A DNA stretch of 64,000 nucleotides from a virus. Below the pieces are notes generated by a model, which did not search any database, had not been told where the DNA came from, and was given only the letters and a program-made list of their open reading frames with translations. Of this stretch, positions 1-64,000 are shown piece by piece. Position 1 is the first letter of the stretch. Every line of letters starts with the position of its first letter. Made by a program: the position numbers and the translations under genes. Location of the stretch: the IMG/VR virus record IMGVR_UViG_3300005466_000024, positions 96,001-160,000 of that record; one strand, written 5' to 3'.

Positions 1-214
1 CCACGTGCTGCAGCAGCGCCACCGAGGGCAGGTCGCCGTACTTGACGGCGAGTTCGCAGACCATGAGGACGTGCAGGTTGGCATCGACGTTGAGGGCCAG
101 CTGCGGCAGTGTGTACACGTAGCCCTCGTCGAGGACGCGCAGCTGGCTGTGGGACCGGAATGTTTCCTGGGTCAGGAACCGGAGTAGTTCGGCGTCGGTC
201 GCCGGTTCGGTCAC
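1..214 (-). CDS. Hypothetical protein, partial (runs off the left edge)
   Basis: GTG at 214 overlaps the TGA of the HNH gene; open frame MTEPATDAELLRFLTQETF... with GC3-rich codons. Confidence 0.5.
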   Translation of the reverse strand, partial: MTEPATDAELLRFLTQETFRSHSQLRVLDEGYVYTLPQLALNVDANLHVLMVCELAVKYGDLPSVALLQHV

Positions 215-552
215 GCGAACACACCTCCCCCCTCGTTCGGGATCTTGGCGATGGTGTCGGCGGCTGCCGCCGCCGCGTAGCCCTGCTGGGCGTAGCGGGC
301 GCGCGTGGTTCCCGCGTAACCCTTGAGGGTGGTTAGCTGCCCACCGTTCTTCGCCATCTGGTACAGCAGGACGTGTGTTCCGTAATGGCAGCTGTCGCAG
401 CATTGGACGAGATTCTCGGGAACCGTTTTCCCCCCGCATTCCTGGGGGTAGATGTGGTGCCAGACGAATCGCAGGGGGCTCGGGGTGTGGCTTTTGGCGA
501 GGTCGCAGCGTGTCGCCCTGCCGACGCCGGGGAGTTCGAGGACGAATCCCAT
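211..552 (-). CDS. HNH endonuclease-like protein
   Basis: HHIYPQECGG...ENLVQCCDSCHYGTH matches the HNH/Zn pattern; ATG at 552 just after the upstream stop. Confidence 0.7.
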   Translation of the reverse strand: MGFVLELPGVGRATRCDLAKSHTPSPLRFVWHHIYPQECGGKTVPENLVQCCDSCHYGTHVLLYQMAKNGGQLTTLKGYAGTTRARYAQQGYAAAAAADTIAKIPNEGGGVFA

Positions 553-554
553 GG

Positions 555-1295
555 TTACACCGCCGCAGCACGTAGGACGGTGACATCCCCCTGGTTGGCC
601 AGCAGCGTTCGCAGGTCGGCGTCGAGCAGCCAGAATTCGCCGGGCTGTTTGACGCCGATGGTGCGCGGGTTCCAGCTGTTCCCCCAGTGGTTGCGGCACA
701 GGTTCATCCGATGGACGGCGTCACGGCCCCGGCACATGTACTCGTGCCCGCCGGCGATGGTGGAGTCGTTCAGTGGACCCACCCGCAGGATCCCGTTGTC
801 GTCCGGGGTGAACATCGAGTTGGTCCACAGGGTGCCCAGGCACACCGGCTGGGTGGCGATGGCGGCCAGGTACTGGTCCCAGGTGAAGCAGTGGTCGTAG
901 CGGCTGATCAGGCCGATCGACTTGAGTGCCTTGGCCAGGCCCAGACCGCTCGATCCGGTGTCATCGGGAGGGTAGGTGCCGTCGAACTCGTCCTTCTGGG
1001 TGGCCAGCCCGTAGAACCAGCGACCGCTGGCGTCGTCGTAGAAGCCGCCGCCGTGTTTGGCCTTGCGCAGCTGCGTGAAGGGTCCGGTGTTGAGCACGTC
1101 GGCACCGGTCCAGCCGACGCAGCCACCGAGGTTGCCCTGGTTGAGGATGGGGGCGGCGTCGGGCCAGATGACGGTGGTGGCGCGCCGTGGCGGTGGGGCG
1201 GTGAACGCGTACGCCCGCGACCGTGGGTCGTGCTCGACGTGCCGGCCCAGGGGGTAGGGGCCTGCAGGCATCGGCAGCTTTTCTACTGTGGTCAC
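555..1295 (-). CDS. Papain-like (C1-type) cysteine peptidase
   Basis: NQGNLGGCVGW (Gln oxyanion, catalytic Cys), GGHEY (His), RNHWGNSW (Asn/Trp). Confidence 0.8.
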   Translation of the reverse strand: MTTVEKLPMPAGPYPLGRHVEHDPRSRAYAFTAPPPRRATTVIWPDAAPILNQGNLGGCVGWTGADVLNTGPFTQLRKAKHGGGFYDDASGRWFYGLATQKDEFDGTYPPDDTGSSGLGLAKALKSIGLISRYDHCFTWDQYLAAIATQPVCLGTLWTNSMFTPDDNGILRVGPLNDSTIAGGHEYMCRGRDAVHRMNLCRNHWGNSWNPRTIGVKQPGEFWLLDADLRTLLANQGDVTVLRAAAV

Positions 1296-1329
1296 ACTGG
1301 CTCCTGCCGCGAGGGGTTTCTACTCCTTT

Positions 1330-2073
1330 TCACTGGGCGACACGAAGGAGGTACACGCCTGCGGAGGGGATGCCGGTGGAGGCCACGGTGCTGGTCTGGC
1401 CGTTGAGGTCGCGCAACCACAGCGAAATGACGATGTTGGTGGTGGACGCATAGGGGGTTGGGGACATGCCGGGGCCGGCGGGGCACGGACTCACCGCGAC
1501 CGCCTGCAGGTCGTTGAAGTTGGACCGGCCCACCCCACGGGCCACGATGGTCTGCCCGGCATAGGACGCGGAGCCGTCGGAGATGGCGGCCTCGATGACC
1601 GGGCGCCCGTAGCTGGCGGGGGTGGCCAGCACGGTGGCGAACACCCACGGCTGGAACGCGATGTTCTGCACGCCGATGGCGAAGTTGGCGATCAGCACCG
1701 GGGTGGTGCCCGTACTGCCACCGGTCACCGAAGTCGGCCCGAATGGACCCAGGAGGTACCCGGCGCCCAGGGGCGGGAACTGGGCCAGCGGCACCTTGCC
1801 GCTGGCGTTCAGTGAGGCGACCCCGTTGGGTTGGCCCACCGTGGACAGCGGGATGTTCAGTGCATCCTGGCTTTGGTAGTAGGCGGGCAGCTCGAAGGTC
1901 TGATCCTGGGTGTCGATGTAGGTTTTCGAGGCCTTGGTGGCGGCGGCATCATCGACGTCGCTGGCGGCGCTGATCTGGCTGACCGGCCCGGAGGTCAGCA
2001 CGGTTTCGGCCTGCAGCCTGTTGGCGAGGTCGGTGCCGTTCTGCGGCGACGGGCCGACGTAATTCAGCGGCAT
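1330..2073 (-). CDS. Putative minor tail/virion protein (paralog 1 of 3)
   Basis: Shares N-terminal Y.G..P, TYIDTQD and NGVASLNASGK motifs with the two neighbours; tail-gene context. Confidence 0.6.
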   Translation of the reverse strand: MPLNYVGPSPQNGTDLANRLQAETVLTSGPVSQISAASDVDDAAATKASKTYIDTQDQTFELPAYYQSQDALNIPLSTVGQPNGVASLNASGKVPLAQFPPLGAGYLLGPFGPTSVTGGSTGTTPVLIANFAIGVQNIAFQPWVFATVLATPASYGRPVIEAAISDGSASYAGQTIVARGVGRSNFNDLQAVAVSPCPAGPGMSPTPYASTTNIVISLWLRDLNGQTSTVASTGIPSAGVYLLRVAQ

Positions 2074-2180
2074 GTCGCGGCTCTTTCCATGACGGCGTTA
2101 CAGGCGTTGATGGTCTGCATTGCGTAAATGAAGAGCTGGACAATCATTGCTCGTATTATCAAACTGGTTTCCGCACTCAT
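2064..2180 (-). CDS. Possible 38-aa hydrophobic peptide MSAETSLIIRAMIVQLFIYAMQTINACNAVMERAATCR
   Basis: GAGGTGG upstream of ATG; fills the AT-rich gap between two tail genes. Confidence 0.3.
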   Translation of the reverse strand: MSAETSLIIRAMIVQLFIYAMQTINACNAVMERAATCR

Positions 2181-2188
2181 TTCCCACC

Positions 2189-2986
2189 TCATATTGCGGG
2201 CATGACGAGGACGCTGAACACCAGGCCGGTCCCGGAGAACACGTATCCACTGGTAGCGTAATTACATCCCCATAAATCCAGTTCCAGTGCTCCATTGATG
2301 GGCGGGACACTTGTCGGTGTGTTTCCCGATGCGCCGTACGGCAGCACGGGGTAGAACGCCAGTTTCTGGTAGGCCCCGGTGCACACTGCGGTGGCGTAGA
2401 CGGTATTGCCGACTCCCGAGGGCGGCATGACGGTCAGCAGGCCGAGGTTGCCGCTGCCCAGGGTGCGGTCGCCGGGCGGGGTGCCGCCATTGGAGTAGCC
2501 GCCGACGATCGCGAACGGGATGGCCCGCCACGGCCAGCCGGGGTCGGGGATGGGCAGCGACGCCAGCTGGTATTCGCGCAGGCTCTGGGTGGTCACCTGG
2601 TGGGTGTTGCCCGAGGTGAGGAACACGTTGCCGTTGGTGGCGGCGTCGTAGGCCTTGGTGACTCGGTCGGTGACCACACCGGTGGGCACCTGCCCGGTGG
2701 GCAGGTTGCCCGAGCTCAGGCTGGCGACCCCGTTGGCGGCGCCGAGCGCGCTGGTGGGCACGTACAACGCGTCTGCGGCGGTGACGTCGGTTTTGTGGGC
2801 GCGCAGCGCGTCCTGGCTGTTGACGTAGGTCTGCGTCTGCAGGGCGTTGGCGGTGATCGCGTCGGCGATCTGGGCGTTGACGTAGGCGGCGTCGACGAGC
2901 ACGGAATCGTTCTCGTCGTCTGCCCACGCCTTGGGCAGGATGCTGGCGTCGGAGTTCGGGTACTGCCCCTCGTACTGGAGACTCAT
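2189..2986 (-). CDS. Putative minor tail/virion protein (paralog 2 of 3)
   Basis: TYVNSQDALR and ANGVASLSSG motifs shared with neighbours. Confidence 0.6.
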   Translation of the reverse strand: MSLQYEGQYPNSDASILPKAWADDENDSVLVDAAYVNAQIADAITANALQTQTYVNSQDALRAHKTDVTAADALYVPTSALGAANGVASLSSGNLPTGQVPTGVVTDRVTKAYDAATNGNVFLTSGNTHQVTTQSLREYQLASLPIPDPGWPWRAIPFAIVGGYSNGGTPPGDRTLGSGNLGLLTVMPPSGVGNTVYATAVCTGAYQKLAFYPVLPYGASGNTPTSVPPINGALELDLWGCNYATSGYVFSGTGLVFSVLVMPAI

Positions 2987-2990
2987 GCGC

Positions 2991-4229
2991 TCACGCCGGT
3001 ATCGGGACGATGTGCAGCGCCGGTTCCAGGGTGGAGGCCGCCGCCGTGGAGGTGGTGCCGCTGCGCACGAGTGTGACGACCAGGGTGGTGGCCCCGGTTA
3101 GGACGGATTGTGCCGCGTAGGCGACCGGCAGGATGGTGGCGGTGGAGTGGTTGTTGGGGTCGCCGGTCGGCACGGTGTTGGAGAACCAGGCGCCACCGGG
3201 CTGGCCGGGCCCACCGCGACCCCAGAACAGGCCGAACAGTCCCCACCCGCCGCCGCCGCCGCCCTGCCCCGCCGTGCCGGGGTTGTAGGTCTTCGAGTTG
3301 AAGGTGAAGTTGCCCGGGGCTTGGGCGCCGCCGTGGCCGGAGCCGCCGGTGGCGGTCAGCCCGGCCCACACGTCGGGGGTCAGGGTGGTGTTGCCGCCAG
3401 CGGCGCCGGCCGCGCCCTCCGTTGATCCGCCGGCGCCGGCCGTCCCGACGGTCCCGTTGATCGTGGTGGTGCCTGCGGGTAGGTTGCCGCCCACTGTCAG
3501 GGTGATCCCGGCCCAGTGCCCGGCGTTGCCGGATTCCCCGTTGGTCAGTTCACCGCCCGCCTGTCCGCCGGCTCCGGCACCGAGGATCACCACGTCGAAC
3601 GGAGAGGTGGTGATGGAGTAGCTGAACGCTCCGGGCGTGAGGTAGACGCCGCTGGAGCTGAAGACGTAGTGCTCGGAGCTGCCGTAGCCGTTCGCGACGA
3701 TGGCTCCGGTGGTCGAGCCGATCCGCACCCGCACGACCGGGTACTCGCCGTCGATGGTGGTGGTCACATCGACGGTGCCGATCACCGCCAACTTGTAGGC
3801 GAAGCCGGGGTCGGCGACGGTGGCGGAGTAGATGGTGGTTTCGGTGCTGGTGGCGTTGCTGACGGTGGCCTGGTTGTAGCTGACCGGGGAGAAGAACGGG
3901 GCGGGCCAGCGCTGGGTGGAGGCGATGTTGGCGAGGTTGGCGACCCCGATCTTGCCACTGGCGTTCAGCGCGACCGGGCCGCTGGCGGTACCGACCTGTG
4001 ACAGGTGCAGCCGTGTGGAGTCGCCGGCATCGATGAACCCGCGGGTGGCGTTGAGTGCGTCCTGGGTGTCCACGTAGGACCGTGTCACATAGGCGGCAAA
4101 CCCAGCAGTGATGAGCGTATCGACCTGGTCCTGGGGCAGGTTCTCGGCGAGCAGCGACTGTAGGTAGGCGTTGTTGACCAGATCCTGGGACTGGGTCGGA
4201 GTGGGACCGGCATAAGGGAGGCCTGCCAT
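2991..4229 (-). CDS. Putative minor tail protein with Gly-rich domain (paralog 3 of 3)
   Basis: Shared N-terminal module, then a GAGAGG/GGGGG Gly-rich domain typical of actinophage minor tail proteins. Confidence 0.65.
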   Translation of the reverse strand: MAGLPYAGPTPTQSQDLVNNAYLQSLLAENLPQDQVDTLITAGFAAYVTRSYVDTQDALNATRGFIDAGDSTRLHLSQVGTASGPVALNASGKIGVANLANIASTQRWPAPFFSPVSYNQATVSNATSTETTIYSATVADPGFAYKLAVIGTVDVTTTIDGEYPVVRVRIGSTTGAIVANGYGSSEHYVFSSSGVYLTPGAFSYSITTSPFDVVILGAGAGGQAGGELTNGESGNAGHWAGITLTVGGNLPAGTTTINGTVGTAGAGGSTEGAAGAAGGNTTLTPDVWAGLTATGGSGHGGAQAPGNFTFNSKTYNPGTAGQGGGGGGWGLFGLFWGRGGPGQPGGAWFSNTVPTGDPNNHSTATILPVAYAAQSVLTGATTLVVTLVRSGTTSTAAASTLEPALHIVPIPA

Positions 4230-4276
4230 TCGTCACCACCTTGCCCTATTATCCATCGGGGATATACGCCCTGCTA

Positions 4277-7200
4277 TCATCCGATTACCAGAGCATTCCA
4301 TTGCCCCGTAGTGGGTGTACTGTCGAATTGCAGTGACACGGTATTCGCGCTCGTAGCGGTCCATCCGATGAGCGCTCCCGTTCCTCCCGCAACCTGCGTC
4401 AGGGACACCCACAAGGTGGTGGTGTTGAGGTTGTGCGTCAGTGTCGCCGGGTTGGAGGGGGGTACCGGCAGCACCTTCTTGCGGGCGGCGACCGCCGGGT
4501 CCAGGGCGATGCCGCTGCTGGTGACCTGGCAGCCACCGCCTGTGGCGGCGACGGCGGTGAAGGTTTGTGCCGGGGCGGTCCCGGTGATGTTGATGCCGTT
4601 GCCCTGGGCGGGTGCGTACGGCGGGGCGACCGACCCGACCTGGGTCCAGTTGTTGGCGTTGGTGTCCACCACCCCGGAGGCCGAGCTGACCTGCCACAGC
4701 GTGTTGGCCCTGGTGTTGCCGGAGGCGACCACGACGAGGGTGCCGCGCACCAGGTAGGCGCCGGAGGCCATGTCGGTGGTACGCGTCCACGCCGAGCTGT
4801 TCACCGTCCAGGCACCGTTCTGGATGGAGGAGGACTGCGCGGTGAGCAGCACGGTGGAGCCGACCGCCATCAGTACCCCGTCGGCGCTCTGCTGCCCGGA
4901 CAGTGAGGCGATGTTGGCGGTGGCGACGTAGTTGACTCGCTGTTTGATCTCGGTGGAGGTGGCCAGGATCGTCTGCACGTCGGTGGGCGAGGTCTTGCCG
5001 GCCAGCCCGGTGGTCAGTGCGGTGGTGGTGGCCAGGCTGTTGATGGTGTTTTGCAGGTTGGTGATCTGGCTGATCGGAATGCTGGCGTTGGCGGCCAGTG
5101 CCCCCACGTCGGCGGCCTGCAGGAACACCGTGCCGGTTTGGCCGTTGACGGTGAGCACCGGTGCCAGCGGCACCGACAGCGGCATCCAGTTGGCTGCCTG
5201 CGACGGGTCGGTGCCCATCAGCATGTAGGTGCCCTGGTCGGCGGTGGCGGTGATGCTGGCCAGCCAGCCGGGACCGACCTGGGAGGTGGTCAGTGCGAGC
5301 ATCGCCGCCTTGTTGGCCACCTGCACCATCAGGGTGACCACGGTGGTGGGGATCTGGTTGGCCGGGACCACCCCGCCGACCAGGTCGGCCTTGGCCGCCA
5401 GTGTGGAGCCGAGTCCGCTCACCTGACTCTGTGGGATCGTCGGGATCTCGCCCAGGGGCACGGTGCCGGAGATGAGGTCGGCCTTGACCGCCAGGGTCGA
5501 GGTGAGTCCGGTGACCTGGGTTTGCGGGATGGACGGCAGTTCACCCAGGGGGATGACCCCGGAAACCAGGTCGGCCTTGGTTCCCAGCGCGGACGTCAAT
5601 CCACTGACCTGGGATTGTGGGATCGTCGGCAGCTGGGACAGCGGCACGGTGCCGCTGACCAGGTCGGCCTTGGTGGCGAACTGCGCCAGCGCCGTCGTCA
5701 GCCCCGTCACCTGGCTTTGTGGCAGCGCCGGGATCTCGGCGAGCGGTACGGTGCCGGAGACCAGATCTGCCTTCGTTGGCATTGCGTTTTGCAGTGTCGT
5801 CACGTCCGAGGCGAGCGCGTAGACCGCGTCGGCGGGTCCGGCCTCGTTCCAGCGACGCAGCTGCAGGTGTCCGTTGGGGGTGATGTAGGCGTAGCGCACG
5901 TCCTGGGCGCGGGCCCCGGCCGGGTTGTTGTAGGGGGTACCGGTGGTGCCGGTGACGGTGCCGTCGGAGTCGACGCCCCACGGCGAGTGCAGGGTGACGG
6001 TCGAGAAGTTGGTGGTCTGGCTGGCGGCCTGCCAGTATTCGGTCGCACCGGCGGGGGCACCGGCTCCGCCGGTGCCGCCCACTTGGCTTTGCAGCGCCGA
6101 AATGTCGTCGCGGATGGTGGTCAGGTCGGTGGGCAGGCTGGTGATCTGGCTTTGCGGGATCGCCGCACTGGCCGCCAGCGCCCCGACGTCGTCGGGTCCG
6201 AGGATGACGTTGCCGGTCATGGCGTTGACCGACAGCACGGCACCGCCAGCGGCCACCACGTCGCCGTCCTTGTCGGTCACCTGGTGCAGTTCGTTGACCA
6301 GTGCGATGTTGGCGGGCAGCACCGAGTCGTCGATGGTGCCGGTGGTGCCGCCGCTGGTGCGCACGATGGTGGTGTCGTTCTGGATGGCGGTGACGTCGTC
6401 GGCCACCGCGGCGACCGCTTCCGTGGTGGCCAGTCCGGACAGTGTGGTGGCCAGCCCGGTCACCTGGGCCATCGACACGTGACCGGTGGCGGCGTCGACC
6501 GCCCCGACGTCGGCGGCGGTGAGCACCACGTCGCCCTGTTTGCCGTTGACCGACACGACGCGTTGCAGGGCGATCCAGTTGTTCAGCTGCGACGGGTTGG
6601 GTCCGGCCAGCCCGTAGAGCAGGGGGCCGGTGCCGACCAGGGCGATGTCGCCGATCTGCACCTGGGAGGGGTATTGCAGGGCGAGCATGTCGGAAACGGT
6701 GGTCACCGGGATCCAGCTGGTGATCGCGGCCGGCGGGATCTCCGAGATGGGGACGTGGTTGGTGTCATCGAGGTCGGCCTTGTGCGGCAGGGTGGTCTGG
6801 ATGGTGCCGATCGCGATGGAGTTCGTGTTGACCGTGTTGCCCAGCGAGGTCTGCAGGGCGGCGATGTTCTGCTGGCTGGTGATGATGGCCTGGTTGAACT
6901 GCTCATCGATGAGCAAGGTCATGTCGGCGCGCACCCGGGTGTCGGCGGCACCGCGAGTGACCGTCTCGGCGGTCAGCGAGTTCTGCAGTGCCTCCACGTC
7001 GGCACTGGTGGCGACTGGGGTGCCGGCGGCGTCCACGACGTCACCGGCGTCGTTGAGGCGGGCCACGCGACCGGGCACCCCCAGGTCGGCCTGCTGCAGG
7101 TAGACCTCGGCATCAATGATGAGCCCCAGGTTGGGCAGCTCATCGAAGCTGATGTCGGCGTCGGGCATGGCGAAGTCCGACGTGAACAGCTCCCCGGTCA

Positions 7201-7483
7201 CCCCACCGGCCCGCCACGCCGCCCGGTAGGTCAGGGGTGTGCTCAGGTTCGGGTTGTTGCTCGGCACCAGCTGGAAGGTGACCGGGTTGTTGGGCTGCGC
7301 CAGCAGCACCTCCTGTACCCCGGCGGGGTCGACGAAGGTGGCGGATCCGTTGGTGACGGGCAGCGATGCGGTGGCCAGCGACTGCACGATGACCTGCATG
7401 GTTTGGGGGCGCTGGTCGGGGTAGGTGACGCTGCGCGCGAAATTGAACGTCAGCGCGCGGCGGATCACAGCTGGAGCCGTCAT
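4277..7483 (-). CDS. Long tail-fibre-like protein (1068 aa)
   Basis: SVNGKQGDVVLTAADVGA-type motifs, KADL repeats, C-terminal THNLNT module. Confidence 0.75.
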   Translation of the reverse strand: MTAPAVIRRALTFNFARSVTYPDQRPQTMQVIVQSLATASLPVTNGSATFVDPAGVQEVLLAQPNNPVTFQLVPSNNPNLSTPLTYRAAWRAGGVTGELFTSDFAMPDADISFDELPNLGLIIDAEVYLQQADLGVPGRVARLNDAGDVVDAAGTPVATSADVEALQNSLTAETVTRGAADTRVRADMTLLIDEQFNQAIITSQQNIAALQTSLGNTVNTNSIAIGTIQTTLPHKADLDDTNHVPISEIPPAAITSWIPVTTVSDMLALQYPSQVQIGDIALVGTGPLLYGLAGPNPSQLNNWIALQRVVSVNGKQGDVVLTAADVGAVDAATGHVSMAQVTGLATTLSGLATTEAVAAVADDVTAIQNDTTIVRTSGGTTGTIDDSVLPANIALVNELHQVTDKDGDVVAAGGAVLSVNAMTGNVILGPDDVGALAASAAIPQSQITSLPTDLTTIRDDISALQSQVGGTGGAGAPAGATEYWQAASQTTNFSTVTLHSPWGVDSDGTVTGTTGTPYNNPAGARAQDVRYAYITPNGHLQLRRWNEAGPADAVYALASDVTTLQNAMPTKADLVSGTVPLAEIPALPQSQVTGLTTALAQFATKADLVSGTVPLSQLPTIPQSQVSGLTSALGTKADLVSGVIPLGELPSIPQTQVTGLTSTLAVKADLISGTVPLGEIPTIPQSQVSGLGSTLAAKADLVGGVVPANQIPTTVVTLMVQVANKAAMLALTTSQVGPGWLASITATADQGTYMLMGTDPSQAANWMPLSVPLAPVLTVNGQTGTVFLQAADVGALAANASIPISQITNLQNTINSLATTTALTTGLAGKTSPTDVQTILATSTEIKQRVNYVATANIASLSGQQSADGVLMAVGSTVLLTAQSSSIQNGAWTVNSSAWTRTTDMASGAYLVRGTLVVVASGNTRANTLWQVSSASGVVDTNANNWTQVGSVAPPYAPAQGNGINITGTAPAQTFTAVAATGGGCQVTSSGIALDPAVAARKKVLPVPPSNPATLTHNLNTTTLWVSLTQVAGGTGALIGWTATSANTVSLQFDSTPTTGQWNALVIG
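5348..5773 (-). repeat. Five coding repeats of about 31-34 aa, KADL(V/I)SG.VPL..(I/L)P.(I/L)PQSQV.GL
   Basis: Visible in the translation of 4277..7483. Confidence 0.85.
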
Positions 7484-7532
7484 GTCGGCACCCTCACGGC
7501 GAACCTCCCGACGGTCGGTTCTTTGTCACCCC

Positions 7533-8276
7533 TTAGCGCGTGAAGGGCCGCAGCTGCAGCCTGATCTGGTGGTCGGGGGCCACCGCCCCGTCGGGGGCGG
7601 TGCCCCGGTGGTAGTGCCTCTGCCAGCCCTCGCCCGACGCTGCGAACGCGGCGTGGAACGCGTCACGGCTCTTGCACCACGCCGCGTTGGCGCTGGCTAG
7701 TTCGGGGTCGTCGGTGATCGGCCGGATCCGTGGGGTGAATTCCTCGAGTTCGCCGCGACGCACCGGCATGATCATCGTGATCGGTTCGCCCTTGTAGAAG
7801 GTGACCCAGTGCCCGGGCCGGGTGATCTGCCAGTTCATCGTGAACGTCGCTGGTGTCCAGTCGGTCTCCACCAGACCCTCCAGCGCCGCGATGCCGTCCT
7901 TGGGCCTGTTGGCCGGGCCGCGCACCAGCAGGTTGTAACCGGGTGGGGTGCGAAACAGCCAGGGCAGTGTCCACGTCACAATGCCCTGACCGAAGTGTGA
8001 TGCCGGGTAGCAGTACTCCGGGTTGGCCACCGGGTTGTCGCGGTCCGTCTGCATGGCCTGCATCTCGATGTCGGTCCGCAGGGGGCTACCGTTCCAGCGC
8101 ATCCGTACGGTGGCCGGGCAGGAGATCAGCCAGCCGGCCTGGTTGGCCATCAGCATCGGCAGGCACCGGTAGGCGTGCCGGTCGTGGGTGGTGTCCATCC
8201 AGTCGCGCCGCGGCGGCGCCGGGGTCAACGCGAACCCTTCGGCGGGCACCGTTTCGTAGGCGATCAGCTCGCTCAT
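7533..8276 (-). CDS. DUF6065-like protein
   Basis: PAPPRRDWMD...AYRCLPMLMANQAGW and GLVETDW.P.TFTMNW; ATG at 8276 overlaps the upstream TGA. Confidence 0.75.
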   Translation of the reverse strand: MSELIAYETVPAEGFALTPAPPRRDWMDTTHDRHAYRCLPMLMANQAGWLISCPATVRMRWNGSPLRTDIEMQAMQTDRDNPVANPEYCYPASHFGQGIVTWTLPWLFRTPPGYNLLVRGPANRPKDGIAALEGLVETDWTPATFTMNWQITRPGHWVTFYKGEPITMIMPVRRGELEEFTPRIRPITDDPELASANAAWCKSRDAFHAAFAASGEGWQRHYHRGTAPDGAVAPDHQIRLQLRPFTR

Positions 8277-9007
8277 CCGGGGCTGCACAGCTCCTGGGGC
8301 AGCGGGATCTCTGCGACGGTCGATGACCACTGTTCGCGGGTGTCGACCAGCCAGGCGGTGCGCCGCTGGTCGCGCGGGTAGCCGTCGGCGCGCTCCTCGA
8401 TCAACGATGGGCCGTCGCTGTGGTCGAGCAGGGAGGGGCGGCTGTAGGCCACCCGGTGTCCGCACTCGAGTGTCCAGTCGCTGACTGCCTCGTCCAGTGG
8501 CCGCGTGCTGCTGCGCAGGTGGGCCACCAGGTCGGGGATCAGGGCGGTGCGCACGGCGTAGCCGACGCCGTGCAGCAGGTGCCCGCAGACCAGGAAATTG
8601 GGGTCCTCGGCACCGGGCAGCCCGTTGTTGGGCCAGATCACTCGCGCGATGGGGCGCTGCCAATGGGGAGGATTCCCGCGGCCCAGGTACAGGCTGACCA
8701 CGTCGGTGGGGGCGACACGTAGCACCTGGGTGAGCTGGTCGCCGAACCCGTCCACCGCGAGGGCGTCGTCCTCGAGCACCACGCCCCATTCCGTGGTGCT
8801 GTCGGCGAGCCATTCCCAGGCGTCGGTGTGGGTCGGTGTGCAGCCTTGATTCACGCTGTCCCAGATGATCGCCTCGGGTTCGACTTGTTCGGCGAGTGTG
8901 CGCACGAGGTCTTCTCGTAACGGGTGGGCGACGATCACCAGGGAGTACGGGGATTCGACCGGCACATCCTGGATGATCGCCTCGAATTCGGTCGTCAGTT
9001 CTGCCAT
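8273..9007 (-). CDS. Glycosyltransferase-like protein (GT25-like)
   Basis: VVLEDDA acidic motif, LHGVGYAV, PSLLDH; resembles actinophage glycosyltransferases. Confidence 0.65.
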   Translation of the reverse strand: MAELTTEFEAIIQDVPVESPYSLVIVAHPLREDLVRTLAEQVEPEAIIWDSVNQGCTPTHTDAWEWLADSTTEWGVVLEDDALAVDGFGDQLTQVLRVAPTDVVSLYLGRGNPPHWQRPIARVIWPNNGLPGAEDPNFLVCGHLLHGVGYAVRTALIPDLVAHLRSSTRPLDEAVSDWTLECGHRVAYSRPSLLDHSDGPSLIEERADGYPRDQRRTAWLVDTREQWSSTVAEIPLPQELCSPG

Positions 9008-9085
9008 ACCCTTTCCCGTTGGGCATTACCGGGTGGCGTAACGGGTGCTCCCCATTCGCGCGTGGGAAAGGGAGACCACCGGAGA

Positions 9086-9117
9086 TGCGGTCGGGGTGGT
9101 TGAGCACCCCGACCGCA
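9086..9117 (-). terminator. Hairpin immediately downstream of rsr
   Basis: Perfect 13-bp stem TGCGGTCGGGGTG/CACCCCGACCGCA, 6-nt loop, no U-tract. Confidence 0.6.
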
Positions 9118-9121
9118 CGCC

Positions 9122-10810
9122 TTACACGCGGCTTGCCGAGAAGTCCGCGATCAGCTGCGGCACGGTGGAGTCGAAGCCCGAGATGTCCATCTGCCGCAGC
9201 GGATCCCGGGGGTCGCACACGCTGGTGCCGGTGGCAGTCATGGCGACGACGACCAGCTTGGCATCGATGCCCATCTTCTGACGGTACTGCTCCAGCGCCT
9301 GGTACGGGTGGACGTCCCCAGCCCAGGTCTCGTTGTCGGTCCAGACCGTGAAGGTGTCGATCGCCACCTTGTTGGCCGCCGCCCACAGCATCGGCAGGGC
9401 CACGTCGGTGCCCCCGGCGGACAGCTGGCTGATGTAGCGGACCACATCGTCCAGCCGACGGCGGGGACTGATGTCCAGCTCGGTGAGGCCACGGCCGCCC
9501 CGGCCGATACCCCTCTGCCACCCACCCGAGCAGAAGCCGGCCACCCGGTAGTCCTTCTCGGTGTTGGCGGTCACCAGGGAGATGGCCGCGCACGCCTCCC
9601 GCGGCGCGAGTGGCAGGCCCGAGCAGTCCAACCAGTCCGCCACCTTGCCCGCCATCGACAGCGACACGTCCAGCGCGATCAGGGTGCGCTTGTTGGCGGG
9701 TTCCACCGCGCCGTAGGACGCGTAGAACGCGGCATCGAGCGCGTCGGTGATCCGGCGATGCGGTGTCCAGTTCAGCTTGCCCTTCTCGCCGTGGCCCTGG
9801 GCGTAGGTCTTCTGCGCCACCAGCACGTCGACCGGGTGCACGCGGGCCCGCTTGAGCACCTCGGGGTTCTGCAGCTGATCGGCAACCAGCTTCATCGTGC
9901 CCGAACCCAGGTTCAGGTTGGTGATCCGCGGCAGCTGGCGCAGCAGCGCGGTCTGCGGCAGGGTGTGGCTGATCAACGACTCCCAGACCAGCGCCTCGTT
10001 GAGGTACTCGTCGGGGATCATCTCCCAACTGATGTTGCCGTTGTCGTTGAGCACCGCGAGCACGTCGCGCACATGGGTGGCCGACCGCAGTCGCCGATAG
10101 GCCTCGACCAGTTCGGGCAGCGGGGTGTCGACCGGGTTGCCATACAGATCCCGGCCCTCGCCGTGGGCCTTGCGGCGGGTGCCGGCGCTCGGGCTGGTGG
10201 CCGCCAGCCAGTTGTACAGCGCGTTGTGCGCGGCATCGCCGACCGGGTGGGCCTGGCGCAGCACGTCGTCGTGGCGCATGTTCTCCCGGTTGCGGTACTT
10301 GAGCACCTGGTAGGCGACTTGGTCGACGGGCTTCTCGTTGTACCAGCGGGCGATGGCCTTGACGAACGCGGGGCCCCAGCCGCGGAACTGTTCGGCGTAC
10401 TTGATGAACGTGAACAGCGTGGAACCGGTTCGCGCCACCTGGGGCAGCACCGCCAGGGCGGTGCGCCGGGCGTCGTCAGTGCCGTGGCTGGCCGCAACGG
10501 CCAGAGCGAACAGCGCCGGGTTCTGCTTGGGGGCACGGCCAGCCACGGAGATCTCAACGATGTGGTTGATGACCTTCACCGGGTCGGCGGCTATCGCGCG
10601 GAACAGCACGTCGGCGTTCTCGCGGGTCAGATCCTTCGCCGACGTGTAGTACGTGGAATCGGCCGTGCCCAACGTCAGGAACCGATGCAGCCTGGCTTCG
10701 TCGCTGATCTCGAAGACGTAGCCTCCGGCAGCGTTTTGCACCTGCTCGAGGCGCGCCTTCTGGTGTTGCGGCGTGCTACGGGTGCTGATCGAAGTCAGGA
10801 TATCGGCCAT
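9122..10810 (-). CDS. rsr: Ro60 ortholog (TROVE + vWA domains)
   Basis: QNAAGGYVF, RFLTLGT..STYY, GWGP, KYRNR, DVSLSM (MIDAS), TDNETWAG, DISGFDS. Confidence 0.95.
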   Translation of the reverse strand: MADILTSISTRSTPQHQKARLEQVQNAAGGYVFEISDEARLHRFLTLGTADSTYYTSAKDLTRENADVLFRAIAADPVKVINHIVEISVAGRAPKQNPALFALAVAASHGTDDARRTALAVLPQVARTGSTLFTFIKYAEQFRGWGPAFVKAIARWYNEKPVDQVAYQVLKYRNRENMRHDDVLRQAHPVGDAAHNALYNWLAATSPSAGTRRKAHGEGRDLYGNPVDTPLPELVEAYRRLRSATHVRDVLAVLNDNGNISWEMIPDEYLNEALVWESLISHTLPQTALLRQLPRITNLNLGSGTMKLVADQLQNPEVLKRARVHPVDVLVAQKTYAQGHGEKGKLNWTPHRRITDALDAAFYASYGAVEPANKRTLIALDVSLSMAGKVADWLDCSGLPLAPREACAAISLVTANTEKDYRVAGFCSGGWQRGIGRGGRGLTELDISPRRRLDDVVRYISQLSAGGTDVALPMLWAAANKVAIDTFTVWTDNETWAGDVHPYQALEQYRQKMGIDAKLVVVAMTATGTSVCDPRDPLRQMDISGFDSTVPQLIADFSASRV

Positions 10811-10837
10811 TGTCGATTTTTCTCCCTCTGGATTCGG

Positions 10838-10978
10838 GGTGTGGGCATCGATAGGTGAGCACCGGGAACCCTTTCGGGCACTTGCTCTGCCAACTGAGCT
10901 ACGGGGCCGGGGCCCCGGCAGGATTCGAACCTGCGACCCAGTGATTAACAGTTAACCGATGTTCGTCCGGCTCACACC
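10838..10978 (-). ncRNA. YrlA-like Y RNA 1 (141 nt), circularly permuted tRNA mimic, Asn-like
   Basis: Terminal stem GGTGTGAGC/GCCCACACC; inside, CTGTTAA, then T arm GCAGG-TTCGAAT-CCTGC, a closed acceptor hairpin, then D arm GCTC-AGTTGGCA-GAGC. Confidence 0.85.
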
Positions 10979-10992
10979 GTCTTCAGTTTTGG

Positions 10993-11128
10993 GGATGCGG
11001 GCATCCATTGGCGCCGACCGGGTTTTAGCGACTTAGGCCACTCGTCCATACCTGTTCCCAGGCAACGGGATTTGAACCCGTGTCTCTCTCTTGCAGGGAG
11101 ATAACCAATCAACTTCCGGCTCGCATCC
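10993..11128 (-). ncRNA. YrlA-like Y RNA 2 (136 nt), circularly permuted tRNA mimic, Cys-like
   Basis: Stem GGATGCGAGC/GCCCGCATCC; CTGCAAG loop; T arm ACGGG-TTCAAAT-CCCGT; acceptor TGCCTG-GGAA-CAGGTA; D arm GAC-GAGTGGCCTAA-GTC. Confidence 0.8.
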
Positions 11129-11138
11129 AACGTTAGGG

Positions 11139-11213
11139 GGTGCAGGCATCCATGTAGTGACTCCCGGGGGGTATCTTCACATTAGATAACCGAGTGTCAT
11201 TCCGGCTTGCACC
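11139..11213 (-). ncRNA. Minimal Y RNA 3 (75 nt)
   Basis: GGTGCAAGCCGGA...CTCGGTTA...ATGGATGCCTGCACC; same motifs and covarying stems, no tRNA domain. Confidence 0.75.
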
Positions 11214-11233
11214 GATATCCAATTCTTGTGCAG

Positions 11234-11303
11234 AGAGCAGGCATCCATAGACGAGACCGAATTTTCGTGGCTGGAAGGTAACCGATCTCATGCGGCTTGC
11301 CCC
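11234..11303 (-). ncRNA. Minimal Y RNA 4 (70 nt)
   Basis: GGGGCAAGCCGCA...ATCGGTTA...ATGGATGCCTGCTCT; second stem TGAGATCG/CGGTCTCG. Confidence 0.7.
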
Positions 11304-11361
11304 CTGTGGCATCGTCGACCTTACTGCTTTCGGTCACCGACCACCAACTTCTTTTCCGCGT

Positions 11362-11775
11362 TCAGCGGGTCGCCGTTCTCCGCTTCAAGCATTCCCGGTG
11401 GATCTTGGTGAAGGTTTCCGCGTCGGGGTCGGGTTGCCACGAGTCCGTGTCGAGGATCACGTGTCCGCACCCGCTGCACTGGTCGCCGGTGATCGGCACC
11501 GACGCCACCGTAGTGGGCGGATTCAGGGACTCCCCGCCGCGCCGGCGTGACTCGAACGGACTGTCCCCGTCGTGGGGCATCCGCAGGGATGACACCTTCT
11601 CGCGGGCACTCTGCGCCCGGGCCACTGTCTGGGCGCGCCACCCGGCGTAGGCTGCCGCCTCGTCACCGTCGTAGAAGCGACACACCTCACGGCTGCCGCC
11701 CTCCCCCTTCACCTCGTAAACCCCGTGGCGCAGACCGCCCTCGTAGGGGTCACTGATCACCGTGTACTGAGTCAT
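11362..11775 (-). CDS. Hypothetical protein
   Basis: ORF directly upstream of the Y RNA array; C-terminal CxxC. Confidence 0.55.
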   Translation of the reverse strand: MTQYTVISDPYEGGLRHGVYEVKGEGGSREVCRFYDGDEAAAYAGWRAQTVARAQSAREKVSSLRMPHDGDSPFESRRRGGESLNPPTTVASVPITGDQCSGCGHVILDTDSWQPDPDAETFTKIHRECLKRRTATR

Positions 11776-12913
11776 TGCCCACCTCCACCCCTTCCAGCAG
11801 CTCCACGTAGCGCGGCTTCAGGCTGTCCCAGCTGTGCCGGTGCGCCCAGTCCCGCGCCGCGGCTTGGCCATCGACGAACAGGGTCGCGTCGGTGGCGAAC
11901 TCGTCGATCTTGGCGGCCAGCATCCGTGGATCGACCTCGAAGACGTCGATCCACACACGGGTCAGCAGTCGGTCGACCTTTCGTGAAGGTACGGCCCAGG
12001 TACGCCGCGCGTGCGCCTGGGCGTACACGTCGTGGGCACCGAAGATGACCGGCATGCCAGCCGCCATAGCCTCTTGACATGGAAGGGATAAGCCAGCGAA
12101 TCGTCTGGGCGCCACCAGTACGTCCTGTCCCTCGTACAGTTCCTCGTAGCAATCGACATCATTCTCTTCGACCACCATTTCCACGTTGGCGGGCAATCGC
12201 ACCTGCGTAGCTCTCACGAGCTGGTCGATGTATCCCGGTAGCAAACACCTGAACGTGATCGTGATCTCGGACTTCACATGGGGCAGCGCCCGCAACACGT
12301 CGGTCGTGCCGCCCCTGTCCTTGACCGCTGGTCTACCTGCAACATGCAAAAATGCTGTAGCATGACTGTGGTTGCCATATGGTGCGGTCGGTTGGTTACG
12401 GTGGGCTAAGGCCTGGCTACTTTGAGGTTGCCCCCGAGCTTGCTCGGGGGCAACTTTCTGAAACCGTTCGGTGGCCACCGGCACCGGCAGCAAGATCTTG
12501 GGTTCCGGCAGTTGGTCCCATAGCCACGGTCCCGGCGCACAAAACAGATCAGGCCGCGGCAGGTTCGTGTTCTGTATGTGATCGCAGAACTCGGGATTCA
12601 CGTGAAGTAGGGTTCTTATCCCGCGTTCACGCGCCGATCGCACCAAATCCCAGGTATAAAACGTTTCCGCACTGTAAACGACATCCAATCCGTCCAGGAA
12701 TTCGTTGATCTGCCCGGTAGTGGGATGCCATCCCTTGATCACCTGGGCGTCAGGATAAGTAAAAACCCGCCTCTTGTTGCAATTGTCGGCTTTGTTGTAG
12801 AGGTCCGATACGTCGATCTCCAATATCTTGTCGGGATGAAGATGGGCATACATTTCATATGTCTGTATCCCCAACCCGGAGCAATCGTTACGCGCTATCA
12901 GGCCCCACGTCAT
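11750..12913 (-). CDS. GT-B (GT4-like) glycosyltransferase
   Basis: MTWGLIAR..SGLG start; DVLVAPRRFAGLSLPCQEAMAAGMPVI; ATGA overlap at 12913. Confidence 0.75.
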   Translation of the reverse strand: MTWGLIARNDCSGLGIQTYEMYAHLHPDKILEIDVSDLYNKADNCNKRRVFTYPDAQVIKGWHPTTGQINEFLDGLDVVYSAETFYTWDLVRSARERGIRTLLHVNPEFCDHIQNTNLPRPDLFCAPGPWLWDQLPEPKILLPVPVATERFQKVAPEQARGQPQSSQALAHRNQPTAPYGNHSHATAFLHVAGRPAVKDRGGTTDVLRALPHVKSEITITFRCLLPGYIDQLVRATQVRLPANVEMVVEENDVDCYEELYEGQDVLVAPRRFAGLSLPCQEAMAAGMPVIFGAHDVYAQAHARRTWAVPSRKVDRLLTRVWIDVFEVDPRMLAAKIDEFATDATLFVDGQAAARDWAHRHSWDSLKPRYVELLEGVEVGNDSVHGDQ

Positions 12914-13209
12914 TTGTTTTCCGGCCGCCAGGAGAACCATTCGTCGAGCGCCTGGGATAGGTTCACGTGGCCACCGCCCTGCATGGAGGTGAACTCGTCG
13001 CCGCGGGTCCAGCTCAGCCCGTTGAGTAGGCCGGCGTGGTTGTACCCGACCTCGATCTGCTTGTCCAGCTCGGGTTGTCTGAGGATCAGTGGCTCGCGGG
13101 AGACCACCACCCAGCCGTGTTTGGCGCCGCGTTTGACGAGCCGGTCCTTGTCGGCATCGACTCGCAGCTGGCCCACCGGGCGTGGTTTGTCGTCTGGATT
13201 CACGGGCAT
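12910..13209 (-). CDS. Hypothetical protein
   Basis: Translationally coupled ORF between glycosyltransferase genes. Confidence 0.55.
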   Translation of the reverse strand: MPVNPDDKPRPVGQLRVDADKDRLVKRGAKHGWVVVSREPLILRQPELDKQIEVGYNHAGLLNGLSWTRGDEFTSMQGGGHVNLSQALDEWFSWRPENK

Positions 13210-13913
13210 TTCGGGTCTCCTGCACGGCCGTCGAGGTGGTATGAGCGTTGCATATTGGGGCCAGGATTGTAGAGGTGCACGCAGTATTGGTTCCACCCTG
13301 CCATCCCGTAGGTCTTGTAGGCGTCGGCCAGCACGCCGTGCATGACGTCTTCGATGAATCCGTGTCGCCCGTCGAGGTGGTCGGCGTGGATGCGCCGGTA
13401 GAACGCCAGGCTGGCGACGTGCGGGCGCTGCGACCACTGGCTGGTGCGGATGAAGCCGCTGTCGTCGCCGTGCACCATGTGTTCGTGATCGGGCAGGATC
13501 TGCGATTCGTGGTGCAGGCGCACGCAGTTGGATCGCCCGCTGGACACGAATCCGCTGATCAGGTCGAAGTCGATGTGCTCGTCGATGACCATGGGGGTGT
13601 CCTGTTCGACGTAGGCCACGAGGGGGGTTTCCACGAGGTTCAGTGCGTGCGCCAGCATGCCGATTTGGTGGTGGTGTTCATCGAAGATTATCGGGCAGAT
13701 GTTGCCGTAGTGGTGGTCGGCCAGCCACAGGGCGTTGGCGATGTGTTCCTCGTAGGCCTGGCGGCGGTGTTCCAGGTGCGGCGCGGCACCGTCGAAGGTC
13801 AGGATGATCTCGGCGTCGGGCAGCCAGTGGCGCACCGAATCGAGGGTTTCGGTGAGGATCGCGGTGTCGGGGTGACTGGGGATCGGGCTGACCGGGACGA
13901 TGGCGGTGATCAT
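13200..13913 (-). CDS. GT-A (GT2-like) glycosyltransferase, paralog A
   Basis: ITAIVPVSPIPSHP, ILTFDG, YVEQD, TSQWSQRPHV. Confidence 0.65.
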   Translation of the reverse strand: MITAIVPVSPIPSHPDTAILTETLDSVRHWLPDAEIILTFDGAAPHLEHRRQAYEEHIANALWLADHHYGNICPIIFDEHHHQIGMLAHALNLVETPLVAYVEQDTPMVIDEHIDFDLISGFVSSGRSNCVRLHHESQILPDHEHMVHGDDSGFIRTSQWSQRPHVASLAFYRRIHADHLDGRHGFIEDVMHGVLADAYKTYGMAGWNQYCVHLYNPGPNMQRSYHLDGRAGDPKCP

Positions 13914-14642
13914 CTAGTACACCTGCTGGGCTTCGAACTTGGATTCGGTGCGCCGCCCGTCCAGGTGCAGCAGGTATTTGATGTCGTCCTCGGGCCAGTA
14001 GATGTGCAGGCGGAACTTCTCGGGGCAGGTTTCGGAGGCCGCCCCCCACATGCGGTCTTCGATGAAGCAGTTGGCGTCCGGTGAGAAGTGTTCGGTCAGG
14101 ATCCGCCGGTACAGCTCGGTGCTGGCGACGTGCACGTTCTGCGACCACTGCGTGGTGCGCAGAAACCGTGCGTCGATCTCGTCGCGGCCGTGCATCAGGT
14201 AGGCGTGGGCGTCGGGCATCGTCTCGCGTAGATATAGGCGTACCAGGTCGGACCGGCCGGACAGGATGAATTCCGCAATGCCGGGGAAGTCTATCCGGCG
14301 TCCGACGCGTAGCGGCATGTCGTGCTCGACGTACATCAACAGCGGGGTGTCGATCTGGTCGATGGCGTGGCGCATCATGCCGACCTGGTGTTGGTGGGTA
14401 TCGAACTCAAGGATTCGCACTGGGCGCCCGAATTTGCCGGTGTCGGACATCCGGTGGACCCGTGCGATGTGCTCGGTGTACTGCTCGCGCAGGTGCTGCT
14501 GCTCGGCGCGCACACCGTCGAACGTGAGCAGGATGTCGACCCCGGGCAGGTGGTGGCGCACGGAGTCGATGGTGGCGGTGAGGATGTCGGCGTCGGGGTG
14601 TGCGGGGATGGGGCTGACCGGGATCACGACGGTGATCAGCAC
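13914..14642 (-). CDS. GT-A (GT2-like) glycosyltransferase, paralog B
   Basis: ITVVIPVSPIPAHP, LLTFDG, YVEHD, TTQWSQNVHV; GTG start inferred. Confidence 0.65.
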   Translation of the reverse strand: MLITVVIPVSPIPAHPDADILTATIDSVRHHLPGVDILLTFDGVRAEQQHLREQYTEHIARVHRMSDTGKFGRPVRILEFDTHQHQVGMMRHAIDQIDTPLLMYVEHDMPLRVGRRIDFPGIAEFILSGRSDLVRLYLRETMPDAHAYLMHGRDEIDARFLRTTQWSQNVHVASTELYRRILTEHFSPDANCFIEDRMWGAASETCPEKFRLHIYWPEDDIKYLLHLDGRRTESKFEAQQVY

Positions 14643-15511
14643 GACGCCCCCAATGCGCGCAGGTCGGCGCGCAGGCGCCGGGCCATGCGCCGTTTCTCGC
14701 CGATCCACCAGGCGGTGATGCGGTTGGCCGCGCGTGGGTAGTCGCGCAGGGCGTCATCGATGTAGCCGGGCAGGTCGGAGTACTTCTCGATGACCGGCAT
14801 CGGGGTGTTGGGGTACAGGCGTCGCCAGTAGCCACGGCTGTCGTAGGCGATGGTGATGTCGTCGGCGATCGGGATGGTGTGCGCAGCCAGGGCTTCGTAG
14901 GTGCGGAAGGTGTCCGGTGTGGCCGGTCCGGCCGGTGCGGGCGCGACTTTCGCGGTGGTCATCATGGTGGCGTAGACATCGGTGGACACGCCTTCGTCGC
15001 AGGCGGCGAAGTTCTTGGTGCGGTAGATCAGTGCGTTGTGGTGGCTGGCCAGCAGGGTTTCGAAGCATTCGTGACGCCGCTCATGGGTGTCCTGGGCGGC
15101 GATGAACACGTCGGTGCTGCGCCGCGGTGGCGGGCCGCCGAGGGTGTTGAATGCGGGTGTGTACCCGACACCGAACAGGTAGGCGGCACCGTAGTCCGTG
15201 TCGGTGCGCGGGGTCTGGACCCACCAGGCGATGTTGGGGTGGCTGATCGCGGTGGGCGCCAGCCAGTCCTCCTCGTCGGAGACGCGGATCGCCAGCACCC
15301 ACTCGTAGCGGCCCAGTTGGGCGTTGAGCTGATCGGTGCGTTCGTGCCAGTGGCGCCCGGGGATGACGATGATCGCCCCGTTGTCGGGGGGCCAGGTGTC
15401 GTGGCGGCGGAACTGCAGGCCGGTCGGGTAGAGCCGGTTGGCGAATAGTTGCGCAAGGGTGTTCTGGTCCCAGCATTCCTGTGGGGGCAGCCACCCGACG
15501 TGGATCACCAT
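14636..15511 (-). CDS. Glycosyltransferase-like protein (exostosin/GT47-like C-terminus)
   Basis: AKVAPAPAG...DTFRTYEAL....IPI pattern; position inside the cluster. Confidence 0.6.
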   Translation of the reverse strand: MVIHVGWLPPQECWDQNTLAQLFANRLYPTGLQFRRHDTWPPDNGAIIVIPGRHWHERTDQLNAQLGRYEWVLAIRVSDEEDWLAPTAISHPNIAWWVQTPRTDTDYGAAYLFGVGYTPAFNTLGGPPPRRSTDVFIAAQDTHERRHECFETLLASHHNALIYRTKNFAACDEGVSTDVYATMMTTAKVAPAPAGPATPDTFRTYEALAAHTIPIADDITIAYDSRGYWRRLYPNTPMPVIEKYSDLPGYIDDALRDYPRAANRITAWWIGEKRRMARRLRADLRALGASC

Positions 15512-16536
15512 GGGTTCCTCGTCAGGCGCACCCCGCTGGGTGGTACGGGCTGATCCATGACACTGCGCGATACCCGTGGCGGCGGCGCCGCCACGTAGTT
15601 TTCACCGAGCACCTCGTGCAGGATGGTTTCCCACCGATGCCGGTAGGTGTAGTTGTTCTTGACGTGCTCGTGGCCGGCCAGCCGGATCCGTTCCCGCTCC
15701 TCGTCGTGGGTCAGGTAGTGGTCGATCTTGGCCCGCAATCCCTTCCAGTCGTTGTACTGGTAGAGCACCAGGTGCTCGCCATCGACGTAGTCGTCTTCGA
15801 GGCCGGTGATGCGGGGGTGGATGAGGAAGCCGCCCCGGCCCAGCGTTTCGGGGATGCGATCACTGAAGTAGGGGCCGTAGGTGAACTTGGGACAGAAGGT
15901 GTCGCCGACGATCACCTTGGCGTCGGCGTACACCTGGTTGAGTGCGGCACCGCGCACGACGATGCCGGCGTCCTGCCCGTAGAGCCGGAACCGGTTACCG
16001 TAGGTCTTCCTCAACCAGTCGATGAGCTTGGGCCGGTACGGCCACTCCGGGTGATACCGCTCGGAGCCGACGAACCCGACGTCGAACCGGTCGGCGCTGG
16101 GGGTCGCACAGTAGGTCTCCTCGGCGAGCACCCCAGGAGGCAGGTAGTGGCCCTTCACTGCGGTGTTGGCGTTGAGCCAGTCGGCCAGCGGGCCGTCCGC
16201 CGTGAAGAAGTGGTCCAGGCCGCGGATGTAGAGCTCGTTGCGGTAGGTCTCCCATCGCTGCGGCAGTCCGTAGAACAGGTCGAGGTGGTAGGCGACGCGG
16301 GGGATGCGCAGCCGGGCGAGCACCTGTTCCATGGTGAGGTTGCCGGTGGGGCGCACCTCATGGGGGTGCACCCACACGAACAGGTTGGTCTGCGCGGCCC
16401 GGCCCAGGATCTGGTCGGTGGAGGTGTTGGTTTCCTGGATCTGCACGACGGTGTGACCCAGGGACTCCAGTGACCGGGTGTGGTGGACTTCCGAGCACCA
16501 GGGTGCCTGGAAATTACCCAGCAACGCGATGATCAT
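15505..16536 (-). CDS. GT-B glycosyltransferase (CgeB-like)
   Basis: DVGFVGS..YHPEW.YR, YFSDRIPETLGRGGFLIHP; ATG at 16536. Confidence 0.75.
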   Translation of the reverse strand: MIIALLGNFQAPWCSEVHHTRSLESLGHTVVQIQETNTSTDQILGRAAQTNLFVWVHPHEVRPTGNLTMEQVLARLRIPRVAYHLDLFYGLPQRWETYRNELYIRGLDHFFTADGPLADWLNANTAVKGHYLPPGVLAEETYCATPSADRFDVGFVGSERYHPEWPYRPKLIDWLRKTYGNRFRLYGQDAGIVVRGAALNQVYADAKVIVGDTFCPKFTYGPYFSDRIPETLGRGGFLIHPRITGLEDDYVDGEHLVLYQYNDWKGLRAKIDHYLTHDEERERIRLAGHEHVKNNYTYRHRWETILHEVLGENYVAAPPPRVSRSVMDQPVPPSGVRLTRNPW

Positions 16537-16688
16537 CGGCCGCGGATCCTGGCGTCGACGATTTCGGCGCACGGTTCGCACAGCCAGCACGGTGTGTGGC
16601 CGATGAGCCGGAGCACCTTCCCGGGGTGGGGGCAGTCCGGGCGGGCGCAGTCGGGGGCCACGTGGTGTTTGTCGGCGTAACGGGACAT
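16533..16688 (-). CDS. Small Cys-rich protein
   Basis: MSRYADKH...DCARPDCPH...CWLCEPC; its TGA overlaps the next ATG. Confidence 0.45.
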   Translation of the reverse strand: MSRYADKHHVAPDCARPDCPHPGKVLRLIGHTPCWLCEPCAEIVDARIRGR

Positions 16689-16928
16689 CAGTACCGAATA
16701 CCACTCGGCGATTCGCCGGGTTCCGTGGAAGTAGTGGTGGCAGACATATTCGCCCTTTACCGTGCGGGACGCCTATCGGCGTGTCGCACGGTAAACGGAG
16801 CCGTCGCGCCGACACTTAATCATGGGCACTACCCAACTTCCGTTGCCTTATCCACTGGCCTGGGGTCGCCGATGGCGATGGCATGGATGGGAATTGGAAT
16901 TCTTCCTCCGACGCACCTGGCGGTCATC

Positions 16929-17183
16929 GTGGCCTACTCACTGTGCAGACACTGCCATCACCCCCGCGACAAACACCGCGACCTTGACTTGAAGTGCTCC
17001 ATAACGATCTTGACCAACTGGGACGAGGCCGCGCGACTGTTCGCTGGTGATCGGTCCTGCGATTGCCCCGGGTACTGCGGTACCGGGCTGGATGCCCCGT
17101 GCCGAACCGACTGCCCGCACGAATACGTCGAGGACGATCCGAAGTGTGTGTGTTGTGGTCGACCCGCCCCGGCGAGTAGCTGA
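16929..17183 (+). CDS. Cys/His-rich hypothetical protein
   Basis: CRHCHH...H, CDCPGYC, CVCC; GC3-rich; start inferred. Confidence 0.5.
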   Translation: MAYSLCRHCHHPRDKHRDLDLKCSITILTNWDEAARLFAGDRSCDCPGYCGTGLDAPCRTDCPHEYVEDDPKCVCCGRPAPASS

Positions 17184-17191
17184 CCACGTCA

Positions 17192-17413
17192 TCACTCCGT
17201 CAGTGCCATGGCGGCAGCACCCTGATCCTCTGCCACAACCCCGCGCCGGCGCATGTTCCATGCGGTTTCCCCCAGTCGCCGGGAAACGTCCAGTAGCGCA
17301 TGCTCCTTGTCGCTGGATCCCGTGTACGCCAGTCTTCGTATCTCGATGGCCAGTCCACTGAGGTCGTTGGCGAGGTCGTGGACACTCATGGGCATGGGCA
17401 TGGGGGTATCCAC
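17192..17413 (-). CDS. Hypothetical protein
   Basis: Helical ORF with phage-like codon use. Confidence 0.5.
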   Translation of the reverse strand: MDTPMPMPMSVHDLANDLSGLAIEIRRLAYTGSSDKEHALLDVSRRLGETAWNMRRRGVVAEDQGAAAMALTE

Positions 17414-17432
17414 ACTCTCTGTAATTCGTTGG

Positions 17433-17455
17433 GACTCACCGAATTTCGGTGAGTC
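17433..17455. promoter_or_regulatory. Perfect intergenic palindrome
   Basis: GACTCACCGAA-T-TTCGGTGAGTC. Confidence 0.55.
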
Positions 17456-17483
17456 TCCGTTCTATCACAGCGGTGCGGATATG

Positions 17484-17711
17484 TCAGTAGTCGGGGTCAC
17501 TGCTCTCGAATCGCTCGGCCCTGATCCTGGCCGCTCCAGCGTCGGCCGACAGGCTGCCTCGTATCGGGGTCCACTCGCCGTGCCGTTGGCATGCTCCGGG
17601 TTCCGCGTGCAGCGCTTGCCAGCCGAAGTCGTGGTTCTTGACCACCATGTAGGCGCGGCTACGGCCGTCGGCGAAGTATGCGCCGTAGCCGGTTCGCCAC
17701 ACCAGGCCCAT
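17484..17711 (-). CDS. Hypothetical protein
   Basis: ORF in the tightly packed minus-strand series. Confidence 0.5.
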   Translation of the reverse strand: MGLVWRTGYGAYFADGRSRAYMVVKNHDFGWQALHAEPGACQRHGEWTPIRGSLSADAGAARIRAERFESSDPDY

Positions 17712-17724
17712 CAGGCTTCCCCCA

Positions 17725-17961
17725 TTACCCAGACCCCAGCACCCCGTCGGGCCAGTTGGCGCTCATCACGAACGACGACTCGGCGTCGCCGTTCCACCGC
17801 CACAGCTTCGGCGGGTTGCGGACAACGACCAACCCGACGTAGTCACCGGCGTTGTCGAGAACCGCGAGGTTGCCGGTACCTCCTCGAGAGCGCGTCAACC
17901 GGGCATCTGGCCACCGTTCGATGACATCGTTGAGAATGCCGATCAAGGTGTCTGGGTTCAC
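17725..17961 (-). CDS. Hypothetical protein
   Basis: GTGA-coupled start at 17961. Confidence 0.5.
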   Translation of the reverse strand: MNPDTLIGILNDVIERWPDARLTRSRGGTGNLAVLDNAGDYVGLVVVRNPPKLWRWNGDAESSFVMSANWPDGVLGSG

Positions 17962-18164
17962 GCGCCGATGATCTCCGGCCACGGCGGAATCTCCGGCCCC
18001 AGACTTGTCCGGCCATCCCACTCCCAGTTCGCGTGGAACCCGCTCAACGCACTCGTTGCTTCGCCGTCTTCAGCCCGGGCCAGCTCTACCAGTGCGCCGA
18101 GTTTGACGAACACCTCCTGTTCGAGAGCCTCCAGATCTTCGGTCGCCGTACCTGGCTCATCCAC
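17958..18164 (-). CDS. Hypothetical protein
   Basis: Acidic ORF coupled to its neighbours. Confidence 0.5.
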   Translation of the reverse strand: MDEPGTATEDLEALEQEVFVKLGALVELARAEDGEATSALSGFHANWEWDGRTSLGPEIPPWPEIIGA

Positions 18165-18648
18165 GCTCGTGTCCCTTCTTTTTCGCGCGCTCGATGGCGC
18201 GCCGCACGTACTCGGCTTCGTTGTCGTCGCTGTCCATCAGGTGAGGCCACCACGCCGGGTCCACCCACCGCCTGATGAACACATTGAAACATGCGATGGG
18301 GTCGTTACCGGCCTGTAACTCCAAATAATCGTCCAGCTCACCGGGCACCGGCCGCCCCTCGGTGATCGCCTCGTCCAGTTGGCGTCGGACCCATTCCCGA
18401 CCGTCATGCCGCGCGGGGGCGCCGTCGTCGATCTCGGTGAATCCCTGCACCAGCGACCAGTCCGTGGCGGGGCCGTTGATCCAGGTGGTCGGCATGTACC
18501 AGCGGTCACCGTTGGCGGTGGTGCCGACAGCGGCGACGCTGGTGCCTCCGCTCACCCAGTACAGCCGGTACAGCCCGCCCTGATCGGGGATACCAGTCTT
18601 ACGCCAGGCATGAAATTCCTCGGTGTCGCCGAGCCGTTCGGGTTCCAT
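18157..18648 (-). CDS. Hypothetical protein, probably leaderless
   Basis: ATG lies 7 nt after the TATAGT of motif copy 1. Confidence 0.6.
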   Translation of the reverse strand: MEPERLGDTEEFHAWRKTGIPDQGGLYRLYWVSGGTSVAAVGTTANGDRWYMPTTWINGPATDWSLVQGFTEIDDGAPARHDGREWVRRQLDEAITEGRPVPGELDDYLELQAGNDPIACFNVFIRRWVDPAWWPHLMDSDDNEAEYVRRAIERAKKKGHERG

Positions 18649-18655
18649 AGCTCAC

Positions 18656-18673
18656 ACTATAGCAGTGCTATAG
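18656..18673 (-). promoter_or_regulatory. TATAG 11-bp-period motif, copy 1
   Basis: CTATAGCACTGCTATAGT. Confidence 0.65.
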
Positions 18674-19660
18674 CTCCCTGTCCCGCCATCCTGGCCAGTC
18701 ACGGTCGTAGTCGAACTCACGATCACGCTGCCCGGGCACCAGCGGGGCGTCGGGATCCCGCCGCGGCACCCACTTGCCCCGCCCCCAGTCCCACTGCAGG
18801 TTTCCCATGTCCTCCTCCGACAACCCCGCCATGTGCAGGTCGCCGGTGCCGCTCCAGAACTGCGACGGCAGGATCGCGGTCTTCTGGGGCTGGAAGCCGC
18901 CGTAGTAGATCAGCGCACTGTTCTGGCCGCGCGTTTCCGTACCGAGCGCGGGACGGGCCTGCGGACTGAACATCTGCGCATGCGCGAGGTAGGCGGCTTG
19001 TTCACCGTGGCGGTCGAAGGACCGCCCGGTGGCGGCATGACCGAACAAGTCATGGACAAAGCGAAAGCGGTCGTTTGTGGCGTCGTCTAGGTAGGGGTGC
19101 CCGCCGGTGGCGTGGGTACCCAGGATCTGCAGCCGACGGTTGGTGTTGACGTCGTCGAGCATTTCGTGGACGTCGTTGTAGGGGTCGTGGTCGGTGATCT
19201 GGGGGCGGATGCCGAGGCGCTGGGTGGCGAAGTCGTACTGGTGGTTGATGTCGTTGCGGTAGGCGTCGAAGTGTTTGACGGCGGCCGGGTCGTGCATCGG
19301 CAGTGCGTCGTAGGCCGTCGCGACGGCGCGCACGCTCTGGGGTGTCCGGCGGGCGCCCAGGTAGTCGGTGGCGCCCGAATGCGGGTCGGGCATCCCCTTC
19401 AGTGCGGCGTAGGCGCTGGCGCCCTGGCGGGCGATCTGGGAGGGCTCGAACGACTTGTGGTAGGTCCACCCTGCCGGGTCATCGAAGCCGTTGAACGTAA
19501 CAGTGGGTGCCGCCGCGGTGCGGTAATGGGGCAGCACCCGGCCGCCGGTGCTGTGGACTGTTCCGCAGCAGCCCAGGCTGGCGGGCAGGTCGGGGTGCCG
19601 GTCGTCAGTGGCCGCAACACGTTGCGGCCACTGCTCGGCCTGGGTCTCGACACGCCTCAT
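18668..19660 (-). CDS. Phage protein with HDLFGH motif (possible zincin-like domain)
   Basis: NDRFRFVHDLFGH...FDRHGE..AY..H..M...TETRGQNS; ATGA-coupled start. Confidence 0.6.
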   Translation of the reverse strand: MRRVETQAEQWPQRVAATDDRHPDLPASLGCCGTVHSTGGRVLPHYRTAAAPTVTFNGFDDPAGWTYHKSFEPSQIARQGASAYAALKGMPDPHSGATDYLGARRTPQSVRAVATAYDALPMHDPAAVKHFDAYRNDINHQYDFATQRLGIRPQITDHDPYNDVHEMLDDVNTNRRLQILGTHATGGHPYLDDATNDRFRFVHDLFGHAATGRSFDRHGEQAAYLAHAQMFSPQARPALGTETRGQNSALIYYGGFQPQKTAILPSQFWSGTGDLHMAGLSEEDMGNLQWDWGRGKWVPRRDPDAPLVPGQRDREFDYDRDWPGWRDREL

Positions 19661-20046
19661 CGCCTCGTCCGCCGCCGTGGCGCCTGGTCCTGCGGATCCC
19701 ATCCGTGTTCGACCATGTCCGACCAGTGGCCGGGATCTCCCCCGTGGGACAGGGCGAGATCGGCGGCTGCCCTGGCATCCTCGAGTGAGTGCACCCGACC
19801 CCAGGCCGAGGGATACTGTGCCCCCTCGAACGGATCCGCAACATCGTAGTGCGACCAGGTCCACGGTGGCTCACCGGGGTGCATGCCGGTGGTGTCTTCC
19901 ACCAGGACGCTGCGGCCACCGTGCGAGCGCGCCCACTGTTCCGGCTCGTAGTCGGGGGTCTGCTGCCACTCGTCGCGGGCGTCGTCGCCGACGATTCTGC
20001 GGCCCTCCCGCACCATCTTCTCGGCCCTCGCGATCACGCCGTCCAT
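19657..20046 (-). CDS. Hypothetical protein
   Basis: GGGAGG before ATG; coupled stop. Confidence 0.55.
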   Translation of the reverse strand: MDGVIARAEKMVREGRRIVGDDARDEWQQTPDYEPEQWARSHGGRSVLVEDTTGMHPGEPPWTWSHYDVADPFEGAQYPSAWGRVHSLEDARAAADLALSHGGDPGHWSDMVEHGWDPQDQAPRRRTRR

Positions 20047-20067
20047 GTTGGCCTCCCACCCTTTCGG

Positions 20068-20481
20068 TCAACGGGGTTTCACGTCGGAGCGAGTGCGGGT
20101 GATCTTCCTGATCAACCTGCAAGCCACATCGTCTGGCGCCTCGATCCCGGCCTCCCCGTGCTCGGCGGCCTCGGCACCCGAGGCGAACAGCGGCACCGGG
20201 GTGGTGTAGTCCATCACGGCCGGGTCGATCCGCTGGTGCGCGATGGCCAGCCGCAGCGCCAGCAGTTGGTCGCCGTGGCAAGCGACCCAGCCGGCGCACA
20301 AACGGGCCTTGTCGCTGTCGTGATCATTCTGGTGGCATTGAAATAGCTCTACTGGCTGCGCCCAGGTCTCGCTGTCGTAGGCGCGCAGCTTCTCGTACTC
20401 CTCGGTGGCCCAGATGCCGGACGGCACGTCGCGCCGGTAGGGGCAGGAGGAGCAGGGTCTCGGTGCGGGGGCCTGGATCAT
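20068..20481 (-). CDS. DUF6283-like protein
   Basis: PCSSCPYRRDVPSGIW..EEYEKL..YD..T..QP...FQCHQ. Confidence 0.7.
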   Translation of the reverse strand: MIQAPAPRPCSSCPYRRDVPSGIWATEEYEKLRAYDSETWAQPVELFQCHQNDHDSDKARLCAGWVACHGDQLLALRLAIAHQRIDPAVMDYTTPVPLFASGAEAAEHGEAGIEAPDDVACRLIRKITRTRSDVKPR

Positions 20482-20721
20482 GACGAGCCGGTCATCGTGC
20501 GCCCCGATCCAGGATGTCCCGGACGAACTCCCCATACGAACCGTCGGGATCGGGCGGTGGCTCCAGGGAGTCGGCGACTTCCTTGGCGATGTGGTCGGCG
20601 TGTACCTCGGGGTCGCGGCGGTCCACGCACTCGCACCCGAGGTGGTCACGAATGACCATGGCCAGCAGGATCTCGACGTCGCTGCGCACCATCCCGAGGA
20701 TGATCGGGTCGATCTTCACGG

Positions 20722-20925
20722 TCAGTCCGCTTTTTCGAGAAGTCGCCTGCGCTGCACCCATGCCCAGTACCCGAGCCGCGTGTCGTCGTCGGTGACCTCT
20801 CGCTTCCAGTCGGAGACGGGATGCTCGGGATGCTCCCCCCAGTAGTCGTTGTGGTACTGGCGACAGCTGCCGCAGTAACCGAACTTGACGTCGTTGGAAC
20901 AGGTGATCGACTCCTCAGCGGTCAT
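20722..20925 (-). CDS. Hypothetical protein
   Basis: CxxC; coupled ORF. Confidence 0.5.
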   Translation of the reverse strand: MTAEESITCSNDVKFGYCGSCRQYHNDYWGEHPEHPVSDWKREVTDDDTRLGYWAWVQRRRLLEKAD

Positions 20926-21455
20926 GATCGCCCCTCCACCCGGAACAGTGTCGTTGTCATGTCGGCCTCGGTGTAGGCCTGCCCATCGACGATGCCGCCC
21001 TTGGGGTAGGTGTCGGTGTACAATCGCCGACCGCGCGCCGACACGACGTCACCGTGTTCCTCGTCCCACACGTCGTCGAAGGTTTCCCAGTCGCCGATCT
21101 CGGTGATGGTGTGCCGTTTGCCCTGGATGTCGATGATCACGTCGCCGACTGCCAGCTCCTCGAACGTCTTGCGGGTGATCGTGTCGTGATGTGACGTGCA
21201 GCCGATGCTGGGGCACTCGCTCTGCGGCATGGCGTGGTGCCCGGCGAGGGCTTGCACGTCGCCGAGCGCCCGCGCGCGCGAACCCCTGGCTCGGAAGCGA
21301 GGGATCTCCCGGCCGCGGTAGGTCGCGACCGCCTCGTACAACCGGCGCGATTTTCCCGTCAGCCCGACGGACGAGGTTCCCAGGTCGTGCAGGGTGACCT
21401 CGTAGTCGCCGCTGCGGTAGACGTCCTGGCCCTTGACCTTGACGAACTTCAGCAT
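20922..21455 (-). CDS. Hypothetical protein
   Basis: GC3-rich ORF in the operon. Confidence 0.55.
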   Translation of the reverse strand: MLKFVKVKGQDVYRSGDYEVTLHDLGTSSVGLTGKSRRLYEAVATYRGREIPRFRARGSRARALGDVQALAGHHAMPQSECPSIGCTSHHDTITRKTFEELAVGDVIIDIQGKRHTITEIGDWETFDDVWDEEHGDVVSARGRRLYTDTYPKGGIVDGQAYTEADMTTTLFRVEGRS

Positions 21456-21456
21456 G

Positions 21457-21705
21457 TCACTGCCCACTTCCCTGATCGTTGGTCACCACCGAGACGAGCT
21501 GGTATGCGATACGCGTGGGTTGCCAGTCGATGACCTTGACGTACCCCAGTGCGGCGAGGACATCATCACCCTCGGTGGTGCTGGGACGTCGCGACCGCAC
21601 CGGGTACAGGTTGACGAACTCGCCGTCCATGTCATCAAGGAACACGTAGCCGTCGCTAAGTGTGGCTAGTAGTTGCTGCTCGGTGATTCGTGCGTTGGTG
21701 GCCAT
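21457..21705 (-). CDS. Hypothetical protein
   Basis: Downstream of motif copy 2; GGAAGG RBS-like site. Confidence 0.55.
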   Translation of the reverse strand: MATNARITEQQLLATLSDGYVFLDDMDGEFVNLYPVRSRRPSTTEGDDVLAALGYVKVIDWQPTRIAYQLVSVVTNDQGSGQ

Positions 21706-21734
21706 GGCTTGTGTCCTTCCCTACCGGAGATAAC

Positions 21735-21752
21735 ACTATAGTCCCGCTATAT
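21735..21752 (-). promoter_or_regulatory. TATAG motif, copy 2
   Basis: ATATAGCGGGACTATAGT. Confidence 0.65.
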
Positions 21753-22110
21753 GCTCTGTCTTCTCGAGTTCCTGTACGTTGACACCCGCCCAGACGATGA
21801 GGCGTTGACCGAGGTCGATGACATCGGCGTCGGTGAGTGCGAACTGGTCACTGCCCTGAATGGACACGAACGCCGCACCGTCAGCGACGGTGACGACCAG
21901 GTCGGGCGCGATAATGGTGTCCCACGAGGAGTCGCTGCCGGTGGCGCGCAGCAGCCGCGTCCCGACCTCGCGAGCAGTAGCATGATCGAACTCCACGGCG
22001 CGCACGAGAAGACTGTCGTGATAGCTCAGTCGACATTCGATGAGGTAGCCGGTATTGATGATCAGGTACCGTCCACCATCGGTGTATTCGCGGAACGTGG
22101 CCATACTCAT
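21736..22110 (-). CDS. Hypothetical protein
   Basis: ATGA-coupled ORF. Confidence 0.55.
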   Translation of the reverse strand: MSMATFREYTDGGRYLIINTGYLIECRLSYHDSLLVRAVEFDHATAREVGTRLLRATGSDSSWDTIIAPDLVVTVADGAAFVSIQGSDQFALTDADVIDLGQRLIVWAGVNVQELEKTEHIAGL

Positions 22111-22301
22111 GACTGAGACCGCCCCTCGATATCGATGAGCCGTTCCGCAATATAGCTATCGGCTTCACTACGTAAATCGACGGCCTTGATGACCTCGCCG
22201 TCCTCGTAGATGAGGTATTGCATCGGGTGCGTGATTTTTGGCTGCCCCCAACGATCACGCTGCATCCAGGTCACGCGCTCACGTTTGACGTAGACGGCCA
22301 T
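22107..22301 (-). CDS. Hypothetical protein
   Basis: AGGAG RBS; downstream of motif copy 3. Confidence 0.55.
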   Translation of the reverse strand: MAVYVKRERVTWMQRDRWGQPKITHPMQYLIYEDGEVIKAVDLRSEADSYIAERLIDIEGRSQS

Positions 22302-22343
22302 TTTCAGCTCCTGTGTGGGTTCTTCTCTCTCACTCCACACAAC

Positions 22344-22361
22344 ACTATAGCACCGCTATAT
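22344..22361 (-). promoter_or_regulatory. TATAG motif, copy 3
   Basis: ATATAGCGGTGCTATAGT. Confidence 0.65.
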
Positions 22362-22368
22362 CTTCCCG

Positions 22369-24366
22369 TCAGTCGTTCTCGGCGAACAATCCCGACAGCG
22401 CGCGCATCAGTTGGGCGGGTACGCAACCGTTCCCGATGATGCGCAGTGCATCGTTGCGGCTGATCGTCCCTGTCGGCCGCTTGCGCGCCGGCAGTAGGTT
22501 GACGAGATCGGTGACCCAGCCGTCGGGCCACCCCATCATCCATTCGGCGAACCGCGCCGATAGCCGCGGGTTGCCCTTGGTGTTGGGTTCGGTGGGTGGT
22601 GGTGCGGGCCGGGTCAGCGCCTCCCAGCGCCGGATCGCTGGTTCGTACTTGCCCCACGCGCTCACCGGTTCGATGCCCAGGTCGATCAGCTGCACGTTGT
22701 GGTGCCAGTTCTCGCCACTGGTCTTGCGGTTGCGATTGGGCCCGCCACCATTGCCGTCGGAGGCCGCCGGGGTGGGCAGCAGCACGTCGTCGGACTGCGT
22801 CGGCAGCAGCAGGTCGGGGCGACTGGCACCGGGCACCTCGTCCCAGGACTCGAACTCGCGGGGCAGCTCGCCGCGCGCGATCTCCAGCGCCTGCTCGAGA
22901 CCTGGTGCCGACCACTGTCGGTAGTCCACCATGGCCTTGCGCGACGCCCGGTTGGTGGCCGCCTTCGGGGTGGGCAGCAGATTGTCCTGCTCGCCCAGAA
23001 GGGTGGCAACATCAGCCAGACCACTGGCCCCACCCTCGCCACGAGATCGCGTGGTGTTGTCCCATGACACCTTCTTGGGGTTGGCACCCTTGAAGTCGTT
23101 GGCATTGGGCGTAGGCAACAGGTCTGGTTCGGCGATTTCGAGCGCCGCGAGTTGCAGGTCGCCCAGCTGCTCGCGCCGACGGCCGTTGCCGGCGGGTCGG
23201 CGGTCGCGCCAGGCTTCGGCGGTGGTCCCGGTGTAGTTGGTCTGCGGGGTGGGCAGCAGCACCGGATCCTGCGCGGCCAGATCGCGCAGCACCGCGTCGG
23301 GCAGCGTGTCGTCGCATTCGGGACGATCTCGCCCTGTGTTCGCGGCCCCCTTGTGGTCGCGGGCCTGCGGGGTGGGCAGTAGTCGCAGTGCATCGGTCAG
23401 CGACGTGCCGGGGTGCATGACGCCGGTGTCGGTGCTGTGCCGGGCGCTGTCGCGGGCGTCGCTGGTGACTGGCGTCGGCAGCAGCTCTACTACATCGGAT
23501 TCTCTGCCTCGTTCGCCATCGCCAGCATCTGTACTTCCTTGCCCAGGTTCCGGGCATGCCCATTCCCCGTCGTAGGTTGTGTCGTCGGGGTCGGCAGCAG
23601 CTCCCCGCCCGTTTCCAGTAGATCGTTCTCCACCAGCACCGCCAGGTCCGTCACCCGTTTGCGGCCCGGTTTCTTGGCCAGGTGATTCTCCGGGGTGTTG
23701 TTGTCCGGCTGCGCGCACACCGTGGGCAAGAGTAGATCCTTCTCCGGCGGCGTCTCGGACGGCGTCGCGGACGACGTGCCAGCCGAGGGTTTGCGGCCAC
23801 GCGAGGGCGAAGACCCTTTCGCGTTTGTGCGGCGCACCGGCTGCGGACGCGGGTACAGTAGCCCAGCGCGCATCGTACCCGAGGTTGGCCAGGTCGCCGA
23901 ATACGGCTCCGGCTGCTCGCAGGACGGCGTCGGGGGCTTCCACCACAGCTGGGTCTCCCGATCCCAGATCGCGGTGGGCTTTCGCGGAGAGGAGTCCCCG
24001 CACGTTTTCGATGCAGACAAGGAGCGGCTCCAGTTCTTTGATCGCAATGGCCATGGCTACCCATAGGCCCGAACGGGTGGCCTCGCCTTTTTCGTTGGGG
24101 CCGATGCCCAGCCTGCGCCCGGCGGCCGATACATCCTGGCACGGGAATCCTCCGCAGAGAATGTCCACGGGTTCCACTTCGGCCCAATTCACCTGGGTGA
24201 TATCGCCGAGGTTGGGGATGTCGGGCCAGTGTTTGGCCAGTACGACCGAGGCGGCCGGATCGCTCTCGCACTGCCACATGAGCTGGCCACCGAAGAATGC
24301 TTCGACCCCCTGGTCGAGCCCGCCCCCACCGGAGAACACGGACCCGATGCGCAGCGCGTCACCCAT
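22369..24366 (-). CDS. C5-cytosine DNA methyltransferase with LLPTP-repeat insertion
   Basis: FSGGGGLD (I), GFPCQD (IV), ENV (VI), PHKRERVF (VIII), EWMMGWP and IIGNG (IX/X). Confidence 0.9.
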   Translation of the reverse strand: MGDALRIGSVFSGGGGLDQGVEAFFGGQLMWQCESDPAASVVLAKHWPDIPNLGDITQVNWAEVEPVDILCGGFPCQDVSAAGRRLGIGPNEKGEATRSGLWVAMAIAIKELEPLLVCIENVRGLLSAKAHRDLGSGDPAVVEAPDAVLRAAGAVFGDLANLGYDARWATVPASAAGAPHKRERVFALAWPQTLGWHVVRDAVRDAAGEGSTLAHGVRAAGQQHPGESPGQETGPQTGDGPGGAGGERSTGNGRGAAADPDDTTYDGEWACPEPGQGSTDAGDGERGRESDVVELLPTPVTSDARDSARHSTDTGVMHPGTSLTDALRLLPTPQARDHKGAANTGRDRPECDDTLPDAVLRDLAAQDPVLLPTPQTNYTGTTAEAWRDRRPAGNGRRREQLGDLQLAALEIAEPDLLPTPNANDFKGANPKKVSWDNTTRSRGEGGASGLADVATLLGEQDNLLPTPKAATNRASRKAMVDYRQWSAPGLEQALEIARGELPREFESWDEVPGASRPDLLLPTQSDDVLLPTPAASDGNGGGPNRNRKTSGENWHHNVQLIDLGIEPVSAWGKYEPAIRRWEALTRPAPPPTEPNTKGNPRLSARFAEWMMGWPDGWVTDLVNLLPARKRPTGTISRNDALRIIGNGCVPAQLMRALSGLFAEND
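23490..24047 (-). CDS. Alternative-frame methyltransferase beta-like polypeptide nested in the MTase gene
   Basis: EPYSATWPTSGTMRAG..Y.RP plus LLPTV/LLPTP repeats in a second frame. Confidence 0.55.
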   Translation of the reverse strand: MRSKNWSRSLSASKTCGDSSPRKPTAIWDRETQLWWKPPTPSCEQPEPYSATWPTSGTMRAGLLYPRPQPVRRTNAKGSSPSRGRKPSAGTSSATPSETPPEKDLLLPTVCAQPDNNTPENHLAKKPGRKRVTDLAVLVENDLLETGGELLPTPTTQPTTGNGHARNLGKEVQMLAMANEAENPM

Positions 24367-24466
24367 CGTTTGTGCGCCTCACACCTTTTCCGGCTGGGGA
24401 GGCCCGGGGGCGGATCTCAGGGGGTGGTGGACCCGGCCCCCGGGCAGCTTCTCGTCCCCCTCCTTT

Positions 24467-24745
24467 TCACTCGCCGAGCAACGCGATCACGTCGTCGAGC
24501 GTCGTGGTGGTTTCGCTGGTGCCCGGCCGCGGGTGCGGCCGGGCACCCAGGTATTCGGCCTTGGCCCAGATCGTGACGATCGGCTTGACGGCCCTGGCCA
24601 CACTCATCGGCCACTCGGCCAGGAACTGGCGGCAGATGGCGGTGTGCGCCGCTTCGGCGTCCTCGCGCATCCGGAGGATTTCGTTGCTGGTCATCGCGTG
24701 TACGCGGTGGCACCGACCGGACTGGTCGATGAGGTAACTGGGCAT
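24467..24745 (-). CDS. Hypothetical protein
   Basis: AGGAGG RBS before ATG 24745. Confidence 0.55.
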   Translation of the reverse strand: MPSYLIDQSGRCHRVHAMTSNEILRMREDAEAAHTAICRQFLAEWPMSVARAVKPIVTIWAKAEYLGARPHPRPGTSETTTTLDDVIALLGE

Positions 24746-24877
24746 CTCACGGCCTCCTGTCCCCTTACTGCTTCCCCGCGCCGCCGTGGGTCCACTGGAC
24801 GCCAGGAAATCCTTTGCACCATTTCTGCCCCTAATGTCACACTGCCTTATGGCCACCGATAACTGCCCGGATCCGAC

Positions 24878-25030
24878 GTGAACACTCATGACCCGCAAGA
24901 CCGGGAACACCTGCGCACCTTGTCCACCAAGAAGCTGCGTCGGCTGCGGGTCAACGTCGAGCGCAGCCTATCCGAGCTGCAAGCCTATGCGGGGGCGGTC
25001 GATGCGGTCCTGAAGGAGCGCGATGGCTGA
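24878..25030 (+). CDS. Small basic helical protein
   Basis: MNTHDPQDREHLRTLSTKKLRRLR...; overlaps the next start. Confidence 0.4.
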   Translation: MNTHDPQDREHLRTLSTKKLRRLRVNVERSLSELQAYAGAVDAVLKERDG

Positions 25031-25649
25031 CCTGCACAATCCGTACTGGGACGAGGTTGGGCACGCGGCCAGGCCCGGTGAATTCCCCTGGGAGCACCAC
25101 CAGTTGGAGATCGCCCGCTTCCGGTCCGATTCCGGTGAGGAGTACCTGGACCGGCAGAAGTTCGTCGGCCGGTACTCCTGGACGGTCACCGACCCCGACA
25201 GTGTGCAGTTCGTGGCTGATCACGTGGTGGGCGGCGTCGTGGATCCGATGGCGGGTACCGGCTACTGGGCCTACCTGCTGGGGCAGCTGGGTATCACGGT
25301 GGTGTGCTACGACCTGCACGCCGACTGCGACAATCCGTGGCACGGGGATCACTCGCATTGGGTGCCGGTGCAGCCCATGGACGGCGCGGAGTCGGTAGTT
25401 CTACACCCGGACAAGACCCTGCTGCTGGCGTGGCCCCCGTACAGCGACCCGGCCGGGGCTCGCATCCTCGATGCCTACCGCGGGAACCGTGTCATCTACC
25501 TCGGGGAGTTCGATGGCTGTTGCGGCGACGACGCCATGCACGAGGCGCTGGCAAGCGGGTGGGAGGAGGTCGCGTCGATCAGGCCGGTGCTGTGGTGGGG
25601 GCTGCACGACCGGATCACGGTGTTCGTGCGAAAGCCCACCGGGGAATGA
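25023..25649 (+). CDS. Class I SAM-dependent methyltransferase-like protein
   Basis: VVDPMAGTGYWA (motif I), V.CYD, LLLAWPPY. Confidence 0.75.
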   Translation: MADLHNPYWDEVGHAARPGEFPWEHHQLEIARFRSDSGEEYLDRQKFVGRYSWTVTDPDSVQFVADHVVGGVVDPMAGTGYWAYLLGQLGITVVCYDLHADCDNPWHGDHSHWVPVQPMDGAESVVLHPDKTLLLAWPPYSDPAGARILDAYRGNRVIYLGEFDGCCGDDAMHEALASGWEEVASIRPVLWWGLHDRITVFVRKPTGE

Positions 25650-25710
25650 TTTACTCAACCCTGGGCGTCATGCTTGTCCTGTAGCACCATTATTGGGTAC
25701 GTTCCCTCGC

Positions 25711-26799
25711 ATGCGGACTCTACTTGCTGTTGCCACACTGTCGGGCGCGATGACCGCCGTGGCGTCCACGTCGGTGGCACTGGCGGCCACCGTCCTCACC
25801 GTGAGCGGCAGCACGTTGCTCGTAAGCACGCCCATGGAGCACGAACTGCAGGGCGCCCTGTGTCGGGCGCCCAACACCTGCGAGAAGGTCGACTACCCGG
25901 CGGGCGGGATCGGTCAGGGCCCCCTGGACCAGGGTGAAGTGGCACTGCAGGACAAGATCGCCGCCACTTCCGGGGATAAGATCGTGATGGCGTACTCCCA
26001 GGGCGGGATCATCGCGACCCAGTGGCTCGAGCAGCACGCCGGCCAACCCGACGCACCACCGGCGAGCGATCTCACGTTCGTGCTGTTCGGCAACCCGCAG
26101 CGCGCCGAAGGAGGGTTGGGCCCCGCGAGCGGTGGGGGACGATCGAACACCCCGACCCCCACCGATACGCCGTACTCGATCGTCGATGTCAGCCGGCAGT
26201 ACGATCTCCTGTCCGACTGGCCCACGGACCCCACCAACGGGCTGGCGGTCGCGAACGCGCTTGCGGGCTACCTCTTCGTCCACACCGACTACACCGGTGT
26301 GGACGTCAATTCGCCGGACAACCTCGTGAAGAAGGTCGGCAACACGACCTACGTACTGGCCCCCACCGCGAACCTGCCGCTTCTGGAGCCACTGCGGCGG
26401 GTCGGTCTGGGCGGTGCGGCCGATGCGCTCAATGCACCGCTGAAGAAGGTGGTGGACGCCGGCTACGACCGCTCGGGGTACGCGCCACTGACTTCGCCCG
26501 TACTGCCGACCGGCAGTGCGGAGACGAGCGTCGCGGCAGTGTCACCAAGGACACCCACTGCCGCATCCGGCATTCACACCGGGTTGACCAAACTCGGTGA
26601 AGCCGCGATTGGAGCGCGCCCGCGCCGTCACCTCAATGCCCAGGTGACGGGGGGCGCTGCACGTCGTGACGTTGCCACGCCACCATCGAACGGCAAGCGC
26701 GCCCACGCAGCGGATGGCGCCCCGGTGAAGGCGGCGGTGCGATCCATCGCGCACGCCCTGTCGAAGCGACAGGGCGGGTCGTTACAGCGGAAGGGCTGA
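25711..26799 (+). CDS. Secreted PE-PPE domain serine hydrolase
   Basis: Signal-like N-terminus; AYSQGG nucleophile elbow, FVLFGNP, YD..SDWP.DP.N.LA.ANA..G....H..Y. Confidence 0.85.
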   Translation: MRTLLAVATLSGAMTAVASTSVALAATVLTVSGSTLLVSTPMEHELQGALCRAPNTCEKVDYPAGGIGQGPLDQGEVALQDKIAATSGDKIVMAYSQGGIIATQWLEQHAGQPDAPPASDLTFVLFGNPQRAEGGLGPASGGGRSNTPTPTDTPYSIVDVSRQYDLLSDWPTDPTNGLAVANALAGYLFVHTDYTGVDVNSPDNLVKKVGNTTYVLAPTANLPLLEPLRRVGLGGAADALNAPLKKVVDAGYDRSGYAPLTSPVLPTGSAETSVAAVSPRTPTAASGIHTGLTKLGEAAIGARPRRHLNAQVTGGAARRDVATPPSNGKRAHAADGAPVKAAVRSIAHALSKRQGGSLQRKG

Positions 26800-26949
26800 C
26801 AATTCGCTCAGCGTCACGTCGACCACTTGGGTGTGTTGGGCGTCGTCGCTGAACGGATACTCCGTGAGCAGCGCAGCGGCCTCCTTCTCCGAGGAGGCCT
26901 CCACCCGTGTCACCCCTGCCGTGCACCAGTGGACGTCGTATTCAGCCAT
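26782..26949 (-). CDS. Hypothetical protein
   Basis: MAEYDVHW...VEASSEKEA pattern. Confidence 0.5.
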   Translation of the reverse strand: MAEYDVHWCTAGVTRVEASSEKEAAALLTEYPFSDDAQHTQVVDVTLSELSALPL

Positions 26950-26960
26950 GATCCCTACCC

Positions 26961-27353
26961 TCAGCCGATTATTTTCTTCCGCGGCTCCTCGGTCCTGGTG
27001 CCGTCCTCTCGGATGACACCCTTGACCCCGTCCGCCAGGCCCTCTCGGACCTCCCACTGGATTCGATCATGGTCTTGCTCGGTTTGGTGCACGACACGCC
27101 CGGTCACCGTCACCTCGGGGATGAACAACCCGGTGGGGCGCCCGTTCTGGTAGACCTGGTCGATCCCGACATCGACGGTGAACCCGGCCTCACCGAACAA
27201 GTCGGCCGCCGCGCGCAGGAAGCAGTCCAGGTTCGTGTCGGTCAGGGGGGTGTTGGCGAACCGTCTGGAGAGCTGTTCGTAGGCATGCCTGAGCCGGGGC
27301 AGTTCGCTGGGATAGGGTTCTGTGTCCGGCACCGGACTGGGGACGTGCGCCAC
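26961..27353 (-). CDS. Hypothetical protein
   Basis: RBS and GC3-rich ORF. Confidence 0.55.
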   Translation of the reverse strand: MAHVPSPVPDTEPYPSELPRLRHAYEQLSRRFANTPLTDTNLDCFLRAAADLFGEAGFTVDVGIDQVYQNGRPTGLFIPEVTVTGRVVHQTEQDHDRIQWEVREGLADGVKGVIREDGTRTEEPRKKIIG

Positions 27354-27443
27354 ACCCTTTTTCCTGTGAACGCCCGAGCGACCTTGTATCAGCTAGGCTT
27401 ACAGGTATTCCCCCGACGAGGAATCCGGTTTCTTGCCTCCGGC

Positions 27444-27983
27444 TCAAGGGCAAGTGGTGGATCCCGCTTCCCGGTTCAGCATCGGTGGCGCCCCTGAGAG
27501 GGTCCCCGCTACGGCGGGGACCTTTCTCGGCTCCAGGTACGTCATCCGTCCATCGGCGTACCGGTAGGTTTCGGCGACATCCCGCGCCAACTCGAGGCAA
27601 CCGGGTGTGCCGGGGCCGTCGAGCGGGAAACCCATGCACACGTCGATACCGGAGTCGACCATCTCCTTGTTGCGGACGTAGCCGGCGCAGGCGTAGAAGG
27701 TGGTGCCGTCGCGGCGGCGGCGCTGATGGTGGCAGTACTCACCGCAGGGGGTGTTCCAGTCGGCGGGGTGCGGCTCGTGATCGATGCGTTGATCCCACCG
27801 ACGGCGCTGCTGCACCCATTCCATGGCGATGGTGTCCCCGCCGCGAGCTTTGCCGTGCACCACGATGAACCGCTCGCCGGAGCCAGGATGCTGATCAAGC
27901 CACCACTGGTAGAGATCCTCGAGATAGTTCTCGATGATCCTGGGTTCGCTCCACTTACGTGAAGCCGTGACCAGAACCCTCAC
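27444..27983 (-). CDS. SLOG-family protein (DUF2493/YspA-like)
   Basis: VLVTASR.W, VHGKARGGD..A..W, ADW, AGYVRNKEMV, PGT. Confidence 0.8.
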   Translation of the reverse strand: MRVLVTASRKWSEPRIIENYLEDLYQWWLDQHPGSGERFIVVHGKARGGDTIAMEWVQQRRRWDQRIDHEPHPADWNTPCGEYCHHQRRRRDGTTFYACAGYVRNKEMVDSGIDVCMGFPLDGPGTPGCLELARDVAETYRYADGRMTYLEPRKVPAVAGTLSGAPPMLNREAGSTTCP

Positions 27984-28261
27984 GGGACCGGCCGAAGTCG
28001 GACGACCATGTGCTCGATCAGGCGGCATGCCGCAGAACTCGACGAGTGCGCGTGGACGTGCTGCGGCCAGCGGTCCGGGTGGTTCTCGAGCCAGTACAGC
28101 ACGGTATCGGTGCGGTCGCCGTGCTTGAGGACGTAGTCCAGCGACATTTCGGTCACGGTGTGGGTGGCCAGCACGTCGATGGCCGCGGCACTGGTCTCGA
28201 CCCCACACCAACCCTCCGGTGCGGGCCGCTCGTCGTCAACCCAGAGCTTCATGCCGGTCAT
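27980..28261 (-). CDS. Cyclic-phosphate-processing receiver-like domain protein
   Basis: MKLWVDDERPAPEGW...AAIDVL...MSLDY. Confidence 0.7.
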   Translation of the reverse strand: MTGMKLWVDDERPAPEGWCGVETSAAAIDVLATHTVTEMSLDYVLKHGDRTDTVLYWLENHPDRWPQHVHAHSSSSAACRLIEHMVVRLRPVP

Positions 28262-29643
28262 CAGAACCCGTAGTCACTGCCACCCGAGGATGAGCTGCCA
28301 CCGTAGTCGCCGCCGCTGAACCCGCTGCTGGAGCCACCGAAGTCCCAGCTCGATGAGGAGCTGCTCGAAGAGCTGCTGTCGTCACGACGCAACCCCGAGT
28401 AGTCGTAGGTGACTGACTTGCTGCTGCTTTCCCGCTCACCGGAGAACCCGACATTGGACTGGTCACTGGTGGTGCGCCACTCGTTGTGGTCGCGCAGATC
28501 GTCATCGAAGCGCTGTCGTGAGCCGTCGTAGGTGTAGTCGCGCAACGGGGTGTCGGTCACGGTGACCGATGTCGGATCCCAGCCCCAGTTGTAGAACGGC
28601 GTCGGGTAGTAGCCGGGGAAGAAGTACACGTTGTTGTACTGGCCACCGGCCCAGTAGTACGGATAGCCCGATTCGCGATTGCGCCGGTAGTCGGCATTGT
28701 CGATGAGTACGCGTTCACCCGAAACCGGGTGCTGCGCCTGCACGGTGGCCTGCTTGCGCCGCCGGCGCGGGGTTTTGGCCACCGCCGACCAATCGGGGGT
28801 GTGTGTGGGGTTGATCTTGTAATCGGCGTCTCCCGCCGCAGTCGCCACCACCCCCAGGTGCGCGCGGGCGGCGACGTAGTCCTTGCGGGTCATCGCGTCC
28901 TTGGCGTCGGCCAGCGCGGCGTGCGCCTTGAGGCTCTCGTCGGCCACCTCGTCGCCGTTGAGCACCATCTGGCCCAGGTCGTTCACCTTGGATTCGGCGG
29001 CGATCAGATCCGAGCGCAGTTGCTCCTCACGTTCGCGCTCGCGGGTCTGGTGGCGTATCCACCGGCTCAACGCCCACGCCAGCGCAGCCAGCAACCCAAT
29101 ACCGGCCACCACGATCAGTGTCACCCACAGCCAGGTCCAGTCGGTCGGCTCGCTCGATGATGCTGCAGCCTGCGGCCCACCGCGCAGCCCGTCGATCTTG
29201 GCCACGAACGCTTCCACCGCGCCCTGCGGGTCGCCCTTGTGTTCCTTGGCCGAGCTGCCCATGAATCCGTCCACCGAGTCGGCGGTGCGCTGGTTCACGT
29301 TGAAGGCCCGCACGTGGTAGCCCTTGGAGTCGATGATCAGCAGGATGCCCGAGAAATGCCCGACGCGCGCGGTCAGCGCTGCGTACAGGGCATCGGGTGT
29401 GGTGATACCGGTCTGGGGCGGCGCCACCACCGCCACGTAGATCGGTAGGTTCTTGTCGACGATCGTCCGGTTGATCCGGCCGGGATCGCTCAGTGTCGGG
29501 TGGGCGGCCGGGTCGGCCACCACGTGCGACTGGGCGCCGAACCTGCCGGCGAGGTCATCGGTGTAGGTGTCGGCCCACACCGGTGCGGCCAACAGGCCGA
29601 GTGTCACCAGTGGGGCGAGCAGCCAGAGCAGCCGTCGCGTCAT
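28261..29643 (-). CDS. Secreted/membrane protein with low-complexity C-terminus
   Basis: Signal peptide, one TM helix, coiled region, Ser/Gly tail. Confidence 0.7.
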   Translation of the reverse strand: MTRRLLWLLAPLVTLGLLAAPVWADTYTDDLAGRFGAQSHVVADPAAHPTLSDPGRINRTIVDKNLPIYVAVVAPPQTGITTPDALYAALTARVGHFSGILLIIDSKGYHVRAFNVNQRTADSVDGFMGSSAKEHKGDPQGAVEAFVAKIDGLRGGPQAAASSSEPTDWTWLWVTLIVVAGIGLLAALAWALSRWIRHQTREREREEQLRSDLIAAESKVNDLGQMVLNGDEVADESLKAHAALADAKDAMTRKDYVAARAHLGVVATAAGDADYKINPTHTPDWSAVAKTPRRRRKQATVQAQHPVSGERVLIDNADYRRNRESGYPYYWAGGQYNNVYFFPGYYPTPFYNWGWDPTSVTVTDTPLRDYTYDGSRQRFDDDLRDHNEWRTTSDQSNVGFSGERESSSKSVTYDYSGLRRDDSSSSSSSSSSWDFGGSSSGFSGGDYGGSSSSGGSDYGF

Positions 29644-29692
29644 TTCGGGATCCCCTTCGGGTCGTGTCGGGCCCTCCACCCGAACTCACATC

Positions 29693-29710
29693 ACTATAAC
29701 GCCGCTATGG
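29693..29710 (-). promoter_or_regulatory. TATAG motif, copy 4
   Basis: CCATAGCGGCGTTATAGT. Confidence 0.55.
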
Positions 29711-29721
29711 CATCCTTGCCG

Positions 29722-30141
29722 TCACCCGGCCGCCAGTCTCCGGTGTTTCACGTTCTCGTTGGTCACCGGCTCCAGCACCACCGCCGCGTCCAGCCCCAGG
29801 TCGGTCAACAGCGGCCGGATCGATTCCGGTTCCAGCACCAGCTGCTCGTAGGTCAGGCAGTAAACCCGACGGTGCGCGATGGCGGCGAGCTGCCGGTAAC
29901 CGTCCTGCAACTTGCGCCATGCCTCATTCGGGGAGAGACCACCGGCGATCTGGGAGGCCATCGTGGCGAACGGGTCGCGGTACACCATGATCACCGCCTC
30001 GCAGTCGGCGGCCAGGGCAGGCAGGTCGGCCCAGTCGTCGGGATAGGTGGCCGAGCGGTGCGCCACGACGCCACCGGCGGCCCGCAGCATCCGGGTGACC
30101 AGGGAGGTGCCCGAGGATTCGGGGCCGGTGACCAGCAGCAT
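29722..30141 (-). CDS. Small P-loop sulfotransferase-like protein
   Basis: LLVTGPESSGTS (5'-PSB-like), VYRDP...ASQ (3'-PB-like), YEQLV.EP. Confidence 0.6.
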   Translation of the reverse strand: MLLVTGPESSGTSLVTRMLRAAGGVVAHRSATYPDDWADLPALAADCEAVIMVYRDPFATMASQIAGGLSPNEAWRKLQDGYRQLAAIAHRRVYCLTYEQLVLEPESIRPLLTDLGLDAAVVLEPVTNENVKHRRLAAG

Positions 30142-30416
30142 CAGATCAGTCCATGGGGTATGAGGGTGACGTAGCTATCATCGCTCAAAGAGTGCAGTGC
30201 ACACTCGATCAACGCGGTGATGGCCTCGGCCCGGTTTGTGGCCTGCACTACGTTCAGGCCACCGGCATCCCTCACGATCCACGGGCCGTCGGATCGTATC
30301 GCGGTGAGCAGGACTTGCCCGGTGCCGCAGTCGACGAGCACCATCAGGTTGGGGTAGGGCGCATCGATGCGGTGATCCGGTGCGACGCCAACCCGCAGGT
30401 CGGCGTCCACACTCAA
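30141..30416 (-). CDS. Hypothetical protein
   Basis: TTGA-coupled start. Confidence 0.5.
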   Translation of the reverse strand: MSVDADLRVGVAPDHRIDAPYPNLMVLVDCGTGQVLLTAIRSDGPWIVRDAGGLNVVQATNRAEAITALIECALHSLSDDSYVTLIPHGLI

Positions 30417-30754
30417 GCGCTCCACGACAGCACGACCCGCACGCCTGATCCCAATCCGCTCACGATCACCGTGCCCTCGGCAAACGGTGCCGAGCCCACG
30501 AACACGCCACCGCTGGCCGCCGAGAAGATGCCCGCCTCGGTGTAGCTGCCGGCCTGGCACGGTACGACGACCTGGGCGGCGGTGTTGGTGCCCGCCCCGT
30601 CAGGGGTCCACATGGTCAGCTGGCGCCCGTAGCCGCCGCCGCTGGTCTCGTTGGCGCCGGTGACGCCGGCATCACTGGTGTGCAGACTGATCCAGTGGCC
30701 CCGCGCCGCGGCGGCGTCGCTGGCCGCCTGGCGGGTGTCGTCGGGGATGCCCAC
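30413..30754 (-). CDS. Putative minor tail protein
   Basis: ISLHTSD.G.TGANE.SGGGY.RQ...W, typical of actinophage tail modules. Confidence 0.65.
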   Translation of the reverse strand: MGIPDDTRQAASDAAAARGHWISLHTSDAGVTGANETSGGGYGRQLTMWTPDGAGTNTAAQVVVPCQAGSYTEAGIFSAASGGVFVGSAPFAEGTVIVSGLGSGVRVVLSWSA

Positions 30755-30770
30755 ACCCTTTCCCCGTGGA

Positions 30771-33317
30771 TCACACCCACTCCAGCAGTGTGTAGCCAGG
30801 ACCACCGGCGCCGCCCTGGCCGGCCGGACCGGACACGTTGCCGCGGGCGCCACCGCCACCGCCACCGCCGCCGTAGTTGCCGCCGACTCCACCGGGACCG
30901 GGCGCTGTGGAGCCGCTTGTGGCACTGCTGCCGTGACCACCGGCACCGTTGAGCCCGGTGGGGGTGCCGCCCGACGCGGTGCCACCCGCGGAGCTGGACG
31001 AGAGGGAGTCGTTGGACTGCACGTCGCCGCCGCCGCCGCCGCCGGCCCCGGCGCCGACCGTGTTGGAGGCTCCGGTGCTGCCCGAGCCGGCGGAGCCGTT
31101 GGCCAGGATCATGCCGGTGATGCCCGATTGGCTGGCAGTGCCTCCGGTCGTGCCACTGCCCCCACCTGCGGTGAGTGTGATGCCGCCGGAGGTGACGGTG
31201 CTGGCTGCGCCGCTGGTGGTGCCACGGGTGACGCTGTACGTCGCCCCCAGGCTGCTCACGTCGATGAAGCTGCGGCCGACGCGGGCGCCGCCACCTCCTC
31301 CGGAACCACCGTGACGCAAACCGGAGTTGCCCGCCGCGCCGTTGCCGCCGCTGGCACCGGCGCCGAGCAGGGTAACCCAGACACCGCTGGCCCCCTGCGG
31401 GACGGGCTGGTTGGTCCGGTTGAGGTTCTCCTCGTTGAAGGGAGCGAAGGTGACCTTGGTGGCGGTGGCCGACAGGATACCCTGCCCACCGAGGCGGGCC
31501 CCGAACATGAAGGCCAGAAGGTAGAAGGGGCCGCGCACGACGCAACGCCCGCTCAGCGGCGCGGTGAGGACGAACTTGTTCGCCACGGCGGTGGCCGACA
31601 GGGTGCCGGTGCCCAGTGTGGCGCCGTTCAGCCGCAGGCTGGCGCTCAGGGTGCCGCGCCCGCCCAGGGCACTGGTGCGGGCGTACCGGGCGAACGCGGC
31701 GACGCTGGGGGTGCCGCGCCCGCCCATCGCGGCCACCGAATTGATCCGGTACATGCGGGCGACCGCGGTCGATGCCCCGTTACCCTGCAGGGTCGCCGAC
31801 AGTTGCGGTACCGGTTTGGCGGTGACGGTGCCACGCCCGCTGATCGGTGTGGCCACGGTGAACCTGGTGGCTTTCGCGATGACGGACACGGTGCCGCGCC
31901 CAGGGAACGCGACGGTGGTCCTGACCCCGGCCAGCCAGAACAGGGTGCCGCGCCCGCTCAGCGGCGCCGTGAAGGTGAACTTGGTGGCGGCCCTGGTCAC
32001 GGTGAGCCGCCCGGTTCCCCGCACCGCGGGGAAGGTGCGCAGCTGGAAGATGGTCGCGGTCGCCCGCAGCGCCCCGGTGGCCCTCAACGGGACGGCCATC
32101 AGGAACTTGCTGGACTGGGCTGTCGCGGTGAGCTGGCCGCGACCGAACGGCACCAGGGCACGAAAGTAACCGGCCCGTCCGGACACCGCCAGGCTCAGGG
32201 GTGTCGCGAGTGAGACGGTGCCGATGGCGGGGGTGGGCCGCGCAAGGGCCGCGACCATCCAGGTGTTCCAGGTGTTGACGAGTTTCGTGGTGCCGGCGCC
32301 GGTTTTGACCGAGGTCACCCAGCAGATGGCGGCGGCGTTGCCCCAGAGCAGCTGCGGGGACGCGACCAGGGCCTGCTGGAATTGCAGGGTGCCACCGAGA
32401 TAGGATCCGTCGCCGACCGAACCCAGGGGGATGGTGGCGGGCGACGGTGGCGGGCTGGTGGCCGGGGTCCACGCCGTGCCGGGGCCGGTCTTGGTCCAGA
32501 CCACGCCGGTGCGGGTCGCTCCGTCGGCCACCACCGTGGCCAGGAACTCCCGGGTGGTGTAGGTGGCGTGGCTGACCGGTCCGGCGCTGGTGAGTATCCC
32601 GGCCGTGGTGCGGACCGGGGCGAGGTCGGTGGGGTCGGTGCTCCATCCCGCTGTGCTGCCGTAGCTCCAGGTCGGGTCGGACAGGTGGCTGTCGCCGCCG
32701 GTGGCGGTGTTGGTGCCGACCGCGTGCCACAGTTTGCGAGCCAGGTACACCTGACCGTCGACGTCGGTGCCGGCGACGACCAGGTGCGGGGTGTCGATCC
32801 ACACCCCGGCCCCGAACAGCACACCACCCGGGTTCGGCAGGGTTTCCTCGCCGGTGATGGTGAACGGTTTGGCCGGTGCGGTGGCGATCATGGTGAGCAC
32901 CGCTACGGCCGTGTCGTCGGTGGTCAGGGTGTAGAGGTAGTTGGTGGCGCGGCTGGCCGCGCCGACCAGTCGCCGGACGCCGGGGGTGTTGGTGGGCAGC
33001 GCGTACCCGGCCCCGATGGTGCGCGTACCCCCGGGGGTGCTCACCAGCACCCAGCCGGGGGTGGTGTCCTCGCTGTGGGCGCTGTAGGCGCCGGGGTCGG
33101 TGCCCGAGCAGGTGGGGGCGTACCAGCGCCGGGAGAACACCATCACGAAGGTGGTAGGGGTGAGCGGGTGGAAGTGCACGGGTTGCGCGGCGGCCAACCC
33201 GGCCAGGTTCCACAGACTGCCCAGCGTGGGGTCGGCGACGCTGCGCACACTGCTGGCCGCCGAGATCCCCGCGATGTCCACTGCGGCGGCGGGGGTTTGG
33301 ACCGGAGTCGTGCGCAC
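30771..33317 (-). CDS. Minor tail protein (848 aa) with L.G.G.L repeats and Gly-rich C-terminal domain
   Basis: Repeated GRGTL/V motifs; C-terminal GAG.SGG...GYTLLEW. Confidence 0.7.
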   Translation of the reverse strand: MRTTPVQTPAAAVDIAGISAASSVRSVADPTLGSLWNLAGLAAAQPVHFHPLTPTTFVMVFSRRWYAPTCSGTDPGAYSAHSEDTTPGWVLVSTPGGTRTIGAGYALPTNTPGVRRLVGAASRATNYLYTLTTDDTAVAVLTMIATAPAKPFTITGEETLPNPGGVLFGAGVWIDTPHLVVAGTDVDGQVYLARKLWHAVGTNTATGGDSHLSDPTWSYGSTAGWSTDPTDLAPVRTTAGILTSAGPVSHATYTTREFLATVVADGATRTGVVWTKTGPGTAWTPATSPPPSPATIPLGSVGDGSYLGGTLQFQQALVASPQLLWGNAAAICWVTSVKTGAGTTKLVNTWNTWMVAALARPTPAIGTVSLATPLSLAVSGRAGYFRALVPFGRGQLTATAQSSKFLMAVPLRATGALRATATIFQLRTFPAVRGTGRLTVTRAATKFTFTAPLSGRGTLFWLAGVRTTVAFPGRGTVSVIAKATRFTVATPISGRGTVTAKPVPQLSATLQGNGASTAVARMYRINSVAAMGGRGTPSVAAFARYARTSALGGRGTLSASLRLNGATLGTGTLSATAVANKFVLTAPLSGRCVVRGPFYLLAFMFGARLGGQGILSATATKVTFAPFNEENLNRTNQPVPQGASGVWVTLLGAGASGGNGAAGNSGLRHGGSGGGGGARVGRSFIDVSSLGATYSVTRGTTSGAASTVTSGGITLTAGGGSGTTGGTASQSGITGMILANGSAGSGSTGASNTVGAGAGGGGGGDVQSNDSLSSSSAGGTASGGTPTGLNGAGGHGSSATSGSTAPGPGGVGGNYGGGGGGGGARGNVSGPAGQGGAGGPGYTLLEWV

Positions 33318-33378
33318 CCGCGGCCCCCATCGGATCGGTGGGCAGTTCTCTACCCTTTAGGCCCGATTCGTGGGAGCT

Positions 33379-33591
33379 CTACTCCTCCGGTGTGGGATAC
33401 GGCACTGTGGCGGGATCCTCCCGCACGTACAGGCCTTCGCACGTTTCGGTGCCGCAGTAACAGCAGCGTTCCGTCTGCCGGTGCTCCTCACGCAGCAGGT
33501 GGGGCTTCAGGCTGGGGTTGCGTACGGCGTAGCACGTCAGGCAGGCCGGCTGGGTCCAGGAGTAGTGCTGCTCGTCGGTGCTCCTGACCAT
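33379..33591 (-). CDS. Cys-rich hypothetical protein
   Basis: GGAGGAG RBS; CxxC and CCxC. Confidence 0.55.
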   Translation of the reverse strand: MVRSTDEQHYSWTQPACLTCYAVRNPSLKPHLLREEHRQTERCCYCGTETCEGLYVREDPATVPYPTPEE

Positions 33592-33659
33592 GGCCGCTCC
33601 TCCCACGAGCATGGTGATCGTGTAGACGATGGACTGCAACCACAATGCCACTTCGGTGC

Positions 33660-34097
33660 TCACCAGCAACTGGAGTAGCTGGGCGCACAGGTCATCCGGG
33701 AGCCGTCGCCGTTGAGGATGTAGGTGGGCTGCGGTGGCAGCGGTGCGGGAACGACCATGCCGGGGCCGACGTAACTGCCGCACATCCCGTCCGCATCGAT
33801 CTCGCAGCTGGGGTCGGCGTGCGCGGACGCCAGTATTCCCAGCGACATCACCAGGACGAACAGCGCCGTCATGAACAACACCAGGGCCAGCACCTGGGCG
33901 ACGGTATTCCACCTCGCGGACCGTTCGATGGCGGATATCTCGTCGTCGTCGCCGAAGCAGGAACGGCACACCGTCCAGCCCAGCTCGGTGTCATCGTCCA
34001 CATCCCCGCACAACAGGCAGCATTTCCCCATTTGCCTCCCCCTCGTGTCCCCGTCGTCGCACGTTTCGGGGCGGACGATTTCGGTGTCTTCGCTCAT
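33660..34097 (-). CDS. Membrane protein with N-terminal Zn-finger-like motif
   Basis: CCLLC...CRSC followed by a TM helix. Confidence 0.5.
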   Translation of the reverse strand: MSEDTEIVRPETCDDGDTRGRQMGKCCLLCGDVDDDTELGWTVCRSCFGDDDEISAIERSARWNTVAQVLALVLFMTALFVLVMSLGILASAHADPSCEIDADGMCGSYVGPGMVVPAPLPPQPTYILNGDGSRMTCAPSYSSCW

Positions 34098-34226
34098 GGC
34101 CACGGTGCTGGAGTCTAACCTGTCGCCGCGGCTTTGCCGCACCGACAGGCGAGCACCGGCATCCGGATCTCGTTGTTGGGCCGCGACATTCACAGGTGGT
34201 GATACGTTCATGACGCTGAGGGGAGA

Positions 34227-34259
34227 GCCGGGCCGCTATGGGGGGAGTAGCGGCCCGGC
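34227..34259. terminator. GC-rich hairpin in a divergent intergenic region
   Basis: 12-bp stem GCCGGGCCGCTA/TAGCGGCCCGGC. Confidence 0.45.
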
Positions 34260-34376
34260 CCGGTTCGGAGTTCCAGAGGGGTACCCGGAACGCCCTGGCC
34301 GAAACCGGTCCGGCCACTTCGACGGTACCGGTTCTGCTCGGAACTATCCCAACCGGCGATGGCAGCGGTAGGGTCC

Positions 34377-34393
34377 CTACAGGGCCACTACAG
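34377..34393. promoter_or_regulatory. TATAG-like motif, variant copy
   Basis: CTACAG-GGCCA-CTACAG, 11 nt before ATG 34405. Confidence 0.45.
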
Positions 34394-34404
34394 GAAGCGG
34401 GACG

Positions 34405-34650
34405 ATGACCGTCATCGATGAAACAACCCTGTCCAGTATTCACATCCTTGATCACAGCGGCGATTTGGAGCACAAATGGGATCCAGGTGATCCCGACAGT
34501 GTGAGCATCGCCAGGGAGGTCTTCGCAAAGGCACAGAAGAAGAAGATGCTGATCTACAAGGTAGGTCGACAAGGTGATCGGGAACAGATCCGGGAATTCG
34601 ATCCGGAAGCCAAGCACATCGTGGCGATACCGCAACTTCAGGGCGGCTGA
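34405..34650 (+). CDS. Small protein ending in Gly-Gly (ubiquitin/sulfur-carrier-like C-terminus)
   Basis: 81 aa ending IPQLQGG-stop. Confidence 0.7.
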   Translation: MTVIDETTLSSIHILDHSGDLEHKWDPGDPDSVSIAREVFAKAQKKKMLIYKVGRQGDREQIREFDPEAKHIVAIPQLQGG

Positions 34651-34651
34651 A

Positions 34652-35323
34652 TTGCCTTTGACATACTGGCGCGATTGGTCGGCTGACGACGATCACCACG
34701 ACTGGTCCTATCGCTGGGACGGCCATACCGCCACCGGCAGCAGCACCACTCTCGCGACCAGCGAGTATGTGGGCACACCCTGGCAGATGTGGACCAGTGC
34801 GACGACCTCGACCGGCGGATGGCATTACCTGTACTACACCGCATCACCGATCTACACCGAAAGGCCACTGGTAAGGATGGGTGCTGCTGGTGAAGCGGCG
34901 GTGGTGTTGGCGCCCCCCGAGGTCGAGGTGTCCGCAGCGGTGGAGGATCTACGGGCCGCACGGCTCGCACGAGCGCTCGCACGGTCCGAGTCGCAAGTCG
35001 TCGCCGAGTCGCGGGCCGTCGATCTCCTGGTGCGGATGCTGCCGCCGGAGCAGGTGGAGGTCTATCGGCGGGAGGGGCACTTCGACATCGTCGGTAGCCA
35101 CGGCACCCGTTACCGCATCAGGCCCGGCACGGTGGGCAATGTGGCGTGGCTGGACGCCGAGGGTCGGCAGGGTGGCCTGCTGTGCGCGCACCCGGCCTCC
35201 TCCCATGGCCTGCCCACCCCCGATGTGCACCTGGCGCAGATGTTGGTGCTGCAAACCGATGAGCGGGAGTTCCTGCGGATCGCCAACCTGCACGCCGGTG
35301 TTATGCCGCCATTGGTGGCCTGA
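34652..35323 (+). CDS. Partner of the GG-protein, function unknown
   Basis: TTG 1 nt after the previous stop; GHF.IVGSHG.RYRI, NV, LCAHP, D.HLAQML, EFLRIAN. Confidence 0.65.
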   Translation: MPLTYWRDWSADDDHHDWSYRWDGHTATGSSTTLATSEYVGTPWQMWTSATTSTGGWHYLYYTASPIYTERPLVRMGAAGEAAVVLAPPEVEVSAAVEDLRAARLARALARSESQVVAESRAVDLLVRMLPPEQVEVYRREGHFDIVGSHGTRYRIRPGTVGNVAWLDAEGRQGGLLCAHPASSHGLPTPDVHLAQMLVLQTDEREFLRIANLHAGVMPPLVA

Positions 35324-35511
35324 CGATATGAAAACGAAACACGGCCCCTACACGGGTAAATGTTGCTGGCGTCACCGGTTGCAGCGTCGGGGATGGATGT
35401 ACAGTCACACGCGCCCCAGCGAGTATGACGGCCGTCGAATCATGACGCTGTGGACTCCGGGGTTCGTTCTGGCCGTTCAACTCCACCGTGCCGGATGAAT
35501 AGCCCTAACCA

Positions 35512-35793
35512 TCACTGTTCGTCCAGTTCCCGGAGTTTGCGCCATAGGGCCAGCACCAGCTCGTCGCCGACCATGTTGCGCAGGTAGCACTCCAGGTGCC
35601 AGGCCTCCAGCAGTGCGGACACGCCGCGCTCGAAGGTGACAACGGGTATGAGCATGCCCCGGTCGGTGTCCTGGATCGGTTCGAGACAGCTGGCGCAGGT
35701 GTCGCCGACCGGGGTCGGCAGGTGGCGGCCCTCCTCGTTGACGGGTGCACTCCATGGCTGCCCGAACCAACCGCCCGGATATTCGTCGTTCAT
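35512..35793 (-). CDS. Zn-finger-like hypothetical protein
   Basis: TPVGDTCASC...HLEC. Confidence 0.55.
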   Translation of the reverse strand: MNDEYPGGWFGQPWSAPVNEEGRHLPTPVGDTCASCLEPIQDTDRGMLIPVVTFERGVSALLEAWHLECYLRNMVGDELVLALWRKLRELDEQ

Positions 35794-36159
35794 CGGGTCA
35801 TGACCACCACAGGATCGGCGCGAACACGATTATCCCGAACACATAGCCGAACAAGACGTAGTCGATCATCGGCGTTGATGGTATCTGTCCCGGGCCGCCT
35901 CGGTGACCGGTACGCCCTTGCAGGAGTGGGTGACGGGCCAGATCCACTTGCCGCAGATCTCGCATTCGCTGCGACCGTCGCCAGGGTCGGTGTGGGGATG
36001 ATCGGCATTCACCACGTCACTCCTCGGAGTCGTCCTCGAACCAATGAATCCGGACACTTAACGCGTCCATCCCAGCAGCCAGGTCATGGCCAGTAGCGCC
36101 TGCCAGAGATGCAAGTAGATCAGTGGGCAACGCATTTCGGTCCGGTTGTCCGGTTCATA

Positions 36160-38040
36160 TCACGTCGCCTCCGATTTGTGCAGCGCGGCGCGCAGCCGTG
36201 CGCCGATCCACTCACCGACGGGCGGCGAGACGGCGTTGCCGAACCCGTCGGTCTGTTTGCGTGCCGACCCCCAGACGACGAACGAACCCCGGTAGTCGAC
36301 GAAGTCGACGTCGAATCCGCAGCCGCGACCGATCTCGTGGGCCGACATCATGCGGAAGTAGCAGTCCTCGAGAGTGAGCTCGGCGAGCAGCGCGTGCCAT
36401 TCGGCGATCAGCGGCGCAAGGATGCCGCCGTCGTACCAGCCGGAGAACAACACGCCCTGCGTGACGGCGGATCCGACGACGGTGCCCAGCGGCTTGTCCA
36501 GCGGGTAGCTGCGGTATCCGGCCTCGTCGATCGAGCCGTTGCACTGCACCCTGCCGGCCGCGGTGAGCACGCCGGGGATCTGGTCGCTGGTCACCGTCGG
36601 CATCGCCTCGCCATGCGTGGTGGGCACGGTGTTGCGCCGGAATGGCACGACGCCCGACGACAACACACCCAGACCGCCGGACCCCGCGTTGCCGACGATG
36701 GTCTCCATCGGCTCGCCAAGGCTGCGGCTGGTGCCATTGGTCCGGTTCGGCAGCACCCGCGCCGACAGCATGCCCAACGTCTCCGACCCGCCCTGCGTCG
36801 GCAGCGGATCGTCGGCGCCGCGCGGCGCGCCCTGGTAGTTGTCGATGGCTAGAGCCACTGGCGGGGTGATCAGGCCAGTGGTGTTGGAGGTGGGCTGGGT
36901 CCACAGCGGTTGGGCAAGGTCACGTGTGCGGCATTCGGAGCCGGGGTGCTCGAAGCTGTTGGCCATCTGCATGATCGCCCCGGTGGACAGGATGGCGGTC
37001 TCCTGCTGGCTGGTCTGGGTGGCCATCGGCTGCCAAGGGTGGCGCTCGGTGCCGTGCAGGGCCTTGGCGGGCATCAGGACGGCCGGGAAATCGGCGAACC
37101 GTTGGCGGCACCGTTCCGCTCGCGCCATCGTGGTCGCCGCGAGCGGTTTCCTCCGATCCCCGATCCGGGTGCCCAGATCCGTCAGGTCCAGCGCAGCCAG
37201 CGACGGCGTCATCGGTGGCGCCACTACGCCCCGGCAGGACGGACAGCGATATGAGTACTGCTTGCCGTAGCGCACCGAACCGGTGGGCGGCACCCCGGTC
37301 TTCCACGTCCACACTGCCTCGATGACCTTGTCGCATCGCGGGCACCACGACGGCGGGCGGTGATCCAGGTCCGGTGTCGGGATCCGCCGATCCCACATGG
37401 CGATGTACAGCCGGTCCCGCGACTGCGGCACCCCGAAGAACATCGAGTTCAGGTACAGGACGCGATACTTGTAGCCCAGTGTCTCGAACTGCCTGAGCCA
37501 CCACCGGTAGGTGCTACCGTCTCCAACCTTGCGCTTGCCTTGGATGGCTGGCCCCCAGGAGGTCAGTTCGGTGGTGCACTCGACCAGGATCAGTCGGGGA
37601 TGGTGCTGTGCGGCGTAGGCGAGCACGCAGGACGCGGTGGCGCGGTCGCGTTCGGATCGGGTGACGCTGGCCTCGAAATCCGGGTCGTCCAGGTCGAACA
37701 GCGACAGCCCCTGCTCGTACGCCTTTTTGGTGTTGGCGAGGCTGTGGTTCTTGCACGAAACTCCTGCCGCCAGCAGGTCTGCCGGCGGCAGGTCGCGGAC
37801 CGAATGGTAGGCCAGGGATTCGCGGTCGACCAGGTCGGCGATCCAGTGTTCCGCCTCGGGATGGTTGGCCTCGTGGATCGCGATCTTGTATTCGTTGTGG
37901 TTCGCCGCGCAGATGGTCTCGAACCCGGCACGTTTGATGCCGGTGGTCAAACCACCGAACCCGGAGAACAGGTCGACCGCGACGAGATCGTCGTGTTTGA
38001 AGCGGCGTCGTTTCACCGCGGGCCGGTACGTGGCGCTCAT
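36160..38040 (-). CDS. Second C5-cytosine DNA methyltransferase
   Basis: DLFSGFGG (I), GVSCKNHS (IV variant), PQSRDRLY (VIII), internal CxxC pairs, GFGNAVSP (X). Confidence 0.85.
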   Translation of the reverse strand: MSATYRPAVKRRRFKHDDLVAVDLFSGFGGLTTGIKRAGFETICAANHNEYKIAIHEANHPEAEHWIADLVDRESLAYHSVRDLPPADLLAAGVSCKNHSLANTKKAYEQGLSLFDLDDPDFEASVTRSERDRATASCVLAYAAQHHPRLILVECTTELTSWGPAIQGKRKVGDGSTYRWWLRQFETLGYKYRVLYLNSMFFGVPQSRDRLYIAMWDRRIPTPDLDHRPPSWCPRCDKVIEAVWTWKTGVPPTGSVRYGKQYSYRCPSCRGVVAPPMTPSLAALDLTDLGTRIGDRRKPLAATTMARAERCRQRFADFPAVLMPAKALHGTERHPWQPMATQTSQQETAILSTGAIMQMANSFEHPGSECRTRDLAQPLWTQPTSNTTGLITPPVALAIDNYQGAPRGADDPLPTQGGSETLGMLSARVLPNRTNGTSRSLGEPMETIVGNAGSGGLGVLSSGVVPFRRNTVPTTHGEAMPTVTSDQIPGVLTAAGRVQCNGSIDEAGYRSYPLDKPLGTVVGSAVTQGVLFSGWYDGGILAPLIAEWHALLAELTLEDCYFRMMSAHEIGRGCGFDVDFVDYRGSFVVWGSARKQTDGFGNAVSPPVGEWIGARLRAALHKSEAT

Positions 38041-38735
38041 ACCAGCCCCCGCTTGAGTCGTCGGCGTTCCTGCTCGGATAATCCGGCCCAAACACCGAAC
38101 CGCTCATCGTGGGCCAAGGCGAACTCCAGGCAGTCGTCGCGCACCGTGCATCGCAGGCAGATGCGTTTGGCCTCACGGGTCGAGCCGCCCTTTTCTGGGA
38201 AGAAGACCTCGGGGTCGGTCTCGGCGCACAGGGCCTCGTCGCGCCAGCTCTCCACCTCGTTCAGCGCGAAGGGGCCGTCGAGGAAGGTCAGCGTCCGCTG
38301 CCCGGTGGCGAGTGGGCCGAACTTCAGATCCTCCCGTCGCTCCCGTTCGCACGATTCTGCTGCCGCTGCCAGGTCGGCGAGTGCCGCCGCATTGGTGCGG
38401 CGGGTGGCCCACCCGTCCTGCCGGTACTGCTGCCGGGTGGCGGGGTCGATGCCGCAGATGGCGTGCGCCGTCGTGGCGGTGATGACCTGGCGGCCGGCCA
38501 GGATGTGTGTGATCACCGATCGGTGGACGTGCGCGGCGCGGGCGATTTCCCGGTACTTCCAGCCCGCCCCGACCAATAGGATGATCGTCCTACGGACAGG
38601 GGCAACGTCGATGACGCGTGGTGCGATCTTGCCCTGCCTGCGGTCCCTCTCGTAGTCCGCATGACACAGGCCGCGGCGCAGGGGCTTCTCCGCGCGACCA
38701 CACCGCACGCATCGTTCCCCCGATGCCCTCACCAT
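38037..38735 (-). CDS. whiB: WhiB-family regulator with N-terminal Cys motif and HTH
   Basis: WRDEALCAETDPEVFFPEKGGSTREAKRICLRC.VRDDCLEFAL...FGVWAGL. Confidence 0.9.
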   Translation of the reverse strand: MVRASGERCVRCGRAEKPLRRGLCHADYERDRRQGKIAPRVIDVAPVRRTIILLVGAGWKYREIARAAHVHRSVITHILAGRQVITATTAHAICGIDPATRQQYRQDGWATRRTNAAALADLAAAAESCERERREDLKFGPLATGQRTLTFLDGPFALNEVESWRDEALCAETDPEVFFPEKGGSTREAKRICLRCTVRDDCLEFALAHDERFGVWAGLSEQERRRLKRGLV

Positions 38736-39169
38736 TGGGTTGGGTCCGCCAGTGTCCGGGGCCGCTGCCCGAACCAGTGCCGCAGGCTGGCGTACGCCTC
38801 CTCGGCGTCGCCGCCGTTGCCCACCCCGCGCCACACGACGGCGCCGACCTGCGGTGTTCCCGTCTGCTCGTAGTCGGTGTAGTTGACCAGCGCGCACCGG
38901 CGCGGGCGTTGGGTGGACTTGGAGAACTTCGCCACGATGCGGTTGCCGGCGCGGCTCCACTCCAGGTCGCCGTCGGCGGTAGCGGTGATCTCCCACCCGT
39001 TCTGCGCGGCCAGTGCCACCAGTTCCACCAGCGGGGTAACGGCCGCAGCGCTCGTCGTCTCGGAAGTGGTCACCGGGAACCCCCTTCTGGATGGTCGGGG
39101 ATGGCCCCGGAGGTGGGTTACCGTCGCGACGGTGCTGACCATTTCGGCCTCTTCGTCCCCCGGGACCAT
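38729..39169 (-). CDS. Hypothetical protein
   Basis: ATG 8 nt after the TATACT of motif copy 5. Confidence 0.55.
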   Translation of the reverse strand: MVPGDEEAEMVSTVATVTHLRGHPRPSRRGFPVTTSETTSAAAVTPLVELVALAAQNGWEITATADGDLEWSRAGNRIVAKFSKSTQRPRRCALVNYTDYEQTGTPQVGAVVWRGVGNGGDAEEAYASLRHWFGQRPRTLADPTQW

Positions 39170-39177
39170 CTTCCTTA

Positions 39178-39195
39178 AGTATAGCGGTCCTATAG
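39178..39195 (-). promoter_or_regulatory. TATAG motif, copy 5
   Basis: CTATAGGACCGCTATACT. Confidence 0.6.
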
Positions 39196-39214
39196 CGACA
39201 TGCCTACCGCTACT

Positions 39215-39481
39215 TCAGGACCATTCCACTAGAGCGTCCTCACCCTGGGGAACAGGGCCGGGTTCTCGCAGGTCGGCCCAGTTGATGAAACGCAACCAGC
39301 AGGTCTTCCACCACACTTCGGGTAACTCGGATGGATGCCGGAAATCGGATTGGGACCACCCGTGACGCAACAGGTTCCTACGGCCGGCCTCGTTGTCGAT
39401 GAGGTAGATCTTGTGGCAGCCATCGAAGACAAAAAACAGTCCCTCAGCTGGCACCGGTACGCCATTGATCTTGAGGGTCAT
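39215..39481 (-). CDS. Hypothetical protein
   Basis: FVFDGCHKIYLI...W..TC.LRFI. Confidence 0.6.
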   Translation of the reverse strand: MTLKINGVPVPAEGLFFVFDGCHKIYLIDNEAGRRNLLRHGWSQSDFRHPSELPEVWWKTCWLRFINWADLREPGPVPQGEDALVEWS

Positions 39482-39604
39482 CGCACACTCCCCTTGGCGC
39501 CCATCACTTCTGCCTCCGACACACCCGCCAGATACTGACCGCACCGGTCACCCATCCGACGACGAACATGCTCATCAGCTGGCTCAGCTGTAGCCAACTA
39601 CCGC

Positions 39605-39940
39605 TCATGCCTCACCTCCCTCGACCCGCACATCGAGTTCGATGTCCGGCACCCACTGGGGCAACCCCAGGATTCCCTCGAGGGCCGCCCGGATCTCCTC
39701 CGAGAACGATTCGACGTGTTCCCGGTCGTTCTCGGATTCGACCATGACGATGACCTTCATGTTGTTCGATGGCGGGCTGACGCCGCGGTCCATCGCGCGC
39801 AGGTGCTCGGCGCGGCCCTTGGCGTCCATCGGTTCGGCACTCACCACGTGCTCGCCGCGACCGTTGCAGACGACGTCCTGGGGGTGGTTCACCCCAGTGG
39901 TCACCATGACCCGGCAGTTGGGGCAGAGGATCTCAGGCAT
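39605..39940 (-). CDS. Hypothetical protein
   Basis: CPNC motif; coupled start. Confidence 0.5.
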   Translation of the reverse strand: MPEILCPNCRVMVTTGVNHPQDVVCNGRGEHVVSAEPMDAKGRAEHLRAMDRGVSPPSNNMKVIVMVESENDREHVESFSEEIRAALEGILGLPQWVPDIELDVRVEGGEA

Positions 39941-40627
39941 TATTTCGGCCCGGTGGGCGTCGTGGCGCCGCTTATCATCTCGGCGGCGCGAAGCAGAACA
40001 TCACGATCACGGGCCAGCGCCTGGAAACACAGCGCTTTGTCACGTTCGAGAAAGTCCTCGATGTTCGGCTGATCCATCTGAATTCCTCCTGCAATGATTT
40101 AGGGCAATACCGCTCTCATACACTTCTCAGAGCAGAAGACTTCCGCTGTTGAACTACTTGTCCAGGCAATCCGCCAAGGATTCGGCAAGAGATCCCAAAC
40201 GACCTCGCCGGGTTCCCTGCCATTTAGCTCAACCGTGACACCCTTATCACACTGAATACAACCAAACTGTATGAGGATCATTACCGCCTCACCGCCATGC
40301 TCTCCGAGCACCGTAGTCGATTCCGTAGATCACAAGCTTCTTCCCCGCACCGGTTTTTCTTCACAAGGTTCCTGGTGTTCCTGTTCGATTTCATCGAGCA
40401 ACGTCAGCAGCTCCTCACCGAACCGACATTGTTCGACATCGTTGCCGATGGCCAACTCCTGGCCGAACTGGCGCAAATCAGCCAGGGCCGATCTGTCTAT
40501 CTTCACGTGCCTCGTCTCCCCTCGGCCTCCACCCCGCCGCTCTCCTCCTCGTAGTGGTCCTCGACCAGGCCCAGGACCAGCAGCCACGTCTTGATGCGGC
40601 AGCGGATGGTCAGCCAGCGATCTGCGC

Positions 40628-41074
40628 TCACGTCTTGGCTTTGGTGAATGACCAGCCACTGAAGTTGCGGGTCAGCACCTCGCTCAGCTCCCCGGTCTTC
40701 GGTGAGAAGCGGGGGTTCTCCCAGGTGCGCTTACGCCACGTCCACCGGCCGTCGGGCCGTTTGAGGTAGTAGCCGAGGTTCGCGCCGTCGTCGATGTCGT
40801 ATGGCGCGAAGTTCCGCATGGCCGCGCGGAAGCCCCCGTTGTAGTACTCGCAGTAGCTTTCCAGGTGGGCAGCTACCTGGCGAATCTCGTCCTCGGTGGG
40901 CATGATGCCGTGGTCGAGGATGTCGTCACAAACCACGATGCCGGTGATATAGCTCCAACGGGGATGAGCCGTTGCGAGGATCGGGATGCGCAGGCTGGTC
41001 GCCAGCTCGGTCTGCTGGGGACTGATATCACCGTCAGTGTCGGCCCAGGTGCGCCGATAGTACTCATCGAACAT
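40628..41074 (-). CDS. Hypothetical protein
   Basis: RBS and GC3-rich ORF. Confidence 0.55.
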   Translation of the reverse strand: MFDEYYRRTWADTDGDISPQQTELATSLRIPILATAHPRWSYITGIVVCDDILDHGIMPTEDEIRQVAAHLESYCEYYNGGFRAAMRNFAPYDIDDGANLGYYLKRPDGRWTWRKRTWENPRFSPKTGELSEVLTRNFSGWSFTKAKT

Positions 41075-41309
41075 GGCCACCCATCTCCCTGACTCGTTGT
41101 TCGAACATGGCCTCGCCGGCATCCAGCGCCGCGCAAACCTGCGTCACACTCAAGCCCGTCTGCTGAGCCAAACCCGCCAGCAGGATTTCCTTGAGATGCT
41201 TGCGGCGGTGCCGGACGACGATGATCTGCCTGATCTGGTAGACGAATGTGAGCCACACCAGCACGCTCCCGACCCAGCCCATGATGTTCATGCCGTGTTC
41301 GGTCGTCAT
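41064..41309 (-). CDS. Small membrane protein
   Basis: N-terminal TM helix followed by basic residues. Confidence 0.5.
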   Translation of the reverse strand: MTTEHGMNIMGWVGSVLVWLTFVYQIRQIIVVRHRRKHLKEILLAGLAQQTGLSVTQVCAALDAGEAMFEQRVREMGGHVR

Positions 41310-41773
41310 GCGTACCACTCCCGGCAACCGTTGCAGACGAAGACGGTCTTGCCCGACACCGACTTCTTCGTGAAGACGTTGGCGCCGCAGGTGCAGCGGA
41401 ACGGCTTGCCGCCTACGCGCAGCATGGTGGCCTCGGGTTCGATGGGCTGGCGCAGCCGTAGGCGGGCCTGGCTCTTCACGACTCCTCCCGTGCTTTGAGA
41501 TCGTCCTTGAGGTCTTGCCAGTATTCCCACGGCACGATGATCGCCAGCGGTTCCTTGGTCTGGGAATGCTCGATGACGTAGGCGTTGCCGTTCTTGACTT
41601 CACGCATCATTTCGGTGATGGCCTGACGCTTTTCCGACTCGCGATCCTTCTGCCAGACCGGACAGTCCTCGGTGTGGTCGTGGTCGACGGGCGTGTGACA
41701 GCTGGGACACTGCTCGTTCATCCGCCAGAACTGGTGCAGGCGGCAGCCGAGCTTACCGGTGCACACCAACGGG

Positions 41774-42133
41774 TCACTCACCGAACTCCTCCTCCACCTG
41801 CTGTCTGGTGTCGGCCCAGGTCGAGTACCGCCGATAATCGGGGGACAGCATCTCGCGGCTGATGAGGTCCAACGCGAACACCGCCTTCTCAAGTGCCTTG
41901 ATACCCCTGTAGTAGCGCTGCGCTGTGTACTGGCCACTGATTATCAGCTGACGCACCTCATCCAGACCCTTGCGCACCTCGGTGATGCGGTTGTCGGCGG
42001 TGGTGCCGCCGTCGATGAGGTCCAGGGCCTGCAGGCCGTGGTCGATCAGGGCGTGTTCGGTCTGGGTCGAGGGGTGGTGGTCCATTTTGCGTGCCGCGCG
42101 CTTGAGTTCCTGCAACGTTTCACGGCGCATCAT
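41774..42133 (-). CDS. Hypothetical helical protein
   Basis: ATGA-coupled ORF. Confidence 0.55.
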   Translation of the reverse strand: MMRRETLQELKRAARKMDHHPSTQTEHALIDHGLQALDLIDGGTTADNRITEVRKGLDEVRQLIISGQYTAQRYYRGIKALEKAVFALDLISREMLSPDYRRYSTWADTRQQVEEEFGE

Positions 42134-42315
42134 GGCCGGGCACCCTTCCGCCACTGCTCCAGCCACCGCTCGAACGCTTCCAGCACGGACGGCTCCAGGA
42201 ACACCTGGTTGGTCTTGCCGAGGCCGTTGTGCGTGAACAGCTCGACCTGGCCCCAGTCTTCTGCGGTGACGTAGAGACCGTCACCGAGGTAGGTCGCCGC
42301 TGGTTGTTCAGGCAT
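42130..42315 (-). CDS. Hypothetical protein
   Basis: TYLGDGLYV...VFLEP.V. Confidence 0.6.
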   Translation of the reverse strand: MPEQPAATYLGDGLYVTAEDWGQVELFTHNGLGKTNQVFLEPSVLEAFERWLEQWRKGARP

Positions 42316-42628
42316 GGGTCGACTCCCTCGACTCGCGGTGTTCCTCGCACATCACCCTGGCCCGGGCCAGCGACTTGCCGACCTCATCGCCGATACGCGT
42401 CCACTTCAGTTCGCCCTCGAGTTCGGCGAACTCCGGCCACCAGATGGCCTTGCCGACACGGCTGCGCACCCGGTACGACACCCCGTTGACCGGACCGGCA
42501 TGCCAGTGCCCCAGGCCGCCGCACTTGCGCCAGAGCATTAGGTTGTGCACGTCCTGGGCACGACCTGCGCCGCACTGGCACATGTTGTCAGTACCCTCGG
42601 CCTTGTTGTAGCGGTGGCGGATCATCAT
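42308..42628 (-). CDS. Hypothetical protein
   Basis: GAGGAGG RBS. Confidence 0.55.
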   Translation of the reverse strand: MMIRHRYNKAEGTDNMCQCGAGRAQDVHNLMLWRKCGGLGHWHAGPVNGVSYRVRSRVGKAIWWPEFAELEGELKWTRIGDEVGKSLARARVMCEEHRESRESTHA

Positions 42629-42632
42629 CCCT

Positions 42633-42675
42633 CCTCAGCACCATGCTATATCACCACTATAGCATGGTGCTGAGG
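42633..42675. promoter_or_regulatory. 18-bp perfect inverted repeat enclosing TATAG motif copy 6 (42645..42662)
   Basis: CCTCAGCACCATGCTATA-TCACCAC-TATAGCATGGTGCTGAGG. Confidence 0.65.
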
Positions 42676-42708
42676 GTACAACCAGCTTTCGGGCAGCGGG
42701 CGCGGCCC

Positions 42709-43140
42709 TTATACCACGAAGCTCCGCGGGGTCGGTTGGAAGCTCATCGGAATCTTGTAACCGATCCGCTGGTAATCCGTCAGGTGGTGATCCGTCAGGT
42801 CGTCGCGGAAGCGGAAGGGCCACTCCTGCCCTTCGGTCCAAACCACATCACGCACCCCTCCGAGGTACTGTCCTCGACTGGGGCTGCAGTTGCAGAGATC
42901 CTCCCAGATGGCCCTGGGAATGGTGCGCCCGTCGTACCCCCGGTCGCGCACCATTTCCAACTGGGCGGCCTCGGCCTCCTTGATCCTCTCGTCCAGTAGC
43001 CGATCCCATTCGAGCAGGGTGGGCCGCTGGGGGGTTGGTCCCTGGTCGACCGGTTCGGGAGTTTGTTCGGCTTCCGTCTTGCCGGCCACTTCCGGAGTGG
43101 GCCAGTCGAGCTCTTCCAGTTGGTCGGGCGCGATGGTCAT
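42709..43140 (-). CDS. Hypothetical protein
   Basis: GAGGAG RBS. Confidence 0.55.
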   Translation of the reverse strand: MTIAPDQLEELDWPTPEVAGKTEAEQTPEPVDQGPTPQRPTLLEWDRLLDERIKEAEAAQLEMVRDRGYDGRTIPRAIWEDLCNCSPSRGQYLGGVRDVVWTEGQEWPFRFRDDLTDHHLTDYQRIGYKIPMSFQPTPRSFVV

Positions 43141-43230
43141 GGGTCGGACTCCTCTCTGCTCTGTCCACGGTGGACAGAAGTCGGTCAGGCGATGGGTTCC
43201 ACGGAGGGGAGGCTGCGGCGATTGAGCCGA

Positions 43231-43443
43231 TCAGCCTTCCTGCCCGGTTGGATCGGGCGCCCTCATCTCCAAAGCGGTGTGCGCCGGTAACACGTCGATG
43301 AGAACGCGATCCCCGGCCTCGGGGTGGAATTCGTTGGCGATCACCCACGTGTCCACTCCCTCCTCGAGTCCCCCGTGGAAGAGTTCGCAGGGCACCTCGG
43401 TGCCGTCGGCCCGCGTGATGCGCACATTCTCCGGCCGGCCCAT
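43231..43443 (-). CDS. Hypothetical protein
   Basis: Similar to 53218..53460 (V....G...P.EL...G...W....E...GD...VDV.P..T.L). Confidence 0.55.
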   Translation of the reverse strand: MGRPENVRITRADGTEVPCELFHGGLEEGVDTWVIANEFHPEAGDRVLIDVLPAHTALEMRAPDPTGQEG

Positions 43444-43718
43444 CACGCCACCGTCTTCTGCAGCAACGGGCAGTCGACGACCTCCAGCAGCCGCTCCCAC
43501 ACCTCGAGGCTGCCCTGGGAGCGCCCGGACAGCATGCAGCTGAGGTGTTTCCGGCTGATCCCCGCCGCCATGGCCAGATCGGCCTGATTCCAATGCTTGC
43601 GGTAAAGCCCGCCCCGCACCAGATCGGCCATCATGGCCTGCAACCTCAGGGCCGGCTGCCCACTTTCCGGCGAGCCCGCTTCCCTCGACTCCGACAACTC
43701 GCATTCCATACCGACCAC
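43443..43718 (-). CDS. XRE-type helix-turn-helix protein
   Basis: WNQADLAMAAGISRKHLSCMLSGR; true start may be near 43634. Confidence 0.7.
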   Translation of the reverse strand: MVGMECELSESREAGSPESGQPALRLQAMMADLVRGGLYRKHWNQADLAMAAGISRKHLSCMLSGRSQGSLEVWERLLEVVDCPLLQKTVA

Positions 43719-43816
43719 CGCCGCAGCCTATCGTTCTTCCCTCGTTTTTTCACCTTAGAGGTTTCATAGTAGGGTCCTGCGCATGACCAAATTCAGGGCC
43801 AGACTAAGGGGTCGCG

Positions 43817-44221
43817 ATGAGCTTCGCCGATGACATTCCCGTTGAGTATCTGTGGTGCAAGGACATGCGTTTCCACGCCTGGGATCCTGCTTCCCTGGTG
43901 TCTCGCGAGGTCTTCAACCGCAGAACCGAGGTGTGGGAGATTCACCGCACGGTGCGGTGTTTCAACTGCAGCACCCATCGAACGCAGAAACTCACCAAGG
44001 CGTGGCAGCCGATCGGCAGCTTCACCTACGATTACCCGCCCGGCTACAAGGTCGACGGCTACAAGGGTTACGTCGTCACCCCCGCCGACCGGGCGGCGAT
44101 CCGGGCGTTGTCGACCGCGTACCGTGGTGGCACCTCCAAGCCCAGCGCCAAGGACCGCAAGGTGGCCCGGGAAACCAGTACTACTGTGACCCCGATCAGG
44201 CGGCAGAAGAAACGCGCATGA
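43817..44221 (+). CDS. Zn-binding hypothetical protein
   Basis: CKDMRFHAW...CFNC.T.R. Confidence 0.6.
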   Translation: MSFADDIPVEYLWCKDMRFHAWDPASLVSREVFNRRTEVWEIHRTVRCFNCSTHRTQKLTKAWQPIGSFTYDYPPGYKVDGYKGYVVTPADRAAIRALSTAYRGGTSKPSAKDRKVARETSTTVTPIRRQKKRA

Positions 44222-44673
44222 GGATCGAAATCAATCCCGCGACTGGACTCATCACGGTCGAAACCGACGACAACTCCAGTGCCGCCGAGTTCGTCCGTGA
44301 ACTGGTCAGCGGCCAGAAGCCACTACCGGCACCCAAGGCCATCGAGTCCGGGCGGGTCACCACCCCCAGGAAACCTCGGCGCAAGCGGCGCAAACTGGCA
44401 CCGGCGAAAGCTGATCGCCCGTTGACCAAGGCCGAGGATGAAACCTGGGCCTGGATGGGCGCCAATGATCGTCCCGAGGGCATCAGCGCCGAAGAGGTGG
44501 CGCAGGCCTTCGGCATCTCCGTAGCCGGGGGCACGTGGCGGATCGGCAGGCTGGTCAAGCGCGACATGGCTTGGCGCTGCGCCACGGGCCGCTACCGGGT
44601 CGGTTCCCTCACCGATGGCGCCATCATCTCCTCCAACGGCGCCGTCCTGTCCAACGGCTCACGAGTGCACTAG
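44218..44673 (+). CDS. Winged-helix-like DNA-binding protein
   Basis: GISAEEVAQAFGISVAGGTWRIGRLVKR...GRY. Confidence 0.55.
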   Translation: MRIEINPATGLITVETDDNSSAAEFVRELVSGQKPLPAPKAIESGRVTTPRKPRRKRRKLAPAKADRPLTKAEDETWAWMGANDRPEGISAEEVAQAFGISVAGGTWRIGRLVKRDMAWRCATGRYRVGSLTDGAIISSNGAVLSNGSRVH

Positions 44674-44680
44674 GGGAATC

Positions 44681-45460
44681 TCAGCCCCAGTCGATGAGGG
44701 TGTAGCCGGGGGCGCCTTGGCCGCCGGGTCCACCGCCTTGACCGGCCTTGGTGGAGGCACCTCCACCACCACCGCCGGCGGGATAGCCGCCGTGCCCGCC
44801 GGGCCTGGGGCTGTTGGCGCTACCGGAGGAGCCGCCGCCGCCCGCACCGCCGCCGCCGCCGTTGCCGGGGGTGGGCGTCGGGGAGCCGACGCCACCGTTG
44901 CCGACGCCGCCCTGGCCGCCGTTGGTGGTGGAGCCGCCGTGGCTGGGGGCGTGGATCCAGTTGCCGTTGCCGTTTTCGGGGGCGCCTGCACCGCCGCCGG
45001 ACCCGGCGCCGCCGGTGTTGGAGCCACCAGGGGTGTAGGCGTTGGGGGCGCCGTCGGAGCCGTTGATGAGGGTGAGGTCGGCGCCGCCAACAGCAGCAGC
45101 CACACCACCCTGGGTGCCGTGCCCCCCGCCAGCGGTGAGGACAACGGTGCCGGAGGCGAAGACGCTGGGTTGGCCGGGGGCGACACCGCGGGTGAGGGTG
45201 TAGGTGGGGCCGAGGAGTTCGTGGGGGATGAAACCGGTGATCTTGGCGCCGCCGCCGCCTCCGGCGCCGCCGTTGGCGGCGGTGGAACTGCCCGGGCCGT
45301 GGCCGCCGTTGGCGCCGGCGCCGAGCAAGGTGAGGGTGGCGCCGGGTCCGTCGGGGACCGGTTGGTTGTCGACGTCGGTGTTTTCGGTGCCGGGTGGCGA
45401 CGCGGGTTGCGGGTCGGAGCCACCGCCGAACAGCTCCTGCAGCCAGTCGAAAAATCCCAT
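44681..45460 (-). CDS. Stand-alone Gly-rich tail-domain paralog
   Basis: NQPVP.G...TLLGAGA.GG...TY..TRG...GYTL..W shared with the C-terminus of 30771..33317. Confidence 0.65.
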   Translation of the reverse strand: MGFFDWLQELFGGGSDPQPASPPGTENTDVDNQPVPDGPGATLTLLGAGANGGHGPGSSTAANGGAGGGGGAKITGFIPHELLGPTYTLTRGVAPGQPSVFASGTVVLTAGGGHGTQGGVAAAVGGADLTLINGSDGAPNAYTPGGSNTGGAGSGGGAGAPENGNGNWIHAPSHGGSTTNGGQGGVGNGGVGSPTPTPGNGGGGGAGGGGSSGSANSPRPGGHGGYPAGGGGGGASTKAGQGGGPGGQGAPGYTLIDWG

Positions 45461-45538
45461 TGATCATCCTTCCTCTGGGGTGCGGTACTCACGGCGGCTC
45501 AGGACTCCCATGGTGCATCGCCGGTTTCCCGCGTTCGA

Positions 45539-45766
45539 CTATTCGTCCTCGGCGTCGAACGTCACCGTGAATGCACGACCTTGAGTGAACTCCTTGATCG
45601 CGGCGGTGTCGTTGCCGATGTACATCTCGAACACACCGGCGGGGGTGGCCGCCGCCCAGTCCTTGTTGCGGCCCTGGGCGTAGTCGGGCACCAGCCGCAC
45701 GCGGCTGGCCTGATACCCGGCACTGTTGACGATCTCACTGACTTTGAATTTCGCTGTGACGCTCAT
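45539..45766 (-). CDS. Hypothetical protein
   Basis: GGAGG RBS; AKFKV...NK.WA.ATPAG.FEM.I.N. Confidence 0.65.
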   Translation of the reverse strand: MSVTAKFKVSEIVNSAGYQASRVRLVPDYAQGRNKDWAAATPAGVFEMYIGNDTAAIKEFTQGRAFTVTFDAEDE

Positions 45767-45791
45767 CTGTTTTTCACCTCCTCTCTCCACT

Positions 45792-46014
45792 TGTTCCGAT
45801 GAGAACTCCTGCTAGTCTGCTCCCGTCGGTACCTGACCATCGATGCCCGCGTTGGAAACGAGCCGGACTGGAATCGATATCGCAGCGGTAGCTCAATCGG
45901 TTAGAGCACCCGGACCGCACACACCGGGGGATGTCCGTTCGACTCGGACCTGCTGCCCGACCCTGAATCGTGAGCAGTCTTGTAGGCCAACACTCGGTGA
46001 ACTCATCGGTGACA
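45792..46014 (+). ncRNA. Putative permuted Y RNA: Ro-binding domain (45826..45877) fused to a tRNA-like domain inside long outer stems
   Basis: ATCGATGCCC then GAGCCGGAC with the array's spacing; second stem GGAATCGA/TCGGTACC; outer stems 45808-22/45972-86 and 45796-803/46002-09. Confidence 0.65.
45882..45957 (+). tRNA. tRNA-like cloverleaf with a non-canonical 10-nt anticodon loop; no encoded CCA
   Basis: Acceptor GCAGCGG/CTGCTGC, D arm GCTC/GAGC, stem CCCGG/CCGGG with loop ACCGCACACA, T arm GTCCG-TTCGACT-CGGAC. Confidence 0.75.
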
Positions 46015-46040
46015 GAGACTGACAGGAGCAAACTGAACCC

Positions 46041-46313
46041 ATGCGAATCGTACGCCGAGGCCGAGATGTGTTCGGCCAATCCACGCCCAAGGATCAGTGG
46101 CGCTTCCTACGCGTGGCCGACGAGAGGGACGATCAGAACCTTGCCGACGATGAGCCCGTCGATATTGACCTGTGTACGTGTACGCACATGGTTTCCACGC
46201 ATACGCAGGACGAAGCCGCGTGCGATGCGCTAATAGTGACAAAGCCACCATTCGGCTATCGCGAGCAGTGGCGCTCGTGCCCGTGTACCGCATTCTCGCC
46301 GGTCGCGGGTTGA
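46041..46313 (+). CDS. Cys/His hypothetical protein
   Basis: CAGGAG upstream; CTCTH...H...C...CPC. Confidence 0.55.
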   Translation: MRIVRRGRDVFGQSTPKDQWRFLRVADERDDQNLADDEPVDIDLCTCTHMVSTHTQDEAACDALIVTKPPFGYREQWRSCPCTAFSPVAG

Positions 46314-46330
46314 CGCAACAGCGGTTTCCT

Positions 46331-46615
46331 TCATCGGTTACTTTGACGTGGGATCCGCCATGGATTGCGTTCTATGGCATCATCGAGCTTTCGCAGCTTC
46401 CACGCCCTCTCGGCTGCCAGCCACTTACGAACCTGACTGCGCTTCCATGCGCCCTCGGCCCTCAACCATCTGAGCACCCGGCGCCTGTTCCTGAACCACA
46501 CGATCCGTCTACCCACTAAATAGCCAAAGCCCCAACCAATGGCGGTCAGGGCTGTAGCGGCGGTGAAGCTTGCGATGTCGTTGGCGGCCCAATACCCGAA
46601 TGCCATGAAGTTCAT
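46331..46615 (-). CDS. Membrane protein, lower GC
   Basis: TM helix followed by an Arg/Trp-rich tail. Confidence 0.5.
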   Translation of the reverse strand: MNFMAFGYWAANDIASFTAATALTAIGWGFGYLVGRRIVWFRNRRRVLRWLRAEGAWKRSQVRKWLAAERAWKLRKLDDAIERNPWRIPRQSNR

Positions 46616-46714
46616 CAGAACATCTGCTTAAGCGTCTGAAGTAGTCGTTCCACCGCCTCGCGCCACAGCTCATGCGCGATAATCCTGGCGAACCGTGCGT
46701 TGACGGCCCGTTGG

Positions 46715-46957
46715 TCAGTCATCACGGTCCTGTCCGTTTATCGGATCGCGTCGGTGCAATTCGCCATTCACGGCGTCCATCTCGGCTTCGGTCATCGCGT
46801 AGCGCCGCGCACGGGCAGCCGTGGTGCGTCCGCGCGGCGTGTGCACGCTGGCCATGTTGGTACGCACGTAGGCCAGCGCCGCATCGGCCCCCTCGTCCTC
46901 CCATTTGGCCAGCACCTCACATAGTGCGTCCTGGTAGCCCTCGACGTACTTGCTCAT
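46715..46957 (-). CDS. Hypothetical protein
   Basis: GAGGAG RBS; downstream of motif copy 7. Confidence 0.55.
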   Translation of the reverse strand: MSKYVEGYQDALCEVLAKWEDEGADAALAYVRTNMASVHTPRGRTTAARARRYAMTEAEMDAVNGELHRRDPINGQDRDD

Positions 46958-46991
46958 GTCGAACTCCTCGGCGGTCCGCGGTGATCCTTCT

Positions 46992-47009
46992 ACTATAGCA
47001 GCACTACAG
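46992..47009 (-). promoter_or_regulatory. TATAG motif, copy 7
   Basis: CTGTAGTGCTGCTATAGT. Confidence 0.6.
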
Positions 47010-47262
47010 GATAGCTGGTGTATTCCCGACCGCTTGACGTACACCGGGTTCGGTGTACGTCGTCGCGCTGGTCAGCGGCGGGGTGTCACCGGCCTGAACG
47101 GGCCCCACACCCATGCGATCGACCAGTCCCATGGGTGGCCCACCTCGACCTCGTCGAGGTCGAGGGCCTGGCCACGACCGTTCTCGAAGTACCACAGATC
47201 GCCGTCCTTGTCGCGGTGAAAGCCATCGACGGGGCGTTTGAGTGGGGGCAGCTCATTTCGAT

Positions 47263-47535
47263 TCATGAATACATCTCGGGGTATTTGTCTGGCGGGAAAA
47301 GGATGCGCTTGCCCTCTTCGATGCGCTGTTTGCGGGCGTGGCCGCGGGGGATGGCGAGGCCGCGCCTCGCGCACGCTTCCTCGACACCACCAATGCGGTA
47401 CTCCAGGAGGTGGGTCAGGTCCACCGTGACGCTGTCGTGACGGTCGCTGTCACGGCGTAGTTGGTAGACCCACCGACCCAATAGCACTATGGTCACGGCC
47501 TGGATCAGCTGTGTCGTCGCCAGCAGGATGATCAT
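47263..47535 (-). CDS. Small membrane protein
   Basis: N-terminal hydrophobic helix. Confidence 0.5.
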   Translation of the reverse strand: MIILLATTQLIQAVTIVLLGRWVYQLRRDSDRHDSVTVDLTHLLEYRIGGVEEACARRGLAIPRGHARKQRIEEGKRILFPPDKYPEMYS

Positions 47536-47544
47536 GGCACCTCA

Positions 47545-47862
47545 TCACTGGGATGGGTCATTCGGGACTCCATCGTGGGCCGTGCGGGCGCTGGCCAGCA
47601 TGGCGCGCACCGCGGGCCGCAGTGTCTGTCCGATGGGCAGACGCGACAGACGGCGCAGGGTGTCGGTGAGGTTTCGGCAGTGCGGGGCCCGGCAGCTGCA
47701 GGCCCACGCCCCGTCGGTGCGCCGCTGCGCCACCGTGTGGGTTTCCCGTGGTGATGCCGTCGACCTGGTGGTGAAGCGGTGGATCCACTCGTTGTTGTCG
47801 GGGATCAAGCCGCTGCCGATTTGCGCGGCGATCCTGGCGACCTGCGCTCCATCCTCGTTCAT
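47545..47862 (-). CDS. SWIM-like Zn-finger protein
   Basis: H.VAQR...W.CSC...CRN; AGGAGG RBS. Confidence 0.5.
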   Translation of the reverse strand: MNEDGAQVARIAAQIGSGLIPDNNEWIHRFTTRSTASPRETHTVAQRRTDGAWACSCRAPHCRNLTDTLRRLSRLPIGQTLRPAVRAMLASARTAHDGVPNDPSQ

Positions 47863-47871
47863 CGTGGCCTC

Positions 47872-47889
47872 CTGTAGTGATGATACAGC
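47872..47889. promoter_or_regulatory. TATAG-like motif, variant copy
   Basis: CTGTAGTGATGATACAGC, overlapping the RBS region of 47545..47862. Confidence 0.4.
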
Positions 47890-48103
47890 AGACCACCGGC
47901 AGGTCAGGAGGAACACACCAGCAGTGCGTGCGGGTGCTTGCAGTCGCACGTGATCCGTTCGGTGCGCATGTCGCACTCGTGATCCCAGGTCGAGTCCCCG
48001 CACTGCGGGTCCGAACAGGGAACATCCCGCAGGTCGACGTGCAGACAGCCCTCGGCGTTGTGCTGGTAGATGCGGTGCGCACACCACGGGCAGAAGTTCC
48101 ACC

Positions 48104-48355
48104 TCAAAGCAGACCACCCGCCTCCCACTCGTTCTGCAGTCGCAGCAGGGTGCGGGCGGCATCCACTATCCGCCCCTCATTGCTCATCGTCAACGCGTAG
48201 GTCAAGCCCATCAGGAACCCGGTCGCGAACCCGGCCTTGTCGTTCTCGGATAGATCGTCGGCGGTCAGGATCAGTTGCACCCCGGCCAGCATCTCGTCAC
48301 CGCAGTTCGGCCCCTCCGGCTCCTTGGCCAACGCGATCAGGTCGTCGAAGTTCAC
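48104..48355 (-). CDS. Hypothetical protein
   Basis: GC3-rich ORF. Confidence 0.5.
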   Translation of the reverse strand: MNFDDLIALAKEPEGPNCGDEMLAGVQLILTADDLSENDKAGFATGFLMGLTYALTMSNEGRIVDAARTLLRLQNEWEAGGLL

Positions 48356-48554
48356 TCGGGATCCACTCGAACCACCCGATCCTCACCCACCCAGCCCGTT
48401 ACCCAGGTGGGTATTCCTGTCGACCCATTTGCGCAAACGATGCCCTGCTTTGTGGAGCAGGTAGATTGCGTGCGCGTAGGCAATGGCAAGGCCGATTGCC
48501 ATACCGGTCGTGAATGTCCAGTTCATCACCGTGTCCTTCGCTCGGAAAATCCCA

Positions 48555-49136
48555 TCAGCGAATGAACACGAAGGCGACGTTGACGATGAACGCGAGGACC
48601 GCGAGGGCACCACAACTGAGCAGGGCCAGCGCACGGCGCTTGGGCGCAGGGATGACCTCGACGGGGTCCAGCACGGGTTTCGGGATCACCGCCAGTTCCT
48701 TGGACGGCTCGGCTTCCCCGCGGGGTTCGGGCTCGTTGTGCGTTACCGTCGGATCGGTGCGGGCGAGGATCCGGTTCCCGAGCTCCATCATCAGCGCATC
48801 CAGATCCATCGTCAGCGCATCGCGGTAGTAGTCGCCACCACGGTGGCTGTCGAAGAACATGCTGCGGCTGGGGCTGCAGTAGCAGTAGCTGCCCGGATAA
48901 TCCTCGCCGAAGGGGTTGCTGTACGGGTCGGTGTACATCCGTATCCGGCGCACGTGGATCATCCCGTAGATGCGCTCAGTCTCGTCCATGGCGGCCCGGA
49001 AGTCCTCCATGGTGGGACGGAGCACGGGGCCGGGGCGCAGGATCAGTGCGTCGTTGGGGCGTGCCTCGTTGAGTTGATCGGTCATGATGGCCCTTTCAGG
49101 AGATGGAATATGGTCGAACTTACCTGTCGCGCTCAT
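48555..49136 (-). CDS. Protein with C-terminal TM anchor
   Basis: Hydrophobic C-terminus; start uncertain. Confidence 0.5.
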   Translation of the reverse strand: MSATGKFDHIPSPERAIMTDQLNEARPNDALILRPGPVLRPTMEDFRAAMDETERIYGMIHVRRIRMYTDPYSNPFGEDYPGSYCYCSPSRSMFFDSHRGGDYYRDALTMDLDALMMELGNRILARTDPTVTHNEPEPRGEAEPSKELAVIPKPVLDPVEVIPAPKRRALALLSCGALAVLAFIVNVAFVFIR

Positions 49137-50456
49137 CTTTTGGTGCCAAAGTAATGTCCATATCGGAGGTGGCGAATACTGCTTTGAGGTCCGCTAATGC
49201 CATACCCTCCAACGAGGTCCAGCAGGAGCATAGTTGCTTCGCGGAACAGGTTTCCCCGCAGTCTTCGCATTGCCACGGTGGGCAGTTTCCGCAGTGCTGG
49301 GGCGGGGTTGTACAGCTGGGGGTGCAGGAGTCGGACCGGCCGGTGCAGCCCGGTTGGCTGCACCCGGCCGCTGCCCCACAGCTCAGGCATCTAGTCATGG
49401 TTCGCGTCGGCGCCGTTCCGTGCCGCCGCGACTGATGCAATTCGGATTGCGGCACTTACGGCCAACGACCGCACGCTTGAGGTGCTCGAACGCCTTGTCG
49501 GTTTGAGGTATGTCACCGGTGAGCTGAACACCGCAGTGACGGCAGTGAACGGTCCAGCGCGCGACCTCGCGGAGCTCGTAGTCACCGCCCAACGCACGAT
49601 TCTTGAGGACTTCGTCCATGATCTCGTCAAAGGTTTTCACGTTAGGTACCGATTGGTTCTGGTCTCGCGCCGGACCCGCGTTAGTGCGCGGCTGATCTGG
49701 TCGGCGTGCTTGATGATGTCGGCATCGGTATGACTGTGGAAGTACAACCGGTCCATCGCCTCCCATGCGTCGCCGATAGCGTTGCTGATCCGTTTCACGT
49801 TGTCGCCGTCCACCCAGCACTGACCACTAGTCATTCCACTCCTCCAGGGCGCACAGCTTGCGCAGAGCGGCGCCATGACCCTCCAGCGCTTCCTCCTCGG
49901 TGTGGTAGCGCTCACCGAAGATCTCGCGAGGCTTCGGACCGAACACCATGGTCTCGAAGATCACCGGAGCGCCGTCACCGAAGGCGTGGTCGAGGCCGAG
50001 CCAAACCGTCGACACCAGGACTGGGACATCCTTGACGACCATCGGATCCTGGGCCAGAACGACGTAGTTGCGGTTCTTGTGAAGCTCACCCCAGATCATG
50101 AGGGAGATCGGATTCCCCAACCGGTCGTAATACCCCGGCGCGTAGTTCATGTCATCGGGAATGGCCATCGACCTGGTCCGCGCGGTGTGTCTCCAGTCCC
50201 GAGATCGGTTCTTGTAGAACGGTGTCGTAGTGCCAGCCGCAGTCCCAGCAGTCGGCACGATAGTCGAAGACCAGCACCAGTTTCTGATCCTTGGCCAGCA
50301 GGTAGTAGTCGATGTTCTCGCGCACGCTGCGGTCGTAGCCGCATTTCTCGGCGAGGTGGTCGATGACGCCTGAGGGCACCAGCGAGTACTGGTTGGGGCC
50401 GGTGTAGTCCAGCACGTCCGGGTGGCATTTCGGGCAAACCGTGCGACTGTCGGCGC

Positions 50457-50840
50457 TCACAGCTTCTCCCAACTGAACGGGTCGCCACCGAACTCGGGGT
50501 TCTCCTGCTGGGCCTGCTCGTACCTCAGCCGCCAGGTGCCGCCGACCGGGTGCCATTGGTGGTCCGAGTAGATCTGCCCGTCGTTGATCTGCGCCCGCAC
50601 CACGGCGTGGATCGGGCAGTCGAGCAGCTCGCTGTCGATGCGTTCGCGCAGCGGGTGCTTGACGTTGAATGTCTCGGCGCCCTCATCGAACCGCACGATG
50701 TGCTCGATCTCGTTGTCCAGCAGCACATAGGCCACGCCGTCCGGGTTGGGACAGTCCGGGTTGGTGCACCGCAGGAACGCGTCGGGGCCGACCTCGGGGT
50801 CGGGGTGGCCGCACCAGGGGCAGTAGCCTTTGATCTTCAT
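50457..50840 (-). CDS. Zn-finger hypothetical protein
   Basis: CPWCG...C.NPDCP. Confidence 0.6.
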   Translation of the reverse strand: MKIKGYCPWCGHPDPEVGPDAFLRCTNPDCPNPDGVAYVLLDNEIEHIVRFDEGAETFNVKHPLRERIDSELLDCPIHAVVRAQINDGQIYSDHQWHPVGGTWRLRYEQAQQENPEFGGDPFSWEKL

Positions 50841-50846
50841 CGCTGG

Positions 50847-51239
50847 TTAGTCCACGACACCCCAGCCGGCGCCCGGCCACGACGGCTTCGCCGGGTACGA
50901 CGCGACGGGAAGGTTGTGCTGCGTCGGCATGTTGTTGTGCGGAGTGTCGGTCGAGTAGTCGATGGTGAAGACCGAGGATCCCAGCGTCCCCTCGTTGTCG
51001 GCGGGTTCCAGATCCTGGCCGCGCTGCTGACCGATGTCCTCGGCACCCTCGGCGTCACCGGCCGACCAACATGCTTTCGCGTTCGGTGCGAAACCGCCCC
51101 CGGCCGTCCCGCAGTTCCACGTCACGCTCGTGTCGCCGATCTCGTGACCGTCGGCTGCCGCGATCCCCGCACCCATCAGTACGGCCGCACTCCACGCGGC
51201 CGTGATTACTACCGCTACCTGCCCGAATTTCCTCATCAT
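50847..51239 (-). CDS. Small secreted protein
   Basis: Signal peptide ending AAA-D; two Cys. Confidence 0.6.
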   Translation of the reverse strand: MMRKFGQVAVVITAAWSAAVLMGAGIAAADGHEIGDTSVTWNCGTAGGGFAPNAKACWSAGDAEGAEDIGQQRGQDLEPADNEGTLGSSVFTIDYSTDTPHNNMPTQHNLPVASYPAKPSWPGAGWGVVD

Positions 51240-51637
51240 TTCCTCCAGTGTTCCAAGGCCTCGGCCGAGACCTGGTTGAAACGGTCCAGCGATTCCTGAT
51301 GCCGTGCTTCAGGACTCAGGCGCATCCGGCGGATGCGCTCGTCACGCTGCTCGGTGGCGATCGGGATGCCGGCACGGGTCAGGGAAGTCTGCAGATCCTT
51401 GATGTCGCCGTCGAGTCTCTGGGTGATTTCGTAGGTGGCGAGCCGCACGATGATCAGCTGGACACACAGCTTCTGGATGCGTCTGGCCAGCACGATGACG
51501 CAGCCTGTCAGGATCGATACCCCGATAGCCATAGCCAGGACGACAACGACGGGGTCGATACCACCGGGCGGATTGGCCAGACTCTGCACCAGTTCGTGCT
51601 GTTGCGCCAGATCGACGGTGCGTTGGTCGAGTGCCAT
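51236..51637 (-). CDS. Membrane protein, probably leaderless
   Basis: TM helix; ATG 5 nt after the TATAGT of motif copy 8. Confidence 0.6.
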   Translation of the reverse strand: MALDQRTVDLAQQHELVQSLANPPGGIDPVVVVLAMAIGVSILTGCVIVLARRIQKLCVQLIIVRLATYEITQRLDGDIKDLQTSLTRAGIPIATEQRDERIRRMRLSPEARHQESLDRFNQVSAEALEHWRK

Positions 51638-51642
51638 GACTC

Positions 51643-51660
51643 ACTATATCACGACTATGG
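51643..51660 (-). promoter_or_regulatory. TATAG motif, copy 8
   Basis: CCATAGTCGTGATATAGT. Confidence 0.6.
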
Positions 51661-51842
51661 GACATCCAACACTGCTGGCGTGACGTAATGGTCGTCGCAC
51701 ATGTTGCCCTCCTCGGTGAAGTGGGTGGCCCGCCGGTGGATGCCGGCGTCACGACACACTGCGCAGCTCTCGGCGTACCGGCGGGCCAGATCCCGCCGGT
51801 ACCTGTCCGCCTTGGGGCCGAGCGGGCAGCGGCAGTAGCGGC

Positions 51843-52661
51843 TCACCCCCGCTCTTCCCACCATTGCCGGTAGATGTGCACCAGGAGGGTGTTGATCTTT
51901 TCGTAGTCGGGGAACGCGGGCAATGGGGACTCACTGATCGCGGCGACCAGCTGGCGCTCCAGCGAGTCGATGTGGTGCACCGCCTGATCACGGTTCATCG
52001 ATCCTTCGCGCACCCCGATCAGGAATTGCCGGTCCTCCTCGATCATGGGCAGCGTGATCCGGCCGGTACGCATCAGTTCGGTTCCCTGCATGGCGATGCG
52101 CATGGCGTGGGACGCGAATTTCGTGTCGAGCCCGTACTGCTCCACCAGCTCGGGCCGGTTGGTGCGCTGGGACCGCTCACCCAGCAGGCGGGATCGTTGC
52201 CGGTTGAGGTATCCCAGGAAACGTTGGCCGTGCTCCCGGGCGATGAACAGGTGTGCCTGCTGCCGGATCTTCTTGCCCGGCCAGTCGATGTACTCGAGCT
52301 TGACCGTCGGGGTGAACAGCGGCAGCAGATGGGTCGGGTTGCCGTCCATGACCAGCCGCATCCACTTGCGGAGGGAGTAGATGTTGAGATCCAGGTCGCC
52401 GCGCCCGGACCGCACCCCGTTGGGTTTGCTGCGGTACTCGTAGAGCGAGAACCCCTCCAGGGAAGCCACCACCTCCAGCGGTTCCACGCACACCCCCTGC
52501 TGGTCACGGTCATCACCGCCGACCGCGATGCCGTGCAGGTTGCTGCCGGCCTCCGACAGCAGGATCAGGTTCTCGCTGGCGATCTTCCAGCAGCGTTCGT
52601 TGCTGTGCGGGGTGATCGTCAGTGAGCCCAGTGGCAGCCGGTATCCGGTGATCCCACTCAT
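51843..52661 (-). CDS. Pol-beta superfamily nucleotidyltransferase (RlaP-like)
   Basis: GSNLHG....DDRDQQGV, GDLD..IYSL.KW..L...GNP, DTKFASHA.R...QG. Confidence 0.8.
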   Translation of the reverse strand: MSGITGYRLPLGSLTITPHSNERCWKIASENLILLSEAGSNLHGIAVGGDDRDQQGVCVEPLEVVASLEGFSLYEYRSKPNGVRSGRGDLDLNIYSLRKWMRLVMDGNPTHLLPLFTPTVKLEYIDWPGKKIRQQAHLFIAREHGQRFLGYLNRQRSRLLGERSQRTNRPELVEQYGLDTKFASHAMRIAMQGTELMRTGRITLPMIEEDRQFLIGVREGSMNRDQAVHHIDSLERQLVAAISESPLPAFPDYEKINTLLVHIYRQWWEERG

Positions 52662-53221
52662 GGCCCTCCCATGACCACGTCGTACAGTGCCCGGGTCCAG
52701 AGGACGTCACCCATGGCGGTGTGGCGAGCATAGTCGTCGGGGTCGACGCCGAGCCGCCGCGACACGTCGTTGGAGTCCCACGGTGCGGTGACGATGATGC
52801 CCCGCCCGGCCAGCCAGCCGATGGCGCGGTTCTCCATCTCGATGAGGTGGTAGTGCCAGGGTTCCTCGAGTTCGTAGCGAGCCAGCAGCTGCCGGGTGAG
52901 ACGTTCGGTGTCGAACCAGGTGATGGCACCCACTACGTGGGTGCCCTTGATGATGTCGTGGATCATGGTGGCCGCCAGCCAGGGAGCGACGGCCCGGTCG
53001 GGCCGGTAGCGGGCCTCGTAGTCGCGCCGGAACTTCTCGGGCAACTCATCGACCCAGTGACCGGGATCGTGCTGGATCATGATCTCCACGATCGCGTCGG
53101 GGATGTGGGGGTCGGCGAAGCGCCGGATGGCGGCGAACTCCCAGATCGGGGCTGCTGGATCCCGGCCCAGGGTTTCGGTATCCATGAAGGTGAGGTCACT
53201 GACCTCGCTGCTGCTACTCAC
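52658..53221 (-). CDS. DEDDh 3'-5' exonuclease (Rv2179c/DnaQ-like)
   Basis: FMDTETLG (Exo I), WFDTE (Exo II), HTAMGD (Exo III). Confidence 0.8.
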   Translation of the reverse strand: MSSSSEVSDLTFMDTETLGRDPAAPIWEFAAIRRFADPHIPDAIVEIMIQHDPGHWVDELPEKFRRDYEARYRPDRAVAPWLAATMIHDIIKGTHVVGAITWFDTERLTRQLLARYELEEPWHYHLIEMENRAIGWLAGRGIIVTAPWDSNDVSRRLGVDPDDYARHTAMGDVLWTRALYDVVMGGP

Positions 53222-53460
53222 GACTCTCCTGTCCAACCACGCGGCACGGCCAGCGCGGTGCAGTCCGGGAACACGTCGACTTCGATGGAATCTCCGGGCT
53301 GCCAGTCGATCTCGGTGGCGATGCCCCACCGGTAGATGATCTTGCCGTCATCGTTGACCGAGGTGCCGTGGTATTCGAGTTCCACCGGGATGCGCTGGCC
53401 GTCGGGGTGTACGACGGACACTCCCTGCGGGGCGAGCAGTGGGATCGGGCCGTCGGTCAT
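53218..53460 (-). CDS. Hypothetical protein
   Basis: Paralog-like similarity to 43231..43443. Confidence 0.55.
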   Translation of the reverse strand: MTDGPIPLLAPQGVSVVHPDGQRIPVELEYHGTSVNDDGKIIYRWGIATEIDWQPGDSIEVDVFPDCTALAVPRGWTGES

Positions 53461-53472
53461 GCGGGCAGGACG

Positions 53473-53895
53473 TCAGTCATCGGGAACCCCCATCTTGCGT
53501 AACTCCTCGTCGGTCACGGGGTGTGCACGTTCGTGGTGCGTGGCCTGGCAGCCGCGCACCCATTTCTTGCCCTGCCGCGTCCACCGGCACAACCCGGCGT
53601 CGTCGCCGCCCAGGGTGATCGTCTTGCCGCAGTGGGTGCAGCGCCCGCCGGCGATCAGTTTGCGGGCCAGCGCCTCGACCGCCTCCACCGGACCGACGTG
53701 GTGTTCGGCGGCGATGCGTGTCCCATGGAACTGGGCGTACGCGTACCAGTTGGGTTCACCGACTGGCACGTCGTCATCGAGGTAGCCGATTTCGGTGCGG
53801 CGGGCCCCGGTACGGCCGATCACGTCGAGGGCGGCGTCCAGAGCGTCCTCATCGAGTTCCACTGGTCGCCCACCGTGGTCGATCGGCTCTTTCAT
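53473..53895 (-). CDS. Hypothetical protein with CTHC motif
   Basis: GC3-rich ORF. Confidence 0.55.
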   Translation of the reverse strand: MKEPIDHGGRPVELDEDALDAALDVIGRTGARRTEIGYLDDDVPVGEPNWYAYAQFHGTRIAAEHHVGPVEAVEALARKLIAGGRCTHCGKTITLGGDDAGLCRWTRQGKKWVRGCQATHHERAHPVTDEELRKMGVPDD

Positions 53896-54467
53896 GGGTT
53901 TCCCTTCACCCCCACCGGTTCCCGGGTCGGACATCCGCAGAGCAGCACGGGGTTCAGTGCCGTCACCCGGCCACACTCCCCGCGGTGCAGCCGCCACGCG
54001 TGGCGGCAATCGGGGCACCTTTGTGCGACGGGGAGGGAGGCCTCCAGCGCCGCTAGGAAACCCAGCGCCGCCACCCGATCCCCGGTCACATCGACTCCTC
54101 CGGGGTGTTCTCCTCCGGGTCGATGCCCATCACTTCACAGATGCAGCCCTGGCCGGTCCAGTACGTGCACAGCTCGGCTCGGCAGTTCCTGCTCACAGCT
54201 CACCTCCACGCCGACTCCGCATTGGTCGGTCCGAGATACCTTTCGAGAACCGCATGCGCCTCCTCCTCGTTGCATGGCTGCCAGTCGCCAGTGAAGATGA
54301 CGCTCGCTGTCAGGTTGGGCCTCTCGGCCCAACCACCCGTGCGGAACTGGAAGGTCTCCGCCTTGGCGTGGAGGAGCGCGGCGCAATCATCGAGCCGGAC
54401 ATCAGTATGGACGCGAATGACGCGGTGACCGTCGGTGAAGAATCGCATGACCTTCTTGCTCCTTTCG

Positions 54468-54845
54468 CTATAGCGCTGATCCAACTCGCAGCACCTCGAG
54501 CAGGTGGTCGACGGTGAAGGGTTTCTCACCGCGACGCGCGCAGTGGCACACGATCTCGCCGAACGCCATGAGGATTTCCGGGTAGTGCCGGCTCATGGCG
54601 GCGCGGATCTGGTCCTCGGTGAAGCTGGCGGCACCCGCTGTGTAGGCGTGACAGTTCCCGCAGTAACCTGCCTTGATATCGTTTTCGTTGTAGCTGGTGC
54701 GGTGACATACCGGGCAGGTGATCTTGCGGACGCCCGGGTTCTTCGGTGGTTTCCCACTGGGGCAGCCGTACTCGCGGCCGTCCCAGCACCACTCGTGTGG
54801 TTTCGGTTTCCGGCAGCCGCTGCACAGTTCGATGGTCGCAGCCAT
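54468..54845 (-). CDS. Cys-rich hypothetical protein
   Basis: CPVC...SYNEND...GYCGNCH. Confidence 0.55.
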   Translation of the reverse strand: MAATIELCSGCRKPKPHEWCWDGREYGCPSGKPPKNPGVRKITCPVCHRTSYNENDIKAGYCGNCHAYTAGAASFTEDQIRAAMSRHYPEILMAFGEIVCHCARRGEKPFTVDHLLEVLRVGSAL

Positions 54846-54883
54846 GCCCTTCCCTCCCGCGACGTGACTGTGGCGCTACTGTA

Positions 54884-55261
54884 TCATCGTTCTCCGATTT
54901 CCTCGGCGAGCACGTCGGCAGGGATGTAGGTGCGCAGGTGCTTGGGGATCGCCTCGATACGGCGCAGCGCTTCGGGGGTGCCGCGGATGTCGACGGCCGG
55001 GCCGATAGGGGCCTGCTCGGCCGCGGTGAGGCGGCGACGCAGGTGGTAGGCGTAGCCGCTCCATTCGCGCCATTCCCCGAGCGTCGGGTCACCCAGCCCG
55101 GCCAGGGCCTGCTCGGCGCGTTGCCTGCACAGGGTGGCCCCGTAGAACGGCCGCAAAGGGTGTACCGATACGTGCCACACCGGCCCGGGTGGCAGCACCC
55201 CTACGGGTGGGCCGGCGACCTGCTCCCCGAACGCTATCGACGCCGGACGACCGCCCGACAT
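54884..55261 (-). CDS. Hypothetical protein
   Basis: WHVSV...G+G.P..GEW.E...H.RRRL. Confidence 0.55.
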   Translation of the reverse strand: MSGGRPASIAFGEQVAGPPVGVLPPGPVWHVSVHPLRPFYGATLCRQRAEQALAGLGDPTLGEWREWSGYAYHLRRRLTAAEQAPIGPAVDIRGTPEALRRIEAIPKHLRTYIPADVLAEEIGER

Positions 55262-55559
55262 GACTTCCAGTCATTCGTAGCCGCTGTTGACGGTGAGGAC
55301 CACCGAAAAGCTGCGGTCTGCGGTCCGGAAGTGGGGGTGTAGCGTTTCGGCCGCCAGCCGACAGTGGTGCGTCAACGCGATGTCGGCCGCACTCATCCGG
55401 GCCATGGGTGTTCTTACGTCGGCTCGGGCTGCAGCGCAACGAAGAAACGCGTGGTTGCTTCCGGTGCAGGGCATCGGCCGTCGGGGATCAGGTGATCACC
55501 GAACCCCTTGCCGCAGTGGTCGCAAACCAGGGACGAGCTGTTCCCCACGTGGTCCTCCG

Positions 55560-55811
55560 TTACGGTATGACGGCGATCTTGCTCATGAAGTTCTCCCAGC
55601 TGCCACCGATGCCGCCGACACCGACCTTGCCGCTGTCCTTGCCGGGCCATATCTTGCCCCACACATCGCCATTGACGCTGGTGACGATGTTCTTCCACGG
55701 GTCGATGACGCACGGCGCCGAGCAGCTGACGGTCGGTTCTGCCGTGGCCGGCGCGGCCAGGCCCACGGCCAGCGCGGCGCTGGCGAGTGCGGTGGTGATG
55801 ATTTTCTTCAT
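55560..55811 (-). CDS. Small secreted protein
   Basis: MKK signal peptide ending ATA-E. Confidence 0.65.
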   Translation of the reverse strand: MKKIITTALASAALAVGLAAPATAEPTVSCSAPCVIDPWKNIVTSVNGDVWGKIWPGKDSGKVGVGGIGGSWENFMSKIAVIP

Positions 55812-55847
55812 GGTGGCACTTCCTGTGTATCTGCTGGGCCCTCAAGC

Positions 55848-56237
55848 CTACGGGACCCGGCCACTCGTCTCCACAGTGCGCAGGAGGCGCCAGGCCGGAT
55901 TGGCCGCTTCGACGTACGCCGAGAATTCGGCGAGGGCGTCGCGCAACCAATCCGGTGTTTCGCCCTCGTGGGTCTTGGTGTCGAGCCCGTTGCGGGCACG
56001 GTACCAGCCGCCACCCTCGGCGTAGAGGTCGGCCGTGATGGACCTTGCACCCGCCACCCAGTAGAACGCCAGGTCACCATCGTCGATCGGTCCGATGGAC
56101 GCGAAGACCGATGACGGCTGGAAGATCAGGTCCACGAGTTCGCGGCCACGCTGGGCCATCTCCGCGGTGATCAGGTGTTCGCGTTCGAGGTGCAGGATGT
56201 CCTGCATCGCCCAGTCGATCGAGTTGTTGCTCATCAC
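55848..56237 (-). CDS. Hypothetical protein
   Basis: GGGAGGG RBS. Confidence 0.55.
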   Translation of the reverse strand: MMSNNSIDWAMQDILHLEREHLITAEMAQRGRELVDLIFQPSSVFASIGPIDDGDLAFYWVAGARSITADLYAEGGGWYRARNGLDTKTHEGETPDWLRDALAEFSAYVEAANPAWRLLRTVETSGRVP

Positions 56238-57182
56238 CCTCCCATTTCGACCGGACAGTCCTGGAATGCCGCCTCGAGAGTGTGTTGCACCGTTTCCTGC
56301 GTACTCAGTCCGTACGACGACCGGTTCTGTGCGTCTCGCAGCAAGCTCTCTCGAAACAGGTCCAGGTGAACGCCGCAGAGGGTTTTCGGGCCCATGAGAC
56401 GCTCCTGTCCGTCAGATGATTTGGAGCGGTAGTAGACGTGATAGACGGATGAGCTATCGCCACCGTGGTATTGGCTACACCCTGGTACATGTCGGGCCTC
56501 CACGAAGACATCATCCTTAGCGTTGGCTGTACCGCAACAACGCCGCCATGCCTCCTCTGGACGCCGTAGCCCGCGGCAAATCTTGTTGATCGAGGTGTTA
56601 CTCATTACGGGCCCAGTCCTCCAGCTCGGAATCGGTGACGCCCAGGGCCTCGAGTGCATCGCGAGTGTCCTGTTCCAGGGCTTCCTCTTCGGAGCGCCCA
56701 CCACAACAGAGCTCGCCAACTACCGCCATCGACAACCCCAAGATGTGGGCAATGGCGTCGCCACGTGTCATCCTCGGCCCACCGTCCTGACTGGGTGCGT
56801 CCTCGCGTGCTGCGTTCAGCACCATGTCGTATGTCCATCCACAGCCGGGTGGGCTGTCCTGCGGGGTTTGTCCGTGAGCGGATGCGTCGTTTCCGCATCG
56901 GATGCACTGGGTGCCGGTCATGTGAACACCGCCGCCGGGTTGACCATCCAGTCGATGACCCGATCGGCCTTGCCGCTGAACCTGCCCGAGATCCACCGCG
57001 CGGGCGTGCCCAGTGTGGGCGAGGTGAGGCGGGCTCGGGCGACACCGTTCGCCGCGGTGAAGTAGATGCGCACCGTGTACCCGTCTCGCTCGTATTGCGT
57101 GTGCCAGTCGCCGATGTCCGGTTTCTGGTCGGCCGTGCAAGTAACCGTCCATCCGGTGCGCTTCGCGTGCAGCGAGATGCGA

Positions 57183-57518
57183 TCACGGCCGGTCATCGGA
57201 TCGTCCCCGGTGCGAATTCCTTCTGGGTGGTGCGAATTCCTTCCGCGCCTCTGCCAGCAGGTGTCGGGCCTTGGGCACCGCGGCCTCTTGCAGCCGGTAC
57301 GTGATCCGTGACGGCCCACCGCTCCGCGATGAGGCCTCGGGATCGTCGGATCGGTCCAGCCAGCCGGCGGTCCGCAAGCGCGCGAGGATCTGGTAGGTCT
57401 TCGCGCTGCTGAAGCGGGTCGCTTTCATCAGCTGGTAGCCGTACTGCGGTTCCTCGAGGTCGTCGAGGAATGCCGTGAGGATCCGCAGAACCGCCATCGT
57501 GGGTCGTATGTCCTGCAT
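57183..57518 (-). CDS. PadR-like winged-helix regulator
   Basis: YGYQLMKATR.SS...YQIL.RL...GWL...GPSR.TYRL. Confidence 0.8.
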   Translation of the reverse strand: MQDIRPTMAVLRILTAFLDDLEEPQYGYQLMKATRFSSAKTYQILARLRTAGWLDRSDDPEASSRSGGPSRITYRLQEAAVPKARHLLAEARKEFAPPRRNSHRGRSDDRP

Positions 57519-58117
57519 GCCTCATCATAACCAAATCTCTTACATACGTCATGTCGGCCGACCCGAGCGCAGCTCGTTGGTGGTGCGGGTCAGATCGTCC
57601 CAGTTGCAGTACTCGATCATGTCGAGGCAGTCGGGGCAGTCGACGTCGTCGCGCCAGGTGGTGGTGTCGCCGTCCTGCTCGCACAGCGCGCCGGGGATCA
57701 GGTAACCGTCGGGGGCGTGCACGTAGTTGCTCATCTCAGAATCCTCACGTAGGGGCCGCGTACGTTGATGCGCTCGACCTTGCCGGCCAGTTCCCGCATT
57801 GCTCGCCGACGCCAACGCGCCGCTTCGGCGTCGTCCATGCCGAACGTCTGCATCAGCCACGGTTTGATGGCGGTGCGAACTTCCTCGCCGGGTTCGCCGA
57901 GCGTGTCGATGTAGCCGAGGACCGCGGCGACGATATCGGTGCTCATGTGATCAGTTCCATCCGTTTGCAGGAGGGTTGTTGAAGTGTTGCCTGCAGGCAT
58001 GGTGGCCGTCCACCATGCCGACAGCCTTGCGTTGGCACCCATTGGACGCATGCGAGCCCGCCCAACTGCCGGACCTGGCCTGAGACCAGGTTTTCGCTTC
58101 GCAATACTTGTCGGGGT

Positions 58118-58357
58118 TCATGGTGTGACTTTCTTAATGCCGGTGTTCAGTACGGTGAGGCGGCCGGTGATGCCGTTGGCCCATTCGACGACCAGGTAGC
58201 CGCCCGCTGAGCTCGTGGGGACATGGCGTTTGACGGTGCCGCGCAACCCGTTCGCACCCTCCAGTTCGGTGCCGTTCGGGTAGTTCCTGCGCACCCATCG
58301 TGCCGCTCTGCTGGTGCGCAGAATGTATTTCTGCTGCGGGGTGTCGGGGTTCGTCAT
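58118..58357 (-). CDS. SH3-like hypothetical protein
   Basis: GTV...YLVVEW.NG. Confidence 0.5.
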   Translation of the reverse strand: MTNPDTPQQKYILRTSRAARWVRRNYPNGTELEGANGLRGTVKRHVPTSSAGGYLVVEWANGITGRLTVLNTGIKKVTP

Positions 58358-59055
58358 TCGACTGGGTCGATCTTCGCGCGCGTGAGCACCGTTTGGTCCT
58401 GTCCGCGGTAGTTGTCGTGGTCCTTCACGGTGCCGCGAATGCGGACCCGCGTGCCGCGCTCGATGTCGAACAGTGACCGGCCGGTGCCGGTGGCCTTGAC
58501 CACGTGGCCGTCATCGAGGGTGACAACGACGAGTGCCTTTCGGTCGTCGGGCCCGTAGCCGCGGTAGGACGGCACATCGAATGACGTCGCCACGGTGACG
58601 GCGCCGGTCACGTCGACCTTCTCGCCGATGCCGGCCACGAACCCGGTCACCATCGCGGTGCGGCGTGCCTGCTCGGCATGCGCGGCGTCCCAGTGCTCGG
58701 CGAACTCTGCGGCAGCCTGGGCGGCTGCGACCTCGGCGGCCTGGGCGGCTGATTCGGCGCGGATCGCGTCGCCGTATTCGCGCCACACTGCCTCGATCTT
58801 GGCGTCGCGACGCAACGTCTGGACAGCGTTGGACCGGAGGACGGTGCGCGCGCCGAGGCACAGGAAGCAGGTGCCGCGGGCCTCGCCCTGGGAGGTCCAC
58901 CACACGTAGATGCCGGTGCCGCCGCACCGTGGGCAGGACTCGCGCCGGTCGATGCGGTCCTTGCTGCGGCGTCCAGGGTGCGGGTCGACGTAGGTGGTGA
59001 CGGTGTAGACGCGGCCGTTGTAGCGTACGGCGGTGGTGTCGGTAGCGTTCGTCAT
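58354..59055 (-). CDS. DnaJ-type Zn finger plus OB-fold-like protein
   Basis: CPRCGGTG...CFLCLG; GTVKDH..Y.G..QT.LTR. Confidence 0.6.
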   Translation of the reverse strand: MTNATDTTAVRYNGRVYTVTTYVDPHPGRRSKDRIDRRESCPRCGGTGIYVWWTSQGEARGTCFLCLGARTVLRSNAVQTLRRDAKIEAVWREYGDAIRAESAAQAAEVAAAQAAAEFAEHWDAAHAEQARRTAMVTGFVAGIGEKVDVTGAVTVATSFDVPSYRGYGPDDRKALVVVTLDDGHVVKATGTGRSLFDIERGTRVRIRGTVKDHDNYRGQDQTVLTRAKIDPVE

Positions 59056-59078
59056 GGTGGCCTCCTACCCAGTTCAAC

Positions 59079-59096
59079 GCTATACCACCACTATAC
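59079..59096 (-). promoter_or_regulatory. TATAG motif, copy 9
   Basis: GTATAGTGGTGGTATAGC. Confidence 0.6.
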
Positions 59097-59109
59097 CATC
59101 CCGGACTGT

Positions 59110-59508
59110 CTAGAGTTCGTCTTCGTCCTCGCCCATTTCAAGCACCGGCCGCTGCGGCATGTCGGTGATACCGCACTCCTCCAGCTTGGTTTCCGCCAGC
59201 TCGTCCCACGGCTCGTGATTGCGGATGTACCGCGTCACCCGGCGCCGCCACTTGCGTTCCTTCTCCAGCTCGGTGACCACGGACTGGAACTGCTTCTGCC
59301 AGAACTCCTGCTGCGCGATGGCCGCCGTGGCGTTGATCTGCGCGGCCTCCGCCGCGATCTTGTTGCGCTGCTCGTCGGTGAGGGTGATGTCACCCTCCTG
59401 CTTCCTGACCGTACGAACACGATCACGAACACTGTTGGCGAACGCGTACACCCCACTGAGTCCCCCACCGATGCCCAGTACGAAACTAACTATCAGCGTC
59501 GCGTTCAT
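59110..59508 (-). CDS. Membrane-anchored coiled-coil protein
   Basis: N-terminal TM helix followed by heptad-like region. Confidence 0.6.
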   Translation of the reverse strand: MNATLIVSFVLGIGGGLSGVYAFANSVRDRVRTVRKQEGDITLTDEQRNKIAAEAAQINATAAIAQQEFWQKQFQSVVTELEKERKWRRRVTRYIRNHEPWDELAETKLEECGITDMPQRPVLEMGEDEDEL

Positions 59509-60046
59509 CCGACAACTCCGCAATCTTGCGCTCGGTGAGGCTCTTCTCCGCACGGTCGATGCGCCGCGACTCCAACCAGTACATGACCCCGTTGAGGCCG
59601 ATACCGATGCCCAGGGCGGGTGTCAGGCATACGGAGATGGCGTTCCACACGCTCCCTCCGGCCGCCAGGAACAGGTAGTAGGTGTACACCCCCAATCCGG
59701 CAACAGCGGCCGGCGCCCCGGTGTAACCCCATCGATACGCCTGCTGCAGGTGCCTGACCTTCAAGTACCAGCGGGCGCCCAGGCATGCGCCGTGCAACTT
59801 GATGGCACACCCGATGAAAATGCACGAGCACATCGCAACCTGCATGTTCACGGACATGTTCGCGACAGCGGTCGCCGGTGCCGGGCCACGGAAGATGATC
59901 ACGAACGTGGGCAGCATCAGCCCGACCAGGACGCACAGGTTGGAGGGGATGCGGTCGATGCGCCGCTTGGGTGCGACTTCCTCCCACCACGAATCCAGCA
60001 AGGCGATGGGGTGCGCCACGGTCCGCGCCCAGCGCTTCACTTTCAC
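59486..60046 (-). CDS. Four-TM membrane protein (holin-like)
   Basis: Four hydrophobic segments and a charged C-terminus. Confidence 0.6.
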   Translation of the reverse strand: MKVKRWARTVAHPIALLDSWWEEVAPKRRIDRIPSNLCVLVGLMLPTFVIIFRGPAPATAVANMSVNMQVAMCSCIFIGCAIKLHGACLGARWYLKVRHLQQAYRWGYTGAPAAVAGLGVYTYYLFLAAGGSVWNAISVCLTPALGIGIGLNGVMYWLESRRIDRAEKSLTERKIAELSDERDADS

Positions 60047-60055
60047 CGCGCCCTC

Positions 60056-60316
60056 CTACAGTCCGAGCAGGCTACCGATCGCACCGAGCAACCCACCGCG
60101 ACCACCTCCCCCACCCGGTGTGGCGGTGAACGGGCCCCCATCGATGCGGGCACACTGGTCGCTGTCCCACACATGGGCTTTGCTGATCGGACACTGATAT
60201 GGTGCTGGGCCGAGATCGGCCTCGGCCGGCGACGCCATGAACATCATCGCGGCGGCAGCGAAACCGGCCAACGACCTCAGGGCACCGCTATGGTGCGTTG
60301 ACCCAGGTCTCATCAC
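60056..60316 (-). CDS. Small secreted protein
   Basis: Signal-like segment ending AEA-D; two Cys; start uncertain. Confidence 0.5.
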   Translation of the reverse strand: MMRPGSTHHSGALRSLAGFAAAAMMFMASPAEADLGPAPYQCPISKAHVWDSDQCARIDGGPFTATPGGGGGRGGLLGAIGSLLGL

Positions 60317-60377
60317 ACGTGGGCTTGCGTCTCGGAGTCGGCCGAACCGACTCCCCCAGGATCTCGTGCTCGGCCAT
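60288..60377 (-). CDS. 29-aa upstream ORF with strong RBS
   Basis: AGGAGGTAAAC-ATG; MAEHEILGESVRPTPRRKPTCDETWVNAP. Confidence 0.4.
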   Translation of the reverse strand: MAEHEILGESVRPTPRRKPTCDETWVNAP

Positions 60378-60442
60378 GTTTACCTCCTATACGTTCTCGG
60401 CCGAGCAGGTCATCGGGCCCGCTGTATTAGCTCGCACGACAA

Positions 60443-60468
60443 AGCGCCGCACCCATCGGTGCGGCGCT
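60443..60468 (-). terminator. Intrinsic terminator-like hairpin
   Basis: 11-bp stem AGCGCCGCACC/GGTGCGGCGCT followed by a short T run on the minus strand. Confidence 0.65.
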
Positions 60469-60662
60469 ATCTGTTGAGGTGGGCTAAATTCGCCCCGTGG
60501 ACCTTGATGAGTTCGGTTGCTGCGCCCAGGCCACCAACCAGTCCCTGAATGCGATCTGCTCCGAGCAGTCCGGCAGTACCGCCAACGATTCCACTGCCTC
60601 CAGTGACCGCACGGCCTTTGACTGCGGCACCCAGAACACCGGAGAGGACGCCAATGGGTTGA

Positions 60663-61226
60663 TCACGATTTCTCCAATGCCTCGTCGAGTGCCTGCTGGA
60701 CAGCTCTCGCCTTCTCGGTGATCACCCGCCAGTCATCGATGTGGATGATGCGGCAGGAGAAGAACATCGGATAGCCGTTGATACTGCGCGGCCCGGCTTT
60801 GGCGTACTCCTCGAGGATGTTGCCGATCTTGGTGGTGTCCATCCCGGTCAGCCCACCCAACAGCGGCATGAACACGCTGGTGATCATGTCGGGCGGACAC
60901 TGGGTGGCGACGAAGTAGCGGTTCTTCACCAGGCCCTCGATGATTTCGTGGATCTCCTCAGGCGTCAGTCTGGGTATCGGACGGGGTGCCTGGGTGTCAG
61001 TTCCATCGGTCGTGGATGTCGTCGTAGAACTCTCCTGATCGGTGGAAGCTGTAACAGGGGCATCGTCGGCAGAAGAGAACGTGGTAGCTGTGGGTCCACC
61101 TCTCGTGTCCGCAGTGACAGACGTCGAATCCTTCGCCGGGTTCGGGTGGGATGCCGGGGACTCGCCAGGTGTGGTCGTACTCGACGTCTCCGAGGCAGTA
61201 GGTGCAATCCATGGTTCGTCACTCAT
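60663..61226 (-). CDS. Phage protein with a conserved-looking C-terminal domain; start uncertain
   Basis: VFMPL..G...EEYAKAGPRSINGYPMFFSC; N-terminal third looks like an off-frame shadow. Confidence 0.55.
   Translation of the reverse strand: MSDEPWIAPTASETSSTTTPGESPASHPNPAKDSTSVTADTRGGPTATTFSSADDAPVTASTDQESSTTTSTTDGTDTQAPRPIPRLTPEEIHEIIEGLVKNRYFVATQCPPDMITSVFMPLLGGLTGMDTTKIGNILEEYAKAGPRSINGYPMFFSCRIIHIDDWRVITEKARAVQQALDEALEKS
60997..61212 (-). CDS. Cys/His-rich 71-aa protein nested in another frame
   Basis: CxxC, CHCGH...H...C..CPC; C-ending codons dominate. Confidence 0.6.
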   Translation of the reverse strand: MDCTYCLGDVEYDHTWRVPGIPPEPGEGFDVCHCGHERWTHSYHVLFCRRCPCYSFHRSGEFYDDIHDRWN

Positions 61227-61627
61227 CAGGTCACCTGCCCTGCTCTCCGCCGTTTCTTGTACCGAGCGGGGATCGGTTGCCCCAGCTCACGCATCTTCGC
61301 CCGCCACACGTCGTCGTGACCGTGCCCAGTGAGGATGTGGGCGTATTCGTGCCACATCAGGCGCGAGGGCCGTTCCGATTCGCCCCAGGTGCCATCGGTG
61401 TTCCTGCTTGCTGCGAACAGCCGGCGATGACTGCGGACGCAGATCCAGCCCCGGTACGGGTCACCTGCCCGGTCATGGGCATGCGCCTGGTGGCGGAACG
61501 ACGACCCGACGCCGCGCTCGATGCAGCCGCCGACGAACACACCGACGACCTCGGGCCAGTCGAAGGGGCAGTCACGCGTACCCCATTCCTGTTTGGTCTC
61601 TTCGGTTGGCTCAAACAAGCCGTTCAT
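61226..61627 (-). CDS. SprT-like HExxH metallopeptidase
   Basis: [17 protein letters not shown]. Confidence 0.65.
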
Positions 61628-62215
61628 GACCACACCCCTCTTCTCGGCGATCACCCGCCCCTCCCCACTTGCCGTGACGCATGGTTCGGCCTCTTGGTGC
61701 ACTTTTTGACGTGACGACAGATGTCGTGCCGACCGATACGGCACTCGACACATGTGCAGGGGCAACGAAATGGCTCTTGCGCCTCGTCGCTGGACAGCAT
61801 TGGCGGAAGCGGTAGTCCGTCGTTGTCGAGCAGGTTGTCACGCATGGTCCAACTCTCCAACTTTGTCGCTAGCCACGACCTGCTCGATCTCTCGGCCGTG
61901 CTCCTGCCACGCCTTGACGCAGGCACCACAGCGACACCCATGCTCATCAAAGTTCTCCCACCTGCCGTGCTCGATGCCGGACACAGCTCGCGGAAATCGC
62001 CAGTCCGGGTTCCTAGTGCCATCGATGGGGGTCATGGTCGTCTCCTTTTGTCACAAGGATTGGTTCGTGCTGATGGGTGGTGCGGTTGGTGCCGGGGCGG
62101 GTACCAACGCGTGGTGGAGCAGCAGCTGGGCACTGACCAGGGCCGTGATCAGCAGCGCCAGGGTCAGGCCGAACTGCCGGTCGGTCATGACTGGTTCACC
62201 CCCTCACGTGGTTCT

Positions 62216-62233
62216 GCTACACCACCACTATAC
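62216..62233 (-). promoter_or_regulatory. TATAG motif, copy 10
   Basis: GTATAGTGGTGGTGTAGC. Confidence 0.55.
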
Positions 62234-62247
62234 CTCATCGGCCAGCA

Positions 62248-62754
62248 TCAGTGCTCGCTCTCGTAGCGGGCCAGCCACGCCATCAGCTCGTCCTCGCTGG
62301 GGATGGCGAACCGTTTCATCAGCCAGCCCAGCTTCAGGTGGTCGCCGGTGTGGATCAGGTCGGTCAGCTCGGCCTTGTGGGAGGCGATGGCGGTCCGCAG
62401 TCGAGCCAACTCGTCGGCCTGCTGACCCAGTAGGCGGCGCCCGGCGTCGCGGCCCTGATTCAGTGGCCCCTGCGGGAAGTAGCCCTTGAAGTCGTGGTTG
62501 TCGCCGCGGAACAACGCATCGATGCGTTTGACGCCGACGAGCTGTTCCAGGGTCCCGTAGGTGCGGGCAGCGAAACCGGCCAGGATGCGGTTGTCGGCGC
62601 GCAGCACGTTGACGTCACGTTCGGCGCTGTCGGCGCGCCGGATCGCTTCGAAGGCCTTGGCCCAGCCGACCCGGCGGCCGCATTCGATGCCGTGCACCGC
62701 CTGCCCGGCCGACTCGAGGGTGTCCTCCCCGACCAGCACGCCCTTACCGGACAT
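62248..62754 (-). CDS. Hypothetical coiled-coil protein
   Basis: GC3-rich ORF. Confidence 0.55.
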   Translation of the reverse strand: MSGKGVLVGEDTLESAGQAVHGIECGRRVGWAKAFEAIRRADSAERDVNVLRADNRILAGFAARTYGTLEQLVGVKRIDALFRGDNHDFKGYFPQGPLNQGRDAGRRLLGQQADELARLRTAIASHKAELTDLIHTGDHLKLGWLMKRFAIPSEDELMAWLARYESEH

Positions 62755-63085
62755 GTTTGACCACCGTCCACACACCGGTGTCGGGGTCGACGTCGATGGT
62801 GGCGACATACCAGGCCACCCCCGGCCCGAACGCCACTTTGGTGGGGGCGACCTCCTCGAGGTAGTTCACGAACTCGCCGACCGTCCCCTCGCTCATGAGA
62901 AGCACCCGAAGCCGTGCAGCGGGCACCAGTAACCCCAGCCGGGCACCTCGGCGTACCGGAGCCAGCTGTACGGGCACCAACCTGTACCGATGGGGGCGGG
63001 TGTCGCGGTGATCTCGCGTACCTCGGTGGTGATCGGGTAGGGGCTGTTCATCGTGGCTACCTCTTGCGGTTGTAGTCCGTTCCGC

Positions 63086-63376
63086 TCATCTGCCACCTTC
63101 CCCGATGCGCGGATCGGCAGACTCCCACTCTCCGGCGGTGACGGTGACGGTACGCGTCTCGATGGTGATGTGGGAGCACATTCCCTTGGCTTCGGATTCC
63201 CGCAGCAGGGCGATGTGCTCCAGGCCGCGACGTTCACCGTCCTCACCGTCGAATATCCGCTCGACGTGGCTGGTGCCACGCAGCTGCGCCACGGGGTCCT
63301 CTGCCGGGATGTCCCAGCTCACTCGGTAGTGGAGCTGCCAGCCCACCCGATAGTGGACTTGGGTCGTTTCTTTCAC
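63086..63376 (-). CDS. Hypothetical protein
   Basis: GTGA-coupled start. Confidence 0.5.
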   Translation of the reverse strand: MKETTQVHYRVGWQLHYRVSWDIPAEDPVAQLRGTSHVERIFDGEDGERRGLEHIALLRESEAKGMCSHITIETRTVTVTAGEWESADPRIGEGGR

Positions 63377-63786
63377 GGCTTCAGCTCCTCGAGCAGCGGC
63401 CCGTGGACATCGCACCCGGCCGGATCCACCGCGCAGCACGCCGCACGCACCTCATCCTCCTCCATGCGGCGGGCCCGTTCGAGCAGGACATCGACGACCC
63501 GCGTCGCGGTGTCCCCGCCCAGCTCGGTGGCCAACGCCCTCGTCATGGCGTCCCGGTGCGCCACGATCTCCCGATATTCCGTCCCACCCATTCCCATTCC
63601 TTTGCTCCAGAGCACACGTAGCCACCTCCATCCCCGGAGGGGGATGGCACTCTTTTCCCAGTACAGCGGCTTTTCGTCCACGCCGCCCCCACTGGGCGCG
63701 CTGTTTGCTGGCGTGTACCGCATCCGCGGCTGCCGGACCGCCCACTCGTAGTAGGGGTGCGACTGGGGCAGGGTGATGCGGCTCAT
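63373..63786 (-). CDS. Hypothetical protein
   Basis: ATGA-coupled start at 63786. Confidence 0.5.
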   Translation of the reverse strand: MSRITLPQSHPYYEWAVRQPRMRYTPANSAPSGGGVDEKPLYWEKSAIPLRGWRWLRVLWSKGMGMGGTEYREIVAHRDAMTRALATELGGDTATRVVDVLLERARRMEEDEVRAACCAVDPAGCDVHGPLLEELKP

Positions 63787-64000
63787 CCCAGTTTCTTCTT
63801 GACCCGGTCGCATGCGGCTTTGAGCCGATCCTGGAAGACAGGGTCGTCCATGTCGCCGGCCACGATCTCGTCGGCGATCATCGCCAACTTGGGTGGCACC
63901 GAGCAACCGGGTGGCACCACCACGATGATCGGCTTGTCGTACATCACCATGAACCCCAGTTGGGTGGCGTATTCGACGTCGGGTGGACCGTCGAGGGCCA

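What the first reader, a model, noticed from the sequence alone, without database searches (positions are those of the whole stretch)
9122..11303. Phage Ro60 (rsr) with a tandem array of four Y RNA genes
Seen: four units 10-20 nt apart share 5' (G/A)AGCCG(G/C)A, internal (A/C)T(C/T)GGTTA and 3' AT(C/G)GATGCC. Their terminal helices differ in sequence but all pair, always with the same A.C mismatch flanked by G-C pairs, and a second 8-10 bp stem also covaries. Known: Ro60 orthologs bind Y RNAs encoded beside them, and Ro/YrlA pairs occur in bacteria and a few phages, usually with one or two RNAs. Inference: four different payload modules on one Ro-binding scaffold point to a diversified RNP toolkit.
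Basis: partly seen in the sequence, partly recalled or inferred. Interest (0 to 1): 0.85.

Follow-up and report, generated by a model that had tools for sequence, protein, structure and literature searches.

The report
Four Y RNA genes before phage Ro60
An uncultured 181-kb phage of actinobacteria carries four back-to-back small RNA genes that share one docking stem but have different heads, just upstream of its gene for the ring protein Ro60. It is a solid, typical example of a known RNA-protein partnership that turns out to be commonly multi-RNA.

Summary
On the minus strand, upstream of a full-length rsr/Ro60 gene (9122-10810), lie four units: 11231-11306, 11139-11213, 10993-11128 and 10838-10978, with spacers of 10-17 nt. 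They share a 5' AGCCG(G/C)A, an internal GGUUA(Y/A)C and a 3' AU(G/C)GAUGCC. Each unit closes with its own 6-9 bp terminal helix, which pairs only with its own partner.

The combined motif occurs four times in the 180.7-kb genome, all in this array. A covariance model trained only on other phages' units finds all four at exact boundaries. An iterated model ranks them 1-4 in the window.

Unit 4 is YrlA-like, but below Rfam's cut-off. Unit 3 is a second tRNA-like type. Units 1 and 2 are minimal hairpins.

Four is not exceptional. Cluster C mycobacteriophages have three units. Of 80 IMG/VR rsr loci, 40 have at least three detected units, with a maximum of 11. At least 15 of 80 bacterial loci have four or more. 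The papers I could read describe at most two per species.

This scan has already reported many such arrays on other DNA. Expression and Rsr binding remain untested.

The parts
9122..10810 (-). rsr (Ro60 orthologue), 562 aa, ATG at 10810
   Evidence: Pfam TROVE 1.4e-44 and vWA_Ro60 1.5e-52; PHROG 850 RNA-binding protein 7e-99; full-length match to D. radiodurans Rsr 2NVO at 1e-93, Xenopus Ro60 1YVP and human RO60 9NEN; 55% identical to Cluster C mycobacteriophage Ro-like proteins
11231..11306 (-). Y RNA unit 1 (minimal; conserved core 11234-11303): 9-bp terminal helix with G.U pairs, AGCCGCA, 10-bp upper stem, GGUUACC, about 21-nt head
   Evidence: model R1 13.4 bits and R2 17.3 bits, E 0.031, rank 4 in the window. 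This is the weakest of the four.
11139..11213 (-). Y RNA unit 2 (minimal): 6-bp terminal helix, AGCCGGA, upper stem with one A.A mismatch, GGUUAUC, about 22-nt head
   Evidence: found at exact boundaries by R1, a model trained only on other phages (26.2 bits, E 2.6e-4, rank 1 of the window)
10993..11128 (-). Y RNA unit 3 (tRNA-like, second type). V hairpin at 11086-11102, T arm at 11065-11081, closed acceptor-like GGAA hairpin at 11051-11062, long D-like arm at 11028-11046.
   Evidence: R2 33.8 bits, E 1.3e-6; partial tRNA-model match covering the V and T arms; homologous heads in L018 (79% over 103 nt), Gordonia phage Cashline and DirtMonster unit B
10838..10978 (-). Y RNA unit 4 (YrlA-like). 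T arm at 10918-10934, 7-bp closed acceptor-like stem at 10902-10917, D arm at 10884-10899, CCC-GAAA-GGG hairpin at 10869-10878.
   Evidence: Rfam YrlA 51.2 bits, E 1.7e-10, below the gathering score of 69; R2 27.6 bits, E 5.9e-5; 55 BLAST hits, best to the region upstream of rsr in Nocardia and other actinobacteria (81% over 84 nt)
10822..10828 (-). GAGGGAG, ribosome-binding-site-like, 11 nt before the rsr ATG. There is no terminator between unit 4 and rsr.
   Evidence: read from the sequence; terminator scan
9087..9116 (-). 12-bp G+C-rich hairpin 5 nt after the rsr stop codon, a likely end of the transcription unit. It has no U tract.
   Evidence: -31.1 kcal/mol, z -4.2

Best explanation
The block 10838-11306 (minus strand) encodes four different Y-type non-coding RNAs of about 70-76, 75, 136 and 141 nt.

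I infer that they are co-transcribed with the phage rsr gene and cut out of the precursor by host RNases, as shown for Y RNAs of M. smegmatis and D. radiodurans.

Each RNA pairs its 5' and 3' ends into a lower stem. From the outside in, this stem has a unit-specific helix, an A.C opposition, G-C, C-G, a single bulged C, then G-U. This is the counterpart of the Ro60-docking stem of known Y RNAs. I infer that the phage Rsr ring binds there.

Above it sit an upper stem, the invariant GUUA(Y)C, and a head that differs in each unit. Two heads are tRNA-shaped modules of different types. Two are short loops.

The heads most likely tether Rsr to different host partners or gate its cavity. For the tRNA-like heads, candidate partners are PNPase as in RYPER complexes, or proteins that bind the tRNA elbow. 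One phage protein would thus be turned into several RNPs acting on structured RNA during infection.

Shown here: the anatomy, covariation, family membership, linkage to rsr and strand bias. Inferred: transcription, processing, Rsr binding and the partners.
For: The rsr gene is full length. Own-partner terminal helices have 6-9 bp against 2.4 bp for mismatched partners. The compound motif is unique to the array within 180.7 kb.

Model R1, built only from 8 units of other phages, recovers all four window units at exact ends, at ranks 1, 3, 4 and 9 of 128 kb searched. R2 ranks them 1-4, with a gap to noise.

Covariation of the scaffold: 86% of cells paired against 66% in shuffles on 8 MAFFT-aligned units, with 11 pairs showing double changes and 0 of 500 shuffles as high. 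On 57 units, 93% are paired against 64% in shuffles, and slid controls reach at most 45%.

All 225 R2 hits in 629 kb of phage loci lie on the rsr strand. GTTAYC is 5-fold (phage) and about 20-fold (bacterial) enriched on the sense strand upstream of rsr.

Unit 4 matches YrlA. Units 3 and 4 have homologues next to rsr elsewhere. Within the array only the scaffold is shared.

From the literature: Y RNAs lie within 4 kb of rsr on the same strand, carry the motif GNCGAAN0-1G, and are processed from a polycistronic precursor (PMC4201824). A phage Ro60 binds two upstream Y-like RNAs and host PNPase (PMC12135203). The phage genome has no RtcB, RNA ligase, CCA-adding enzyme or PNPase of its own, so any partners must be host proteins.
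Against: No sigma-70-like promoter was found.

Folding energies are only 1.3-2 sd below shuffles. None of the four units reaches an Rfam gathering score. Units 1, 3 and 4 are individually weak under the independent model R1 (E 0.36-1.6).

The 5' motif departs from the published GNCGAA by an inserted G or C.

The R2 alignment is fitted to the model structure, which inflates its pair counts.
Confidence: 0.85

Rival explanations
1. The four modules are not released as separate RNAs. They stay in the 5' leader of the rsr mRNA as reiterated Rsr-binding sites that autoregulate rsr translation or stability.
For: No terminator or promoter separates the array from rsr. Unit 4 ends 27 nt before the ATG.
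Against: In several phage loci the same units lie downstream of rsr (L036, L047, L081, L055). In S. Typhimurium the Y RNAs are encoded 3' of rsr. M. smegmatis and D. radiodurans Y RNAs are processed from precursors. Diverse heads with tRNA-like folds are not needed for a simple operator.
Confidence: 0.08
2. The units are decayed or permuted tRNA genes or tRNA-derived repeats with no functional link to Rsr.
For: Units 3 and 4 contain T-arm and D-arm sequences. Y RNAs are thought to derive from tRNA dimers.
Against: Units 1 and 2 have no tRNA parts. ARAGORN calls no tRNA here. The conserved elements are the non-tRNA scaffold, which covaries and tracks rsr across hundreds of loci.
Confidence: 0.03
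3. The region encodes small proteins (for example the 59-aa ORF at 11133-11312 on the minus strand), or is a chance cluster of G+C-rich hairpins.
For: Mechanical ORFs of 46-60 aa overlap the array.
Against: The conservation pattern is RNA-like, with compensatory changes in helices and invariant loop motifs. Related arrays share no reading frame. The compound motif is unique in the genome.
Confidence: 0.02

Closest known systems
YrlA / YrlB Y RNAs with Rsr (S. Typhimurium, M. smegmatis, 22 phages including mycobacteriophage ET08; Chen et al. 2014, PMC4201824; Rfam RF02553)
   Same: They lie next to rsr on the same strand. A 5'/3' stem carries a GNCGAA-like motif. At least one RNA has T, closed acceptor-like and D arms (unit 4; unit 3 with a V arm). 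A second, simpler RNA sits in the same precursor.
   Different: There are four units rather than the one or two described. The motif reads GCCG(G/C)A, with an inserted base. An A.C opposition is fixed in all units. Unit 4 is below Rfam's cut-off and units 1-3 are not detected by Rfam at all.
Cluster C mycobacteriophages (Bxz1, Cali, DirtMonster and others), Ro-like protein gene
   Same: These hold the closest phage Rsr (55% aa). They share the synteny with glycosyltransferase genes, and a 485-nt unannotated gap upstream of Ro holds units built the same way. DirtMonster unit B is homologous to window unit 3.
   Different: They have three units (short, tRNA-like, short) rather than four. Their core is GGCCGA / CAUGUCU. 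They have no unit-4-type YrlA. Cluster C phages carry about 30 tRNAs and a tmRNA, whereas this phage has essentially none.
Thermus phage phiLo Ro60 with Yrl1 and Yrl2 (PMC12135203, 2025)
   Same: A phage Ro60 with Y-like RNAs encoded just upstream. Binding and a ternary complex with host PNPase were shown there, which supports the proposed mode of action.
   Different: That phage has two RNAs, defined by a CGAA motif. It is an unrelated phage and host, and no array or tRNA-like heads were reported.
D. radiodurans Yrn1 / Yrn2 (polycistronic with tRNA-Asp, upstream of rsr)
   Same: Several Y RNAs are made from one precursor upstream of rsr. Y RNA tethers Rsr to PNPase (RYPER).
   Different: The sequence family is different. 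It is chromosomal and UV-induced.
Vertebrate Y RNAs (Y1, Y3, Y4, Y5) and nematode stem-bulge RNAs
   Same: The lower stem has a single bulged C in a GGUCCGA-like strand, followed by an upper stem and then UUAUC at the 5' edge of the loop (PMC4726728, PMC4450293). There are several paralogues with different loops per organism.
   Different: There is no match to Rfam Y_RNA or sbRNA models at E up to 10. In animals they are separate Pol III genes, not an array. Homology as opposed to convergence is unresolved.

Membership tests
Bacterial/phage Y RNA (YrlA-type, Chen 2014) | Encoded within about 4 kb of rsr on the same strand | tested here: met
   The units lie 27-496 nt upstream of the rsr ATG on the minus strand.
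Bacterial/phage Y RNA (YrlA-type, Chen 2014) | GNCGAAN0-1G motif near the 5' end | tested here: inconclusive
   The window has GCCG(G/C)A(A/U/C), that is, the motif with one inserted base. The 57-unit family consensus is G-Y-C-G-A-A-G, which fits the published motif.
Bacterial/phage Y RNA (YrlA-type, Chen 2014) | [quoted passage not shown] | tested here: met
Bacterial/phage Y RNA (YrlA-type, Chen 2014) | tRNA-like domain (T arm, closed acceptor-like stem, D arm) in at least one RNA of the locus | tested here: met
   Unit 4 matches RF02553 over model positions 1-114 at E 1.7e-10. Unit 3 has a T arm and a homologous head elsewhere.
Bacterial/phage Y RNA (YrlA-type, Chen 2014) | Score at or above Rfam's YrlA gathering threshold | tested here: not met
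   Unit 4 scores 51.2 bits against 69. Units 1-3 have no hit.
Bacterial/phage Y RNA (YrlA-type, Chen 2014) | Bound and stabilised by Rsr; discrete stable RNA | not testable with these tools
Metazoan Y RNA / sbRNA | Lower-stem helix with a single bulged C on the 5' strand | tested here: met
   All four units have a bulged C. It is C in 55 of 57 family members.
Metazoan Y RNA / sbRNA | UUAUC at the 5' end of the loop after the upper stem | tested here: met
   The units read UUACC, UUAUC, UUAUC and UUAAC. In the family the positions are U 57/57, U 55, A 56, U 50 and C 56.
Metazoan Y RNA / sbRNA | Match to Rfam Y_RNA (RF00019) or sbRNA models | tested here: not met
   No such hit at E up to 10 over 10700-11450.
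Ro60/Rsr protein | TROVE HEAT-repeat ring plus C-terminal vWA domain, full length | tested here: met

The most novel reading that the evidence does not exclude
The phage and actinobacterial units form one large, unannotated Y RNA family. Its three-part handle (a GGYC[C]GA-type bulged lower stem, an upper stem, and UUAUC at the loop edge) would be truly homologous to that of animal Y RNAs and nematode sbRNAs. UUAUC would then be an ancient Ro60-linked element that predates its role in animal DNA replication. Arrays of up to 11 units with interchangeable heads would be the normal, combinatorial form of the prokaryotic Ro RNP. The literature, in contrast, holds that bacterial Y RNAs are not homologous to vertebrate ones and describes at most two per species.
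Probability: 0.35. Interest if true: 0.7.

Novelty: new member of a known kind. Interest (0 to 1): 0.42.

Why it matters
The locus adds a clean four-RNA example to the Ro60/Y RNA system. It shows that standard annotation (Rfam at gathering scores, tRNA finders, gene callers) misses all four RNAs.

Taken with the related loci, it shows that prokaryotic and phage Ro60 proteins are usually served by a set of Y RNAs with one docking handle and different heads. This makes the long-standing question of what the heads recruit directly testable in a tractable relative: Cluster C mycobacteriophages in M. smegmatis.

The locus itself is ordinary within that picture.

Tried and rejected
- **Rfam at gathering thresholds** over the whole window gave nothing.
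- **ARAGORN** found no tRNA in the array.
- **The promoter and terminator scan** found no sigma-70-like promoter. Its only terminator-like call is on the wrong strand, at the rsr start.
- **Single-sequence folding** z-scores are weak, and I do not use them as support.
- **MAFFT alignment** of whole units misaligned two of them (A1, A2). I dropped those and gave the structure by hand. Upper-stem columns remain imperfect in A3.
- **R1 with default filters** found only unit 2. Filters off were needed.
The tRNA model does align 11086-11102 as an anticodon arm. However, the triplet depends on the register (UGC or GCA). By position the hairpin is the V arm of published YrlA, which lacks an anticodon loop. 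I do not assign identities.
- **A conserved palindrome** TGTAAYGCGTTACA lies upstream of arrays in the nearest relatives but is absent from this genome.
- **Literature gaps.** The 2020 Annual Review (PMC10870794) and the supplementary tables of Chen 2014 are not held. I therefore cannot exclude that multiple hits per phage were tabulated there.

Full report
**Setting.** The window is bases 96001-160000 of a 180,705-bp IMG/VR virus record that CheckV rates complete. It has 65.6% G+C and essentially no tRNA genes. The ORF at 9122-10810 (minus strand, 562 aa) is a full-length Ro60/Rsr. It matches Pfam TROVE and vWA_Ro60 and PHROG 850. It aligns end to end with D. radiodurans Rsr (2NVO, 1e-93), Xenopus Ro60 and human RO60. 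Its nearest phage relatives are the Ro-like proteins of Cluster C mycobacteriophages at 55% identity. Its nearest cellular relatives are actinobacterial Rsr proteins at about 50%. As in Cluster C phages, glycosyltransferase genes flank the cassette.

**The observation.** Reading the minus strand gives four units.
- U1: 11231-11306 (conserved core 11234-11303)
- U2: 11139-11213
- U3: 10993-11128
- U4: 10838-10978

Spacers are 17, 10 and 14 nt, and U4 ends 27 nt before the rsr ATG.

Each unit's variable 5' flank is complementary to its own 3' flank (9, 6, 7 and 6 bp). Flanks paired across units give a mean of 2.4 bp. With exact ends, the minimum-energy folds keep these terminal helices.

The lower stem reads the same in all four. 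From the outside in it has a unit-specific helix, an A.C opposition, G-C, C-G, a single bulged C, then G-U. The upper stem is real but less tidy than described: 6-10 bp, with one mismatch in U2 and U4 and four G.U pairs in U3.

The compound motif GCCGNA-N5-12-GGTTA occurs four times on both strands of the whole genome, all in this array. Within the array only about 30 nt at the 5' end and 12-30 nt at the 3' end are alike. The heads are unrelated.

**Independent support from other genomes.**
- In DirtMonster, a Cluster C mycobacteriophage, the 485-nt unannotated gap upstream of the Ro-like gene holds three units of the same build (cores GGCCGA / CAUGUCU).
- IMG/VR contigs with related Rsr proteins hold 7, 8 and 4 units (L003, L007, L004). 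Each has lineage-specific cores but the same logic, and own-partner helices of 3-9 bp clearly exceed cross-partner controls.
- Model R1 was built from eight units of other phages only. On those units 86% of cells are paired against 66% in shuffles, 11 pairs show double changes, and 0 of 500 shuffles score as high. With filters off over the whole window, R1 finds U2, U3, U1 and U4 at exact boundaries, at ranks 1, 3, 4 and 9.
- The iterated model R2 was built from 57 units. It shows 93% of cells paired against 64% in shuffles, and slid controls reach at most 45%. This alignment is fitted to the model, which favours the structure. R2 ranks the four units 1-4, at E 1.6e-8, 1.3e-6, 5.9e-5 and 0.031, before a gap to noise. 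U2 was in R2's training set; the other three were not.
- Across 629 kb of phage loci, all 225 R2 hits lie on the rsr strand.

**What the units are.**
- U4 matches Rfam YrlA along the whole model (51.2 bits, E 1.7e-10), but below the gathering score of 69. It has a T arm, a 7-bp closed acceptor-like stem, a canonical D arm and an extra CCC-GAAA-GGG hairpin. Its best relatives lie upstream of rsr in Nocardia and other actinobacteria.
- U3 is a second tRNA-like type. It has a V hairpin, a T arm, a GGAA-closed acceptor-like hairpin and a long D-like arm. Its homologues are DirtMonster unit B, a Gordonia phage Cashline unit and L018.
- U1 and U2 are minimal hairpins with heads of about 21-22 nt. 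They have no BLAST relatives and no Rfam hit.

The 57-unit family consensus for the 5' strand is G-G-G-Y-C(bulge)-G-A-A-G. This fits the published Rsr-recognition motif GNCGAAN0-1G and resembles vertebrate GGUCCGA. The window's lineage has one inserted base and the A.C opposition, which L003 shares.

Directly after the upper stem, U-U-A-U-C is nearly invariant in the family: 57, 55, 56, 50 and 56 of 57. GTTAYC is 5-fold (phage) and about 20-fold (bacterial) enriched on the sense strand upstream of rsr. The same UUAUC sits at the same position in nematode sbRNAs and vertebrate Y RNAs (PMC4450293, PMC4726728). However, no Rfam Y_RNA or sbRNA model matches here.

**How it most likely works.** No terminator lies between the array and rsr. 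A strong hairpin follows the rsr stop codon (9087-9116, -31 kcal/mol, z -4.2). I therefore infer one transcript that is processed into four Y RNAs plus the rsr mRNA. This is what was shown for M. smegmatis YrlA/YrlB and D. radiodurans Yrn1/Yrn2.

Rsr would dock on the bulged lower stem. The heads would tether or gate it. The phage encodes no PNPase, RtcB, RNA ligase or CCA-adding enzyme, so any partners must be host proteins. This matches Thermus phage phiLo, where a phage Ro60, its two Y-like RNAs and host PNPase form a complex. U4's 7-bp acceptor-like stem resembles the feature that makes M. smegmatis YrlA an RNase P substrate; this is a lead, not a result.

Transcription, processing, binding and partners are all inferred.

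**How unusual it is.** It is not very unusual. R2 counts are lower bounds, since R2 sees 3 of 7 units in L003's contig.
- Of 80 IMG/VR rsr loci, 40 have at least three detected units and 17 have at least four.
- The maxima are 11 (L033), 7 (L062) and 6 (L022, L056).
- Among 80 mostly actinobacterial loci there are 184 hits, and at least 15 loci have four or more units.

The papers I could search describe at most two Y RNAs per bacterium or phage. Multi-unit arrays therefore seem under-described, and this locus is a mid-sized member.

Earlier notes of this scan report many such arrays (5-10 units), and the UUAUC resemblance, on other DNA. My own tests agree with them.

**Verdict.** This is a new member of a known kind. 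Interest is moderate for the locus and higher for the family-level pattern.

Noticed in passing
window 45882-45958 (+): ARAGORN calls a 'tRNA-???' with a four-base anticodon (gcac). It is the only tRNA-like call in the window. The whole genome has only this and one doubtful tRNA-Gly near its end.
   Followed up: no
L015:2093, L023:2119, L095:2116, L097:1834 and 2182, L111:2027, L114:1391, L157:2291: A 14-bp palindrome TGTAAYGCGTTACA lies just upstream of the Y RNA arrays in the closest Rsr relatives, as an operator would. It is absent from this phage genome.
   Followed up: partly
L033 (IMG/VR 3300020020_000028), 153-2328: Eleven R2 hits lie in a row upstream of rsr, the largest array in this sample.
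   Followed up: no
L036, L047, L081, L055, L030 (positions 4100-5450): In several phage contigs the Y-like units lie downstream of rsr instead of, or as well as, upstream.
   Followed up: no
L102:794-1055 (-), L103:396-646 (-): Promicromonospora loci have two extra units on the opposite strand 1.5-2 kb upstream of rsr. These are the only opposite-strand hits in the bacterial set.
   Followed up: no
L011 (Gordonia phage Forza) 4391-5025: R2 hits fall inside the annotated tmRNA/tRNA cluster downstream of the Ro-like gene. They may be false positives on tRNAs or Y/tRNA hybrids.
   Followed up: no
window 8273-9007 (-) and 11750-13225 (-): Glucosyl- and glycosyltransferase genes flank the Ro/Y RNA cassette. 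Cluster C mycobacteriophages also have glycosyltransferase genes near their Ro-like gene, on its upstream side.
   Followed up: partly
all arrays compared (window, L003, L004, L007, L009): Within one array the 5' and 3' cores are nearly identical. Between lineages they differ in a correlated way (AGCCGGA/GAUGCC, GGCCGA/AUGUCU, GAUCCAA/CUGUCU, GGGUCG/UUAUCC). This suggests either concerted evolution or co-evolution with each lineage's Rsr.
   Followed up: partly

Follow-up and report, generated by a model that had tools for sequence, protein, structure and literature searches.

Probable YrlA-type Y RNAs with anticodon-like loops upstream of the Ro60 gene of an uncultured actinophage

The two tRNA-like units found directly upstream of the rsr gene in the genome of an uncultured 180-kb actinophage are linked to that gene, belong to a known RNA family and have a covarying fold. 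Judged by comparative sequence analysis, they are very probably Y RNAs of the YrlA type and non-coding partners of the Ro60/Rsr protein whose gene follows them directly. Both belong to the YrlA class without having been annotated, and RNAs of this kind are themselves already known (Chen 2014; Wang 2018). A survey of their relatives suggests that many members of the family carry a full, tRNA-faithful and rapidly switching anticodon loop. The value of following up this work lies in the family-wide pattern of the anticodon arm, the two RNAs themselves being ordinary.

Background

RNAs encoded beside rsr bind Rsr, and in those of the YrlA type a closed 'acceptor' stem-loop lies between a preceding T arm and a following D arm (Chen et al. 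2014, PMC4201824). Further marks of YrlA RNAs are binding to Rsr in vivo and modifications known from tRNA (pseudouridine 55, dihydrouridine). Such RNAs have been found in 254 bacteria and 22 phages, mycobacteriophages among them (PMC4201824). The structure of the Salmonella YrlA module has been solved and is L-shaped; its likeness to permuted tRNA genes and a model of origin from dimeric tRNA were noted at the time (Wang et al. 2018, 10.1101/312249). It has been predicted that an effector binds the tRNA elbow of these molecules.

A Ro60 gene preceded by four RNA units

The window, by which is meant the whole stretch of 64,000 nucleotides that was analysed, comprises bases 96001-160000 of the 180.7-kb IMG/VR virus record IMGVR_UViG_3300005466_000024 (65.6% G+C). 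It encodes a phage Ro60 orthologue, the product of rsr (Table 1), with 55% identity to its counterpart in cluster C mycobacteriophages (Bxz1 and others), which is named 'Ro-like RNA binding protein'. The spacer between the rsr open reading frame and the preceding minus-strand gene contains four tandem Y RNA units, all on the minus strand, which follow one another in the direction of reading as unit 4 (11306-11231), unit 3 (11213-11139), unit 2 (11128-10993) and unit 1 (10978-10838). The stretch flagged in the initial annotation, 10838-11128, corresponds exactly to units 1 and 2, the last two of the four. They share the strand of rsr and precede it by 28-318 nt, within the distance of about 4 kb used to recognise YrlA genes, and rsr begins 28 nt downstream of unit 1. 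A scan of the locus for sigma-70-like promoters and terminators found none and was uninformative.

Three motifs recur in all four units: (G/A)AGCCG(G/C)A on the 5' side, GGUUA(A/U/C)C internally and AU(G/C)GAUGCC on the 3' side. The sequence of the terminal helix varies from unit to unit, yet pairing is always kept, with an A.C mismatch at the same place, and P1 covaries among the four. Units 3 and 4 are comparable to YrlB or to the Yrl RNAs of a Thermus phage. The Ro60 protein of that phage, phiLo, whose Y RNA genes likewise lie directly upstream of the Ro60 gene, binds two phage Y RNAs (Yrl1 and Yrl2) as well as host PNPase in vitro (PMC12135203). Yrl1 and Yrl2 are described as stem-bulge-stem RNAs with a CGAA motif, no tRNA-like module being reported for them (PMC12135203), and their likeness is to units 3 and 4, not to units 1 and 2.

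Ordinary tRNA genes are essentially lacking from the 180.7-kb genome, in which ARAGORN made just two odd calls, one at the extreme end of the contig. The cluster C mycobacteriophages, which are the nearest relatives by Rsr, carry about 33 tRNA genes. The sole tRNA-like gene of the window, at 45882-45957 on the plus strand, has a 7-bp acceptor, normal D and T arms and a 10-nt anticodon loop, ACCGCACACA; ARAGORN reports it as tRNA-??? with a 4-base anticodon, and the Rfam tRNA model gives it 48.5 bits in E-value mode, the scan in gathering mode having missed it.

Table 1. Features of the rsr locus, in coordinates of the window
Feature	Position	Strand	Remarks
rsr, phage Ro60 orthologue, 562 aa	9122-10810	-	Pfam TROVE 1.4e-44 and vWA_Ro60 1.5e-52
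Unit 1, probable class II YrlA-type Y RNA, closed by P1	10838-10978	-	Rfam YrlA 51.2 bits; R1 model 74.5 bits
Unit 1 P1	10970-10978 with 10838-10846	-	A.C mismatch
Unit 1 Ro-binding-type motif GCCGGACGAA, 5' strand of stalk	10962-10971	-	5' motif common to the four units and homologues
Unit 1 UUAAC and CUGUUAA	10945-10955	-	Conserved kink motif running into Asn-like heptamer (10945-10951)
Unit 1 trans anticodon stem	10940-10943 (3' strand) with 10879-10882 (5' strand)	-	
Unit 1 variable loop, 5 nt		-	Between 3' strand of anticodon stem and T arm
Unit 1 T arm	10918-10934	-	
Unit 1 closed acceptor	10902-10917	-	16 nt
Unit 1 D arm	10884-10899	-	Preceded by UA
Unit 1 tRNA-like core overall	10879-10943	-	ARAGORN cloverleaf once un-permuted; class II covariation
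Unit 1 extra mini-hairpin CCC-GAAA-GGG	10869-10878	-	Also in IMG/VR relative L002
Unit 1 UU, then 3' strand of P2	10860-10865, pairing with 10956-10961	-	Whole stretch with mini-hairpin 10860-10878
Unit 2, probable class I YrlA-type Y RNA	10993-11128	-	R1 model 60.3 bits
Unit 2 P1	11122-11128 with 10993-10999	-	
Unit 2 Ro-type motif GCCGGAAG	11113-11120	-	
Unit 2 P2	11105-11110 with 11016-11021	-	87.7% paired, compensatory changes (alignment A2)
Unit 2 anticodon-like hairpin UCUC / CCUGCAA / GAGA	11087-11101	-	Slipped alternative UCUCC / CUGCAAG / AGAGA
Unit 2 G43, then 4-nt variable loop	11086 (G43)	-	G11086 pairs in trans with C11028 (27:43)
Unit 2 T arm	11065-11081	-	
Unit 2 acceptor closed by GGAA, then UG	11049-11064	-	
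Unit 2 D arm, loop AGUGGCCUA	11030-11046	-	
Unit 2 G26, then C27-U28	11027-11028 (C27-U28)	-	Completes anticodon stem in trans
Unit 2 tRNA-like core besides hairpin	11027-11086	-	
Unit 3, minimal Y RNA, stalk and small tip, no T or D arm	11139-11213	-	5' AGCCGGA, GGUUAUC, 3' AUGGAUGCC, covarying P1
Unit 4, minimal Y RNA, stalk, no T or D arm	11231-11306	-	Motifs and P1 as in unit 3

Membership of the YrlA family

At Rfam gathering thresholds nothing was found for units 1 and 2. In E-value mode the Rfam YrlA model (RF02553) matched unit 1 over its full length with 51.2 bits (E=1.5e-10), below the gathering threshold of 69 bits, and gave no match to unit 2; every phage homologue tested also fell under this threshold. 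The model is mostly proteobacterial, and it misses actinobacterial and phage members of the family. A covariance model, R1, was built from 64 actinobacterial and phage homologues with the window left out, and recognised unit 1 with 74.5 bits (E=2e-19) and unit 2 with 60.3 bits (E=3e-15), with no other credible match in the window or in the whole 180-kb genome. The likeness perceived in the initial annotation thus goes beyond chance.

Several features characteristic of YrlA are found in both units. In each, a T arm, a loop-closed acceptor stem and a D arm follow one another, with the invariant bases of tRNA and with covariation, the D arm being preceded by UA in unit 1 and by UG in unit 2. The conserved YUAY 5' of the core occurs as GGUUAAC in unit 1 and GGUUAUC in unit 2, and GGUUA is invariant in the alignments of both classes described below (A2 for class I, A3 for class II). 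Helices P1 and P2 of the stalk are both formed and show covariation, and the stalk motif (GCCGGACGAAC in unit 1, GCCGGAAG in unit 2) is a variant of GNCGAAN0-1G rather than an exact instance. The variant of unit 1 contains GACGAA, and its longer form, GCCGGACGAA, resembles the GNCGAA/GGUCCGA motif of PMC4201824. Neither unit is a contiguous cloverleaf with free 5' and 3' acceptor ends and a closed anticodon loop, as a bona fide tRNA gene would be, and cloverleaves are obtained from these units only once they have been un-permuted.

The initial annotation had described two permuted tRNA mimics with anticodon-loop-like sequence. All of the elements that it listed were recovered in place on the minus strand, and the order of anticodon segment, T arm, acceptor hairpin and D arm was confirmed in both units. 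It might be argued that such a likeness arises by chance or marks decayed tRNA pseudogenes, given that native unit 1 yields no tRNA in ARAGORN and that the Rfam gathering scan is empty. This explanation, which now has next to no probability, is already refuted by the comparative data, namely the E-values obtained with the covariance model (1e-15 to 1e-19), the compensatory changes seen in each helix among 24-65 homologues, and a position beside rsr that is fixed in more than 100 loci.

Folding of single sequences favours other structures and was not counted as support. Minimum free energy (MFE) folds did not recover the tRNA-like fold and their z-scores were weak (-1.1 to -2.1); the model structure has -46.2 against an MFE of -56.1 kcal/mol in unit 1, and -31.5 against -52.9 kcal/mol in unit 2, and the thermodynamic ensemble does not reliably leave the loop bases of unit 1 unpaired.

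Annotation of Y RNA genes in phage records

None of the GenBank phage records examined annotates Y RNAs; instead, phage records place small open reading frames, and occasionally a tRNA, over Y RNA genes. In the cluster C mycobacteriophages I3 (L209, 256-670), Essence (L210, 331-670) and Alice (L211, 331-670), whose Y RNAs are unannotated in GenBank, small hypothetical proteins are annotated over the stretch ahead of the Ro gene that holds the three Y RNA genes. Several class I Y RNAs have a 5' part (stalk, hairpin and T arm) that ARAGORN reports as a tRNA (L107:1319-1392, L017, L024 and others), and a 'tRNA-Thr' annotated in the M. abscessus prophage prophiGD43A-5 overlaps the YrlA-like match H3 (26003-26104). 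Y RNAs probably account for some of the tRNAs annotated next to rsr genes. In Gordonia phage Forza, a YrlA-like RNA (L010, 4266-4365) lies downstream of rsr within a tRNA/tmRNA array, between tRNA-Gln and tRNA-Ile, a location that fits the idea of these RNAs arising in tRNA clusters.

Two classes of tRNA-like module

Loci containing rsr were sampled from GenBank phages, 86 IMG/VR contigs and 80 bacterial genomes (mostly Actinomycetota), and 112 tRNA-like units were parsed from them; loci that matched the rsr patterns numbered 317 in IMG/VR and 275 in the GTDB set. The parsed units fall into two classes, I and II, members of which often stand side by side ahead of a single rsr gene. Units 1 and 2 are representatives of these two paralogous classes of a single Y RNA family, which have in common the Ro-binding-type stalk, the UUAYC motif and the T and D arms. 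The same architecture adjoins cellular, chromosomal rsr genes.

Class II contains unit 1 and, by its description, Salmonella YrlA. The five bases that follow the D arm pair in trans with the five that precede the variable loop, and across 24 sequences this anticodon stem is 92% paired with compensatory changes in all five pairs. The class II structure as a whole is 97.4% paired in these 24 sequences, compared with 68.6% in shuffles that ignore kinship. Most members extend the anticodon stem as a helix, with UAYCU..GGA opposite UCC. Unit 1 and its relative L002 differ from these in keeping an unpaired (C/U)UGUUAA and in the addition of the CCC-GAAA-GGG mini-hairpin.

Among the members of class I are unit 2, the YrlA of M. 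smegmatis and many relatives from actinobacteria and actinophages. After GGUUAYC they have a hairpin of 3-5 bp capped by a 7-nt loop, then a spacer of 4-5 nt (RGGUY) and the T arm. The published 5' probe for M. smegmatis YrlA, UUACCA-CUUCUAA-UGG, corresponds to this hairpin. The two bases after the hairpin (42 and 43 in tRNA numbering) pair with the two bases that follow position 26 behind the D stem (28 and 27, respectively). Both 27:43 and 28:42 are formed in 64 of 73 distinct class I units, against 17.3+-2.9 in shuffled controls (0/2000 reaching this value, kinship ignored). The first is C:G in 42 units, G:C in 20, U:A in 3 and A:U in 2, and the second is U:A in 28, C:G in 19 and G:C in 15. 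RNAalifold applied to the MAFFT alignment missed the hairpin on account of register gaps, so pairs were counted explicitly; on that alignment the trans pairs are 88.5% paired, with AU, GC, CG and GU types. The helices of class I are 94% paired overall, versus 74-76% in shuffles (0/500, kinship ignored).

In the published model of YrlA, the hairpin before the T arm is mapped as the variable arm and P2 as the anticodon stem. This mapping was considered for class I and rejected: the strand order agrees with it, but the 5-nt RGGUY spacer, the frame of the loop and the covarying 27:43 and 28:42 pairs do not. The covariation points instead to a 5-bp anticodon stem, three pairs in cis and two in trans, with a 7-nt loop and a 5-nt variable loop. 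As read from the alignments, the class I module is a full cloverleaf from which the stalk branches off between positions 28 and 29; its point of entry in class II is between 31 and 32. The heptamer CUGUUAA of unit 1 would then lie on the 5' side of an open junction, and unit 2 would present a closed 7-nt loop on its 5-bp stem.

Identity of the anticodon-like sequences

The initial annotation read the anticodon-like loops as Asn GTT in unit 1 and Cys GCA in unit 2. This was borne out in part by un-permuting, in which the 5' half, from the 5' strand of the acceptor to that of the anticodon stem, was joined ahead of the 3' half. ARAGORN then recognised unit 1 as a tRNA-Asn(gtt) cloverleaf whose acceptor, D stem and T stem measure 7, 4 and 5 bp. 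From unit 2 in its native order ARAGORN gave a degenerate 63-nt tRNA-Cys(gca) call at a relaxed threshold, and at the same threshold the un-permuted unit gave a tRNA-Cys(gca) cloverleaf. The GCA reading is dependent on register, since the stem of unit 2 can slip owing to the repeated GAGAGAGA. The pair G11086:C11028 is possible only in the register UCUC/CCUGCAA/GAGA, which also fits the 4-nt AGAC spacer of the closest relatives; in the CUGCAAG register this pair is lost and a C.A mismatch is incurred. The covarying trans pairs therefore favour a loop in which positions 34-36 read UGC instead of GCA and position 33 is C.

The further proposal that the two units descend from two different tRNAs, those for Asn and Cys, finds no support, because the triplets turn over among orthologues and so do not mark parents; the units are paralogous classes of one family. 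As to unit 1, the C-U of CUGUUAA belongs to the family-wide UAYCU motif, the relatives in alignment A3 having UAYCU..GGA at this site. Recent descent from tRNA-Asn was considered in view of BLAST matches between unit 1 and tRNA-Asn genes (88-94% over 36-46 nt) and rejected, as these arise because they cover only the heptamer and the generic variable loop and T arm common to YrlAs. The 16-nt acceptor of unit 1 was likewise rejected as a tRNA-dimer junction, 14-20 nt being the family norm. The anticodon-like part is thus, on comparative grounds, a conserved and fast-changing feature of the family and not the remnant of two particular tRNAs.

The statement that a closed acceptor cannot be aminoacylated is unsafe, as M. 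smegmatis YrlA, a member of class I, is opened by RNase P and CCA-tailed in vivo (PMC4201824). This processing invites the view that the units are precursors of working tRNAs, which after RNase P opening, CCA addition and charging, or after re-joining of the algal type, would supply tRNA-Asn or tRNA-Cys/Ala to a phage with almost no tRNA genes. The lack of an ordinary tRNA gene in the genome and the clean tRNA-Asn cloverleaf of un-permuted unit 1, with its 7-bp acceptor, would agree with such a role. It is nevertheless very unlikely. The stalk remains attached inside the anticodon arm, and unit 1 lacks a closed anticodon loop; acceptor lengths vary from 4 to 12 bp across the family, and stop-reading triplets are present. 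Moreover, an enzyme that would excise the stalk and ligate the ends is not known in bacteria (10.1101/312249). The permuted tRNA genes of red algae and some archaea, cited in the same source, likewise have a loop-closed acceptor and ends in the anticodon arm; their precursors are spliced and ligated to ordinary tRNAs, whereas the ends of units 1 and 2 continue into a conserved Ro-type stalk. Maturation of a permuted pre-tRNA would call for excision and ligation at the anticodon arm, guided by a bulge-helix-bulge or equivalent signal. This stalk argues for a stable RNA. Partial mimicry of tRNA outside ordinary decoding is also seen in tmRNA and viral tRNA-like structures, but these have a free CCA end that is aminoacylated, and neither a Ro-binding stalk nor a link to rsr.

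Frame and turnover of the class I loops

When the register is fixed by stem pairing alone, 64 class I loops show a common frame, with C32 in 55, U33 in 60, variable bases at 34-36, a purine at 37 in 60, and A38 in 56 or C38 in 8. The expectation of the initial annotation that the loops be conserved and single-stranded was borne out to this extent: the frame is kept across the family, and the class I loop is closed and unpaired in the comparative model. Positions outside the triplet are coupled to it. G37 accompanies G36 in 16 of 17 loops and occurs otherwise in 3 of 61 (p=9e-13 for the class I loops of loci L002-L173, kinship ignored), and this coupling extends over seven of the eight triplet types ending in G36. 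C38 goes with the triplets GUC, UUC and CUC, and A34 is scarce, being found in 3 of 78 loops, two of which read ACG. For comparison, 51 tRNAs were taken from one actinobacterium that also has YrlA; in these, G36 is always accompanied by G37, and the Asp, Glu and Val loops end in C38. Exact heptamers of real tRNAs of this one organism with the same triplet were found for 32 of 54 YrlA loops, compared with 19.5+-2.2 for shuffled frames (0/5000, kinship ignored). We know of no structural reason for the G36-G37 or C38 couplings.

The triplet changes rapidly within this frame. In 12 pairs of units from loci 87-95% identical as a whole, 47% of triplet sites differ, while the other ~95 aligned bases differ by 3% on average. 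L114 and L129 are identical but for CUGCAAA versus CUGUAAA, and L164 and L165 but for CUCCUAA versus CUCGAAA; L138 and L142 differ by 4.8% elsewhere and have the loops CUGUCAA and CUACGGA. Cluster C1 phages are divided as well: Bxz1, I3 and Essence have the loop AUUGCAA, Alice and Shifa AUUGAAA. The relatives of unit 2 read GCA (Cashline), GCU (BearBQ, L025), GCG (L020, L023) and UGC or UGA (cluster C). Anticodons that are in use are not enriched among YrlA triplets (84% versus 82% expected from base composition), and the stop-reading triplets UCA and UUA occur.

Three readings of this pattern may be considered. It may be that the loop is a structural filler or relic without a reader, which need only fold as a U-turn for the L-shape to form, the middle three bases being left to drift. 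We hold this possible, with low confidence. A loop needed solely for its U-turn would be expected to keep its frame and vary in the middle, S. Typhimurium YrlA works without an anticodon loop, which it is said to lack (10.1101/312249), and most class II units pair this region into a helix. Free drift leaves unexplained, however, the G36-G37 coupling, the association of C38 with GUC, UUC and CUC, the excess of exact matches to real loops and the scarcity of A34, and the divergence of the triplet at loci so similar exceeds a plausible neutral rate.

According to a second reading, which goes back to the initial annotation, the Y RNA would act as a decoy or sentinel that displays the anticodon loop of a specific tRNA, so that a nuclease of the VapC, MazF or PrrC type, or a loop-modifying enzyme, binds or cuts the Y RNA instead of, or as well as, the tRNA; Rsr with nuclease or ligase partners would then act on the outcome. 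Such a role, compatible with Y RNA identity, accords with the copying of real anticodon loops down to isoacceptor-specific bases at 37 and 38, and with triplet switching far faster than change in the rest of the RNA, as conflict would produce. Actinobacterial hosts have many tRNA-cutting toxins, which cluster C1 mycobacteriophages, themselves carriers of Rsr and YrlA, have been proposed to counter (PMC10264068), and the rsr operon of Salmonella responds to damaged tRNAs (PMC7790460). We nonetheless regard this role as unlikely. The architecture is equally present beside chromosomal rsr genes and is not, as such, a phage counter-defence; used anticodons are not enriched and stop-reading triplets are included; and the open loop of unit 1 and the loop of unit 2, which lacks U33, would be poor copies of those of tRNA-Asn and tRNA-Cys.

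A third and tentative reading is that the class I hairpin formerly assigned to the variable arm is a complete anticodon stem-loop, which copies a specific cellular tRNA as far as positions 37 and 38, that its triplet may be under diversifying selection, and that the effector may read anticodon loops. The copying of real anticodon loops together with the very fast switching of the triplet fits a partner that reads the anticodon loop.

Proposed mechanism and implications

In characterised Y RNAs, the stalk with the Ro-type motif is the part bound by Ro60. By analogy with these relatives, the units may be regarded as having two modules. The first would be the stalk, composed of P1, an internal loop with GCCGGA(A/C)G, and P2, which is expected to hold the RNA on the Rsr ring. 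The second would be the tRNA-like effector module, a circularly permuted cloverleaf with a loop-closed acceptor stem, the chain ends of which leave through the anticodon arm. Its tRNA shape may recruit a partner that binds tRNA or degrades or repairs RNA, host PNPase being the documented example, and the phage might thereby redirect RNA decay or repair in infection. In class I, we infer, the anticodon-like loop may serve as a functional copy of a real anticodon loop that is read by some partner.

Should class I loops indeed be read, the candidate readers would be an anticodon nuclease or toxin, an enzyme that modifies the anticodon loop, or a synthetase acting after RNase P and CCA processing. 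This provides a concrete handle: swapping the triplet should alter the partner or the phenotype, and across genomes the YrlA triplets can be set against the tRNA-targeting toxins present. Ro60-Y RNA particles would, if this is true, be tuned to particular tRNAs.

What the first reader, a model, noticed from the sequence alone, without database searches (positions are those of the whole stretch)
45792..46014. Orphan, inside-out Y RNA: permuted Ro-binding domain fused to a normally ordered tRNA, 35 kb from rsr
Seen: the array's 3' motif (ATCGATGCCC, 45839-48, identical to unit 1) comes first and its 5' motif (GAGCCGGAC, 45860-68, identical to unit 1) second, joined by a 9-nt loop. The pairing keeps the same A.C mismatch between G-C pairs. 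The second Y stem is also present with unit 1's 9+4 spacing: GGAATCGA (45870-77) pairs with TCGGTACC (45826-33) at 7 of 8 positions. A full cloverleaf follows 4 nt later. Outer stems (13/15 bp at 45808-22/45972-86; 8/8 at 45796-803/46002-09) close the unit. In YrlA the tRNA is permuted and the Ro stem holds the RNA ends; here the reverse holds. I do not know of this topology being described. Inference: a new Y RNA class acting in trans with the phage Rsr, or a Ro-gated tRNA precursor.
Basis: partly seen in the sequence, partly recalled or inferred. Interest (0 to 1): 0.92.

Follow-up and report, generated by a model that had tools for sequence, protein, structure and literature searches.

The report
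Permuted Y-RNA stem beside odd tRNA
In a 180-kb soil actinophage that has a Ro60 (Rsr) gene and four Y RNAs, a second locus 35 kb away holds both halves of the Y-RNA protein-binding stem in swapped order next to a tRNA-shaped gene that cannot decode; it is most likely a rearranged piece of a Y-RNA array that may still bind Rsr, but expression and binding are untested.

Summary
At 45826-45877 both strands of the phage's Y-RNA stem module are present in the order 3' half, loop, 5' half. The two core motifs are identical to array unit 1, and such a pair is expected by chance about 2e-4 times per genome. The second stem keeps unit 1's spacings and carries one compensatory G-C to A-U change. Four nt downstream lies a well-formed tRNA fold (Rfam 48.5 bits) with a 10-nt anticodon loop containing no U. 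The flanks form a 31-38 bp closing stem well beyond chance (0 of 500 shuffles).

The "new class" reading is only partly supported. The order 3' motif, spacer, 5' motif is what every junction between tandem Y units looks like. A relative has the neighbouring 75-aa gene directly beside a five-unit Y array and rsr. So the locus is probably a piece of an array left by rearrangement.

Nearest-neighbour energies do not favour the proposed hairpin (pair probabilities 0.02 or less). Only two alleles exist, 97.7% identical. No similar arrangement was found in Cali or five other Rsr phages, and no expression data could be obtained.

Best guess (0.45): a still-functional, bipartite Y-like RNA. Main rival (0.3): a fossil.

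The parts
45791..45825 (+). 5' strand of the long closing (outer) stem.
   Evidence: RNAduplex pair list. Significance 0/500 shuffles. Also part of the MFE fold.
45826..45833 (+). TCGGTACC, the counterpart of the 3' strand of Y stem 2 (unit 1 has CCGGTG).
   Evidence: Pairs 7/8 with 45870-77. C to T here matches G to A at 45877 (G-C to A-U relative to unit 1).
45839..45848 (+). ATCGATGCCC, the Y-RNA 3' core motif, identical to array unit 1.
45849..45859 (+). Closing G-C pair plus a 9-nt loop, standing where canonical Y RNAs have their terminal stem and free ends.
   Evidence: Allele 2 has G to A and a 4-nt insertion here.
45860..45868 (+). GAGCCGGAC, the Y-RNA 5' core motif. It contains GCCGGA, the counterpart of the GNCGAA Ro60 site. 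Identical to unit 1.
   Evidence: Motif definition from PMC4201824.
45870..45881 (+). GGAATCGA (5' strand of Y stem 2) followed by the linker TATC, a remnant of the TTATC/TTAAC box.
   Evidence: Allele 2 has a 1-nt insertion in the linker.
45882..45957 (+). tRNA-shaped gene in normal arm order. The anticodon loop is 10 nt, ACCGCACACA (45914-23), with no U. The discriminator is C and no CCA is encoded.
   Evidence: ARAGORN tRNA-???. Rfam RF00005 48.5 bits. 76/76 identical in allele 2.
45969..46015 (+). 3' strand of the closing stem.
   Evidence: Four substitutions in allele 2: two keep a pair and two break one.
10838..11302 (-). Array of four Y-RNA-like units upstream of rsr. This is the source family of the motifs.
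   Evidence: The unit next to rsr scores 51.2 bits against Rfam YrlA, below the gathering score of 69.
9122..10810 (-). rsr (Ro60 ortholog), intact.
   Evidence: Pfam TROVE 1.4e-44 and vWA_Ro60 1.5e-52.
45542..45766 (-). 75-aa gene transcribed divergently from the element. Its ortholog in L070 lies beside a Y array and rsr.

Best explanation
The locus is a rearranged piece of a Y-RNA array that is still used as an RNA.

Origin:
- Two neighbouring Y units were truncated, so that the 3' half of one and the 5' half of the next remain. This is the order found at any junction in a tandem array.
- The second unit now runs, right after its TATC box, into a tRNA-shaped gene.

Proposed working:
- Transcribed rightward, the roughly 225-250-nt RNA folds as a three-way junction closed by a long imperfect stem (45791-45825 with 45969-46015).
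- One branch is a hairpin in which the two retained halves pair with each other. This rebuilds the Y stem module: stem 2, the 4/8-nt internal loop, and the GAGC/GCCC core with its A.C mismatch. The module is capped by a loop where normal Y RNAs have their ends.
- The other branch is a tRNA-like domain that keeps every tertiary-fold nucleotide but cannot decode (10-nt anticodon loop, no U33).
- The hairpin would dock on the phage Rsr ring in trans, alongside the four array Y RNAs.
- The tRNA-like domain would play the role that the permuted tRNA-like domain plays in YrlA.
- RNase P cleavage at 45881/45882, or RNase III cleavage in the closing stem, could separate or release the modules.

Shown: the sequences, motif identity, spacings, tRNA fold, closing-stem significance, and the pattern of allele differences.

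Inferred: transcription, formation of the weak hairpin, Rsr binding and processing.
For: - Both core motifs are identical to unit 1, and their co-occurrence is expected 1.9e-4 times per genome.
- The spacers between motifs and stem 2 have the same lengths as in unit 1 (4 and 8 nt) but unrelated sequence. Stem 2 carries a double change that keeps a pair (AUCGG/CCGGU to AUCGA/UCGGU).
- The tRNA fold scores 48.5 bits, with canonical U8, A14, G18G19, the T-loop UUCGA and a 7-bp acceptor stem.
- The flank duplex gives -36.5 kcal/mol against shuffles at -20.5 +/- 3.4 (0/500). It is 6 kcal/mol better on the + strand because of G-U pairs.
- In the only other allele (97.7% identity over 4.9 kb) I count seven changes in the unit: 5 substitutions and 2 indels. 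All fall in the loop, the linker or the outer stem. None falls in the 111 nt of the tRNA plus Y stems (0.5^7 = 0.008).
- The 4-nt and 1-nt indels rule out coding.
- The G to A change in the loop would break a pair of the competing MFE hairpin but is neutral for the Y-type hairpin.
- rsr is intact.
- Precedents: Thermus phage phiLo Ro60 binds simple hairpin Yrl RNAs carrying the CGAA motif (PMC12135203). M. smegmatis YrlA is cut by RNase P (PMC4201824). Cluster C mycobacteriophages carry a Y-like unit among their tRNA genes, 34 kb from Ro.
Against: - The Y-type hairpin is not the predicted fold: -8.7 kcal/mol constrained against an MFE of -15.5, with pair probabilities 0.02 or less.
- The duplex of the two halves is no better than shuffles.
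- The terminal stem is reduced to one extra G-C pair.
- The GGTTA box, conserved in every Y unit seen here, reads GATAT.
- Rfam YrlA does not hit the locus even at E = 10.
- No sigma-70-type promoter or terminator was found.
- Motif-only similarity is also what a recent copy of an unknown array unit would show, so selection on the orphan itself rests on two alleles only. For the Y stems alone, the absence of changes is not significant (P about 0.15).
- Allele 2 weakens the closing stem (-44.5 to -36.0 kcal/mol).
- The arrangement was not found in any other lineage.
Confidence: 0.45

Rival explanations
1. Fossil. The Y halves are an inert scar left when an ancestral Y array beside the 75-aa gene was split or relocated. 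They sit next to a degenerate tRNA pseudogene. The motifs are intact only because the event is recent or by luck, and nothing binds Rsr.
For: - The motif order equals that of the array junctions.
- L070 has the 75-aa ortholog next to a five-unit array plus a TROVE gene, with a NUMOD4 homing-endonuclease gene in between. This marks a region prone to rearrangement.
- The 75-aa gene has a different neighbourhood in every relative examined.
- The hairpin is thermodynamically disfavoured and the GGTTA box is lost.
- The anticodon loop is non-canonical.
- Allele 2 carries a 4-nt insertion next to the 5' motif and a weakened outer stem.
Against: - All tertiary-fold positions of the tRNA are intact, and it is 76/76 conserved between alleles.
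- The closing stem is far beyond chance and favours the + strand.
- A compensatory pair in stem 2 and exactly kept spacings occur despite unrelated spacer sequence.
- All seven allele differences avoid the tRNA and the Y stems.
Confidence: 0.3
2. A tRNA-like RNA or a 5'-UTR/processing element of the rightward operon (46041 onward) whose function has nothing to do with Rsr. The closing stem and the tRNA fold are the functional parts, for example as an RNase III/RNase P processing cassette or a decoy for tRNA-targeting host enzymes. The Y halves are passengers.
For: - The significant features are the tRNA fold and the closing stem.
- There is no terminator between the tRNA and the 90-aa gene, whose GGAG ribosome-binding site lies just beyond the stem.
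- This is the only tRNA-like gene the phage has, apart from a doubtful ARAGORN call at the contig end.
Against: - It does not explain why 19 nt of Y core motif, stem 2 and both spacings are kept exactly.
- No homolog of the 90-aa gene in other contexts carries such an element.
Confidence: 0.14
3. A Y RNA of normal, Yrn1-like topology. GAGCCGGAC (45860-68) pairs not with the upstream motif but with TGCCC at the tRNA 3' end and trailer (45954-59). The Ro helix then extends from the acceptor end of a normally ordered tRNA-like domain, and the upstream 3' motif is a leftover of the preceding unit.
For: - The tRNA 3' end plus trailer (TGCCC-G-ACCC-T-GAATC) resembles the unit 1 3' end plus flank (TGCCC-AC-ACCC-C-GAATC).
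- D. radiodurans Yrn1 has D and T arms in the opposite order to YrlA relative to the 5' end (PMC4201824).
- RNAfold finds a leader-trailer pairing when the upstream half is left out.
Against: - The pairing would overlap two acceptor-stem pairs and offers only about 5 bp.
- The first half of the 3' motif is absent downstream: no match with 1 mismatch or fewer between 45958 and 46100.
- The overall alignment to the array is not significant (score 42 against shuffles at 34 +/- 6).
Confidence: 0.08
4. Chance resemblance. The motifs and stems are coincidental features of a G+C-rich intergenic region.
For: - The single 9-mer is common (33 hits with 1 mismatch or fewer against 38.5 expected).
- The whole-unit MFE z-score is -0.74.
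Against: - The exact pair is expected 1.9e-4 times per genome.
- In addition there are a matching stem 2, matching spacings and an adjoining tRNA fold.
- The flank duplex was matched by 0 of 500 shuffles.
Confidence: 0.01

Closest known systems
YrlA-type bacterial and phage Y RNAs (Rfam RF02553; Chen et al. 2014, PMC4201824)
   Same: - The same phage-specific core helix as the YrlA-like unit next to rsr: GAGCCGGAC / ATCGATGCCC with the A.C mismatch.
- The same second stem and the same internal-loop spacings.
- Association with a tRNA-like domain.
- The genome encodes an intact Rsr.
   Different: - The helix strands are in reversed order and capped by a loop instead of holding the RNA ends.
- The tRNA-like domain is in normal order with a free acceptor end and its own anticodon arm. 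It is not the T arm, closed acceptor, D arm permutation.
- The locus is 35 kb from rsr on the other strand, whereas Chen et al. report nearly all within 4 kb on the same strand.
- There is no Rfam YrlA hit.
Inter-unit junctions of tandem Y-RNA arrays (this phage 10838-11302; Cali; L070; G002)
   Same: The same order (3' motif, spacer, 5' motif) and the same motifs. The flank GCCCGC(G/A)T resembles the 3' end of unit 2.
   Different: - The spacer is only 11 nt, against 25-31 nt in the array.
- The partner halves of both units are missing, so each half can pair only with the other.
- A complete tRNA fold follows.
Deinococcus radiodurans Yrn1
   Same: A Y RNA with D and T arms in the opposite order to YrlA relative to the 5' end (PMC4201824).
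   Different: In Yrn1 the Ro helix is formed by the RNA ends around the tRNA-like part. Here the helix is a separate 5' hairpin and the tRNA has its own acceptor stem.
Thermus phage phiLo Yrl1/Yrl2 (PMC12135203)
   Same: Phage Ro60 ligands that are simple hairpins carrying the CGAA-type motif, with binding shown by EMSA and cryo-EM. A loop-capped Ro helix as such therefore has precedent.
   Different: - They are encoded directly upstream of the Ro60 gene.
- No tRNA domain is described.
- Which side of the helix their loop closes was not checked here.
Y-like unit inside the tRNA cluster of cluster C mycobacteriophages (Cali 93875-94000; noted here)
   Same: A Y-type module encoded among tRNA genes about 34 kb from the Ro gene, in the phage group whose Ro gene is the closest named relative (67% nt identity).
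   Different: That unit has normal topology, with its ends paired, and lies between two ordinary tRNAs. It has no permutation, no closing stem around a tRNA, and different motif sequences.

Membership tests
Y RNA / YrlA (RF02553) | A helix carrying the Ro60-binding motif (GNCGAA-like 5' strand with a mismatch or bulge) | tested here: met
   GAGCCGGAC and ATCGATGCCC are identical to the phage's own unit 1, including the A.C mismatch. The motif definition comes from PMC4201824. This is a sequence-level result only.
Y RNA / YrlA (RF02553) | The Ro helix is formed by the 5' and 3' ends of the RNA (terminal stem) | tested here: not met
   The strand order is reversed, and the helix is closed by a G-C pair plus a 9-nt loop on the side where the ends should be.
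Y RNA / YrlA (RF02553) | A match to the covariance model at or above the gathering score (69 bits) | tested here: not met
   There is no YrlA hit at the locus even at E = 10. The unit next to rsr scores 51.2 bits.
Y RNA / YrlA (RF02553) | A tRNA-like domain in permuted order (T arm, closed acceptor hairpin, D arm) | tested here: not met
   The cloverleaf is in normal order with an open acceptor stem.
Y RNA / YrlA (RF02553) | Encoded within about 4 kb of rsr on the same strand | tested here: not met
   The locus is 34.9 kb from the array and on the opposite strand.
Y RNA / YrlA (RF02553) | The conserved GGTTA(T/A)C box after stem 2 | tested here: inconclusive
   The locus reads CGATATC. The TATC part is kept and the GGT part is changed. 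The box is present in all units of this phage, Cali, L070 and G001.
Y RNA / YrlA (RF02553) | Physical binding to Ro60/Rsr | not testable with these tools
tRNA (RF00005) | A cloverleaf with conserved tertiary-interaction nucleotides and a score at or above 29 bits | tested here: met
   48.5 bits over model positions 1-71. ARAGORN also calls a tRNA.
tRNA (RF00005) | A 7-nt anticodon loop with U33 and a readable anticodon | tested here: not met
   The loop is 10 nt, ACCGCACACA, with no U. ARAGORN gives 'tRNA-???'. It is the same in allele 2.
tRNA (RF00005) | Aminoacylation and use in translation | not testable with these tools
   No close tRNA relative was found that would assign an identity.
Yrn1-type Y RNA (D. 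radiodurans) | A Ro helix formed by the ends flanking a normally ordered tRNA-like part | tested here: inconclusive
   The only downstream partner for the 5' motif is TGCCCG, which overlaps the acceptor end. There is no full 3' motif downstream.

The most novel reading that the evidence does not exclude
This is a new architecture of Ro60-associated RNA. The Rsr-binding helix is turned inside out: it is loop-capped where Y RNAs normally have their ends and open toward the junction. It is mounted with a free-ended, non-decoding tRNA on a three-way junction closed by a 31-38-bp stem. The RNA is encoded away from rsr and acts in trans, for example to load Rsr onto, or gate the processing of, a tRNA-like effector.
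Probability: 0.35. Interest if true: 0.75.

Novelty: new variant of a known kind. Interest (0 to 1): 0.5.

Why it matters
Y RNAs are defined by a terminal helix that binds Ro60 and an effector module. How these modules arose, and how much their connectivity can change, is unknown.

If this RNA is made and binds Rsr, three things would follow:
- The Ro site works when its connectivity is reversed.
- A Y module can be combined with a complete, free-ended tRNA fold.
- Phages keep Rsr ligands outside the rsr cassette.

The second point bears on the proposed tRNA origin of bacterial Y RNAs. Together with the Y-like unit found here inside the tRNA cluster of about 200 cluster C mycobacteriophages, the locus suggests that Y modules and tRNA genes exchange places in actinophage genomes.

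If it is a fossil, it is still a clear example of how circular permutation of an RNA gene can arise from a tandem array.

Tried and rejected
- **Homolog searches.**
  - blastn of the locus against 50,697 phage records found nothing.
  - The first viral contigs pattern gave 33 hits, all chance.
  - A specific pattern (3' motif, 5' motif, D arm) gave 0 hits in viral contigs.
  - The same pattern gave 7 hits in metagenomes, of which only L062 and L063 are real.
  - Six further contigs are 100% identical to the window.
  - Covariation analysis was therefore impossible.
- **Neighbour-gene synteny.** Homologs of the 75-aa gene and of the 90-aa gene carry no such RNA.
- **Parent tRNA.** Searches in phages and in 185,579 genomes found only chance matches and unrelated tRNAs.
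- **Alignment to the array.** A whole-locus alignment is not significant (42 against 34 +/- 6). The similarity is confined to the motifs.
- **Folding statistics.** The whole-unit and hairpin folds are not significant. The duplex of the two Y halves is no better than shuffles.
- **Other Rsr phages.** No permuted motif pair lies outside the array in Cali. No Y 5' motif is followed by a normal-order D arm in five other Rsr phages.
- **Promoter and terminator scan.** It found nothing in the intergenic region.
- **Expression.** Two encoding-contig look-ups did not run.
- **Considered and rejected.**
  - Invertible segment or MITE: the inverted repeats are imperfect, I saw no direct-repeat target-site duplication at the repeat boundaries, and all 9 contigs have the same orientation.
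  - attP relic: there is no integrase nearby.
  - Protein-coding (ORF 45843-46022): the 4-nt and 1-nt indels in allele 2 shift the frame.
  - Retron-type msr/msd RNA: no reverse-transcriptase gene follows the locus.

Full report
**Setting.** The window is bases 96001-160000 of a 180,705-bp IMG/VR virus record.
- Its rsr gene (9122-10810, minus strand) is intact, with TROVE and Ro60 vWA domains. It is about 67% identical in DNA to the Ro gene of cluster C mycobacteriophages.
- Upstream of rsr, on the same strand, are four Y-RNA-like units (10838-11302).
- They share a 5' motif (R)AGCCG(S)A, a box (A/C)T(C/T)GGTTA and a 3' motif AT(S)GATGCC.
- Their terminal stems differ in sequence but all pair, always with an A.C mismatch.
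- The unit next to rsr matches Rfam YrlA at 51.2 bits, below the gathering score of 69.

**The observation.**
- ATCGATGCCC (45839-48) and GAGCCGGAC (45860-68) are exact copies of the two strands of unit 1, in reversed order.
- They are joined by a closing G-C pair and a 9-nt loop.
- Such an exact pair within 5-30 nt is expected 1.9e-4 times in this genome.
- The second Y stem is present too. GGAATCGA pairs with TCGGTACC at 7 of 8 positions.
- Relative to unit 1 (AUCGG/CCGGU) the orphan reads AUCGA/UCGGU, a double change that keeps the pair.
- The spacers have unit 1's lengths (4 nt and 8 nt) but unrelated sequence.
- Four nt later starts a tRNA fold at 45882-45957 (ARAGORN; Rfam tRNA 48.5 bits).
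- That fold has all the usual tertiary-interaction nucleotides. Its anticodon loop is 10 nt, ACCGCACACA, with no U, so it cannot be an ordinary decoding tRNA.
- It is the only tRNA-like gene in the genome, apart from a doubtful 97-nt ARAGORN call at the contig end.

**The outer stems.**
- The whole-unit MFE is unremarkable (z = -0.74).
- A direct test of the two flanks is clear. Regions 45788-45825 and 45958-46018 form a duplex of -36.5 kcal/mol, against -20.5 +/- 3.4 for dinucleotide shuffles (0 of 500).
- With the full flanks it has 38 pairs and -44.5 kcal/mol.
- The + strand version is 6 kcal/mol better than the - strand version, owing to G-U pairs. This fits an RNA on the tRNA's strand.
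- The outermost pairs join the complement of the leftward gene's ribosome-binding site to the rightward gene's GGAG. That is partly a by-product of the divergent gene arrangement. The inner 31 pairs are significant without them.

**What weakens the functional reading.**
- The Y-type hairpin is not what RNAfold predicts.
- The duplex of the two halves is no better than shuffles.
- The terminal stem of 5-7 bp seen in the array units is replaced by a single extra pair.
- The GGTTA box is present in every Y unit examined: this phage, Cali, L070 and the AT-rich phage G001. Here it reads GATAT, and only the following TATC is kept.
- Rfam YrlA gives no hit.
- No sigma-70-type promoter or terminator was found.

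**Origin.**
- The order 3' motif, spacer, 5' motif is exactly that of the three junctions inside the phage's own array. With exact motifs, these three junctions and the orphan are the only such pairs in the genome.
- The sequence after the orphan's 3' motif is GCG(T), or GCAT in allele 2. It resembles the 3' terminal-stem strand of unit 2.
- The orphan therefore looks like the 3' end of one unit followed by the 5' half of the next, through the TATC box, and then a tRNA.
- The divergent neighbour, a 75-aa gene, has a 91% identical ortholog in the metagenome contig L070. There it lies beside a NUMOD4 homing-endonuclease gene, a five-unit Y array and a TROVE gene.
- In other relatives the same gene sits in a glycosyltransferase cluster.
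- A rearrangement that split an ancestral array is therefore a plausible origin, though the breakpoints could not be reconstructed.
- Tandem duplication followed by truncation is also the classical route to a circular permutation.

**Comparative evidence.**
- Searches of phage records, IMG/VR, JGI metagenomes and 185,579 genomes found only one other allele (L062/L063). It is 97.7% identical over 4.9 kb.
- Six further contigs from different samples are identical to the window.
- I count seven differences in the unit:
  - a G to A change and a 4-nt insertion in the hairpin loop;
  - a 1-nt insertion in the linker;
  - four substitutions in the 3' strand of the closing stem, of which two keep a pair and two break one.
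- None of the seven falls in the 111 nt of the tRNA plus Y stems (0.5^7 = 0.008). For the Y stems alone this is not significant (about 0.15).
- The indels exclude a coding function.
- The loop change would break a pair of the competing MFE hairpin but is neutral for the Y-type hairpin.
- The closing stem is weaker in allele 2 (-36.0 kcal/mol).

**Is it a class?** No equivalent was found elsewhere.
- Cali has no permuted motif pair outside its array.
- Five other Rsr phages have no Y 5' motif followed by a normal-order D arm.
- There is related precedent, however:
  - Cluster C phages carry an unannotated, normal-topology Y-like unit between tRNA-Met and tRNA-Cys, 34 kb from Ro. It is conserved in 202 records and folds with z = -4.0.
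  - Thermus phage phiLo Ro60 binds simple hairpin Yrl RNAs (PMC12135203).
  - D. radiodurans Yrn1 has its D and T arms in the opposite order to YrlA relative to the 5' end, and M. smegmatis YrlA is cut by RNase P (PMC4201824).

**Verdict.**
- The element is Y-array-derived (confidence about 0.85).
- It is bracketed by a real closing stem and includes a conserved tRNA fold that cannot decode.
- Whether the inside-out helix forms and binds Rsr is open. I put a functional bipartite Y-like RNA at 0.45, a fossil at 0.3, an Rsr-independent tRNA-like or UTR element at 0.14, and a Yrn1-like alternative pairing at 0.08.
- It is a new variant of a known kind, so far confined to one phage lineage.
- Expression and binding experiments are needed.

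Noticed in passing
L085 1376-1501 (Mycobacterium phage Cali NC_011271.1 93875-94000, + strand): An unannotated Y-RNA-like unit of normal topology lies between tRNA-Met and tRNA-Cys in the tRNA cluster, 34 kb from the Ro gene and its three-unit array. Its form is CCAAGGCCGA-N8-TCGGTTA ... CCGGAC-N7-CATGTCTTGG. RNAfold gives z = -4.0 and Rfam YrlA gives 20.6 bits over the full length. It is 95% or more identical in 202 cluster C phage records, with no feature annotated under it in any of the 12 records listed.
   Followed up: partly
L070 764-2000 (JGI Ga0642625_00908): A relative has five tandem Y units (motifs GGGCCGGA / CTTCGCCT) upstream of a TROVE gene. A NUMOD4 HNH endonuclease gene lies between the array and the 91% ortholog of the 75-aa gene that neighbours the orphan.
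   Followed up: partly
L045 1500-1810 and L048 1501-1631 (IMGVR_UViG_3300037067_002413): In a tightly packed YrlA array the tRNA model hits 'tRNAs' with 29-60-nt inserts in the anticodon loop. These are the D arm of one unit plus the T arm of the next, so they are an artefact of tandem permuted units. The same phage has a lone YrlA-type tRNA-like element followed by a terminator, 60 kb from its rsr.
   Followed up: partly
window 11308-11330 (- strand), just upstream of array unit 4: TCGGTGAC ... ACGATGCC resembles the 3' end of a truncated fifth Y unit at the upstream edge of the array. The similarity is weak (8 of 9 nt) and the spacing differs.
   Followed up: no
window 45953-45969 vs 10847-10831 (- strand): The tRNA 3' end plus trailer (TGCCC-G-ACCC-T-GAATC) resembles the unit 1 3' end plus flank (TGCCC-AC-ACCC-C-GAATC). 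This may be a trace of a common origin or of an alternative pairing partner for the 5' motif.
   Followed up: partly
window 45920-45925 vs 10979-10974 (- strand): CACACC in the tRNA-like anticodon loop and stem equals the 3' terminal-stem strand of unit 1, so it is complementary to unit 1's 5' GGUGUG. It is a 6-mer only, so a trans pairing is speculative.
   Followed up: no
L078 1-45 (Mycobacterium marinum GCA_002249865.1 contig LYXC01000149.1): A 57% identical homolog of the 90-aa gene lies in a prophage end, between the 3' half of a host tRNA-Arg(UCU) gene and an integrase-like gene.
   Followed up: no
genome C1 180538-180634 (outside the window): ARAGORN calls a 97-nt 'tRNA-Gly (acc)' at the very end of the contig. 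It is doubtful.
   Followed up: no
window 45882-45957: The Rfam run at gathering thresholds returned nothing for the window. The E-value run, however, gives this tRNA 48.5 bits against a gathering score of 29. The default speed filters apparently lose it.
   Followed up: no
window 27424-27499 (+ strand): A weak match to the Rfam wcaG RNA (25.8 bits, E = 1.1, gathering score 42), probably chance.
   Followed up: no
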